From a virus (lineage: Duplodnaviria; Heunggongvirae; Uroviricota; Caudoviricetes): a stretch of DNA of 7,292 nucleotides. The stretch is from IMG/VR virus record IMGVR_UViG_2690315994_000013. One strand, written 5' to 3'. Of the stretch, positions 1-7,292 are shown piece by piece. A program made the position numbers and the translations under genes. The notes beneath the pieces were generated by a model. It was not told the DNA's origin and searched no databases. It worked only from the letters and a program-made list of their open reading frames with translations. How positions within the stretch are numbered: the first letter of the stretch is position 1; every line of letters starts with the position of its first letter.

Positions 1-19
1 TATCCTGCTGTTTTAGCAT
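1..19 (-). CDS. Possible start of the first late gene (truncated by window edge; only 6 codons, MLKQQD...)
   Basis: ATG at 19..17 on the minus strand, downstream of the pR'/tR' leader, preceded by a purine-rich stretch (aaaagggaaaaagac). Far too short to identify. Confidence 0.2.
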
Positions 20-141
20 GTCTTTTTCCCTTTTCCGGTTAACGTGACACACCAATAACTCTTGTCGAAAAAGCCAGCAAGCTGAAAGACAGGTATTCAC
101 CGCCACCAGCGCGTTTACTATACTGACGCGATTTCAGTCAT

Positions 142-163
142 AAAAAACCCGCCAGGCGGCGGG
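142..163 (-). terminator. Rho-independent terminator in the late leader (tR'-like)
   Basis: On the minus strand, cccgcc-gcct-ggcggg (6-bp GC stem, 4-nt loop) followed by TTTTTTAT, about 60 nt downstream of the putative pR' -10 element. Confidence 0.55.
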
Positions 164-197
164 GTGTAAAAAATCTTCTAACGTCAGGCATAAAACG

Positions 198-240
198 CCC
201 ATCGTTAGAGCAAATTTACCACAGATTCGGGAAAAATCAA
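198..240 (-). promoter_or_regulatory. Late promoter pR'-like with qut/pause element
   Basis: Minus strand reads TTGATT (-35), a 16-nt spacer, then TGgTAAATT (extended -10), then tgctctAACGATggg. This closely parallels lambda pR' as I remember it (ggTAAATTtgactcAACGATggg), including the AACGAT sigma70 pause element. It sits immediately downstream of the Q gene stop. Confidence 0.6.
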
Positions 241-245
241 CAACA

Positions 246-1067
246 CTATCGCGTTACCCTCTTTAACTGCCGCTCCGCCCATGCCTCTTCAATGTCAAAC
301 CGAACCACCAACGTATCGTAAAAGCGTTTCACTGATTTTTTCCACGTATCAAGCGTGATAGCACTCGTCACTTTGCATATGGCATTAAATGCCTCCGTTG
401 ATGGTAGTCTTTCACAGCCACGACCACCACAACGCTGGCAGTCTCTGATAACAGGCATACCACGTTTTACCGACTCTTCACGATGAATGGCGACACCACG
501 CCCACGGCAATCCTTACAGGCGGTGGAAACCTCACCCTTTCCGCCACACTCCGGACAGGCAACTTTTACCACCTCCCTGACTTTTTTCCATTCTTCCCAG
601 TAAGACGGATACACACCTTTCGTACACTTTGCCCATACCGGCGGCTTACCATCCGGATACTGGATCTTGTTTGTAAAAACCTCGCTTTCAATAAATTTTT
701 TTCCGTGACAGCAGGAGCACTGTTTTTTGCTCGCCGCGCTGCGGGCATAATCTTCAAACGCATACGAAGCCATAATACGCATCACTGCCGGTTTTATTTC
801 TGCCGGGAGTTTTCTTAACGCCGCCACGCGATCACACCGACTGAGTGCATATTCTGTCAGCAATTCTGTTGCCCGCTCTCTGTCATTCATACTAATGCCC
901 ATTTTCCCAAGGAACGCAGAAAACCCCATCTCAGCCCGATTCTGTGTCATGCCCTGCGCGGCCATCACATCAGTGATACTCAGCGCATCTTTCGACGTTG
1001 AGGCCGATGCATCAGTCAGGCCGGGGGATTTTGGGGAGTAGTATTTCGGTAAATCTTCCAGTTTCAT
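246..1067 (-). CDS. Q: Late-gene antitermination protein Q (lambda-Q family, 273 aa, with an extra Cys-rich segment)
   Basis: N-terminal SPKSP...TDVMAAQGM and C-terminal ...YDTLVV...VTR match my recollection of lambda Q (SPKSP...TDVMAAMGM...YDALVV...AVTR). Multiple CxxC pairs suggest zinc binding. The ATG (1067..1065) overlaps the rusA stop (ATGA). Position is immediately upstream of the pR'-like promoter. Confidence 0.85.
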   Translation of the reverse strand: MKLEDLPKYYSPKSPGLTDASASTSKDALSITDVMAAQGMTQNRAEMGFSAFLGKMGISMNDRERATELLTEYALSRCDRVAALRKLPAEIKPAVMRIMASYAFEDYARSAASKKQCSCCHGKKFIESEVFTNKIQYPDGKPPVWAKCTKGVYPSYWEEWKKVREVVKVACPECGGKGEVSTACKDCRGRGVAIHREESVKRGMPVIRDCQRCGGRGCERLPSTEAFNAICKVTSAITLDTWKKSVKRFYDTLVVRFDIEEAWAERQLKRVTR

Positions 1068-1438
1068 TTTTTGACCTGCCCTTCAAGCATTATGGGGTAA
1101 ATCTTCACGCCCAGCCGCCCCCCAGGAACGCGCTGACCGCGCACAATATTGATTTCATCAAACTGCTCGTCGTCTATGAGAAGTCCGGCATGCGTCAGCG
1201 CATCCAGTGGTGCTTTCAGAATATTGTCCAGGTCGCGACGACGCTTATCCGGTGGCTCTGCAATCACCTTTATCGCCAGCCTTCCGGACAGGCTTAATTT
1301 CAGCCGCTGCTGGCGAACAATAAGCGCCACAGCCCGGCGATAACGCTTTCCCTCCTCCGAGATAAAATATGTGCTGCCACGGCGTCGCCAGTAAGTGTTC
1401 ACCGTCGGCGGGTAAGGTAAAACCAAATCTATGAGCAT
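1064..1438 (-). CDS. rusA: Holliday junction resolvase RusA (crossover junction endodeoxyribonuclease)
   Basis: 124 aa. LPYPPTVNTYWRRRG and DKRRRDLDNILK resemble the RusA motifs I recall (LPWPPSNNRYYR, DRRRRDLDNL). Typical nin-region position between the DUF968 gene and Q. SD gaggtga upstream of the ATG. Confidence 0.85.
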   Translation of the reverse strand: MLIDLVLPYPPTVNTYWRRRGSTYFISEEGKRYRRAVALIVRQQRLKLSLSGRLAIKVIAEPPDKRRRDLDNILKAPLDALTHAGLLIDDEQFDEINIVRGQRVPGGRLGVKIYPIMLEGQVKK

Positions 1439-1450
1439 CAGTCACCTCTT

Positions 1451-2497
1451 TTACCCAAGCACGCCAGTTGCAAAGGCGTGATCAAGAAAACGAAAAATTA
1501 AATCAACCTGAGAACCATGCTTTTCTTCGAACGCCAGAGGATCCGCATGAAGCTCGTTGTGATGCTCCCGACACAGCGGTAGCGTGAAAATATCGTGAGA
1601 TTTTGTCCCCATTCCGCCCTGACCATGACCAATCAGGTGATGGGGATCGTCGGCTGGCTTACCACAACACGCACACGGCTGTGTCTTCACCCAGCGTGTG
1701 TATTTCTCGTTAACCCAGCGGCGACGTTTAGGTCGTTTCATGAAAGATTCCGGAGACTCAGGATCAACGGCAATGCTGACCACCGTCTCTTCCTGTGGCG
1801 GGTTTTGCTGGTGGGCGTGAGGCAGCGGCGCAAGATTTTTTGTGCGCTGCTTCAGTATGCTGGTGGCGGTCTGCTCTCCCGGTACGATGTCGCTTTCACG
1901 GTACATTGAGCGGATTTTTTCCGCACGCAACCCCAGCGAACGACGTAATACCGCTTCCGGTAGCGCGTCCGCCACCTGATTGCGGACCGCCCACCAGGAT
2001 AATTCAGCCAGCGATAATTCCCGTTCCTGCGAGCCATTCATTGCATGGCGTATGACGTCAATCATCCATGCAGACAGGTTTTGGTGAGCAAGTTGCCCGA
2101 GTGATTCGGAGGTCTGGTCGCGCAGCTGGTTGTCGCAGTGCCAGCACAACACCATTGCGCCGGTACCATAACGGTGAATGACGGTTTCACTGTGGTGATA
2201 ATCGCCGTGTGGCCACTGGCAGGATTTAACATGGCGCAGTAACCAGTCAGACAATGCGCCAGCGCCACCAGCAGCACGAATCACTCGTTCGTCGCTGAAA
2301 AATGGCAGTAATGATTTATCCTCCGCCAGCGGCTGGCGAACGGCAGGAACGCCCCCGGACGACAGATTACGCATGCTTTTCGGTTCCGGCTCCACCAGTA
2401 CCCGGGTATTGTGGAATACCGGCATGGATTCACGGCCCGGCTTAACGATCACCAGCCCGAGTTCCGGTACCAGAACAGGTCGAAGTAATACCCGCAC
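1451..2497 (-). CDS. DUF968-type protein with C-terminal HNH/Ref-like Cys/His motif (YdfU-like)
   Basis: 348-aa ORF. The C-terminus (CACCGKPADDPHHLIGHGQGG...CREHHNELH) looks like an HNH/Ref-type nuclease motif. Likely GTG start at 2497..2495 with a GGAGG SD 4 nt upstream, 1 nt after the stop of the preceding ORF. Same position as ydfU in K-12 Qin (from memory). Confidence 0.65.
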   Translation of the reverse strand: MRVLLRPVLVPELGLVIVKPGRESMPVFHNTRVLVEPEPKSMRNLSSGGVPAVRQPLAEDKSLLPFFSDERVIRAAGGAGALSDWLLRHVKSCQWPHGDYHHSETVIHRYGTGAMVLCWHCDNQLRDQTSESLGQLAHQNLSAWMIDVIRHAMNGSQERELSLAELSWWAVRNQVADALPEAVLRRSLGLRAEKIRSMYRESDIVPGEQTATSILKQRTKNLAPLPHAHQQNPPQEETVVSIAVDPESPESFMKRPKRRRWVNEKYTRWVKTQPCACCGKPADDPHHLIGHGQGGMGTKSHDIFTLPLCREHHNELHADPLAFEEKHGSQVDLIFRFLDHAFATGVLG

Positions 2498-2498
2498 G

Positions 2499-2777
2499 TT
2501 ACCTCCAGATGCGTTGCTGGAATGTGCGGGACGGACGCGGTGGGCGTTCAGAGTAAGGAAGCCTGACGGAGATTATCCAGTGACGATAATCGAGGCTGAG
2601 GGCTTTCTTAATCTCGTATCCGTGTCTGCGGTAGCACTGAATTAGCCATTCAGCTTGTTCTTCAGTACATGGGGGATGCTGGTACCAATCAGATTTGAAT
2701 GTGCGGGAACGCCGCCCGTGCCTGCTGGCAAAGACAGCTGAATTATCAGAATTGTGTGATTTGGTATTGTGCGCCAT
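2499..2777 (-). CDS. Hypothetical protein (92 aa from ATG at 2777; the ORF track extends to a TTG at 2858)
   Basis: Open frame translationally coupled to the DUF968 gene. The longer ORF-track start (TTG at 2858) lies inside the upstream terminator T-tract, so the internal ATG (MAHNTKSHN...) is preferred. No recognisable motif; it occupies the position of rem in K-12 Qin, but similarity is unverified. Confidence 0.4.
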   Translation of the reverse strand: MAHNTKSHNSDNSAVFASRHGRRSRTFKSDWYQHPPCTEEQAEWLIQCYRRHGYEIKKALSLDYRHWIISVRLPYSERPPRPSRTFQQRIWR

Positions 2778-2850
2778 CGTCTTTCTCTGCTGGCGCAGCA
2801 GGTGCCAGTTGTTCAGGCTGACGTGCGAATTGTAAACCTGAATGCCAAGA

Positions 2851-2878
2851 AAAAACAAAACCCGCCGAAGCGGGTTTT
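2851..2878 (-). terminator. Rho-independent terminator (copy 1 of a duplicated hairpin)
   Basis: Minus strand: aaaacccgc-ttcg-gcgggtttt followed by gttttttc. The core cccgccgaagcggg recurs at 4209..4222. Confidence 0.6.
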
Positions 2879-2892
2879 GTCAGTACTGAATA

Positions 2893-3042
2893 TCAAGCTG
2901 CGTGCTTGCCACTACAACTGCAAAGTGGGATCGGGAAAGGCTTCCCTTTTTTCGCGTGGCGCATTACACCATCTACACACACAGAGTAGCGAAAAATGAT
3001 CTCACATGGACAGCCACATTTGCGACAGGTACCCATTGCCAT
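2893..3042 (-). CDS. Small Cys-rich protein (49 aa from ATG 3042; 60 aa if GTG 3075), possible zinc ribbon
   Basis: MAMGTCRKCGCPCEIIFRYSVCVDGVMRHAKKGKPFPIPLCSCSGKHAA has 8 Cys including CxxC-type spacing. It lies between the peptidase terminator and terminator copy 1. SD is weak, so coding status is uncertain. Confidence 0.3.
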   Translation of the reverse strand: MAMGTCRKCGCPCEIIFRYSVCVDGVMRHAKKGKPFPIPLCSCSGKHAA

Positions 3043-3185
3043 GATTTCGTTTTCCCTGCTCACCTGTGAATCCACACAGGTTGCACTTTGTTGGGAGAAC
3101 CACTACACTTCGCTTGTCTACAAAAAGTGTTGTGATTGGATTATCTCCATACACTACGGAATGTGTTAGCGCACTTTCCGTCCCT

Positions 3186-3211
3186 AAAAGCCCTGTTAGC
3201 GCAGGGCTTTT
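3186..3211 (-). terminator. Possible weak terminator/hairpin at the end of the HTH-peptidase operon
   Basis: Minus strand: aaaagccctg-cgctaa-cagggctttt, overlapping the peptidase stop codon. Only about 4 U after the GC stem, so termination efficiency is uncertain. Confidence 0.35.
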
Positions 3212-3686
3212 ACATATAAAAATCGAACGACATCTGTTGTGTTCTCACGCCAATTGTTTCCAGTACGATATCCGCAAATGTATCTGCCTGCCATTCTGCA
3301 TCCTCAATACGAGTAGGTTCTTTAACTGAAAAGTGTAAAACTGCTTTGTGTCCAAGAAGCAAATGACCTAGCTCGTGGAAGATAACAGCAAGTGCATGCT
3401 CTTCCCCAAGGCAAGCATTCACATATATTTTATTGGGAACCGTAATTGTTAGAGAAGCGGGGTCACAATGTCCGATAGTTAGATCATACGTCAGAGCCTC
3501 CCACTCTTTGTCGGTCCTGACGTCAAGAGTAACCCCATAAATTGACAGGCTTTCAAAGAACATATCATAACGCTTTCTTTTGCGCTTTGAGGCTGTAAGA
3601 CCAATAGCATTACAGAAGTTTATAGCTCTGTAGGCTATTTCTTCTTCTTGCATCGGTGACACCCTGTTACCTCTCATTTGATACAT
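3210..3686 (-). CDS. ImmA/IrrE-family (M78-like, DUF955-type) zinc metallopeptidase, 158 aa
   Basis: HExxH motif (FHELGHLLLGH) with a downstream acidic residue pattern typical of ImmA/IrrE peptidases. The start ATG 3686 is 2 nt after the HTH gene stop, with a GAGGGG SD inside the HTH gene 3' end. A hand count on about 100 nt gave roughly 41% G+C versus roughly 57% in a sample of the DUF968 gene. Confidence 0.75.
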   Translation of the reverse strand: MYQMRGNRVSPMQEEEIAYRAINFCNAIGLTASKRKRKRYDMFFESLSIYGVTLDVRTDKEWEALTYDLTIGHCDPASLTITVPNKIYVNACLGEEHALAVIFHELGHLLLGHKAVLHFSVKEPTRIEDAEWQADTFADIVLETIGVRTQQMSFDFYM

Positions 3687-3688
3687 AA

Positions 3689-4048
3689 TTACCCCTCATT
3701 GTTATTAATCTTTTGCAATAAATCTGCAAAACTCTTTAGCTGTTCCGGCGTAAACTGCGACTTAGCGAATCCCGCTACAAGCATTTTCTGTTGCTGAGAC
3801 AAACCGTTTACTGGAACTGAGTCATTCGCAACTGCCGCTAACTCCTGTAACCCTTCAATTTCTACACCTTTGGCCTTGAAGTAAGAATCAATCTTCTTAA
3901 CCCACTTCAGAGGTATTTTTTTGCTACCAGTTTCTAAACCGCTAAGAAACGCTGGCGTAGTGCCCAGTTCTTGAGACATAGTCAGAAGAGTACTGTCAGT
4001 ATCGATCCTCGCTTTTCTAACGGCCTTACCGAATTCAGTGAGTGCCAT
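3689..4048 (-). CDS. XRE/Cro-CI-type helix-turn-helix transcriptional regulator, 119 aa
   Basis: N-terminal segment (FGKAVRKARIDTDSTLLTMSQELGTTPAFLSGLETGSKKIP) fits the XRE HTH pattern. GAGGA SD 7 nt upstream of the ATG. First gene of a two-gene operon with the peptidase. Confidence 0.8.
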   Translation of the reverse strand: MALTEFGKAVRKARIDTDSTLLTMSQELGTTPAFLSGLETGSKKIPLKWVKKIDSYFKAKGVEIEGLQELAAVANDSVPVNGLSQQQKMLVAGFAKSQFTPEQLKSFADLLQKINNNEG

Positions 4049-4075
4049 GATTTTATCCTCAATTTGTTGATTTAG

Positions 4076-4098
4076 CAGACTTGCCTAACGCAAGCCTG
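4076..4098 (-). promoter_or_regulatory. Imperfect inverted repeat between promoter and RBS of the HTH gene (candidate operator)
   Basis: cagActtgc-ctaac-gcaagCctg: 9-bp arms with one mismatch and a 5-bp spacer, placed where an autoregulatory operator would be expected. Confidence 0.3.
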
Positions 4099-4124
4099 AT
4101 GGGCGCTTAAATTCTAATTCCTAA

Positions 4125-4152
4125 AATTTACCATATACGAAAGCAAAGTAAA
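4125..4152 (-). promoter_or_regulatory. Putative sigma70 promoter of the HTH-peptidase operon
   Basis: Minus strand: TTTACT (-35-like), 16-nt spacer, TGgTAAATT (extended -10) in an AT-rich intergenic region about 80 nt upstream of the HTH start. Confidence 0.4.
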
Positions 4153-4190
4153 CCTTTTTAGTTAAAAAAATCTCCTTTAAGGGAATTTTT

Positions 4191-4224
4191 TTCACAAAAA
4201 GAACAAACCCCGCCGAAGCGGGTT
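4191..4224 (-). terminator. Rho-independent terminator downstream of hokD (copy 2 of the duplicated hairpin)
   Basis: Minus strand: aacccgc-ttcg-gcggggtt followed by tgttcttttt; same cccgccgaagcggg core as at 2861..2874. Confidence 0.55.
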
Positions 4225-4292
4225 AAGTGCGGGTGCGTTGAGGATGCCTGACACATCAGAGGTGGCGAGGGATTTCTCCCCCGCCAGGTCTC

Positions 4293-4448
4293 TTACTCCT
4301 CAGGTTCGTAAGCTGTGAAGACAGCGACCTCCGTCTGGCCGGTTCGGATTCGTACCTCGCAGAGGTCTTTCCTCGTTACCAGTGCCGTCACAATGACGGT
4401 TAAACAGATGACGATCAGGGCGATTAGCATCGCCTTTTGCTGCTTCAT
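4293..4448 (-). CDS. hokD: Hok/Gef-family membrane toxin, HokD (RelF)-like, 51 aa
   Basis: MKQQKAMLIALIVICLTVIVTALVTRKDLCEVRIRTGQTEVAVFTAYEPEE matches my recollection of E. coli K-12 HokD/RelF essentially residue for residue. AAGGAG SD upstream of ATG 4448. The ORF-track 70-aa version begins at an in-frame upstream ATG (4505) with no obvious SD. Confidence 0.85.
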   Translation of the reverse strand: MKQQKAMLIALIVICLTVIVTALVTRKDLCEVRIRTGQTEVAVFTAYEPEE

Positions 4449-4739
4449 AGCCTGCTTCTCCTTGCCTTTCGGCACGTAAGAGGCTAACCTACGTGTGTAG
4501 AGCATAGATATGGCCTCAGATTAATGTTAAGCGTCTTGCCGGACGCGTAATGTTAACTGGGGCTTTTCTCTATCTGCCTTTTGGTGTTCATGCCTGAGAC
4601 AGATAGCCTCAAGCACCCGCTGCAATTCTACTTAACTCTCCTTTTCCCGCAAACCGTTTTTATCCCCAGCGGCAAATCGAATACACCACCAGCGCCACCG
4701 CCATCGCAATTCCTACCGTTGTTAATGCTTCAGGCCAGG

Positions 4740-5084
4740 TCATCGTAAAATATCCTCCACGCTTATCAGTCCGTTCCGCTCCAGATAACTCATCGCCTTA
4801 TCCGGTAATTTGCAGTCTGGCTTCGCTTTCCTCAGTTGCCAGGTTAACTGCTTTACCAGCATGGTTAACTCATCGACCAGACGCTGATATCCCACTGGTT
4901 TGTATTCATGCAATTTACCGGCTGGCTCTGCTGCCAGCGATACCAGTGCGATTTCCAGAACAGCAATATCCATCTTATATGTGCGGATGATGTCATGGTC
5001 GATTGTGCCCGGTATGCACAGTCTCTGTGCTTCAATAGTCTCCTCTGCGTGAGCTATTAACTGCTCTCTGGTAAAAGTCGTCAT
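4740..5084 (-). CDS. Hypothetical protein, 114 aa
   Basis: Start ATG overlaps the stop of the upstream 55-aa ORF (ATGA). N-terminus (MTTFT) and [10 protein letters not shown] motif are paralogous to that ORF. No recognised domain. Confidence 0.5.
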
Positions 5085-5248
5085 GCCGTAGCCCCTTCTT
5101 GATATTTTTCAAACCAGAACACAACCGGCTCTGCTTCCAGCGATGCCAGCGCAATCCGTGCCAGTTCCATTTGTTCACCACGGGTAAGCCCGTTTTCAAG
5201 CGGATTTTTAATGAACAATTCAATACGTTCTTTGGTAATAGTGGTCAT
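5081..5248 (-). CDS. Hypothetical small protein, 55 aa (not in the ORF track)
   Basis: Hand translation: [61 protein letters not shown] 7 nt upstream; stop TGA overlaps the ATG of the 114-aa gene. Shares MTTxT and IAL(A/V)SL(E/A)AEP with the downstream gene. Confidence 0.45.
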
Positions 5249-5258
5249 GTGTTACTCC

Positions 5259-5522
5259 TTAACCCGCAGTGCTTTCAACTGATGAGGGGAACAAAATCTT
5301 TTCATCAAACCCTGCATTCATATCATGAACAGCAACACACCAATCCATCGACGAACGATTATCAAGAGCCTCCATGATTTCATCCATGCGGCGCAGGTCA
5401 TACAGGTAAATGCTTTTATCGCCAATGGTGTAAAAACCAATTTTTTTCGGTGATGGACAGCGATCAAGAACGTCCTGTAATTCGCTCAACCATGCTTGTT
5501 CTTTTTTTGTCAAAGTTGCCAT
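5259..5522 (-). CDS. Hypothetical protein, 87 aa
   Basis: ATG 5522 preceded by AAGGAGAG within the 31-bp repeat; a TGAtATG junction with the 165-aa gene. No recognised motif. Confidence 0.5.
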   Translation of the reverse strand: MATLTKKEQAWLSELQDVLDRCPSPKKIGFYTIGDKSIYLYDLRRMDEIMEALDNRSSMDWCVAVHDMNAGFDEKILFPSSVESTAG

Positions 5523-5523
5523 A

Positions 5524-5554
5524 TCACTCTCCTTTGATGCGAATGCCAGTGGTA
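5524..5554. repeat. 31-bp direct repeat, copy 1 (tcactctcctttgatgcgaatgccagTggta)
   Basis: Identical to 6018..6048 except one base (T/C). Covers the last codons (...GIRIKGE*) of the 165-aa gene and the RBS of the 87-aa gene. Confidence 0.85.
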
Positions 5555-6021
5555 CTCATTCTCCTGATTTCCCAGAGCACACGAGGAACACCACCGTTTC
5601 CGACCGGATCGCGCTTACTCCGCATGGCGACGCTTGATTCCGCCCAGCTTTTTCTTGGAGGAAGCTCTTTCACACGAACAAAACCAGCTGCGCGAAGAGA
5701 TGCTCCTGATTCATCTGCCTGGGTGTACGTAATACAACGTTGATAACCCATAGCCTTTGCTGCCCGCCAGACAGCACCATAAAGCGCGCTGTTAGCGTTG
5801 CGTTCTCCTGTGGTACATGTGCGATTTACTTCAAGCGTTAATCCATCGTCCAAATGTCGTGCAACAGGTCTACCGGCTGTCGCCACACCTATCAATTCTC
5901 CGGCATCATTTCTCAGACCAATGCTGAATTTATGCCCCACCGGGGGTTTATTGTGTCGGTGATGTCTGGATATAAACGCCTTCGCAACACGAAGAGTAAC
6001 CGGTGAAATCTGCACTCTCAC
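5524..6021 (-). CDS. Hypothetical protein, 165 aa (possibly GNAT-like fold; unverified)
   Basis: Continuous ORF bracketed by 31-bp direct repeats. Start GTG (6021 or 6015) preceded by AAGGAGAG. A central segment (GVATAGRP...NANSALYGAVWRAAKAMGY...ASLRAAGF) is loosely reminiscent of an acetyltransferase core; this is a weak impression only. Confidence 0.5.
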   Translation of the reverse strand: MRVQISPVTLRVAKAFISRHHRHNKPPVGHKFSIGLRNDAGELIGVATAGRPVARHLDDGLTLEVNRTCTTGERNANSALYGAVWRAAKAMGYQRCITYTQADESGASLRAAGFVRVKELPPRKSWAESSVAMRSKRDPVGNGGVPRVLWEIRRMSTTGIRIKGE

Positions 6022-6048
6022 TCTCCTTTGATGCGAATGCCAGCGGTA
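6018..6048. repeat. 31-bp direct repeat, copy 2 (tcactctcctttgatgcgaatgccagCggta)
   Basis: Covers the start/RBS of the 165-aa gene and the end of a 19-codon remnant ORF (VSEISYQASITAGIRIKGE*) that ends with the same GIRIKGE as the 165-aa protein. Confidence 0.85.
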
Positions 6049-6073
6049 ATTGAAGCCTGATAGCTAATTTCAC

Positions 6074-6496
6074 TCACAGTACCGTCTCCTGAAAATTACC
6101 CTGATAGAAAGCCAGTACACGCTGCATAGCTTCACTCTTCCGGCACTCGCGACAGATTATGTTTAGGCGCCTGTCGTAGCGGCGTATTTCGCCGTCTGGT
6201 AATAGCCAGATAAGGTCCGGATCAACCACAGATGGTTTCTTCAGCTTTGCCCTTGAGAGTTTTTTGCGGGCGTTTTGCCAGTCCTTGCGCGCCTGCTCAG
6301 ACGGGAATACTCCGTAACCGGAATTGTAAACATCACCACTGGCGGCCAGCTCCATGCATAAACGACCGACAGACGCATGACTGACACCAATTTCATCCGA
6401 TAACTGCCGAATCGTGCCTCGTCCGTTAAGGCGTACGAATTCCACGATCAGCCCTTTAATTTTTTCCCGCTCTTCTTGTGTAAAAACTTTTGCCAC
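6074..6496 (-). CDS. Putative winged-helix/HTH DNA-binding protein, 140 aa
   Basis: GTG start 6496..6494 with AGGAGG 4 nt upstream. HTH-like segment GTIRQLSDEIGVSHASVGRLCMELAASGDV. Function unknown; it sits directly downstream of the replication initiator. Confidence 0.5.
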   Translation of the reverse strand: MAKVFTQEEREKIKGLIVEFVRLNGRGTIRQLSDEIGVSHASVGRLCMELAASGDVYNSGYGVFPSEQARKDWQNARKKLSRAKLKKPSVVDPDLIWLLPDGEIRRYDRRLNIICRECRKSEAMQRVLAFYQGNFQETVL

Positions 6497-6536
6497 AAGC
6501 CCTCCTGAAAATTACCTCATGACCAGAAATTAACAC

Positions 6537-7292
6537 TTACCCCCTGAAGCCCGGCGGAATTTCAGTGTCCGGTTCAGAAATGTGATTCACGCAACGCTGC
6601 GCAGGCGAACGCCCCAGGCGGATAACCAGTTCATCCCATTTTTCCCGGAGTTTTGCCGGACTCATGATGTTTTTTACCCAGAACGAATCCCGCTGGAGAC
6701 GCCCAAACATTTCACAAATTTGTCTGTGAGTTCTGCCATCCAGCATCCGCATTGTGCGAACGTCATTGGCCCATGCTGTCCAGTTGGGTTCTTTCGGTCT
6801 AGTGATCTCGCCATCATCGCTGGCCGCCTGCTCGTAAAGACTCACGATTCGTCCCCAGATCCACTGTGCGCACACCAAATCTTCCTGACTTCCCCACTGG
6901 CGTTTTTTCGCACTGAACACAACCGCGTCAGGGTGTCGGGTTAAAAAATTCTGTTCAGCCGTCTGCGGGTCCGGTTGCGAAGCGTCCGGACAAGAAGATC
7001 TTTTATCTGACGGATCAGGTTTTAATACTGACGGATCGGGGTCAATCATCGCCCCCCTAATCGGCAGTTTTTTATCAACGGTTGATCCATCAAAATTTGA
7101 CGGGTCAACCGTTGAGGGGTCAATATTTGACGGGTCAACTGTTAACGGGTCATTTTTTGCCGGGCTAATTTTTCTTTTCGGTTTATATGACTCACGCGCC
7201 GCCGCCGCAGCTGCTTCGAGTTTTTCCACATTAAGCCGATAGATATTGCTTACATTACGCCCACCGACCTTACGCTCTTCCTTCGTCAGCCA
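6537..7292 (-). CDS. Replication initiation protein, O-like with DnaT-like C-terminal domain (5' end lies beyond the window)
   Basis: The frame stays open to the window edge (the ORF-track M at 7229 is an internal GTG). The C-terminus (...VNHISEPDTEIPPGFRG) resembles the E. coli DnaT C-terminus as I recall it (...SEPDSQIPPGFRG). An iteron array lies inside the gene, encoding the TVDPS/NIDPS/TVDPS/NFDGS linker repeats. Confidence 0.7.
   Translation of the reverse strand, partial: WLTKEERKVGGRNVSNIYRLNVEKLEAAAAAARESYKPKRKISPAKNDPLTVDPSNIDPSTVDPSNFDGSTVDKKLPIRGAMIDPDPSVLKPDPSDKRSSCPDASQPDPQTAEQNFLTRHPDAVVFSAKKRQWGSQEDLVCAQWIWGRIVSLYEQAASDDGEITRPKEPNWTAWANDVRTMRMLDGRTHRQICEMFGRLQRDSFWVKNIMSPAKLREKWDELVIRLGRSPAQRCVNHISEPDTEIPPGFRG
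7082..7153. repeat. Iteron array (candidate phage replication origin inside the initiator gene)
   Basis: Five 12-bp palindromic boxes of form TTGAnnnnTCAA at exactly 15-bp spacing (7082, 7097, 7112, 7127, 7142): ttgatccatcaa, ttgacgggtcaa, ttgaggggtcaa, ttgacgggtcaa, ttaacgggtcat. Followed by an AT-rich stretch at 7154..7190. Confidence 0.65.

Follow-up and report, generated by a model that had tools for sequence, protein, structure and literature searches.

A mobile prophage module of an XRE regulator, an M78 peptidase and a small protein behind a structured leader

Among the gene pairs of prophages that lack an explanation, those of an XRE-type regulator and an M78 peptidase are some of the commonest; they are usually written off as 'a regulator' or listed among toxin-antitoxin (TA) systems, with no output assigned. 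In the 7,292-nt stretch of DNA analysed here (the window, to which all positions refer), such a pair lies in a low-GC cassette (2851-4224, minus strand) together with a 49-aa Cys-rich protein. This raises the question of whether the cassette is a genuine module and, if so, what the pair controls.

An accessory module in a variable slot

The cassette is a real, mobile prophage accessory module. It is compact (1.35 kb), occupies the hokD-DUF968 interval of the nin-like region, and has a GC content of 42.3%, compared with 52.1% and 49.5% in its flanks. The first-pass annotation had described a self-contained low-GC moron between hokD and the DUF968 block, with its own promoter and terminators; this description holds, the site being a variable slot of a lambdoid prophage, and all of the features named were recovered where it had placed them, on the minus strand. 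The cassette is bracketed by a 27-nt direct repeat (D2; 2850-2876 and 4198-4224, 93% identical), and the two near-identical terminators that bound it sit within the repeat copies. The left-hand copy holds the strong intrinsic terminator that ends the cassette (2852-2881, minus strand; 12-bp stem and T-run), found by the terminator scan at 2881-2854. The right-hand copy is the hokD terminator (4198-4224, minus strand), which the scan placed at 4222-4209.

E. coli K-12 has the gene order ydfU-rem-hokD, in line with the first-pass annotation (hokD, rem, ydfU). The homology of the window to K-12 breaks off at 2794 and 4196, and in the variable hokD-to-DUF968 slot rem is replaced by the cassette, which is hence a substitute for rem and not the added module originally proposed. 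In related prophages the slot is empty or occupied by other genes. The cassette was found in 56 of 5,426 genomes, about 1% of the complete E. coli genomes, and is near-identical in 48 E. coli genomes. This near-identity, together with a diverged form of the trio in many other genera, indicates that its occurrence is not due to chance. The alternative that it represents a conserved core prophage regulator did not hold up: at locus L001 the prophage has separate regulators ~6 kb away, and carriage is patchy, with hokD present at ~10,700 places, so that the cassette is not the core immunity region of the prophage. A search for plasmid-borne copies found none.

Homologous loci were obtained by an alignment-based search of genome contigs; a contig search with a single protein as the query gave no matches. 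The trio recurs in diverged form, with the same order and strand and a spacer of ~150-220 nt, in prophages of gamma- and beta-proteobacteria, at 29 of 80 species-level loci. These 29 make up essentially the full set of loci with a peptidase of 38% identity or more to the query, and the co-occurrence that the first-pass annotation had proposed to look for is that of a conserved unit. Lambdoid, P2-like and Mu-like prophages all carry it, some copies lie near integrases, and the hosts range from Escherichia to Neisseria and Burkholderiaceae. The flanking genes, judged from precomputed annotations, differ in every context examined, and the small ORF is the only constant cargo. In Providencia the module lies in the P2 cos-proximal region, a hotspot defined previously (PMC9122126), where it adjoins the portal gene, and in a P2-like prophage of Yersinia it adjoins an RT-trypsin gene. 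In several contexts its neighbours are of SOS type (dinI, umuDC, SRAP, cho). No description of the trio was found in the searchable literature.

The XRE/M78 gene pair

The pair is preceded by a promoter with a candidate operator (4123-4166, minus strand). The proposed extended -10 promoter could be read directly from the sequence, with a -35 element TTTACT (4151-4146), a 17-nt spacer and the extended -10 element TGgTAAATT (4131-4123). In the window the palindrome AACT-AAAAA-GGTT (4162-4150) overlaps the -35 element. A candidate operator had been named in the first-pass annotation, and an AACC-N5-GGTT palindrome does overlap the -35 element in most lineages. The strict form AAC[CT]-N5-[AG]GTT was seen at 16 of 30 independent loci (0.42 expected), 62-113 nt ahead of the HTH start codon, and most of the remaining loci have variants with one mismatch. 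A second copy of the palindrome was not seen elsewhere in the window.

The first gene (3689-4048, minus strand; ORF 4048-3689) encodes a 119-aa protein with an N-terminal HTH at approximately residues 5-58 and a C-terminal region with the conserved motif GLSxQQQMLVAGFAxSxFT (residues 82-100). Its assignment as an XRE-type HTH protein is borne out by a match to PADLOC HTH_VI (1e-6), by the RefSeq annotation and by an alignment with the ClgR HTH, with Pfam matches below the cut-offs (HTH_31, 15.9 versus 27). The HTH gene lies directly upstream of the peptidase gene in nearly all of the 80 genome loci, with stop and start codons that abut or overlap, and it is more conserved than the peptidase (e.g. 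70% versus 56%). In the window the tight linkage described earlier is evident, as the peptidase ATG follows the HTH stop codon by 2 nt and is preceded by GAGGGG.

The second gene (3210-3686, minus strand) encodes a 158-aa protein, or 147 aa in the RefSeq form with a start at 3653. Matches to Pfam PF06114 (Peptidase_M78; 24.6 bits versus a cut-off of 22, E = 2.4e-5) and to phrog_87 'metallo-protease' (7e-17) confirm that it is an ImmA/IrrE-type (Peptidase_M78/COG2856) metallopeptidase. The HELGH motif is located at residues 104-108, and H104, E105, H108, E128 and the stretch E131-W-Q-A-D135-x-F137 are invariant in 32 homologs of 37-84% identity. The fold resembles those of solved members, the nearest being CapP, IrrE and PrpR. 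The protein consists of a single domain and carries no GAF or HTH sensor domains; of the two likenesses suggested before, the one to ImmA thus stands, while the one to CapP fails on the missing extra domains. Faint precomputed matches of some homologs to Lit/Peptidase_U49 were followed up and the relation was rejected, since this family was not recovered with the window protein at E ≤ 0.1.

Matches to known defence libraries are weak and partial. PADLOC, which had been recommended as a check, returned HTH_VI, capH, capP and RmrA, covering the HTH or the HExxH region only: capP matches the peptidase with E = 0.0035 over ~38 residues, RmrA with E = 1e-3 over residues 103-142 only, and NF052239, confined to the same residues, with 16 bits against a cut-off of 335. 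No complete known defence system matched the module.

The small protein and its leader

The small ORF (2893-3042, minus strand; 3042-2893 in reading direction) encodes 49 aa from its ATG. It is missing from the RefSeq annotation and from a Klebsiella phage record, but is under strong purifying selection (dN/dS 0.01-0.2). In the Klebsiella phage an annotated 62-aa ORF (QBQ71937) was considered as the third gene; it is unrelated to the window ORF, and an unannotated 49-aa frame is conserved instead. The small protein is basic (8 K+R versus 2 D+E), predicted to be all-beta, has no hydrophobic helix and shows a CxxC...CxC signature. As Cys-free homologs exist, the cysteines do not form its conserved core. 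Neither a Pfam family nor a structural neighbour was found for the small protein, and comparison with RalR/Lar, YdaE and YnfU revealed no homology (hhalign probabilities of 1.7%, 0.3% and 18%).

Between peptidase and small ORF lies a spacer of ~170 nt that forms a structured leader with strong covariation. The small ORF is the cargo of the cassette but more than a plain third cistron, as a terminator and a ~167-nt structured leader with a conserved antisense promoter, features absent from the first-pass annotation, part it from the peptidase gene. Directly 3' of the peptidase stop codon lies hairpin T1 (3185-3212; inverted repeat I10), AAAAGCCCTG-loop-CAGGGCTTTT, a symmetric, bidirectional terminator-like element that is found in all lineages with differing stems and whose helix 1 is 100% paired. 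Hairpin H2 follows (3156-3181; direct repeat D11). T1 and H2 share one and the same 10-mer loop (TGCGCTAACA on the minus strand), and 5 of the 8 pairs of H2 show compensatory changes. The T1 and H2 loops alter in concert across lineages, and the antisense model described below does not by itself explain why they are identical and change together. A role of the loop motif as the HTH operator was rejected: the loops vary, while the palindrome in front of the HTH gene has another sequence and stays constant across lineages. The loops were also compared by eye with the HTH leader and the start region of the small ORF for complementary stretches, and this idea was discarded; one match, a GUUAG loop in the HTH leader of the window, fails in other lineages.

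The long hairpin H3 of the leader (3094-3148, minus strand) consists of GGAGA...TCTCC and an inner helix, and hairpin H4 (3062-3081) is the palindrome CTGT-N8-ACAG, which covaries at 4 of 5 pairs and abuts the antisense -35 element. Across H3 and H4, G.U pairs outnumber A.C pairs 24 to 1; as G.U is tolerated and A.C is not, the helix forms in the sense-strand RNA. For the leader as a whole, 93.4% of the cells are paired, compared with 35-49% in slid controls, 13 pairs show double changes (2-6 in the slid controls), and the covariation score was equalled in none of 500 shuffles. A covariance model of the leader picked up 7 loci outside its training set and no empty-slot control. No Rfam family matched the locus.

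H4 also weakly resembles a LexA box. Its palindrome is kept at -39 to -45 from the ATG in Enterobacterales only. It scores 10.4 bits, a value reached by 8 of 200,000 random 20-mers, and every box in a set of bona fide ones scores at least 13.1 bits. In a Pantoea locus (L054) both LexA-like half-sites are altered and the hairpin is retained.

On the plus strand the leader contains a sigma-70-like promoter (3081-3109; TTGCAC at 3081-3086, 17-nt spacer, TACACT at 3104-3109) that faces the 3' end of the peptidase gene. In nearly all of the 30 lineages no site in the spacer is more promoter-like than this one, which lies at a fixed distance of 41-61 nt from the start codon of the small ORF and is also present at loci without the HTH/M78 pair. 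Promoter and terminator together suggest an antisense RNA of ~100 nt (3116-3216, plus strand), running from the antisense promoter to T1 and complementary to the small-ORF leader, with a predicted MFE of -35.5 kcal/mol (z = -5.4). For the sense direction, no consistent candidate sigma-70 promoter of the small ORF was found in the spacer; TTGACG-N8-TATAGT was rejected for its wrong spacing. Read-through into the small ORF is therefore assumed. In Achromobacter and Stutzerimonas the leader and small ORF stand by themselves and keep both the hairpin and the antisense promoter; the unit is also found behind a CopG/BrnA-like pair, and in Providencia it is tandemly duplicated.

Possible function and relation to known systems

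The genes and their families, the obligate synteny, the palindrome, the RNA covariation and the antisense promoter motif, all computational observations, can be combined into a model in which the cassette is an ImmR/ImmA-like derepression switch that drives a small basic effector, itself held under a second control of the kind seen in type I toxins. We give this model a probability of roughly 0.5. A switch controlling the small ORF, one of the options raised in the first-pass annotation, is the functional reading that best fits the anatomy. The cassette would then consist of two joined units. In the switch unit, the XRE repressor would bind AACC-N5-GGTT over its own -35 element and keep the operon nearly silent. 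The C-terminal dimerisation region is where ImmA cuts ImmR, IrrE cuts DdrO and CapP cuts CapH (PMC13228613, PMC2701414); here, upon DNA damage or phage infection, the co-translated single-domain M78 peptidase may similarly cleave the conserved C-terminal region of the repressor, so that the promoter fires. The effector unit is laid out like a type I TA locus: transcripts would have to read through a leaky T1 and the ~167-nt structured leader to reach the 49-aa basic beta/zinc-ribbon protein, and a constitutive ~100-nt antisense RNA, starting in the leader and ending at the bidirectional T1, would pair with the leader and block leaky expression. Only strong derepression of the switch unit would outrun the antisense RNA. 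The small protein would be the output; as an effector it would most likely arrest growth or bind nucleic acid, to the advantage of the prophage or the host under damage or superinfection. Several observations do not fit the switch model well: the HTH protein falls short of the Pfam cut-offs, the peptidase does not have the ssDNA-sensing GAF/HTH domains of CapP/IrrE, classic type I toxins are hydrophobic and the small protein is not, and the LexA-like palindrome is a weak one, confined to a single lineage.

The same wiring could serve a different role with a different trigger, namely anti-phage defence or superinfection exclusion, in which the protease would respond to infection instead of host DNA damage, and the small protein would abort the infection or block the incoming phage. 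The accessory or defence-type slots that the module occupies (Providencia P2 cos-proximal region, the RT-trypsin neighbour in Yersinia, the hokD-DUF968 slot), its patchy distribution, the weak PADLOC matches and the participation of Xre-peptidase proteins in PD-lambda-2 point in this direction. Location, however, is guilt by association, the PADLOC matches do not add up to any complete system, and several contexts are of SOS type; a defence function is considered possible but less likely. The analysis also considered two independent selfish units that merely travel together, a COG2856-Xre type II TA pair (peptidase as toxin, HTH as antitoxin) and a type I-like small-ORF/antisense unit, with no regulatory flow from the former to the latter. 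COG2856-Xre pairs were predicted as TA systems (PMC2701414), a Brucella pair was studied as such (PMC10538038), and one source names a homolog 'toxin' (P0009); in addition, T1 divides the two units, and the small-ORF unit occurs solo or behind the CopG/BrnA-like pair and self-duplicates. This explanation nevertheless appears unlikely in view of the near-obligate linkage, with order, strand and spacer kept over deep divergence (the 29 species-level loci), and of a leader that folds as sense RNA past T1, where no sense promoter was found.

A further explanation makes the small protein a cofactor of the switch, such as an anti-repressor, a protease activator or inhibitor, or a sensor, with the HTH regulon elsewhere in the prophage or host. 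ImmA requires an external activator, e.g. RapI, and the single-domain peptidase here has no sensor domain of its own; the unusual conservation of HTH and operator across genera would also be in keeping with a repressor that has additional conserved targets. Against this, the small protein occurs without an M78 or HTH partner, the window holds no second palindrome copy, and the flanking genes share nothing across contexts, so that no conserved external target lies nearby. We consider this role very improbable.

If the derepression switch is correct, an identifiable output can be named for an XRE/M78 pair, a tiny conserved protein overlooked by annotation pipelines, standing behind three stacked controls: repressor and protease, terminator and structured leader, and a probable antisense RNA. 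Tentatively, and with clearly less confidence than in the switch itself, the trio may be a widespread prophage system of proteobacteria, not described before, in which an ImmA-like protease/XRE switch licenses a new family of 40-50-aa basic beta (zinc-ribbon) effectors restrained by a cis-antisense RNA, the concerted loops mark a specific, co-evolving step of RNA or DNA recognition within the mechanism, and the whole serves to abort infections or to arrest growth upon damage. A defensive role would add a new class of small effectors to prophage-encoded immunity, while a link to SOS would imply a LexA-independent branch of the damage response in enteric bacteria, Neisseria, Haemophilus and Burkholderiaceae. 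The 1.35-kb cassette provides a clonable model for the activation of single-domain ImmA-type proteases that lack the ssDNA-sensing domains of CapP/IrrE, as well as for the function of a new small-protein family and for combined protein/RNA gating.

Among known systems, ImmR/ImmA of ICEBs1 (Bacillus subtilis) shares with the cassette an XRE repressor gene followed by a single-domain COG2856/M78 peptidase of ~160 aa (ImmA has 169 aa), a mobile element as carrier and an autoregulated operon, the latter predicted for the cassette. ImmR-type proteins are master repressors at the immunity/integrase region of all related elements, whereas the cassette does not lie at such a locus, does not control the life cycle of its element and is carried by ~1% of related prophages, in lambdoid, P2-like and Mu-like prophages alike. 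It also adds a small protein as an output of its own, set behind a structured leader, and repressor cleavage is here a prediction. CapP and IrrE carry extra HTH and GAF domains and an ssDNA-binding groove, and CapP in addition a cysteine-switch loop (PMC13228613). Compared with CapH/CapP, which regulate CBASS and further immune operons, and with DdrO/IrrE (PprI, Deinococcus), the 158-aa cassette peptidase is the domain alone, with neither these domains nor the loop, and only the 49-aa ORF follows where CapH/CapP stands upstream of a large, multi-gene immune operon.

The three-component COG2856-Xre TA systems (a prediction of Makarova 2009), Rosmer RmrA/spr1629 and PD-lambda-2 likewise link M78 and Xre on mobile elements to a third, presumably harmful, component. 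They have a fused HTH-peptidase of ~360-400 aa, with RelE, PIN, HigB or other toxins, usually upstream, while the cassette has split genes, a 40-50-aa beta protein downstream and an antisense promoter; the matches to the RmrA and spr1629 HMMs span ~40 residues around HExxH. SOS-linked type I TA loci include tisB/istR-1, symE/symR and dinQ/agrB. In these, as in RalR/RalA and, by prediction, in the cassette, a small protein is held off by a repressor and by an antisense RNA at a long 5' leader. The cassette has a module-encoded XRE protein with its own protease in place of LexA, its antisense RNA is predicted, and its small protein is basic and beta-rich where type I toxins are typically hydrophobic and membrane-active. 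With RalR/RalA it also shares the prophage setting, and RalR is itself a small, non-membrane toxin that contains Cys (PMC4041452).

Layout of the cassette and its place in the prophage

Every long ORF of the 7,292-nt window is encoded on the minus strand. Together they make up the early-right/nin-like part of a lambdoid prophage: an O-like replication gene containing iterons comes first, followed by DUF977-like and Mom-like genes, hokD, the cassette, an 87/119-aa ORF (phrog_1212), DUF968, rusA and Q. A prophage integrated beside potC in E. coli FDAARGOS_536 is 99.7% identical to the window. In agreement with the self-contained, low-GC cassette described in the first-pass annotation, all its features were located at 2851-4224, with a GC content of 42.3% compared to 52.1% and 49.5% in the flanks. 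An HTH ORF (4048-3689, minus strand, 119 aa) is separated by 2 nt after its stop codon from the ATG, preceded by GAGGGG, of the peptidase ORF (3686-3210, minus strand, 158 aa, HELGH at residues 104-108); the small ORF follows at 3042-2893 (minus strand, 49 aa). A terminator scan placed strong terminators at 4222-4209, for hokD, and at 2881-2854, closing the cassette. Two copies of a 27-nt direct repeat (93% identical; 2850-2876 and 4198-4224) flank the cassette, each holding one of the two near-identical terminators. This arrangement suggests that the cassette was inserted when terminator sequences recombined with each other. In the Klebsiella copy of the module, the terminal stem is similar and the loop different.

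The K-12 Qin order given in the first-pass annotation (hokD, rem, ydfU) matches the gene order ydfU-rem-hokD. Homology of the window to K-12 breaks at 2794 and 4196; hence, the cassette occupies the place of rem. The cassette is an accessory module, as had been proposed, but it substitutes for a gene rather than being simply added, and the slot it occupies is variable. The same slot is empty in an O157 prophage; strain D10 has a 130-aa hypothetical protein there, and strain YZ3E2001 has rem. Among 5,426 complete E. coli genomes, hokD was found at ~10,700 places in 4,715 genomes and the cassette at 60 places in 56 genomes. As both junctions recur in 49 genomes, the E. coli allele derives from a single insertion, since propagated along with the prophage; a search for plasmid carriage of the cassette found none.

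Elsewhere in the window, ~5 iterons, repeating every 15 nt (TTTGACGGGTCAAyy), are found at 7075-7173 inside the O-like replication gene, the usual arrangement of a lambdoid ori. At 4443-4560, upstream of and overlapping the hokD leader, a match to Rfam sok, truncated where the searched stretch ends, reached 47.8 bits against a gathering score of 59; sok is the antitoxin RNA of hok, and this position is expected of a hok/sok locus. A 165-aa ORF at 5524-6021 matches the Mom family below threshold (22.8 versus 27.1 bits).

The three proteins and their recurrence

The assignment of an ImmA/IrrE-type peptidase is confirmed by Pfam (Peptidase_M78, 24.6 bits, threshold 22) and by a match to phrog_87 'metallo-protease' (7e-17). 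RefSeq WP_014640513.1 begins at an internal Met to give 147 aa (window 3653-3686). Residues 1-11, MYQMRGNRVSP, are kept across genera (R5, G6, R8 and V9 at 90% or above), which makes the longer form of 158 aa, starting at 3686, the likely true product. The proposed XRE-type HTH protein reached no Pfam threshold, but it matches PADLOC HTH_VI (1e-6) and can be aligned to the HTH of ClgR. Across loci it is more conserved than the peptidase, and its C-terminal motif GLSxQQQMLVAGFAxSxFT is strongly kept; the equivalent part in relatives is the region of dimerisation and cleavage.

The small ORF (2893-3042; 7979-8128 in the Klebsiella phage locus L002) carries no annotation in most E. coli RefSeq records or in Klebsiella phage MK422450. 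With a dN/dS of 0.01-0.2 and most substitutions at third codon positions, it is a real gene. Its family contains at least 183 clusters, every one labelled hypothetical, and comprises a subtype with CxxC...CxC in gamma-proteobacteria and one without Cys in Burkholderiaceae, Pseudomonas and Neisseria; both share the core [EQ]VI[FY]R-x-x-IT-x-K-x-GK-x-I...G-x-PF-x-I. The protein is basic and predicted to be all-beta (pLDDT 80.6), and no relation to RalR, YdaE or YnfU was found. The 62-aa frame QBQ71937.1, annotated over the structured spacer in MK422450, is unrelated to it.

The first-pass annotation had proposed looking for co-occurrence of the trio elsewhere, and it does recur as a unit. In Klebsiella phage ST13-OXA48phi12.4, between a dinI-like gene and sppA, the HTH protein and the peptidase are 86% and 84% identical in aa sequence, and DNA similarity extends across the spacer into an unannotated 49-aa frame homologous to the small ORF. 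More distant peptidase homologs were retrieved together with their flanking DNA, and every locus fetched had the same layout: an HTH protein (116-128 aa), a peptidase (147-163 aa), a spacer (~150-220 nt) and a small ORF (41-61 aa). These trios lie in P2-like prophages of Yersinia (beside the integrase) and Providencia (adjoining the portal gene), within the tail genes of a Mu-like prophage of Neisseria meningitidis, in an Enterobacteriaceae prophage region bordered by SRAP, dinI and umuDC, next to SOS-type and tail-fibre genes in Serratia and Pantoea, and in various contexts, two near integrases, in Orbaceae, Cupriavidus and Parashewanella. In a scan with one genome per species, the HTH gene was immediately upstream of the peptidase gene in nearly all 80 loci, and the small ORF was at the expected place in 29 of them (tblastn E <= 1e-3), essentially all those with a peptidase at least 38% identical to the query.

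Promoters, candidate operator and structured leader

Both the extended -10 promoter and the candidate operator noticed earlier were recovered. The HTH gene promoter consists of a -35 TTTACT and an extended -10 TGgTAAATT, 17 nt apart, and a palindrome AACT-N5-GGTT overlaps its -35. Sixteen of 30 independent loci carry the strict form AAC[CT]-N5-[AG]GTT at a distance of 62-113 nt before the HTH ATG (0.42 expected from shuffling), and most of the others have one mismatch, which makes the palindrome the natural operator candidate.

The spacer that separates the peptidase gene from the small ORF is conserved as well, and structured. It holds four hairpins (window ~3212 down to 3062): T1, a symmetric, terminator-like hairpin directly 3' of the peptidase stop codon, H2, the long H3, and H4. 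Over 13 leader sequences, 93.4% of cells were paired (35-49% with slid partners), 13 pairs had changed on both sides (2-6 in slid controls), and none of 500 shuffles attained the observed covariation score. In H3 and H4, G.U outnumber A.C pairs 24 to 1, which places these helices in the sense RNA, while the ratio of 5 to 6 in H2 leaves the strand ambiguous. A covariance model built from the 13 leaders found the full element in 7 further loci (103-175 bits) and in none of 4 empty-slot controls; no matching family was found in Rfam.

The best-conserved spacer positions resemble, in the antisense direction, a sigma-70 promoter (plus strand; TTGCAC 3081-3086, 17 nt, TACACT 3104-3109). Across ~30 lineages, the top-scoring promoter-like match within the spacer points antisense and lies 41-61 nt from the ATG of the small ORF, with the forms TTGCnn-17-TAnACT in enterics, TTGCnT-16-TATAAT in Vibrio, Alteromonas and Orbaceae, TGGACA-17-TATACT in Neisseria and TTGACA-17/18-TAyyAT in Burkholderiaceae; no consistent sense promoter downstream of T1 was found in the same spacers. 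A transcript from the antisense promoter would run through H2 and stop at T1, yielding a ~100-nt RNA complementary to the leader, and this predicted RNA folds well (z = -5.4). H4 is a CTGT-N8-ACAG palindrome (3062-3081) abutting the antisense -35. It is weakly LexA-like and the best such site in the window; its conservation is restricted to Enterobacterales, and every bona fide LexA box in a reference set outscores it. In the Yersinia locus L027 a second LexA-like site lies 17 nt downstream.

The T1 and H2 loops are the same within a locus and differ between lineages, and their stems are unrelated to each other. Concerted changes were seen at window 3156-3212 and its equivalents in L031, L055, L040, L056, L048, L052 and L082: the loop is UGCGCUAACA in the window, GUUGACGC in L031 and the reverse complement of the latter in L055, while L040 and L056 have UUUGCGG and UUUACGG, respectively. 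Loop orientation can also flip with the stems unchanged. If sense and antisense RNAs kissed via a YUNR loop, orientation would be expected not to matter, but the sameness of both loops would still lack a reason.

The small-ORF unit is separable from the HTH/peptidase pair. Cys-free homologs exist without any such pair: one follows a CopG/BrnA-like pair in Achromobacter, one adjoins a divergent gene of a tRNA-integrated element in Stutzerimonas, and one is on a Sphingobacterium phage contig. The Achromobacter and Stutzerimonas loci retain both the T1-like hairpin and the antisense promoter (offset 45-46). Providencia has a tandem duplicate of leader and small ORF behind one HTH-peptidase pair (L045 2980-3640; L128 5480-6008).

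A putative switch ahead of a candidate small effector

The cassette is a real feature. For its function we infer, at about even odds (roughly 0.5), an ImmR/ImmA-like derepression switch, the HTH/peptidase pair, ahead of a type I-TA-like small-effector unit. Autorepression, a leaky terminator, the structured leader and the predicted antisense RNA would together hold back the small protein, which would be switched on once the protease removes the repressor. Such stacked control suggests a potent product. Hints to the trigger and to the activity of the small protein come from two kinds of context, namely accessory/defence-type slots, including the P2 gpA-gpQ hotspot (PMC9122126), and the SOS-type neighbours dinI, umuDC, SRAP and cho. 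A literature search found no account of the trio, its RefSeq proteins or the small-protein family. Three-component COG2856-Xre systems were predicted by Makarova et al. 2009 (PMC2701414), but there the third part is a RelE or PIN toxin and here a 49-aa small protein. PD-lambda-2 combines a HigB-like toxin with Xre and peptidase fused in one protein, whereas the cassette has separate ORFs for the two.

SOS-type genes (SRAP/YedK-like, dinI, umuD/umuC-like, cho) stand beside the trio in several Enterobacteriaceae, Cupriavidus and Serratia (L031-L035, L055, L134, L043, L132). An SppA/S49-type or SDH-type serine protease gene adjoins the module in Serratia (L132 6338-7360) and in Klebsiella-type variants (L002 9480-10475; L023 and L025, 331-aa ORF), in the latter divergent from the HTH gene. 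In the Yersinia P2-like prophage, a 552-aa reverse transcriptase-trypsin fusion (L027 402-2060), probably a defence-type reverse transcriptase, adjoins the integrase and the trio.

Follow-up and report, generated by a model that had tools for sequence, protein, structure and literature searches.

A terminator hairpin at both ends of a three-gene cassette beside hokD, and its probable role as the joint of that cassette in lambdoid prophages

A three-gene cassette separates hokD from the gene for a 92-aa protein in the E. coli lambda-like prophage DNA analysed here (a stretch of 7,292 nucleotides from IMG/VR record IMGVR_UViG_2690315994_000013, called the window below), and it probably entered this site by a crossover in a terminator hairpin that it shared with its target. 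The ancestral order would have been hokD, one hairpin and the 92-aa ORF. The cassette would have brought a copy of that terminator with it, and a crossover within the roughly 20 nt common to the cassette and hokD terminators would have joined it to the 92-aa ORF module, which would make the left copy a hybrid. The two hairpins can be read as two instances of a generic Rho-independent terminator (C3GC stem, UUCG loop, U-tract) serving leftward transcription; the right one would end the hok mRNA, and the left one the transcript of a self-contained moron made up of a promoter or operator, an XRE-type helix-turn-helix (HTH) protein, an M78 peptidase, a 49-aa Cys-rich protein and a terminator. The phenomenon itself, that is, morons and mosaic joints at short shared sequences, is already textbook phage biology. 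In this case, the empty site, the filled site and donor-type cassettes together allow the apparent gain of an accessory operon by a lambdoid prophage to be resolved to the base pair, and they show that so commonplace a terminator can lie at the joint of a cassette and may even help to make it. The features discussed below are collected in Table 1.

Table 1. Features of the hokD cassette region, in window coordinates
Feature	Coordinates	Strand	Basis
Three-gene cassette (moron body)	2882..4171	-	absent from empty-site prophages; homology unit; GC
XRE-type helix-turn-helix protein, 119 aa, first cassette gene	3689..4048	-	profile matches, RefSeq
ImmA/IrrE-type (M78) zinc metallopeptidase, 147 aa, HELGH motif, second cassette gene	3210..3653	-	Pfam, PHROG, RefSeq
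Internal hairpin between peptidase and Cys-rich genes, AAAAGCCCUG-loop-CAGGGCUUUU	3186..3215	-	folding
Cys-rich protein, 49 aa (MAMGTCRKCG...CSCSGKHAA; conserved CxxC...CxC), third cassette gene	2893..3042	-	
Cassette promoter-like motif	4125..4165	-	conservation across nine cassette contexts
Spacer between hokD U-tract and cassette 5' boundary	4172..4192	-	only in cassette-bearing genomes
Left hairpin: the cassette's own intrinsic terminator (predicted), now chimeric	2850..2881	-	14-mer, terminator scan, folding
Right hairpin: hokD (hok/sok) transcript 3'-end intrinsic terminator (predicted)	4193..4224	-	exact 14-mer, terminator scan
hokD toxin gene	4293..4448	-	Pfam HOK_GEF 81.6 bits; RefSeq annotation hokD
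92-aa ORF (PHROG 1212), first gene past the insertion site, then DUF968, RusA, Q	2499..2777	-	

The sequence-only reading had described a duplicated hairpin core, and the exact 14-mer CCCGCCGAAGCGGG is indeed present twice on the plus strand of the whole window, at 2861-2874 and 4209-4222; no third copy is present in the window, even with up to two mismatches permitted. Shuffled sequences gave a mean of 0.04 matches, with two or more copies in 0 of 200 shuffles. The direct repeat around the 14-mer extends to 27 nt, 25 of them identical (2850-2876 against 4198-4224, spacing 1348). Most other cassette-bearing genomes have 23 exact nucleotides common to both copies, and the window differs from them by one additional SNP beside the right copy. 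Both copies are terminator-like in a terminator scan of the minus strand, which is the strand of all local genes, and the A-runs seen on the plus strand are the U-tracts of the transcribed strand. The two hairpins share the layout of Rho-independent terminators, with a GC-rich stem-loop and a U-tract placed behind a gene and oriented in its sense, and are expected to terminate transcription. The right copy lies 70 nt past the hokD stop codon, consistent with its earlier assignment as the hokD terminator; the left copy lies about 83 nt ahead of the start of the 92-aa ORF, just before it as described, and the HTH/peptidase/Cys-rich cassette fills everything between the two.

The right hairpin consists of a 5-bp stem (CCCGC-UUCG-GCGGG, 4222-4209) followed by GTTTGTTCTT, with a U-rich tract reaching to about 4193 and a folding energy of -12.7 kcal/mol (z = -0.5). 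Because it has only this 5-bp stem and an interrupted U-tract, it may terminate more weakly. The gene that it follows belongs to a hok/sok type I toxin-antitoxin locus, with a Hok/Gef ORF, an overlapping mok frame that extends to 4505 and a sok antisense region (match at 4443-4618, Rfam RF01794, 117 bits, gathering score 59). The UUCG terminator is not part of the conserved hok module. In plasmid hok, hokC and Stx-phage hokW, the 3' UTR is shared as far as GCACCC(GCACTTA), beyond which there are other terminators or none, and homology is lost exactly at the 5' edge of the right hairpin.

Prophages in which hokD lies beside the 92-aa ORF and the DUF968 gene provide the empty form of the site. 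In the hok sense, it reads ...CACTTAA-CCCGCTTCGGCGGG-TTTTGTTTTTTCCTGGCATTC... (L002, L172), with the 92-aa ORF directly after a single hairpin; the hok-side flank of this hairpin is that of the right copy in the window, and its U-tract and leader are those of the left copy. The 5' flank CACTTAA is identical in the empty, rem-type and cassette alleles. Using a 101-nt junction probe with a coverage of at least 80%, the empty junction was detected in 2143 of 5426 complete E. coli genomes, at 90-100% identity; the cassette is present in 56 of the 5426, in 48 of them at full length and at least 99% identity. The prediction that such empty sites should carry exactly one hairpin, with these flanks, was correct, and no cassette-less relative with both copies was seen.

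The left hairpin has the structure expected of a hybrid. Its core (2874-2861) lies in an extended 12-bp stem (2881-2854) followed by TTTTCTTGGC, with the U-tract at 2860-2850 and a folding energy of -19.8 kcal/mol (z = -4.7). The 5' flank ACTGACAAA is of the cassette type, as in L034, which the flank GTACTGACAAA also matches; the U-tract TTTTGTTTTTTC and the sequence that follows it are of the empty-site type (L002). In full, the U-tract TTTTGTTTTTTC(C/T)TGGCATTC fits the empty site, and other cassette contexts have TTTTTTTATG instead. The hybrid is seamless: it has neither additional bases nor a remnant of the U-tract of other cassette contexts. The left copy is chimeric in this way, with the 5' flank of the cassette and the U-tract of the empty site, and a single crossover inside the shared segment of about 20 nt is therefore indicated. 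Sub-threshold Rfam matches over this hairpin (RsmY and istR, and isrK on the plus strand, at 19-21 bits against gathering scores of 45-57) were dismissed as terminator-driven.

Cassettes found elsewhere identify the source of the other half of the hybrid. In IMG/VR loci that have neither hok nor the 92-aa ORF, the hairpin lies about 21 nt past the stop codon of the Cys-rich gene (L032-L035, L039-L040), with loop variants in four further loci (L041, L042, L031, L006); in the window, this distance is 18 nt. Homology between the window and these non-hok cassettes runs from 2848-2857 to 4165-4171, at 82-85% DNA identity, and ends there. By this comparison, the left hairpin belongs to the cassette as its own predicted terminator. 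The earlier suggestion of recombination at, or together with, a terminator holds in both senses, given that the downstream junction of the cassette falls inside the hairpin and that in loci without hok the cassette also has this hairpin as a terminator of its own. At the upstream joint, about 35 nt past the hokD U-tract, no homology is visible. The spacer and modified U-tract at this end (CTTTTTGTGAAAAAAATTCCCTTAAAGGAG, about 35 nt) are present only in 49 cassette-bearing genomes, and the spacer has no homology to empty sites or to cassettes elsewhere and no other source in E. coli. This joint probably arose by an illegitimate event, or else came ready-made from an unseen donor. The analysis found no donor with the arrangement expected of an immediate precursor.

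The hairpin is also a very common one. The exact 14-mer ends the core argX-hisR-leuT-proM operon of E. coli, a 40-nt hairpin probe detects 2-16 similar places per genome (median 7) in all 5426 E. coli genomes, and the hairpin 21-mer is present in at least 120 viral contigs, whose flanking sequences are unrelated and whose GC content ranges from 0.30 to 0.67. The UUCG-tetraloop terminator of the tRNA operon resembles the prophage copies in having the same 14-nt core, a U-tract after it and a stable predicted hairpin, but the prophage copies have flanks of their own. The circumstance that had been named as refuting an insertion, a hairpin found throughout the host genome, is thus factually true, and the identity of the two copies is therefore no evidence of common descent. 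Such ubiquity strips the repeat alone of diagnostic value and argues against a target-site duplication; the inferred insertion nevertheless survives it, resting on the empty site and on the comparison across contexts. The shuffled-sequence null is also too generous for this repeat because the hairpin is a recurrent terminator, and the fitting null would pick two terminators from a pool in which few are of this type. As a caution, even an exact repeat that no shuffled sequence matches may turn out to be a generic functional motif.

The same hairpin serves as a breakpoint in several other alleles. A 653-nt lipoprotein moron is found at this site in 255 genomes, with a 12-nt partial duplication of the hairpin on either side; the rem allele of the K-12 Qin prophage diverges immediately past the hairpin; and in a second phage context, the hairpin and its downstream flank are found behind a different gene. 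Three cassette-bearing loci (L024, L028 and L008) differ from a fourth (L020) by 0-1 mismatch over the 1.3-kb cassette and by 13 mismatches in 120 nt downstream, beginning 13 nt past the stem, as though the same terminator had been re-used as a switch point when an identical cassette moved between diverged prophages. The spacer between hokD and the 92-aa ORF is a recurrent cargo site of E. coli prophages, and at least three kinds of filling are found there, including one in ST131 strains. The filling of L012 was dropped as an example of a joint inside the hairpin loop; it has a degenerate hairpin beside a hok pseudogene, and the joint lies past the U-tract. Defence-like genes detected in partial matches (RelA/SpoT, KwaB-like, AAA ATPase, zeta toxin) are upstream of hokD and not at this site.

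Beyond this site, the cassette family is older and more diverse, at 61-94% protein identity in other contexts. A phage collection contains only diverged cassettes, among them that of Klebsiella phage ST13-OXA48phi12.4, which lies between an SppA-like gene and dinI and has a different first terminator, with a UUCG hairpin 130 nt later. A peptidase search of a collection with one genome per species returned only four distant relatives (Actinobacillus, Pseudomonas, Methylosinus), which were of no use for analysing the junctions, and a plasmid collection gave no match to the cassette. One locus (L007) retains a partly deleted cassette, cut by IS1, and another (L037) has three tandem morons with the same hairpin after each.

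An alternative to a crossover in the shared terminator is that the insertion is real, the two hairpin copies are independent and their identity is irrelevant, with illegitimate joints having been selected in the sole dispensable spacer. The abundance of the hairpin in the tRNA operon, the 5426 genomes and the viral contigs is consistent with this, as is the upstream joint without homology. Only about 100 nt of free spacer separate the hok 3' UTR from the start of the 92-aa ORF. Joints must therefore cluster, and the placing of a crossover "in" the hairpin could in part result from there being nowhere else that is free to break. An E. coli genome has, as a rough estimate, on the order of a thousand intrinsic terminators. 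Against that number, some seven similar sites per genome make the independent draw of two like neighbours uncommon. Also counting against coincidence are the seamless hybrid at the left copy, the identical cassette that switches to 92-aa ORF modules about 10% diverged within the approximately 40 nt that hold the hairpin, and the at least five other alleles or contexts whose breakpoints fall inside or on the borders of one and the same stretch of 25-30 nt. Coincidence is considered unlikely.

A reversed polarity, in which the cassette is ancestral and the empty sites are deletions between the 23-27-nt direct repeats, would yield precisely the empty-site sequence with its one hairpin, and L007 provides a case of a partly deleted cassette. 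However, empty junctions are about 40 times as common and also more diverse (2143 genomes at 90-100%, against 48 cassette genomes at 99% or more), the cassette family has greater age and diversity outside this site, the cassette differs in GC from both flanks and 255 genomes have another moron at this very site, all of which make this reading very improbable. Gain rather than loss is accordingly favoured on frequency, diversity and the existence of the cassette elsewhere, rather than on a rooted tree. The direct repeats at both ends, together with the 12-nt duplication around the second, unrelated insert, might instead suggest that a transposase or integrase had acted on the hairpin and produced a target-site duplication or an att-like core. 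The cassette encodes neither enzyme, only the HTH protein, the M78 peptidase and the 49-aa protein; its ends have no terminal inverted repeats (no pair at 2877 and 4197), and it is absent from the plasmid collection. Moreover, in L036-L042 the hairpin is present at the 3' end of the cassette only, or is absent upstream, and in L033 and L034 the two copies differ in loop and flanks, so that duplication did not produce them. A mobile element of this kind is hardly credible as the source of the repeat.

For the preferred reading, a crossover in the shared terminator, the enzymes would be phage functions of the Red/RecT type, or those of the host, recombining over short homology. Red-beta needs at least 23-27 bp to pair efficiently, and mosaicism between diverged sequences is driven by phage recombinases (PMC3945230); the shared segment of 20-23 nt in the present case is near, at or below that minimum. 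It is possible, although doubtful, that the UUCG terminator is more than a passive boundary and acts as a universal adaptor for moron exchange. Unrelated phages and hosts would then have converged on a terminator of about 20 nt that offers microhomology to single-strand-annealing recombinases, and cassettes ending in it could plug in behind any gene that ends in the same. An adaptor of this kind would explain the two morons at the hokD hairpin, the tandem morons of L037 and the repeated breakpoints, and, if it were real, termination and recombinational portability would be selected together.

The modular theory of lambdoid phages includes short conserved boundary sequences at the junctions between modules. 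The hokD site resembles such boundary sequences, and the junctions attributed to Rad52-like relaxed recombination (De Paepe et al. 2014, PMC3945230), in that homology is confined to a short joint and the joint is re-used by several alleles. It is unlike them in that the shared segment is a predicted intrinsic terminator that recurs by convergence and not the remnant of a homologous gene.

Morons are understood here as in PMC3594210 ('The moron comes of age'), which summarises Juhala et al. 2000 on HK97 and HK022. Like those lambdoid morons, the cassette is extra DNA between genes that are adjacent in relatives, with a shift in GC (0.41-0.43 across 3050-4250, against 0.53-0.57 in the DUF968 and hok flanks) and with promoter-like and terminator elements of its own, and it has spread among mosaic prophages. 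All three of its genes are conserved and are taken to be under selection. The description of the arrangement as typical for morons is thus borne out at the sequence level by the extra DNA, the lower GC, the terminator and the conserved promoter-like motif. Unlike the best-known morons, it lies in the early-right (nin-like) region upstream of DUF968-RusA-Q and neither in the late operon nor downstream of PR'; the moron site of Tree et al. 2014, which is downstream of PR', was rejected as the same site. It also contains three genes rather than one.

The promoter-like motif consists of a -35 element TTTACT (4152-4147), a 16-nt spacer and an extended -10 element TGgTAAATT ending at 4125. Nine aligned contexts keep the pattern (TTGAnn/TTTACT, 16 nt, TGgTAnnnT), about 80-100 nt upstream of the HTH gene, although the sequence further upstream is unrelated. 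The motif matches only 8 of 12 consensus positions and is absent from the promoter scan list; it may be the promoter of the cassette. A palindrome that overlaps it, TTAAC-N7-GTTTA (4165-4149), is a possible operator.

The HTH and peptidase genes are adjacent in all relatives of the cassette. The 119-aa protein, labelled a helix-turn-helix domain protein in RefSeq, has Pfam matches that are both under the cut-offs (HTH_31, 15.9 bits; HTH_3, 13.5 bits) and PADLOC matches to HTH_VI (1e-6) and, weakly, to capH (E = 0.0097). The 147-aa protein matches Peptidase_M78 of Pfam (24.6 bits, cut-off 22) and the metallo-protease family PHROG 87 (4e-13), and its match to PADLOC capP (E = 0.003) covers only positions 70-108 of a 242-position profile. 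An NCBIfam search of the cassette proteins returned nothing above cut-off, no solved structure related by sequence to the peptidase was found, and the HTH protein has only weak structure matches. Adjacent HTH and HEXXH peptidase genes recall the XRE and M78 pairs ImmR/ImmA of ICEBs1, DdrO/IrrE of Deinococcus and CapH/CapP of CBASS (PMC6868357, PMC12828697), and by analogy the cassette peptidase would, once a signal arrives, cut the HTH repressor and so lift repression of the operon. In contrast to CapH/CapP, to which the matches are weak, the 147-aa peptidase matches the catalytic core only, without the C-terminal sensor architecture of CapP and IrrE. The identification of the cassette with PD-lambda-2 (Vassallo et al.) was rejected, as that system is a HigB-like toxin with an Xre-peptidase fusion. 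The internal hairpin after the peptidase gene (-20.5 kcal/mol, z = -4.0) may be an attenuator or an internal terminator; the Klebsiella phage cassette keeps its stem and differs in the loop.

A further difference from the ImmR/ImmA, DdrO/IrrE and CapH/CapP pairs is the conserved 49-aa Cys-rich protein, which always follows the pair in the cassette. A large protein database contains only two clusters of this protein, and most RefSeq records leave its gene without annotation; the present analysis flags it as conserved and mostly unannotated. The protein is conserved down to 61% identity, with more distant versions at 39-48% in Actinobacillus and in a second Klebsiella phage. Between the window and L034, all 17 of the 17 nucleotide differences in the gene are synonymous, and the ORF is evidently under purifying selection.

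All real genes of the window lie on the minus strand, in the order replication/nin-type genes, hok/sok, cassette, 92-aa ORF (ORF92), DUF968 (ydfU-like) gene, RusA and Q antiterminator, as is usual in the early-right region of lambdoid prophages in E. coli. Hok matches Pfam HOK_GEF (81.6 bits), the sok region matches Rfam RF01794 (117 bits), and strain B19374 carries a near-identical prophage (98.6% across the entire window).

The sequence-only reading held that one hairpin core occurs twice, at both ends of the cassette, and this is confirmed as written. A window search allowing up to two mismatches finds CCCGCCGAAGCGGG beside the 92-aa ORF (the left copy) and after hokD (the right copy), with no third site in the window even at two mismatches; none of 200 shuffles contained two matches. 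The direct repeat around the hairpins (D7) spans 27 nt, 25 of them identical. Read along the transcribed strand, each copy is CCCGC-UUCG-GCGGG with a U-rich tract behind it, and each scores as terminator-like. Position 4208, the base immediately following the right hairpin, is G in the window but T in almost every other genome with the cassette; with GGGG-TTTG in place of GGG-TTTTG, the hokD terminator of the window has a shorter first U run.

Features of the window and of comparison loci, with coordinates
Feature	Sequence	Coordinates	Strand	Remarks
Left hairpin	window	2861-2874		12-bp stem, -19.8 kcal/mol, z = -4.7; 18 nt past stop of last cassette gene
Right hairpin	window	4209-4222		5 bp, -12.7 kcal/mol; 70 nt past hokD stop
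Homology to non-hok cassette loci	window	2848-2857 to 4165-4171		single BLAST block, 82-85% identity
Third cassette gene	window	2893-3042	minus	49 aa, conserved CxxC...CxC
Hairpin between peptidase stop and Cys-rich gene	window	3186-3215	minus	-20.5 kcal/mol, z = -4.0
Lipoprotein insert	L171 (NZ_CP103557.1, ST131)	862-1540		same site as window 2861-4222
Tandem-unit sites	L037	3852-3924, 4636-4708, 5388-5460		
IS1 deletion	L007 (NZ_CP035817.1, strain E7476)	1748-2937		
hokD-DUF977 gene interval	window	about 4650-6070		L009-L012 in other prophages
46-nt direct repeat	window	5509-5554, 6003-6048		85%
Repeated 15-mer	window	6086-6100, 6502-6516		exact
Three tandem 30-nt units	window	7075-7164		inside 230-aa ORF

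Prophages with hokD directly beside the 92-aa ORF had been predicted to hold a single hairpin, and exactly one is present in strains ERL06-2442 and MLI109. Their spacer, in the hok sense GCACCCGCACTTAA-CCCGCTTCGGCGGG-TTTTGTTTTTTCCTGGCATTC, has a hok-side flank like that of the right copy in the window, and a U-tract and leader like those of the left copy. Cassette-less relatives with both hairpin copies were not seen among the prophages compared. Of 5426 complete E. coli genomes, 2143 have the empty joint (a 101-nt probe covered at >=80%) and 56 have cassette DNA (48 full-length at >=99% identity). The cassette invariably lies between the 92-aa ORF and hokD, and the prophages with it vary in their Q and nin genes. 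K-12 Qin and its relatives have rem at the cassette position and one hairpin.

A peptidase scan of viral contigs gave 28 loci, and the HTH, peptidase and 49-aa Cys-rich genes stay linked down to 61% peptidase identity, Actinobacillus included. The loci L032-L035 and L039-L040 lack both hok and the 92-aa ORF, and in them a window-type hairpin lies about 21 nt past the stop of the Cys-rich gene; in L041, L042, L031 and L006 the stem is retained and the loop differs. Because the block of homology between the window and the non-hok loci ends at the left hairpin, the mobile unit includes this hairpin and stops there. The left copy itself is of hybrid make-up: on its 5' side, the flank GTACTGACAAA belongs to the cassette type, as in the diverged locus L034, whereas its U-tract TTTTGTTTTTTC and downstream sequence are of the empty-site type, the cassette being trailed elsewhere by TTTTTTTATG. 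This places one crossover within the ~20 nt common to both terminators. At the upstream joint, the hokD hairpin and a modified U-tract are followed by ~35 nt confined to cassette-bearing genomes, after which cassette homology begins, at a conserved promoter-like region.

The hairpin is, however, far from specific to this site. The core argX-hisR-leuT-proM operon has the exact 14-mer as its terminator, a 40-nt probe detects similar sites in all 5426 genomes (2-16 each, median 7), and the 21-mer AAACCCGCTTCGGCGGGTTTT, chosen without hokD flank, occurs in at least 120 viral contigs with unrelated flanks and GC of 0.30 to 0.67. It is a convergent, near-ideal UUCG-tetraloop terminator, not special to the hokD locus. 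The sequence-only reading had counted such ubiquity against itself, and the ubiquity is real: the repeat loses its diagnostic value, is alone uninformative on descent and is not a target-site duplication, although the evidence from the empty site and from other contexts is unaffected. The main alternative, that a generic terminator stands on both sides by coincidence and that joints cluster here only because the free spacer is short, draws on this same ubiquity, and is considered unlikely. A cassette arrangement that is ancestral, with empty sites produced by deletion between the repeats, is highly improbable given the frequencies, the diversity, the GC content and the presence of a second moron at the site. 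Slightly less probable still is duplication of the hairpin by a mobile element, since there is no recombinase and there are no inverted repeats, and some contexts have one hairpin or two non-identical ones.

The best-supported account of the insertion is a terminator-by-terminator crossover, in which the cassette terminator and the hokD terminator would have undergone unequal crossover during phage-by-phage or phage-by-prophage exchange, and later re-use of this short homology would have spread the cassette. Phage recombinases drive such mosaics, and Red-beta pairing requires a minimum of 23-27 bp (PMC3945230); the shared terminator segment, at 20-23 nt, is at the lower edge of this range. Under the moron definition of PMC3594210, the cassette is extra DNA between genes adjacent elsewhere, has a deviating GC content (0.41-0.43 vs 0.53-0.57) and, at the sequence level, carries its own terminator. 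A promoter-like motif (-35, 16 nt, extended -10, overlapping a palindrome) is conserved in nine contexts, with a weak match to consensus. The proposal of a moron-like acquisition by recombination at or with a terminator is supported by the empty-site and cross-context comparisons, and the cassette is an ordinary moron insertion at a terminator.

Hairpins of this type recur as switch points. L024, L028 and L008 differ from L020 by at most one mismatch across the 1.3-kb cassette and by 13 mismatches in the 120 nt past it, starting 13 nt after the stem, so at the hairpin one and the same cassette has been linked to diverged ORF92 modules. A second, unrelated moron, a 653-nt insert with a gene for a 130-aa lipoprotein, occupies the hokD/ORF92 hairpin in 255 of 5426 genomes, including ST131. 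It is flanked by a 12-nt partial hairpin duplication, and the truncated hok-side copy has a stem of only 3 bp, so that hok transcription may continue into the lipoprotein gene. Plasmid hok, hokC and hokW of phage VT2-Sakai have the hok 3' UTR in common as far as the hairpin's 5' edge, beyond which they differ. Another phage context has this hairpin, with its downstream flank, behind either the cassette or an unrelated gene. The Klebsiella-type phage L037 offers a parallel, with cargo enclosed by duplicated terminators: the cassette, a GNAT acetyltransferase and a TonB_C-like exported protein stand in tandem, each ending in this UUCG hairpin, with a 73-nt repeat (88% identity) flanking the last two units. 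That this generic terminator serves accessory genes as a portable adaptor for recombination is a tentative idea, more doubtful than not.

The cassette peptidase, a minimal enzyme of the M78 (ImmA/IrrE) type, has an HELGH motif, and the first gene encodes a small HTH protein with weak XRE and CapH-like matches. The pairs ImmR/ImmA, DdrO/IrrE and CapH/CapP suggest by analogy that the peptidase may respond to a stress signal by cleaving the HTH repressor and so de-repress the operon, small protein included. PD-lambda-2 was rejected as the identity of the cassette. The 49-aa Cys-rich ORF lacks annotation in most RefSeq records and forms only two clusters in a 5.8-billion-protein collection; all 17 nucleotide differences from L034 are synonymous, and the ORF is a real gene, conserved from E. 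coli to Actinobacillus. The strong hairpin preceding it may act as an attenuator of small-protein expression; a Klebsiella phage retains its stem and differs in the loop. In L007, an IS1 has left only the HTH gene beside hokD, having deleted the genes for the peptidase and the Cys-rich protein and all else as far as the late region.

A second site of variable cargo lies upstream of hokD, in the interval up to the DUF977 gene; in other prophages it carries a RelA/SpoT-domain protein, KwaB-like and QueH proteins, a 798-aa AAA ATPase or a zeta toxin. The short 46-nt direct repeat and the repeated 15-mer CTCCTGAAAATTACC fall exactly at gene ends or starts, and look like boundary sequences common to neighbouring nin-region modules. 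Finally, the three tandem 30-nt units have internal dyad symmetry (TCAACGGTTGA...TTTGACGGG) and resemble origin iterons within a replication-initiator gene.

Follow-up and report, generated by a model that had tools for sequence, protein, structure and literature searches.

Pairs of a helix-turn-helix (HTH) repressor and an M78 peptidase form the switches ImmR/ImmA of ICEBs1 and phage phi105, CapH/CapP of CBASS, and DdrO/IrrE of Deinococcus (10.1101/2022.04.27.489752). Switches of this type are known to be triggered by damage and to act by derepression, and the CapP and IrrE peptidases carry a GAF domain (10.1101/2022.04.27.489752). Such pairs are common in prophages and defence islands, many of them without obvious cargo. 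The second group of relevant systems is that of the type I toxin–antitoxin loci. In tisB/istR-1, zorO/orzO, dinQ/agrB, and shoB/ohsC, the small RNA (sRNA) is transcribed within or beside the 5′ leader of the toxin. RalR/RalA of the E. coli rac prophage is a type I pair whose toxin is not a membrane protein, which demonstrates that type I-style antisense control can extend to a small, soluble protein directed at nucleic acid. General definitions of type I loci are available (PMC3919570, PMC2887945).

Here, we examine a small open reading frame (ORF) in a stretch of viral DNA of 7,292 nucleotides, referred to below as the window, in which it follows an HTH gene and a peptidase gene (Table 1). 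As in ImmR/ImmA, CapH/CapP, and DdrO/IrrE, an XRE-type HTH gene adjoins an M78 (COG2856) gene with an HExxH motif on a mobile element, and a candidate output gene lies nearby. Unlike CapP and IrrE, the peptidase consists of the bare 158-aa domain with no C-terminal GAF domain, and unlike in all three systems, the candidate output is a 49-aa, co-directional product behind a proposed RNA gate rather than a divergent multi-gene operon. The peptidase assignment is supported by a Peptidase_M78 score of 24.6 (Pfam cut-off, 22 bits) and the HELGH motif in its sequence; the HTH protein has weak HTH_31/HTH_3 matches and a PADLOC HTH_VI match at 1e-6, and profile similarity to CapP and CapH is weak (E 0.0035 and 0.0097, respectively).

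The likeness to type I loci lies in the size of the ORF (<60 aa, under purifying selection), a long, structured 5′ leader in which the ribosome-binding site is predicted to be occluded, a predicted sRNA gene on the opposite strand that overlaps the leader and not the coding region, and a prophage location with tandem duplication of the unit. In contrast to those loci, the encoded protein is soluble and basic and lacks a hydrophobic helix, no dedicated sense promoter is recognised for its gene, which appears to depend on read-through from the upstream operon, and no sequence likeness to described type I protein or RNA families is found in Rfam, Pfam, NCBIfam, or PHROGs. The same window contains hok/sok (4293-4618), with sok recognised by Rfam at 117 bits. 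The two loci share a small ORF with a folded mRNA, predicted antisense control, and the same prophage region, but Hok is a membrane toxin, and the module described here matches neither Hok nor sok. No sequence relation to RalR/RalA is detected, and RalA, unlike the predicted sRNA, overlaps the coding region rather than the leader. Our best reading, which we hold tentatively, is that the locus encodes an antisense-gated small basic effector in a type I toxin–antitoxin-like layout that is not hydrophobic.

Table 1. Positions of the small gene, its leader, and neighbouring features in the window
Feature	Position	Strand	Description
27-nt direct repeat, right copy	2850..2876	.	Bounds the 1,348-bp cassette
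Strong intrinsic terminator of the small-ORF transcript	2854..2881	−	12-pair stem, then T-run
Small protein gene	2893..3042	−	49 aa plus stop, from ORF list and translation; MAMGTCRKCGCPCEIIFRYSVCVDGVMRHAKKGKPFPIPLCSCSGKHAA
Shine–Dalgarno (SD)-like AGGGA	3053..3057	−	10 nt upstream of ATG; AGGAG at the same spot in other leaders; from sequence and alignments
Hairpin H4, CCUGUG/CACAGG	3063..3080	−	Helix 5, 5/6 pairs changed on both sides; many G-U pairs on this strand
Predicted σ70-type promoter, antisense to small ORF	3081..3109	+	TTGCAC 3081-3086, 17 nt, TACACT 3104-3109; predicted start ~3116; position weight matrix (PWM) scans
Long hairpin H3	3094..3148	−	Closing helix pairs invariant GGAG(A/G) pseudo-SD (3144-3148) with UCUCC anti-SD-like element (3094-3098)
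Predicted antisense small RNA, ~100 nt	3116..3215	+	Inferred from promoter scans, terminator features, and fold
Hairpin H2	3157..3180	−	Helix 2, 6/7 pairs changed on both sides; apical 10 nt TGTTAGCGCA (+ strand) identical to those of H1
Hairpin H1	3186..3211	.	G+C-rich stem between A-run and T-run; overlaps ImmA stop codon
ImmA/IrrE-type M78 metallopeptidase	3210..3686	−	158 aa, HELGH motif, no GAF domain; Peptidase_M78
XRE-type HTH protein, presumed cassette repressor	3689..4048	−	119 aa; profile matches
Promoter-like site of HTH–ImmA operon	4125..4152	−	TTTACT 4147-4152, 16 nt, TAAATT 4125-4130; dyad follows in 5′ UTR
27-nt direct repeat, left copy	4198..4224	.	Is the terminator hairpin downstream of hokD

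Results

Linkage of the small ORF to the HTH–ImmA operon

An insertion of 1,348 bp, the cassette brings its own promoter-like site and terminator; at the corresponding empty site, found in an O157:H7 prophage, the 27-nt repeat is present once. Of the 12 other loci scanned, most have a comparable promoter-like site ahead of the HTH gene. Apart from the small protein, the cassette encodes only regulators. As the initial annotation had described, its ORF sits between an operon hairpin (3186-3211) and the cassette terminator (2881..2854).

The association with the peptidase is tight. We find the small ORF downstream of every ImmA relative in IMG/VR that is at least 50% identical (57/57) and of all 23 close relatives, while more distant ImmA relatives have homologues without cysteines in the same place. 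The spacing between ImmA and the small ORF is constant (165-200 nt), and in genome-derived loci, the HTH/ImmA/small-ORF trio stays together across orders. Each of these observations would also fit a protein that is a dedicated third subunit of the HTH–ImmA switch (a co-factor, sensor, or anti-repressor) rather than its output. We consider this unlikely, as the unit of leader and ORF is also found behind operons that lack ImmA, namely a HicAB operon with a 146-aa protein and an operon of three genes, the last of which encodes 300 aa, and stands alone in locus L079. Moreover, a subunit would have no need of an antisense RNA and an occluded ribosome-binding site, and the duplication of the unit by itself, seen in Providencia in the order ImmA, leader, ORF, leader, ORF, terminator, fits an output better. 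In Stx1 phages, the leader and a cysteine-poor relative of the ORF lie behind the cI operon. Because the module also follows ImmA-less operons, the peptidase switch is one driver among several. In line with the suggestion that the ORF is possible cargo of the HTH/peptidase switch, it is tightly linked to this HTH/ImmA subfamily, but the unit is not restricted to such operons.

A conserved four-hairpin leader

The 170 nt between the ImmA stop codon and the ATG of the small ORF make up a leader of four hairpins (H1–H4). Across the leader alignment, 95.3% of cells are paired versus 33-54% when the partners are slid, and compensatory changes occur in 17/31 pairs; the observed values are reached by none of 500 shuffles. 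The short inverted repeat noticed previously (CCTGTG, 3063-3068, and CACAGG, 3075-3080) is present and corresponds to H4. A covariance model of the leader scores 151.8 bits in the window and retrieves 55 viral loci. An Rfam search yields no match between 2979 and 4442, which includes the leader and antisense region (3040-3215), on either strand at E up to 1; weak matches to istR, RsmY, and isrK (~20 bits, far below gathering scores) fall over the downstream terminator. A tRNA/tmRNA search finds none.

In 34 of the 38 distinct leaders, H1 and H2 carry the same loop motif. The two loops are identical within a locus and differ between loci, giving 11 loop types, with GCGCTAAC and GTTGACGC as examples from two modules. 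Three explanations for these loops and stems were considered and rejected. The loop type does not track the small protein: the protein of locus L017 is 96% identical to that of the window, but its loops are different. Nor do the loops appear to be operators of the HTH protein of the cassette, as no copy of the motif lies upstream of the HTH gene, and unrelated operons can be followed by leaders with the same loop type. Finally, a put- or nut-like antitermination element was considered because the H1 stem resembles lambda boxB, but no boxA is found and the contexts are inconsistent.

In 11 of 18 leaders, including that of the window, the UCUCC element of H3 is predicted to pair with the SD region with a probability of ~0.8-1.0. 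The alternative partner of UCUCC is the upstream GGAG, and since the GGAG/CUCC helix is invariant across leaders, covariation cannot separate the two proposed pairings. Masking the half of the leader that would be covered by the antisense RNA shifts the predicted SD accessibility only slightly. The leader also shows a strand bias: H3 and H4 together contain ~30 G-U cells on the sense strand versus one A-C, whereas H1 and H2 are balanced. This bias fits folding of H3/H4 in the mRNA only and of H1/H2 in both RNAs.

A predicted antisense RNA within the leader

The ORF had been credited with its own upstream region. What precedes it is instead a structured leader with a promoter-like site on the opposite strand and no convincing promoter in the sense direction. 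A sense promoter using the TTGACA of the H3 loop as its −35 element was rejected, as no suitably spaced −10 element is present and the TTGACA itself is not conserved. With no convincing sense promoter in the leader, the small gene is likely to be transcribed by read-through from the upstream operon.

In PWM scans, the best σ70-like site lies on the strand antisense to the ORF, with a −10 element ending 67-74 nt before the ATG, in 30/32 loci; these comprise 22 of 24 loci and all 8 of a further set in which leaders and ORFs are too diverged to align. The site in the window is weak and not significant when taken alone (93/300 shuffles reach its score, and a consensus scanner made no call). In L079, an independent scanner calls both the antisense promoter and an antisense terminator. 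The conserved promoter bases also sit in a conserved RNA arm, such that their retention in the enteric group could be due to structure alone. At the other end of the putative transcript, the T-tract following H1 is richer on the antisense side (5.6/8 vs. 3.2/8), and H1 probably terminates the predicted antisense RNA and acts on the sense transcript as a leaky terminator. The predicted fold begins with a single-stranded 5′ part that is complementary to the pseudo-SD arm of H3, followed by H2′ and then by H1′ as the terminator. Together, these features point to a likely antisense sRNA at this locus, one that is described in no database.

Given these features, the functional product might be the RNA itself, either as an antisense sRNA acting in trans or as a leader serving as a terminator or insulator for a moron, with the ORF as a secondary passenger. 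The leader is conserved better than its ORF and is also found in front of small ORFs of a very different family, the identical loops of H1 and H2 co-vary, and the shape of the predicted sRNA (a 5′ single strand, a hairpin, and a U-tailed terminator) is usual for enterobacterial sRNAs. We nonetheless regard this possibility as having a rather low probability, below that of a third subunit. One of two small ORF families follows 54 of the 55 leaders, and the ORF is intact in all 54 even though these loci were retrieved by means of the leader RNA and not the ORF. Purifying selection on the ORF is strong, and its cysteine-free variants are still homologous proteins. These three observations indicate that the protein is selected in its own right.

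The small protein and its cysteines

The minus-strand ORF spans 2893..3075, as the initial annotation had it, and encodes 60 aa from GTG 3075 or 49 aa from ATG 3042. The GTG is not conserved. ATG 3042 is the only conserved start, and several homologues have an in-frame stop 1-4 codons upstream of it; the gene is therefore 2893-3042. The 49-aa protein is basic (pI 9.2) and has no membrane segment, with a maximum Kyte–Doolittle value of 1.2 over a 15-residue window, compared to 3.3 in HokD. It contains seven cysteines rather than the eight counted earlier, in the pattern C6-x2-C9-x-C11-x-C13 … C22 … C41-x-C43. Only five of these (C6, C9, C13, C41, and C43) are invariant across the cysteine-bearing family, as judged from 14 diverse aligned members.

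The structure prediction that had been proposed as a check gives an all-beta AlphaFold2 model (pLDDT 82), for which no structural neighbour is found. Scans of the protein against Pfam, NCBIfam, PHROGs, and PADLOC return nothing usable, and PDB sequence searches with two profiles return only generic CxxCG knuckles, such as those of the adenylate kinase lid and RpoM. A zinc ribbon, as previously suggested, is consistent with the confident all-beta model and with the CxxCG … CxC pattern, in which the C6-x2-C9-G10 knuckle and C41-x-C43 vary little or not at all within the cysteine clade. The homologues behind more distant ImmA genes have lost all knuckle cysteines, however, and are still homologous proteins, and thus, zinc cannot be the core of the family function. 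The same loss, in homologues at the same position, makes it improbable that the small protein senses redox state or zinc, for example, as a zinc donor or buffer that controls the neighbouring metallopeptidase, despite the density of cysteines in 49 residues and the adjacent zinc-dependent M78 peptidase with its HELGH motif; the leader and ORF also occur without any peptidase. An arm-type DNA-binding beta-sheet domain was rejected, as its sole support was one weak match (Arm-DNA-bind_4, E 0.013) of one cysteine-free homologue.

Conservation and dN/dS across homologous loci were another check that had been called for. Homologues with 39-96% identity occur in Enterobacterales, Pasteurellaceae, and Rheinheimera; the frame and the five invariant cysteines are kept across more than 30 loci, which represent several orders. 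Over 35 distinct homologous coding sequences of 147 nt, the median dN/dS is 0.096, and variation is dominated by third codon positions (48/49 variable, compared to 29-30/49 for first and second positions). An exhaustive HMM search recovers ~30 relatives that are full-length and stand alone. None of its matches is an informative domain fusion, and the longer ones look like over-extended ORF calls. On this comparative evidence, the small ORF is a real protein-coding gene under purifying selection, which disposes of the earlier caveat that it might be non-coding. Its significance derives from its conservation and not its size, since the window contains 82 ORFs of at least 30 aa and one of this size is within chance. 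A chance reading frame in a non-coding spacer, which the abundance of such ORFs, the missing PGAP call, and the absence of protein-family matches might suggest, is hardly credible and already refuted by the low dN/dS and by a frame, a length, and key residues that are retained across orders even at 39% identity. The expectation that annotation would miss the gene is correct: PGAP omits it in the identical RefSeq locus and, in one other genome, calls a plus-strand ORF across the locus instead, while in three more genomes, a "hypothetical protein" is listed beneath the small-ORF match. Literature searches find no description of the HTH/ImmA/small-ORF trio or of the leader RNA.

Discussion

The antisense-gated effector that we tentatively favour would operate as follows. 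Positions 2893-3215 of the window would form a portable, two-strand module, whose product is a basic, beta-rich protein that in this lineage would be clamped by zinc-ribbon-like CxxC…CxC knuckles. Read-through would come here from the HTH–ImmA pair, which is presumably autoregulated. The plus-strand promoter in the leader would produce an RNA of ~100 nt with its 3′ end at H1 and full complementarity to the 5′ half of the leader. In the mRNA, pairing of UCUCC with the upstream GGAG would close H3 and free the ribosome-binding site, whereas pairing of UCUCC with the real ribosome-binding site would block translation. By covering the upstream GGAG, the antisense RNA would lock the blocked state, and cleavage of the duplex would probably be triggered as well. 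The small protein would then be made only when upstream transcription exceeds the threshold set by the antisense RNA, and we infer that this may occur once a stress signal, for example DNA damage or infection, has led the ImmA peptidase to cleave the HTH repressor. As the output of the cassette, the small protein would most likely inhibit growth or have a regulatory role, with nucleic acid or a cellular machine as its binding target.

A broader reading, which we consider possible but more doubtful than not, is that the locus represents an undescribed class of prophage modules. In such modules, a soluble beta-hairpin effector, often zinc-clamped, would be controlled by a cis-antisense RNA in the style of type I loci; specificity would come from two identical, fast-diversifying "kissing" loops, and stress-sensing XRE repressor operons, in most cases HTH–ImmA, would have the module as their output stage. 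If this were true, the modules would be damage- or infection-triggered, RNA-thresholded effectors and possibly the first widespread family of non-membrane type I toxins in Gammaproteobacteria.

The locus contributes a small-protein family outside Pfam, NCBIfam, and PHROGs, a structured RNA outside Rfam, and a likely antisense sRNA. Loops that are the same within a locus and different between loci could show how sense–antisense pairs keep their specificity when several copies are present per cell. If the 49-aa protein proves to inhibit growth, the concept of a type I toxin would no longer be confined to membrane peptides. For the HTH/M78-peptidase pairs, the candidate cargo here is a protein that annotation skips, which would change the reading of switches that are currently regarded as "orphan."

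The small ORF is a gene of an undescribed family

Four lines of evidence concur that the small ORF is a real gene. The initial annotation placed it at 2893..3075, where the ORF listing also has it, on the minus strand, and gave it eight cysteines; we count seven in the translation. The ATG at 3042 is common to the homologues, and in several, stops interrupt the in-frame stretch ahead of it, which makes the product 49 aa long (MAMGTCRKCGCPCEIIFRYSVCVDGVMRHAKKGKPFPIPLCSCSGKHAA). A translated search with one genome per species yielded 20 loci, from Lelliottia, Kluyvera, Kosakonia, Citrobacter, Providencia, Pantoea, Atlantibacter, Enterobacter, Rheinheimera, Histophilus, Haemophilus and Actinobacillus, as well as one Chitinophagaceae MAG, with identities of 39-96% and lengths of 44-49 aa. 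Divergent E. coli copies with only ~70% DNA identity have the frame intact (e.g., MATTTCTKCGNTCEVIFRYTVCVDGVVRHAKKGKPFPIPLCNCSEKKAA and MAMKICKECGKPCEIIFRYSVCINGVMRYARKGHPFPIPVCGCSRT). The conservation and dN/dS comparison proposed initially points to coding: the frame is kept, median dN/dS is 0.096 among 35 distinct 147-nt coding sequences, and 48 of 49 third codon positions vary in this set compared with 29-30 for the other two. The ORF is also intact in 54/55 loci of an independent sample retrieved via the RNA leader rather than the ORF, where the apparent exceptions are contig ends or a script artefact.

The gene belongs to an undescribed family, with no model in Pfam, PHROG or NCBIfam. 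In a collection of 5.8 billion proteins, the family is nearly without names, and only ~30 full-length relatives, all stand-alone, are found among 1.84 billion cluster representatives. The identical RefSeq copy NZ_CP147059 has no annotated gene between the peptidase and 92-aa genes, three more genomes list a "hypothetical protein" beneath the match, and in NZ_OX460329, PGAP annotates a 76-aa plus-strand ORF over the stretch instead. This ORF (WP_001743644.1; window 2769-2999, plus strand), which replaces the minus-strand gene in at least one RefSeq genome, begins within the 5' end of the neighbouring gene, traverses the terminator hairpin and the cassette boundary, and is probably spurious. Separately, an identical 11-nt sequence at 3037-3047 and 4043-4053 (TGCCATGATTT; AAATCATGGCA on the coding strand) overlaps two start codons, those of the small ORF and the HTH gene, which may be chance.

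The 49-aa protein is basic (pI 9.2), and its hydropathy profile contains no membrane-like segment. From a 31-sequence alignment, AlphaFold2 predicts an all-beta fold with confidence (pLDDT 82); neither structure nor sequence searches of the PDB returned a neighbour. M1, C6, C9, C13, F17, G25, C41 and C43 are invariant in an alignment of 14 diverse members. The CxxCG...CxC arrangement fits the zinc ribbon suggested at the outset, but remote family members are without the cysteines. These members keep a central hairpin motif, roughly h-x-[FVY]-R-x(5-8)-G-x2-[IV]-...-G-K-x-F-x-I, as in the cysteine-free VVVYTPYITRNGKRIYRKNGGMFRFEV compared with the cysteine-bearing IYTPYIRKGGKVIYRKNGGKFRIP. Because the cysteines are dropped while the hairpin motif is retained, the putative zinc site appears to clamp a beta-hairpin core and not to be central to the family's function.

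Linkage to the HTH/ImmA pair within a repeat-bounded cassette

A lambdoid E. coli prophage contains the window, in which all genes lie on the minus strand. Directly upstream of the cassette is hokD/sok, and thus two small ORFs under antisense control, one of them predicted, adjoin. At the other end, the Q-like antitermination protein (246-1067, minus strand) has a DnaJ-type CXXCXGXG zinc-finger region ahead of its Antiterm domain (Pfam E 4.5e-6, below the family cut-off).

Features of the window and comparable units in other loci
Feature	Position	Strand	Remarks
Replication/DUF977 block		-	First in transcription order
hokD, with its sok RNA	4293-4618	-	Complete type I toxin-antitoxin locus; sok scores 117 bits in Rfam; immediately upstream of cassette
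XRE-type HTH gene	4048→3689	-	
ImmA/IrrE M78 peptidase gene	3686→3210	-	
H1	3186-3211		Leader hairpin
H2	3157-3180		Leader hairpin
H3	3094-3148		Leader hairpin
Candidate antisense σ70-like site	TTGCAC 3081-3086, 17 nt, TACACT 3104-3109	+	Position-weight scan
H4	3063-3080		Leader hairpin; inverted repeat of the initial annotation
Small ORF	2893-3042	-	Downstream of ImmA/IrrE M78 peptidase gene, upstream of 92-aa gene
92-aa gene, DUF968, rusA, Q-like antiterminator		-	Last in transcription order
Three-gene operon with leader and ORF	L046 3446-5797; L112 8632-10931; L110 4253-6550		
Leader at end of cI operon	L005 3840-4149; L016 3001-3310 (Stx1 phage SH2026Stx1)		~450 nt ahead of gene N

The suspected tie between the ORF and the HTH/peptidase pair proved strong. 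In loci found with the small ORF as seed, homologues of the window-type HTH and ImmA genes lie directly upstream in at least 18 of ~27, and the distance from the ImmA stop to the ATG is always 165-200 nt. The unbiased direction for linkage is a search seeded with ImmA, for which we used 80 relatives with identities down to 36%. A cysteine-family ORF follows ImmA in 57/57 relatives at ≥50% identity and in 13/22 below 50%; in each of the eight loci that we inspected among the other nine, a leader of comparable length precedes an ORF relative with few or no cysteines. Among close ImmA relatives in IMG/VR, the leader starts 1-2 nt past the ImmA stop codon in all 23.

A 27-nt direct repeat of a terminator hairpin (2850-2876 and 4198-4224; copies 93% identical) flanks the cassette, a 1,348-bp insertion. 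O157:H7 prophages have an uninterrupted site with one repeat copy and no cassette, and the cassette therefore looks inserted or exchanged at a terminator. TTTACT-16-TAAATT (4152-4125) is a promoter-like site of its own, the 5' UTR contains a dyad, and the small protein is the only non-regulator product within its bounds.

The HTH/ImmA pair is a switch of the same kind as ImmR/ImmA, CapH/CapP and DdrO/IrrE, where a peptidase cleaves an HTH repressor after DNA damage (10.1101/2022.04.27.489752). Unlike the GAF-bearing CapP/IrrE, the window peptidase is a bare 158-aa domain, and the peptidase and HTH proteins resemble the CapP and CapH profiles weakly. The HTH-ImmA-small-ORF trio also occurs amid DNA-damage genes in Klebsiella phages (ST846-OXA48phi9.2, L015 1-3626, and another Klebsiella phage, L014 3612-3845): one phage has umuDC and a YedK-like SOS-response peptidase, the other dinI. 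This context is consistent with a switch that responds to damage.

A covarying leader and a position-conserved antisense site

Conservation of the 170 nt that separate the ImmA stop from the ATG exceeds that of many coding regions, and the stretch folds into four hairpins, H1-H4. The inverted repeat reported initially is present, as is a hairpin on each side of the ORF. In an 18-sequence alignment, 95.3% of cells in the leader fold are paired, compared with 33-54% when partners are slid by 1-3 columns, and 17/31 pairs have changes on both sides; in 500 shuffles, no observed measure was attained. Neither strand of the leader has an Rfam match. H3 and H4 have ~30 G-U cells on the ORF strand versus one A-C cell, and this excess suggests that they are mRNA structures, whereas G-U and A-C are balanced in H1 and H2, which could fold in transcripts of both strands.

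H1 and H2 share an apical sequence of 6-10 nt within one locus that differs between loci (TGTTAGCGCA in the window, at 3164-3173 and 3194-3203). A motif common to both hairpins is found in 34 of 38 distinct leaders (the window and L003-L129) and falls into 11 types, including an exact reverse-complement pair (GTTGACGC and GCGTCAAC) and a one-base variant altered in both loops together. Loop type tracks neither the small protein nor the upstream operon, and by reading of the motifs, 9/11 types contain a YUNR (U-turn) tetranucleotide on the sense strand. Our guess is that these are kissing loops that would set sense-antisense specificity and prevent cross-talk between co-resident modules.

A position-weight scan of the leader detected no convincing sense promoter. 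The best σ70-like site is on the antisense strand, with its -10 ending 67-74 nt before the ATG in 22/24 loci, in an enteric form (TTGCGA-17-TAAACT) and a Pasteurellaceae form (TGGACA-18-TAGAAT) whose leaders are unalignable with enteric ones. All eight further loci with cysteine-free ORFs have a site at the same position (TGGACA-17/18-TAGAAT, TAAACT or TAGACT). The window site alone is weak and not significant, as 93/300 shuffles equal its score, and the argument rests on a position kept across lineages. The antisense transcript would start near 3116, pass through H2 and end at H1, after which the T-tract is clearly better on the antisense strand (5.6 of 8 T versus 3.2 of 8). In L079, another locus with the leader and ORF, an independent scanner calls both an antisense promoter and an antisense terminator. 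Folding predicts an RNA of ~100 nt whose 5' part is single-stranded and precedes one hairpin and then a U-tailed terminator hairpin.

These elements may form a translational switch. The closing helix of H3, GGAG(A/G):UCUCC, is without variation in the 18-sequence alignment, and UCUCC is complementary to the ribosome-binding site of the small ORF in all leaders inspected. Thermodynamic folding pairs the two with a probability of ~0.8-1.0 in 11/18 leaders, including that of the window, and the upstream GGAG falls within the part covered by the predicted antisense RNA. During transcription, GGAG:CUCC would pair first, leaving the ribosome-binding site open; antisense RNA on GGAG would free CUCC and close the site. 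The antisense-triggered closing step is weakly supported, as masking the antisense-covered half in the folding barely altered predicted accessibility.

The unit behind other operons and its relation to known systems

The unit of leader and ORF is not exclusive to ImmA. It follows a 146-aa protein with HicAB, beside an integrase, in L003 and three other genera, and it ends a three-gene operon encoding proteins of ~253, 200 and 300 aa. The 200-aa protein has an XRE-like HTH segment; a PADLOC scan left the 253-aa and 200-aa proteins unmatched and gave the 300-aa protein just a weak PbeC match (E 0.0035), and this uncharacterised operon may be an unknown accessory or defence cassette. In Stx1 phages, the leader closes the cI-DUF3024-177-aa immunity operon and precedes a 44-aa cysteine-poor ORF (WP_000929756.1; MAHDVNRDDFIYEHDKPVYVRSYCRIRFGELEHVRQHFRSYPSC) with two Cys and four His, which resembles the cysteine-poor variant that follows a distant ImmA gene in L254. 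Tandem units occur in Providencia rustigianii, where a single ImmA gene is followed by two (L023 3828-4520), with small ORFs ~75% identical and a strong terminator after the second only. The sole stand-alone unit, in L079 (7118-8161), has no co-oriented gene in the 400 nt upstream and adjoins a divergently transcribed 347-aa gene, which we take to resemble DUF4238, a phage-hotspot defence candidate.

By analogy, the architecture appears closest to type I toxin-antitoxin loci (PMC3919570, PMC2887945) whose small RNA overlaps the leader of the toxin. The likeness extends to a small ORF, a long folded leader with a predicted occluded ribosome-binding site, a predicted opposite-strand small RNA, prophage location and tandem copies. 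Type I membership fails on two tested points: the small protein is not hydrophobic, and the unit matches no known family of type I proteins or RNAs in Rfam or Pfam. The interest centres just outside the small ORF, on the covarying leader and the position-conserved antisense promoter-like site; with these two, the unit resembles an RNA-gated output stage attachable to several repressor-controlled prophage operons.

Follow-up and report, generated by a model that had tools for sequence, protein, structure and literature searches.

Organization of the Locus

The window, which is the whole stretch of 7,292 nt analyzed here, carries on its minus strand a DUF977 gene, a 19-codon ORF, a gene of the XF1762 family and an 87-aa gene. 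Two copies of a short sequence, called J in the following, lie at the two ends of the XF1762-family gene (Table 1).

Table 1. Genes and boundary features of the locus, in the order of transcription (coordinates of the window)
Feature	Position	Strand	Content or match
DUF977 / LygF / Ren-like gene, 140 aa, upstream neighbor	6074..6496	-	
19-codon ORF, VSEISYQASITAGIRIKGE and stop	6018..6077	-	by its sequence, collapsed ead/Ea22-like gene ("mini-ea22")
Boundary element J, copy 2	6018..6048	-	conserved block about 6014-6045; 3' end of the collapsed ea22-like ORF, TGA stop (6020-6018), Shine-Dalgarno of the XF1762-family gene
494-bp exchangeable unit (XF1762 gene body + 3' boundary core)	5527..6020	-	no counterpart in E. 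coli E41 (L127); also in E. coli CFS3313 (L128)
XF1762-family gene (Mom-like, GNAT-related)	5524..6015	-	NF045478, phrog_1384; 163 aa from GTG 6015
Boundary element J, copy 1	5524..5554	-	repeat match, family-conserved block 5520-5551; last 9 codons of the XF1762-family gene (TTGIRIKGE), TGA stop (5526-5524), Shine-Dalgarno AAAGGAG and ATG (5522-5520) of the 87-aa gene
87-aa gene, downstream neighbor	5259..5522	-	phrog_1714

The product of the gene between the two copies of J belongs to the NCBIfam XF1762 family (204.8 bits against a cut-off of 50, over residues 5-138) and matches the PHROG "Mom-like DNA modification protein" with E = 1.4e-42. In both respects it resembles the group formed by the Mom protein of phage Mu and the XF1762 family; it differs from Mu Mom in that its score against the Pfam family Mom (PF25680), 22.8 bits, is under the gathering threshold of 27.1, and in that no relative of solved structure was found for it by sequence. 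It is described here as a relative of Mom and not as a Mom, with a predicted function. An exact look-up of the 165-aa form of the product returned no record, a 98%-identical protein of UTI89 is encoded in a P2-like prophage, and a literature search returned no paper mentioning "XF1762".

The earlier note had described a gene of 165 aa, and the ORF is indeed present; its length, however, is probably 163 aa, as homologues use the start equivalent to position 6015 (ATG CAA ATT... in the homologues, GTG CAG ATT in the window), 7 nt after GGAG. The alternative GTG at 6021, from which the 165 aa are counted, stands 1 nt after GGAG and is probably an artefact of the ORF finder. With the start at 6015, copy 2 of J lies wholly upstream of the gene. 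At the other end of the protein, the XF1762 homologues of other genera lack the GIRIKGE tail and end at ...LWEIRR plus 2-5 variable residues; the last ~11 residues of the window product, MSTTGIRIKGE, come from the boundary and are outside the family domain.

The Repeated Boundary Element

Comparison of the window with itself shows that 5524-5554 and 6018-6048 agree in 30 of 31 bases, including a perfect run of 26 nt (5524-5549 and 6018-6043), with a T/C difference at 5550/6044 as the sole mismatch; the ungapped likeness reaches 46 nt at 85% (5509-5554 and 6003-6048). A search of the window for the 21-nt core (GGCATTCGCATCAAAGGAGAG on the minus strand) gives two sites, a number that does not rise with three mismatches allowed, whereas 200 dinucleotide-preserving shuffles of the window give none; no such repeat is expected by chance. 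Each copy places AAAGGAG 6-7 nt before the next start codon. The description first given of this repeat was accurate in its particulars: copy 1 holds the C-terminus of the XF1762-family product (...TTGIRIKGE and stop) and the ribosome-binding site of the next gene, and copy 2 holds the end of the 19-codon ORF and that of the gene which follows. Neither copy folds better as RNA than shuffled sequences (z-scores of -0.15 and -0.35), and the Rfam search gave no match at the repeat, its sole match being sok at 4443-4618.

In other genomes, J is a discrete block of ~32 nt, composed of CGCT, the 21-nt core and TGA(T/G)ATG, with flanks that diverge at once on both sides: column conservation has sunk to background level no more than 4 nt before the core and 7 nt after it. 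It is read as ...GCT GGC ATT CGC ATC AAA GGA GAG TGA (T/G)ATG, and it ends the ead/Ea22-like genes, carrying their stop codon together with the Shine-Dalgarno sequence and the start of the next gene. The 3' end of lambda ea22 (lambda 29844-29874) agrees with J at 31 of 32 positions, and its product ends in ...MMSDAGIRIKGE (...AGIRIKGE).

A count over 5,426 complete E. coli genomes gave 2,480 occurrences of J, spread over 1,557 of them; most lie at junctions between an ead/Ea22-like gene and the next gene. The exact 21-nt core, which was the query of the viral scan, so that identity within these 21 nt holds by construction, was found in at least 120 IMG/VR stretches; J is present in 165 phage records, among them lambda, Stx phages, P22-like Salmonella phages, the P1-like P7 and SJ46 and the P2-like PhiR44_2. 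Temperate phages of E. coli and Salmonella thus widely share J as a boundary element, which is the conserved 3' end of their ead/Ea22-like genes. A related boundary, J' (...ATT GGC ATC AAA GGA GAG TGA), precedes the XF1762-family gene in relatives of the window. A 6-nt indel between J and J' was considered and ruled out by one further locus (L130), in which the two are of equal length and differ by two substitutions (GGC ATT CGC versus GAC ATT GGC).

Reassortment of Genes at J

The earlier note took the repeat for a conserved gene-junction sequence, and the genes found on either side of it bear this out: among the 134 core occurrences listed, 14 classes of unrelated sequence stand upstream of J and 21 classes of unrelated genes downstream of it, in 51 combinations. 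Moreover, breakpoints between close genomes coincide with the element. In nine comparator loci they fall at window positions 5526/5527, 5520, 6020/6021, 6034 and 6039, and many matches in E. coli and in phages end at query position 840 (window 6039) or begin at 818 (window 6017). In E. coli E41 (L127) homology to the window stops at 5526/5527 and at 6020/6021, and 118aa-70aa-DUF4014 occupies the slot between flanks that are 98.5-99.3% identical to the window; a variant with other genes at this position, for which a comparison had been proposed, therefore exists. Homology ends at 6039 in L001 and L129 and begins at 5527 in E. coli CFS3313 (L128). The last of these reads DUF977-J-XF1762-J-118aa, versus DUF977-J-118aa in L002, L006 and L127; the two arrangements form a pair with and without precisely the 494-bp unit. 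These coincidences uphold the claim that the gene came to lie between two copies of J through recombination at such junctions.

The closest relative among the matches listed, L006, aligns with the window over 5123-6039 (99.1%, the XF1762 side) and over 6021-7292 (99.84%, the DUF977 side), and differs from it by 1,161 extra bp between two boundary copies. It is not itself the parent of the window, because it has an ATG where the window has the GTG start, its flanks are unequally identical, and the DUF551-like region also differs. As for the joint of mini-ea22, J and XF1762, its exact pattern had no occurrence in IMG/VR, in the GTDB species representatives or in the JGI metagenome contigs, and the only other instance found was that of E. 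coli CFS3313.

Copy 2 is a hybrid: its left part is like the J linked to DUF977, its right part (TGAGAGTGCAG...) is like what stands before XF1762 in other loci, and the interval for the crossover comprises the 14 nt GCATCAAAGGAGAG. The parents of the joint would be the J of the collapsed ea22-like gene that normally stands behind DUF977 and the J' that precedes XF1762 in relatives. The sequence comparisons are probably best explained by two copies of J, with the unit brought behind DUF977 by recombination between boundary copies. The simplest route would be a 1,161-bp deletion from a prophage like that of FDAARGOS_1248, with the crossover within the 14 nt. We infer from these alignments the recombination pathway and whether the event was a deletion or a crossover between phages. 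The perfect identity available at the copy-2 crossover is only 14 nt (17 of 18 positions), which is under the published pairing minima; microhomology or an illegitimate event may account for this step, or the donor may have been an unsampled phage with a full J upstream of XF1762.

The claim that the gene had been inserted at this place fares less well, the loss of 1,161 bp between boundary copies being the most parsimonious course. In an insertion, the 494-bp unit of XF1762 and J would have entered a phage of the DUF977-J-87aa type by a double crossover at J. Such an entry would agree with the precise presence or absence of the unit at a J site (L128 versus L002 and L127) and with the XF1762 allele of the window, which with its GTG start is like that of the UTI89 P2-like prophage and unlike that of L006. 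However, an artificial query for the empty site DUF977-J-87aa had no single-piece match in the 5,426 complete E. coli genomes, its top matches all having 0.87-1.2 kb of other genes in between. In addition, the 87-aa gene most likely came in together with XF1762, since it is the usual downstream partner of XF1762 in several phage types; in P2-like and lambdoid prophages no gene accompanies XF1762-J more often. Insertion is thus unlikely, and recombination between boundary copies that brought the unit behind DUF977 is preferred.

The 19-Codon ORF

Both ends of this ORF can be assigned. Its positions 6054-6077 match the conserved Ea22 5' end, GTGAGCGAAATTAACTATCAGGCA, at 21 of 24 nt (0 of 200 shuffles do so), while 6018-6048 is the Ea22 3' boundary, and only ~5 nt separate the two; the first 8 codons and the last ~11 of an ead/Ea22-like gene are retained. 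The N-terminal segment of the family (VSEINYQALRE...; VSEINSQALRE in lambda Ea22) and the terminal K/R-G-E (...GIRIKGE) are thus recognizable, and the central coiled-coil (IPR025153) and the C-terminal domain are absent. As only ~5 nt lie between the conserved ends, the ORF is a remnant and not a member of the ead/Ea22-like group; on its sequence it is a collapsed gene of ea22 origin.

This remnant is older than the event that brought XF1762 to the site, for at least 24 other contigs, none of them with the XF1762 gene, have the same 57 nt behind DUF977. The proposal that it is the 3' end of an allele displaced by the present gene is not supported, on this ground and because both ends of ea22 are present. 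In relatives, the same slot holds a 103-aa gene or full-length Ea22-like genes, ending in J.

The remnant might instead be a functional micro-gene, or a translated bridge that passes ribosomes from DUF977 to the next gene. Its GTG overlaps the stop codon of DUF977 (GTGA), with GGAG ~10 nt upstream, and its own stop abuts the next start. Furthermore, it shares an island of high conservation with the final 60 nt of DUF977: the median identity to the window is 100% over the 36 nt of mini-ea22 that precede the core and 96.7% over those 60 nt, versus 80.8% for the remainder of DUF977, although the high value of mini-ea22 is in part a matter of ascertainment, the loci having been picked by the exact core and a similarity of at least 28/36. 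Against a coding role, the start codon is lost (GTA) in L129, and the ORF has 19 codons here and 27 in most relatives, in which it overlaps the 118-aa gene. The distinct substitutions are spread 3:4:3 over the codon positions (7 nonsynonymous, 3 synonymous), and the two conserved Ea22-like ends account for the whole sequence. A micro-gene or bridge is therefore quite unlikely, and the first view of the small ORF as a scar and not a conserved gene stands in spirit, its source excepted.

Possible Roles of J

J would have two roles. As an expression signal, it would end the gene before it with a stop codon, offer a strong Shine-Dalgarno sequence (AAGGAG) within the K-G-E codons and bring the next start 6-7 nt further on, so that any gene joined at J would be correctly terminated and the following one predicted to be translationally coupled. 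This role is not universal, since in lambda no start codon follows J. As a homology patch, J would let homologous recombination shuffle whole genes in register as cassettes, because the same 26-32 bp occur in very many co-resident phages and prophages. The XF1762-family gene would have taken J as its own 3' tail and would travel between lambdoid, P22-like and P2-like phages as a unit of 494 bp made of gene and J.

The likely agents are phage recombinases of the Red-beta/RecT/Erf type, which probably act here with a need for about 23-27 bp. Relaxed, short-homology recombination by phage Rad52-like recombinases has been put forward as a source of mosaicism (PMC2327257, PMC3945230), and efficient pairing takes a segment of at least 23-27 bp with Red-beta and of 31-34 bp with RecA (PMC3945230). 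The 26-bp perfect run of the window falls within the former range and under the latter. Unlike the systems studied in those papers, the window has no recombinase gene, its copy-2 crossover offers only 14 perfect bp, and the proposed exchange is read from sequence comparison.

The conservation of J might also stem from its product, if the GIRIKGE tail were kept for a function at the protein level (a shared interaction or degradation signal) and DNA identity were secondary. All the Ea22 proteins studied do end in K/R-G-E, a feature of "significance unknown" (PMC7093339). However, the nucleotide identity includes synonymous positions and runs beyond the stop into TGA(T/G)ATG, and the Shine-Dalgarno AAGGAG of the next gene lies within AAA GGA GAG, the codons of K-G-E. 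The tail is borne by unrelated proteins (XF1762, Ea22-like, EaA-annotated) and by a non-gene, is absent from the XF1762 homologues of other genera, and is read through to GIRIKGEEHGNKTRG in L128. A protein-level origin of the conservation is very improbable.

Comparison with Known Systems

J is closest to the conserved "boundary" or "linker" sequences of lambdoid phage mosaics (modular theory, Susskind & Botstein 1978; phage HK620, Clark et al. 2001), as reviewed in PMC3233612. Like them, it is short and conserved between unrelated genes, the breakpoints of modules between close genomes coincide with it, and homologous recombination is the mechanism proposed. J for its part lies partly inside coding sequence, where it adds the GIRIKGE tail to unrelated proteins, and it spans lambdoid, P22-like, P2-like and P1-like genomes.

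The Ea22 proteins offer a second comparison. All variants share the N-terminal segment and the terminal K/R-G-E (PMC7093339), and a mosaic architecture has been described for them (PMC10834534); the conserved 5' and 3' ends of mini-ea22 and of the J-terminated genes fit this picture. In contrast to these papers, in which the motif is a protein feature, J is a nucleotide block that passes the stop codon and includes the Shine-Dalgarno sequence of the next gene, and it is found also on genes other than ea22 (XF1762) and in the collapsed ea22 of 19 codons.

With integron gene cassettes, the unit shares its make-up of a single promoterless gene, bounded by a recurring site and set in one orientation in an operon. 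Integron cassettes nevertheless have an integrase and an imperfect-palindrome attC, and in the window there is no integrase, while neither copy of J has an attC-type imperfect palindrome or a significant fold; J is an ordinary stop/Shine-Dalgarno/start junction, for which general homologous recombination explains the exchange best. An origin of the repeats in a dedicated mobile element, be it a transposon or an integron-like cassette, with the repeats as its target-site duplication or its recombination sites, is scarcely credible. In its favor, direct repeats enclose one gene, and the 494-bp unit occurs in different contexts. Against it, the unit holds the XF1762 ORF only, without transposase, integrase or any terminal inverted repeat reported at its ends, J occurs singly at thousands of ordinary gene junctions, fold and Rfam searches gave nothing at the repeat, and 31 bp far exceeds the known target duplications.

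Implications

The locus is a clear but ordinary case of phage mosaicism, a kind of feature already known and not a new kind of system. Tentatively, and with some doubt, J and the conserved 5' end of Ea22 may together be a maintained exchange site, a pair of linkers of ~24-32 bp that would serve for in-register swaps of accessory genes in at least four genome types (lambdoid, P22-like, P2-like and P1-like) of E. coli and Salmonella temperate phages. If so, mini-ea22 would serve behind DUF977 as an empty site for docking, and this site would have brought cargo of the exo-xis region (XF1762, the 87-aa gene, DUF551-like) between the replication genes and Q. The terminal K/R-G-E of Ea22, whose significance is given as unknown in the literature, would then be a by-product of the downstream Shine-Dalgarno and the linker, and not a protein feature; AAA GGA GAG with the next ribosome-binding site offers a simple explanation at the nucleotide level.

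In annotation, both the 19-codon ORF and the start that gives 165 aa are best taken as artefacts of the J junction. More generally, the comparisons give unusually clean support to the view that some mosaic joints arise from homologous recombination at short conserved gene boundaries, as opposed to the idea that they arise only by random illegitimate joining followed by selection. They also show that one boundary sequence is common to several families of temperate phages and that unrelated genes can take it up as a C-terminal tail that does no harm.

Repeat and gene order of the window

The direct repeat reported in the earlier note is confirmed at exactly 5524-5554 and 6018-6048: 30 of 31 positions are identical in the window, with a perfect run of 26 nt and a single T/C mismatch at 5550/6044, and without gaps the similarity reaches 46 nt at 85%. 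The window holds two copies of its 21-nt core, GGCATTCGCATCAAAGGAGAG (minus strand), which was absent from 200 dinucleotide-preserving shuffles even with 3 mismatches permitted.

The genes are all on the minus strand, and their order identifies the locus as the region from the replication genes to Q of a lambdoid prophage of the E. coli type. The O-like gene probably extends past the window end, because its relatives are 320-356 aa long. It contains three tandem 30-nt units (7075-7164; the later two share 80% and 67% identity with the first) that include a 20-nt inverted repeat (7075-7094/7096-7115), encode repeated DPS(N/T)(I/V)D peptides and look like lambda-type origin iterons within an initiator gene.

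Features of the window in order of transcription
Feature	Coordinates	Strand	Remarks
O-like replisome-organiser gene, 3' part	7229-6537	minus	first in transcription order
DUF977/LygF/Ren-like gene	6496-6074	minus	after the O-like gene
19-codon ORF	6077-6018	minus	between DUF977 and the XF1762 gene
XF1762-family, Mom-like gene	6015/6021-5524	minus	
87-aa gene	5522-5259	minus	followed by two DUF551-like fragments, then hok/sok
sok antisense RNA	4443-4618	minus	Rfam RF01794, 117 bits
Hok-family ORF	4505-4293	minus	Pfam HOK_GEF, E = 2.9e-23
Xre/ImmA pair	4048-3689 (Xre-type HTH), 3686-3210 (ImmA/IrrE M78 peptidase)	minus	after hok/sok; flanked by two copies of one terminator
DUF968, RusA, antiterminator Q		minus	last in transcription order

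The two DUF551-like fragments (4740-5248), annotated as truncated DUF551 genes in relatives, are ORFs of 55 and 114 aa that share a 29-nt repeat (4924-4952/5127-5155, 86% identical) encoding IAL(V/A)SL(A/E)AEP. Both begin MTT(I/F)T(K/R)E, and the codons M-T/S-T/A-I-T-K-E also open several genes that follow the repeat element elsewhere, an indication that a second boundary is conserved at the 5' ends of such genes. Beyond the hok/sok type I toxin-antitoxin module (4293-4618), the Xre/ImmA genes are enclosed, over about 1.3 kb, by two copies of one intrinsic-terminator hairpin (minus strand, AACCCGCTTCGGCGGGTTTTG...), seen as a 27-nt direct repeat, 93% identical, at 2850-2876 and 4198-4224; this block may be another cassette delimited by a repeated functional signal.

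Element J and its distribution

The core is not unique to this locus. It is found exactly in at least 120 IMG/VR stretches (exact-match scan), and a 32-nt query for the whole gene-boundary element, J, matched 1,557 of 5,426 complete E. coli genomes at 2,480 places in all, mostly at the junction between a gene for an "ead/Ea22-like family protein" and the next gene. The same query matched 165 phage records, and the J-bearing phages include lambda, many Stx phages, P22-like Salmonella phages, the P1-like P7 and SJ46, and the P2-like PhiR44_2. Among the 134 core occurrences listed, 14 unrelated classes of upstream sequence and 21 unrelated downstream gene starts are joined in 51 combinations. With one representative per class, the conserved block is CGCT + core + TGA(T/G)ATG, about 32 nt, and directly outside it conservation is at background level. 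J thus takes in the closing codons of the upstream gene (...A/T-G-I-R-I-K-G-E), its stop codon, AAGGAG and the next start codon; this Shine-Dalgarno sequence sits within the K-G-E codons, 6-7 nt ahead of the start.

In lambda, J is the 3' end of ea22 (29844-29874, 31/32 identity), whose product ends ...MMSDAGIRIKGE*. There (29374-29874 was compared) J is followed by TGAGATCGGTTTTGTAAAAGATAACGC, with no start codon, where other phages have TGATATGAGCAGGAATACGGGTTTGTAAAAGATAACGC; from this difference, lambda seems to have lost, by a small deletion, the start of the gene that follows ea22. GenBank J02459.1 labels both ea22 and ea8.5 as "xis (excision;72)".

The XF1762 gene

The gene between the copies matches the NCBIfam XF1762 model (204.8 bits, cut-off 50; residues 5-138) and PHROG 1384, "Mom-like DNA modification protein"; its score is under the Pfam Mom threshold, and searching by sequence found no solved relative. 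Its homologues start ATG CAA ATT..., equivalent to GTG CAG ATT at 6015, 7 nt past GGAG, whereas the ORF-finder GTG at 6021 is 1 nt past GGAG. The product is therefore most likely 163 aa long, and copy 2 lies entirely upstream of the gene.

In Klebsiella, Enterobacter, Pantoea, Edwardsiella and others, the homologous proteins finish with ...LWEIRR and a further 2-5 variable residues. The tail MSTTGIRIKGE is restricted to E. coli-type alleles; it is thus a graft of the boundary element on the gene. In other Enterobacteriaceae the tails differ yet are related (ATTAGIKLQIEGE, AAGIQVIEGEDGE, SAAGIKVEVK; A1 alignment), which suggests community-specific variants of an "AAGI..." boundary sequence among phages. 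The gene and J also travel together: the unit occurs in P2-like prophages (PhiR44_2, UTI89), in the exo-xis region of a lambdoid prophage, adjoining xis/int, in the P22-like Kapi1, and behind replication genes in the window and three comparator loci (L006, L128 and L129).

The 19-codon ORF

The first 24 nt of this ORF (6077-6054, GTGAGTGAAATTAGCTATCAGGCT, VSEISYQA) match the conserved ead/Ea22-like 5' end at 21 of 24 positions, a match reached in 0 of 200 shuffles. Dozens of J-terminated genes of 100-390 aa among the loci of this analysis begin VSEINYQALRE, VSKIDYQALRE or similar, and lambda Ea22 begins VSEINSQALRE. The last 31 nt are J; with both Ea22 ends kept and only about 5 nt between them, the ORF is a collapsed ead/Ea22-like gene (mini-ea22).

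The alternative of a functional micro-ORF is less well supported. The start is GTG in the window and GTA in L129, the frame has 19 codons in the window and 27 in most relatives, and 10 distinct substitutions fall 3:4:3 over the codon positions, 7 of them nonsynonymous; the ORF does not look gene-like. The segment is well conserved nonetheless: median identity to the window is 100% over the 36 nt upstream of the core, 96.7% over the last 60 nt of DUF977 and 80.8% over its remainder, a contrast that is partly ascertainment, as loci were chosen by the exact core. Mini-ea22 and the DUF977 end thus form a conservation island.

The earlier note had read the ORF as the 3' end of an allele displaced by the arriving gene. 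A scar it is, but not of that arrival, being older and more specific than was proposed. Of 30 occurrences of the segment, 24 stand behind a complete DUF977 gene and 28 ahead of the 118-aa gene rather than XF1762, so that it predates the event that produced the window. Related phages have, in this slot between DUF977 and the 118-aa gene, either a 103-aa gene or Ea22-like genes of about 145-216 aa, each ending in J.

Breakpoints in relatives

When the window was aligned locally with nine comparator loci, homology ended at the two copies. E. coli FDAARGOS_1248 (L006) aligns in two pieces, to 5123-6039 (99.1%) and to 6021-7292 (99.84%), with 6021-6039 common to both; in L006 they are separated by 1,161 extra bp, namely the 118-aa gene, DUF7167, a 58-aa gene and a 119-aa pseudogene that terminates in J' (...AAC ATT GGC ATC AAA GGA GAG TGA), the J-like boundary preceding XF1762. 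The variant with different genes in the slot, for which the earlier note proposed aligning relatives, is found in E. coli E41 (L127): its flanks are 98.5% and 99.3% identical, homology ends at 5526/5527 and 6020/6021, and 871 bp of other genes (118aa-70aa-DUF4014) replace the 494-bp unit of XF1762 plus J. Furthermore, E. coli CFS3313 (L128) has DUF977-J-XF1762-J-118aa and L002, L006 and L127 have DUF977-J-118aa, a precise presence/absence pair for this unit at a J site.

Two sequences meet in copy 2, a hybrid: upstream it is the DUF977-linked J, and downstream it reads TGAGAGTGCAGATTTCACC, as found ahead of XF1762 elsewhere. This places the crossover inside the 14 nt GCATCAAAGGAGAG. Neither the window arrangement in one piece nor an empty DUF977-J-87aa site was found among complete E. 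coli genomes, and IMG/VR, GTDB representatives and JGI metagenome contigs gave no match to the specific joint; the arrangement is thus a recombinant that is rare and probably recent.

In E. coli AF23 (L004, 977-1120) and two further loci (L025, L081), a chimeric 47-aa ORF consists of the first ~14 codons of a 55-aa-type gene and the last 7 codons of DUF977 (window 5207 fused to 6097), followed by mini-ea22 and J. These loci carry a second DUF977 3' end, downstream of an inserted 70aa-DUF4014-87aa block, so that this 3' end is also a recombination joint.

Proposed mechanism and significance

In the best-supported reading J would have two roles, as a portable stop/Shine-Dalgarno/start junction at which any two joined genes would be correctly expressed, and as an identity patch for homologous recombination among its many carrier phages and prophages. 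The arrangement would arise most simply if an L006-like prophage lost the 1,161 bp that separate J from J'; a crossover between phages at the same sites would be equivalent. The data show how J is distributed, how its flanks are reassorted and where the breakpoints lie; we infer the recombination pathway, which way the event ran and the role of J in coupling. The 26-bp perfect run lies inside the 23-27 bp minimal pairing segment reported for Red-beta and under the 31-34 bp reported for RecA (PMC3945230). That the GIRIKGE tail is conserved for a protein-level function is less well supported, as AAA GGA GAG includes the next gene's Shine-Dalgarno and the conserved block continues past the stop codon to the next start. 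Likewise less well supported are readings of the repeats as a transposon target duplication or an integron-like site.

Overall, the reading in the earlier note is supported in part. This kind of feature is already known. Exchange at short conserved boundary sequences is an established concept of debated generality (PMC3233612, citing Susskind & Botstein 1978 and Clark et al. 2001), and a mosaic make-up of Ea22 genes, with a common amino-terminal segment and unrelated C-terminal domains, was described by Donaldson and colleagues (PMC10834534). What is new is modest: J is spread over several phage families and has been taken up by a gene outside Ea22, the collapsed ea22 forms an "empty cassette", and the K/R-G-E motif gains an explanation, since the sequences suggest that the Ea22 terminal motif may be the protein shadow of a nucleotide element.

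Follow-up and report, generated by a model that had tools for sequence, protein, structure and literature searches.

Genomic setting of the initiator gene

The stretch of DNA analyzed here (the window, 7,292 bp) belongs to the early-right region of a lambdoid prophage, and all of its genes are encoded on the minus strand. The gene set comprises a Q antiterminator, RusA, DUF968, several small genes, a DUF977/Ren-like gene and, at the right end, the open reading frame of a replication initiator. The window holds the 3' three quarters of the initiator gene (6537–7292, minus strand), with the first 207 nt lying beyond the right window end. The full gene (963 nt, 320 aa) is complete in E. coli 042 (WP_000095671.1), where it is preceded by a cro-like and a YdaT gene and followed by a Ren-like gene. 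The two copies differ at one base, and nucleotide n of the initiator gene corresponds to window position 7500-n.

The initiator protein matches PHROG 391 ("replication initiation O-like", 2e-115), in agreement with a first-pass annotation of the sequence that had placed the boxes described below inside an initiator gene. Its N-terminal domain is an HTH_36 winged helix (aa 25–71). Of 5426 complete E. coli genomes, 2187 (about 40%) carry this DNA at 80–100% identity. A nucleotide search of a phage collection with positions 7000–7292 gave no match, and Rfam covariance models run against 6500–7292 returned only two chance-level matches under the gathering score.

A phased array of palindromic boxes in the linker-coding part

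Four copies of the pattern TTGANNNNTCAA are present in the window (7082–7093, 7097–7108, 7112–7123 and 7127–7138), each exactly 15 bp from the next. For the exact box sequence, TTGAnnnnTCAA, 0.14 occurrences are expected by chance compared to the four observed, and none of 200 shuffled sequences contained four. In gene order, the array starts with a sixth, remnant box (7157–7168, coding strand TTAGCCCGGCAA) that is in register and carries three mismatches. It is followed by the degenerate box 1 (7142–7153, coding strand ATGACCCGTTAA), which keeps the 15-bp register and has two mismatches to TTGACCCGTCAA. Boxes 2 (7127–7138) and 4 (7097–7108) both read TTGACCCGTCAA on the coding strand, box 3 (7112–7123) reads TTGACCCCTCAA and box 5 (7082–7093) reads TTGATGGATCAA, all as exact matches in the same register. 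Box 5 includes a GATC at 7084, and an additional half-site comes after it at 7075–7078. The five palindromic 12-bp boxes at 15-bp intervals listed by the first-pass annotation are therefore right in period and palindromic form, but their number resolves into four exact boxes and a degenerate one, plus the remnant.

Tandem Repeats Finder assigned the array a period of 15 (5.2 copies) and scored a 30-bp super-period more strongly (score 101). It found no second comparable array anywhere in the window, and a search for further boxes across 18.4 kb of this prophage in E. coli 042 was also negative. A reading of the array as alternating TCAA and TTGA half-sites that are 7 and 8 bp apart is just as valid, and either pairing is a candidate for the binding site.

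The boxes encode a pentapeptide repeat (LTVDP/SNIDP/STVDP/SNFDG/STVD, aa 111–143 of the 320-aa initiator), the five-residue repeating linker that had been read from the sequence before. This repeat is located between the HTH_36 domain and a lambda-O-like domain (aa 182–300) and forms an inter-domain linker. No overlapping reading frame was found in the linker: stop codons interrupt both alternative frames of the gene strand within it, and the plus strand has no open reading frame of at least 40 aa there.

Among E. coli alleles, an A-to-C exchange at 7120 disrupts one arm of box 3 in 7 of 33 cases. Precise deletions of one unit also occur, namely 15 bp (the box 1 unit) in allele L043 and 21 bp (one GATCCGTCAG unit, see below) in allele L062. 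The integrase of the E. coli 042 prophage is frameshifted, and taken together with the common allele with a broken box arm, this suggests that some copies may be decaying.

We also inspected the region for binding sites of host proteins. A perfect DnaA box at 7222–7230 was dismissed as a candidate; it is not conserved, and about 0.45 such boxes are expected by chance. Sequences resembling the IHF consensus and the 13-mer of oriC are present with one to two mismatches each.

Synonymous positions are frozen in the linker

We compared the gene to ten homologs from phages (among them SfIV, phiNP, YeP1, phiP27, Klebsiella phages, Flotzy and Pseudomonas phi2), to 80 copies in E. coli prophages of IMG/VR that are identical in the N-terminal domain and were used for polymorphism only, and to 80 homologs that each derive from a different Enterobacterales species. 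Periodicity was counted in 91 non-redundant genes, and the codon alignment included 88 homologs.

The strongest internal periodicity was 15 or 30 bp in 86 of the 91 genes, located at nt ~290–350, directly 3' of the part coding for the winged helix. Homologs without boxes had been named in the first-pass annotation as evidence that would count against its proposal, which thus withstands the comparison. Individual genes carry 3 to 9 chained boxes, with five being the commonest number, and 445 of the 446 units use the same reading frame. From Providencia to Erwinia, the genera examined show a palindromic array with strict phasing.

Codon usage sets the linker apart from the domains on both sides. 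Among sequences that carry the majority amino acid at a position, the fraction of the top codon was 0.82 in the linker, compared to 0.46 in the N-terminal and 0.50 in the C-terminal domain (Mann–Whitney, p ~1e-13). Pairwise synonymous difference at identical residues was 0.19 in the linker, 0.60 in the N-terminal domain and 0.58 in the C-terminal domain, whereas amino acid identity was 0.73 in the N-terminal domain and dropped to 0.52 in the linker. Serine is encoded by TCA or TCT in 84% of cases in the linker and in 20% in the N-terminal domain. The constraint follows the outline of the boxes: third codon positions within the arms are fixed (the T of the codon before GAC and the A of TCA, 1.6–2.0 bits), while third positions in the box centers are free (0.35–0.57 bits). 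In one group of homologs (clade A, see below), the first codon of the 15-mer varies between V, I and F, yet the TT is retained. Polymorphic sites among the E. coli copies comprise 1 synonymous and 11 nonsynonymous sites in the linker, 13 synonymous sites in the N-terminal part, and 31 synonymous and 19 nonsynonymous sites in the C-terminal part.

The combination of fixed arms, free centers and frozen linker codons indicates a sequence-specific DNA site that is laid over the reading frame. We consider it highly probable that the linker DNA is a cis-acting element under selection. Recombination could account for some of the DNA conservation, given the mosaic junction described below and the relatedness of the sequences.

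Extent and anatomy of the constrained element

In the codon alignment of 88 homologs, the segment under synonymous-site constraint extends from 6969 to 7202 (initiator aa ~100–177), and we propose this segment as the extent of the putative origin. The earlier placement at 7074–7190 does contain the boxes, but the conserved element (~6969–7202) is larger. In gene order, it consists of the box array (7168 to 7075), a spacer, two GATCCGTCAG repeats and a GC-rich dyad. The spacer (7046–7074) contains a T6/A6 tract at 7068–7073 and then a C6/G6 run at 7052–7057, and an A5-7...TTTT tract is found at the equivalent place in relatives. The two GATCCGTCAG repeats (7007–7037) read CTGACGGATC on the plus strand, at 7007–7016 and 7028–7037, and are located 21 bp apart in A+T-rich DNA. 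Most relatives carry them 24 bp apart, with the codons GAT, CCG, TCA and GTA fixed at 0.92–1.00. The GC-rich dyad (GTCCGG-N11-CCGGAC, 6969–6991) is a predicted fold that adjoins the mosaic junction, and constrained codons reach up to aa 177.

GATC sites are enriched in this part of the gene. Four of them fall within 6997–7087, compared to one per 331 bp across the window, and their density among homologs is 10.3 per kb in the linker versus 3.7 in the remainder of the gene. Two GATC sites are kept in at least 90% of the homologs.

An AT-rich stretch had also been reported to follow the boxes. Such a stretch exists at 7150–7180 (63–67% AT), where it encodes the basic segment KPKRKISPAKN, but in gene orientation it lies upstream of the array, and it is lineage-specific. 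Its duplex stability is equalled by about 30 other places in the window. Since it is neither conserved nor AT-rich in close clade A relatives, we rejected it as a conserved unwinding element. AT content beside the array is 60–67% over about 30 bp on both sides, far weaker than the ~40-bp tract of lambda, and only the segment downstream in gene orientation (~6995–7040) is conserved in the family. The AT tracts of lambda, mEp460 and this family are all located just before the part coding for the C-terminal domain, which makes ~6995–7040 the best candidate for strand opening. This segment may be the part that unwinds and/or responds to Dam and SeqA, even if it is weak in comparison to the tract of lambda.

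Box type and repeats change with the DNA-binding domain

The homologs fall into two N-terminal clades that are distinguished by a one-residue difference ahead of the recognition helix. Clade A, which includes the gene studied here, Kp4866-6 and homologs from Erwinia, Mixta, Edwardsiella and Morganella, carries boxes of the form TTGA-SSSS-TCAA. Clade B, with SfIV and most other relatives, carries ATCTGA-YNCN-TCAAA. A distant Pseudomonas homolog (36% identical) has unrelated 17-bp repeats in the same place.

The phages SfIV, SfII, phiNP, YeP1 and phiP27 share the N-terminal domain (46–56% identity) and have a 15-bp box array at the same place, while SfIV, mEp460 and HannyBb have the C-terminal domain and tail in common with this initiator. 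The latter two represent a natural domain swap: the C-terminal half is 86% identical at the nucleotide level, the N-terminal domain is unrelated, and homology breaks at ~7004. In their linker, mEp460 and HannyBb carry other repeats (GGTCAAAATG) with 23-bp spacing and a different AT-rich tract. Conversely, phiP27 differs from this initiator in its C-terminal domain and possesses DnaC-like and DnaB-like genes. The N-terminal domain of this family is joined to at least four C-terminal types, and the GC dyad beside the junction is common to different modules. Together with those of Klebsiella prophages, the replication modules of these phages are among the closest known systems.

Judging from the co-variation between clades and the mEp460/HannyBb swap, the repeats and the AT-rich DNA move with the DNA-binding domain as one specificity module, as is classical for lambdoid O genes. 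These observations point to the initiator itself as the predicted binder of the boxes, with the caveat that the clade co-variation rests on few independent events.

A lambda-O-type C-terminal domain with a DnaT-like tail

The C-terminal domain of the initiator (aa 182–300; 6600–6956, minus strand) aligned to aa 171–277 of lambda O by BLASTP, with 39% identity over 119 aa (E = 5e-26), and the same search found no N-terminal similarity. Lambda O matches Phage_rep_O (PF04492) with 5.7e-36, whereas the initiator and three relatives match HTH_36 instead and show no Phage_rep_O. The C-terminal domain is followed by a short tail (aa 301–320, QRCVNHISEPDTEIPPGFRG; 6540–6599, minus strand) in which 14 of 20 residues are identical to positions 160–179 of E. 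coli DnaT (70%; VNxxSEPDxxIPPGFRG). The DnaT model of NCBIfam was matched at positions 159–179 of 179 only, matches to PDB entries were confined to the tail, and the pairwise alignment comprises 20 residues. The initiator showed no match to the remaining parts of DnaT (N-terminal domain, acidic linker that binds PriB, three-helix-bundle C-terminal domain). The DnaT-like C-terminus of the first-pass annotation thus corresponds to the last 20 residues, whereas aa 182–300 are lambda-O-like. The tail also accounts for the annotation of relatives as "primosomal protein I".

A GFR(G/S/T) tail ends 52 of 89 homologs, where it is attached either to the lambda-O-like or to an unrelated DnaD-like domain. 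Downstream of these 52 genes we detected no lambda-P-like or DnaC-like gene, in contrast to 13 of the 37 genes with other tails. The same division is seen within the lambda-O-like class, in which a P gene follows seven genes that have a W..L tail but none of eight that have a GFR tail. Neither the window nor E. coli 042 contains a helicase-loader gene after the initiator, and the next gene is DUF977/Ren-like. These results support the earlier proposal that the host helicase is recruited in a manner unlike that of lambda O/P. The loader-less class includes the viable phages SfIV, phiNP and mEp460, and loader-less "initiator-only" phage modules have already been catalogued. C-terminal modules of other types occur together with lambda-P-like or DnaC-like genes, as is to be expected of a modular initiator. 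In about a third of the loci, adenine methylase genes directly follow the initiator gene.

Three features bear on a possible function of the tail, namely its occurrence on two unrelated C-terminal domains, its replacement of the W..L tail that is seen together with a P gene, and the lack of a loader gene beside it in all 52 cases. We raise the tentative and rather doubtful possibility that the 17–20 residues shared with DnaT (SEPDxxIPxGFRG) represent a portable docking motif for a host replication protein, which would allow lambda-O-like and DnaD-like initiators to dispense with a phage helicase loader. The docking target could be DnaB–DnaC, or PriA/PriB. Removal of DnaT residues 154–179 lowers the cooperativity of ssDNA binding only modestly (PMC4132743), and a 2026 structural paper, whose searchable text does not mention the tail, states that it is unknown how DnaT recruits DnaB/DnaC (PMC13377028).

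A candidate replication origin inside its own initiator gene

We propose that the region is the initiator-bound vegetative replication origin of the lambdoid prophage, located within the linker-coding part of its own initiator gene, and we assign this reading a probability of about 0.8. It is supported by three properties: the array is conserved in its position, selection acts at the level of the DNA and not of the protein, and box type co-varies with the DNA-binding domain. The same properties (with the array present in 86 of 91 homologs) favor the lambda-like origin inside the initiator gene that had been suspected from the sequence of the window. The searchable literature, a scope that leaves older subscription papers aside, holds no earlier description of the boxes or the origin of this family, no binding, unwinding or autonomous replication experiments for its initiators, and no description of a function of the DnaT-like tail in phage proteins. 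The replication module is described in the SfIV genome paper, which reports no origin (PMC3851460).

In gene orientation, the proposed origin would begin with five to six dyad-symmetric boxes (T-TGA-N4-TCA-A) placed exactly 15 bp apart, followed by a short A/T tract, the two GATCCGTCAG repeats in A+T-rich DNA and the GC-rich dyad at the boundary of the C-terminal domain. Dimers of the N-terminal winged-helix domain are predicted to bind the boxes and to form an O-some-like nucleoprotein complex. Neighboring boxes are about 1.5 helical turns apart, which places alternate boxes on the same side of the helix. The spacing of 7–8 bp between half-sites would be an unusual geometry for a helix-turn-helix dimer, which counts against the proposed origin, as do the short and weak AT-rich segments and the copies that may be decaying. 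The adjoining AT-rich, GATC-bearing segment (~6995–7040) would most likely serve in strand opening and in control by Dam and SeqA. The lambda-O-like C-terminal domain and the DnaT-like tail would then recruit the helicase machinery of the host, with no phage P protein involved.

The arrangement resembles ori and O of lambda, in which the origin likewise sits midway through the initiator gene, where the sequence encodes the linker that joins the DNA-binding N-terminal domain to the recruitment domain at the C-terminus. In lambda, several dyad-symmetric repeats inside O are followed by AT-rich DNA in gene orientation (PMC7466680). The C-terminal domains are homologous, and a Ren-like gene is located downstream in both cases. 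Repeat number varies among relatives, with four in lambda, six iterons in the Stx phages 933W and P27 and 3 to 9 boxes here. Unlike lambda O with its Phage_rep_O domain, this initiator possesses an HTH_36 N-terminal domain, and its boxes are 12–14 bp long and abut at a strict 15-bp spacing, compared to the 18-bp iterons of lambda at 20–24 bp. The AT-rich part is short and bears conserved GATC repeats, the P gene is missing, and the DnaT-like tail takes the place of the ...TDWIYGVDL end of lambda O. An alignment of the right arm of lambda ori with the GTCAGAATCTGG...GATCC segment of this family was ambiguous, and we do not claim a likeness. Origins of the iteron type in plasmids and P1 also combine arrays of initiator-binding repeats with AT-rich DNA, and in P1 oriR and oriC, clusters of GATC couple initiation to Dam methylation and SeqA. 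The plasmid and P1 origins are intergenic, however, and Rep monomers bind their iterons, which are direct repeats, whereas the boxes described here are dyad-symmetric and coding.

Alternative explanations for the array

Two explanations for the conserved array manage without a protein that binds the boxes. The DNA repeat might be a mere by-product of a flexible xxDPS pentapeptide linker that arises by duplication or slippage and has no function at the DNA level. A D-P-S-rich repeat is indeed encoded, its copy number changes by slippage, and all but one of the 446 units share one frame. A protein repeat does not account, however, for synonymous positions whose conservation in the linker is about threefold that in the folded flanks, where the amino acids are the better conserved ones, nor for the preference for TCA and TCT. 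It also leaves unexplained why third positions are fixed in the arms and free in the centers, and why the TT of the arm stays in clade A when the amino acid changes; we regard it as extremely unlikely. Alternatively, the linker could be a hot spot of module exchange that is homogenized by homologous recombination rather than selected for protein binding. The mosaic structure of the gene fits this idea, with a C-terminal half that is 86% identical to mEp460/HannyBb up to the break at ~7004, an N-terminal domain found with at least four C-terminal types, and a GC dyad at the junction that is common across modules. For the GC dyad at the mosaic junction, recombinational homogenization is plausible. 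For the array we give it a small chance: homogenization or mere recency would conserve all positions equally, but box centers vary while arms are fixed, and in domain swaps the array follows the N-terminal domain and is a different one wherever that domain is replaced. The occurrence of palindromic, strictly phased arrays from Providencia to Erwinia argues in the same direction.

If a protein does bind the boxes, it could do so in another role (autoregulation, a transcriptional roadblock in the early operon, exclusion or incompatibility, or a switch controlled by Dam/SeqA), with the origin located elsewhere. The sites are palindromic and operator-like, pairs of GATC are conserved, and the adenine methylase genes directly 3' of the initiator in about a third of the loci would suit a methylation switch. 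The position of the boxes is nevertheless equivalent to that of the experimentally defined iterons of lambda inside O (PMC7466680), and the array is inherited modularly with the DNA-binding domain of the initiator. As no second array or further box was detected in the window or in 18 kb of prophage, we consider an origin elsewhere improbable. It is also conceivable that the array acts mainly as single-stranded hairpins, similar to a primosome assembly site for PriA, and that the tail plugs the initiator into PriA/PriB restart instead of a duplex O-some. In single-stranded form, the array folds far better than shuffled sequences (z = -5.8; -2.0 to -5.7 in eight relatives), and the tail is common to the initiator and DnaT. 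Tandem palindromes automatically result in hairpin potential, though, as was noted also for the lambda iterons (PMC7466680). The hairpins differ among relatives, and it is the arm sequence that is conserved, with no compensatory change. As a prior unwinding step would still be required, we judge this explanation very unlikely, and binding of the initiator to duplex boxes at an origin is the reading we prefer.

Implications for lambdoid replication modules

The locus is very probably a new example of the classical arrangement of an origin inside its initiator gene, and what appears unusual about it is the combination of a missing helicase-loader gene with a DnaT-derived tail. Our analysis locates the likely origin, with its real extent, for a module that about 40% of complete E. 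coli genomes carry. Viable phages of Shigella, Citrobacter, Yersinia and Klebsiella have this module too, and the searchable literature likewise describes no origin for them. Practical uses may include origin-based cloning, incompatibility tools and markers for prophage induction.

The linker is also a clean natural case of a DNA element written into coding sequence, in which the protein diverges strongly while synonymous sites stay fixed. Such a pattern should be anticipated in annotation pipelines and in selection scans that work on codons.

The association of the tail with loader-less modules provides a testable handle on how DnaT-type tails may engage host helicase loading. If the tail does act as a docking motif, it would point to the contact that DnaT uses to pass the helicase on to the restart primosome, and it would define a P-independent route of origin firing.

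The initiator tail and the presence or absence of a loader gene

The C-terminal domain of the initiator (window 6600-6956, minus strand) shares 39% identity with the C-terminal domain of lambda O (E 5e-26), whereas the N-terminal Pfam families of the two proteins differ, being HTH_36 in the window initiator and Phage_rep_O in lambda. The domain is followed by a DnaT-like GFR(G/S/T) tail (window 6540-6599, minus strand). Across homologs L002-L171, this tail is borne by two unrelated types of C-terminal domain. No GFR(G/S/T)-tailed initiator has a lambda-P-like or DnaC-like gene after it (0/52 homologs), and such a gene was found after 13 of the 37 initiators with other tails. Both arrangements occur among lambda-O-like C-terminal domains, with a W..L tail and a P gene in seven cases and a GFR tail without a P gene in eight.

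Repeat units and polymorphism of the linker

A second repeat type, GATCCGTCAG, was identified at window 7007-7037, outside the coordinates of the box array noted in the first-pass annotation (7074-7190). Its spacing is 21 bp in the window versus 24 bp in most relatives. Exactly one GATCCGTCAG unit is missing from the E. coli allele L062, and exactly one 15-bp box is missing from the E. coli allele L043. Across the E. coli alleles, the linker carries 11 nonsynonymous polymorphic sites and one synonymous site. Of the 33 distinct alleles compared in E. coli, 7 carry an A-to-C change at window 7120 (Asp to Ala) that disrupts the TTGA arm of box 3. Judged from these sequences, the origin may be weakened in some prophage copies. 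The E. coli 042 prophage copy has an integrase annotated as frameshifted (L001 15571-16621) and may therefore be cryptic.

A perfect match to the DnaA-box consensus, TTTTCCACA, lies on the plus strand at window 7222-7230, within the part of the gene coding for the N-terminal domain. Relatives do not conserve this site, and chance alone would give about 0.45 perfect matches over the length of the window.

Other features of the window

Duplex stability in the window is lowest at 4098-4179 (30-bp dG of -30.6 kcal/mol versus a mean of -42.4), within an intergenic gap that separates an ORF ending at 4048 from one that starts at 4293. The corresponding region of E. coli 042 holds the hokD toxin gene and hypothetical genes. 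On the minus strand, the Q antiterminator encoded at 246-1067 matches a DnaJ-type zinc finger, and 5524-6021 shows a weak match to the Mom family (8e-5, under the Pfam cutoff).

Linker repeats in other initiators and methyltransferase neighbors

The mEp460 initiator has the same C-terminal half as the window initiator and a different N-terminal domain. Its linker (initiator gene nt ~330-480) contains the repeats GGTCAAAATG at 23-bp spacing, together with ACAGAGAWTA repeats inside a tract of ~70% AT. From their sequence, these linker repeats probably represent another, hitherto undescribed type of origin. The distant O-like homolog of Pseudomonas phage phi2, which is followed by a P-like loader gene, carries repeats of 17-bp period, GCAGGAAATGCACCC (initiator gene nt ~230-330), that are unrelated to the family boxes and occupy the equivalent linker position. 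The right arm of the lambda ori, GTCAGAGAATTCTGGCGAATCC (L173 555-590), resembles the family consensus segment GTCAGAATCTGGCGGGGATCC; as the multiple alignment is ambiguous, we do not claim homology between the two.

Adenine methyltransferase genes (Dam, D12 class and MT-A70) lie directly 3' of the initiator gene in about one third of 86 loci, including L003, L004, L006, L007 and many of L092-L171. Additionally, a pair of linker GATC sites is kept in at least 90% of homologs. The adjoining methyltransferase genes and this conserved pair of sites hint that phage methylation and control of the origin may be connected.
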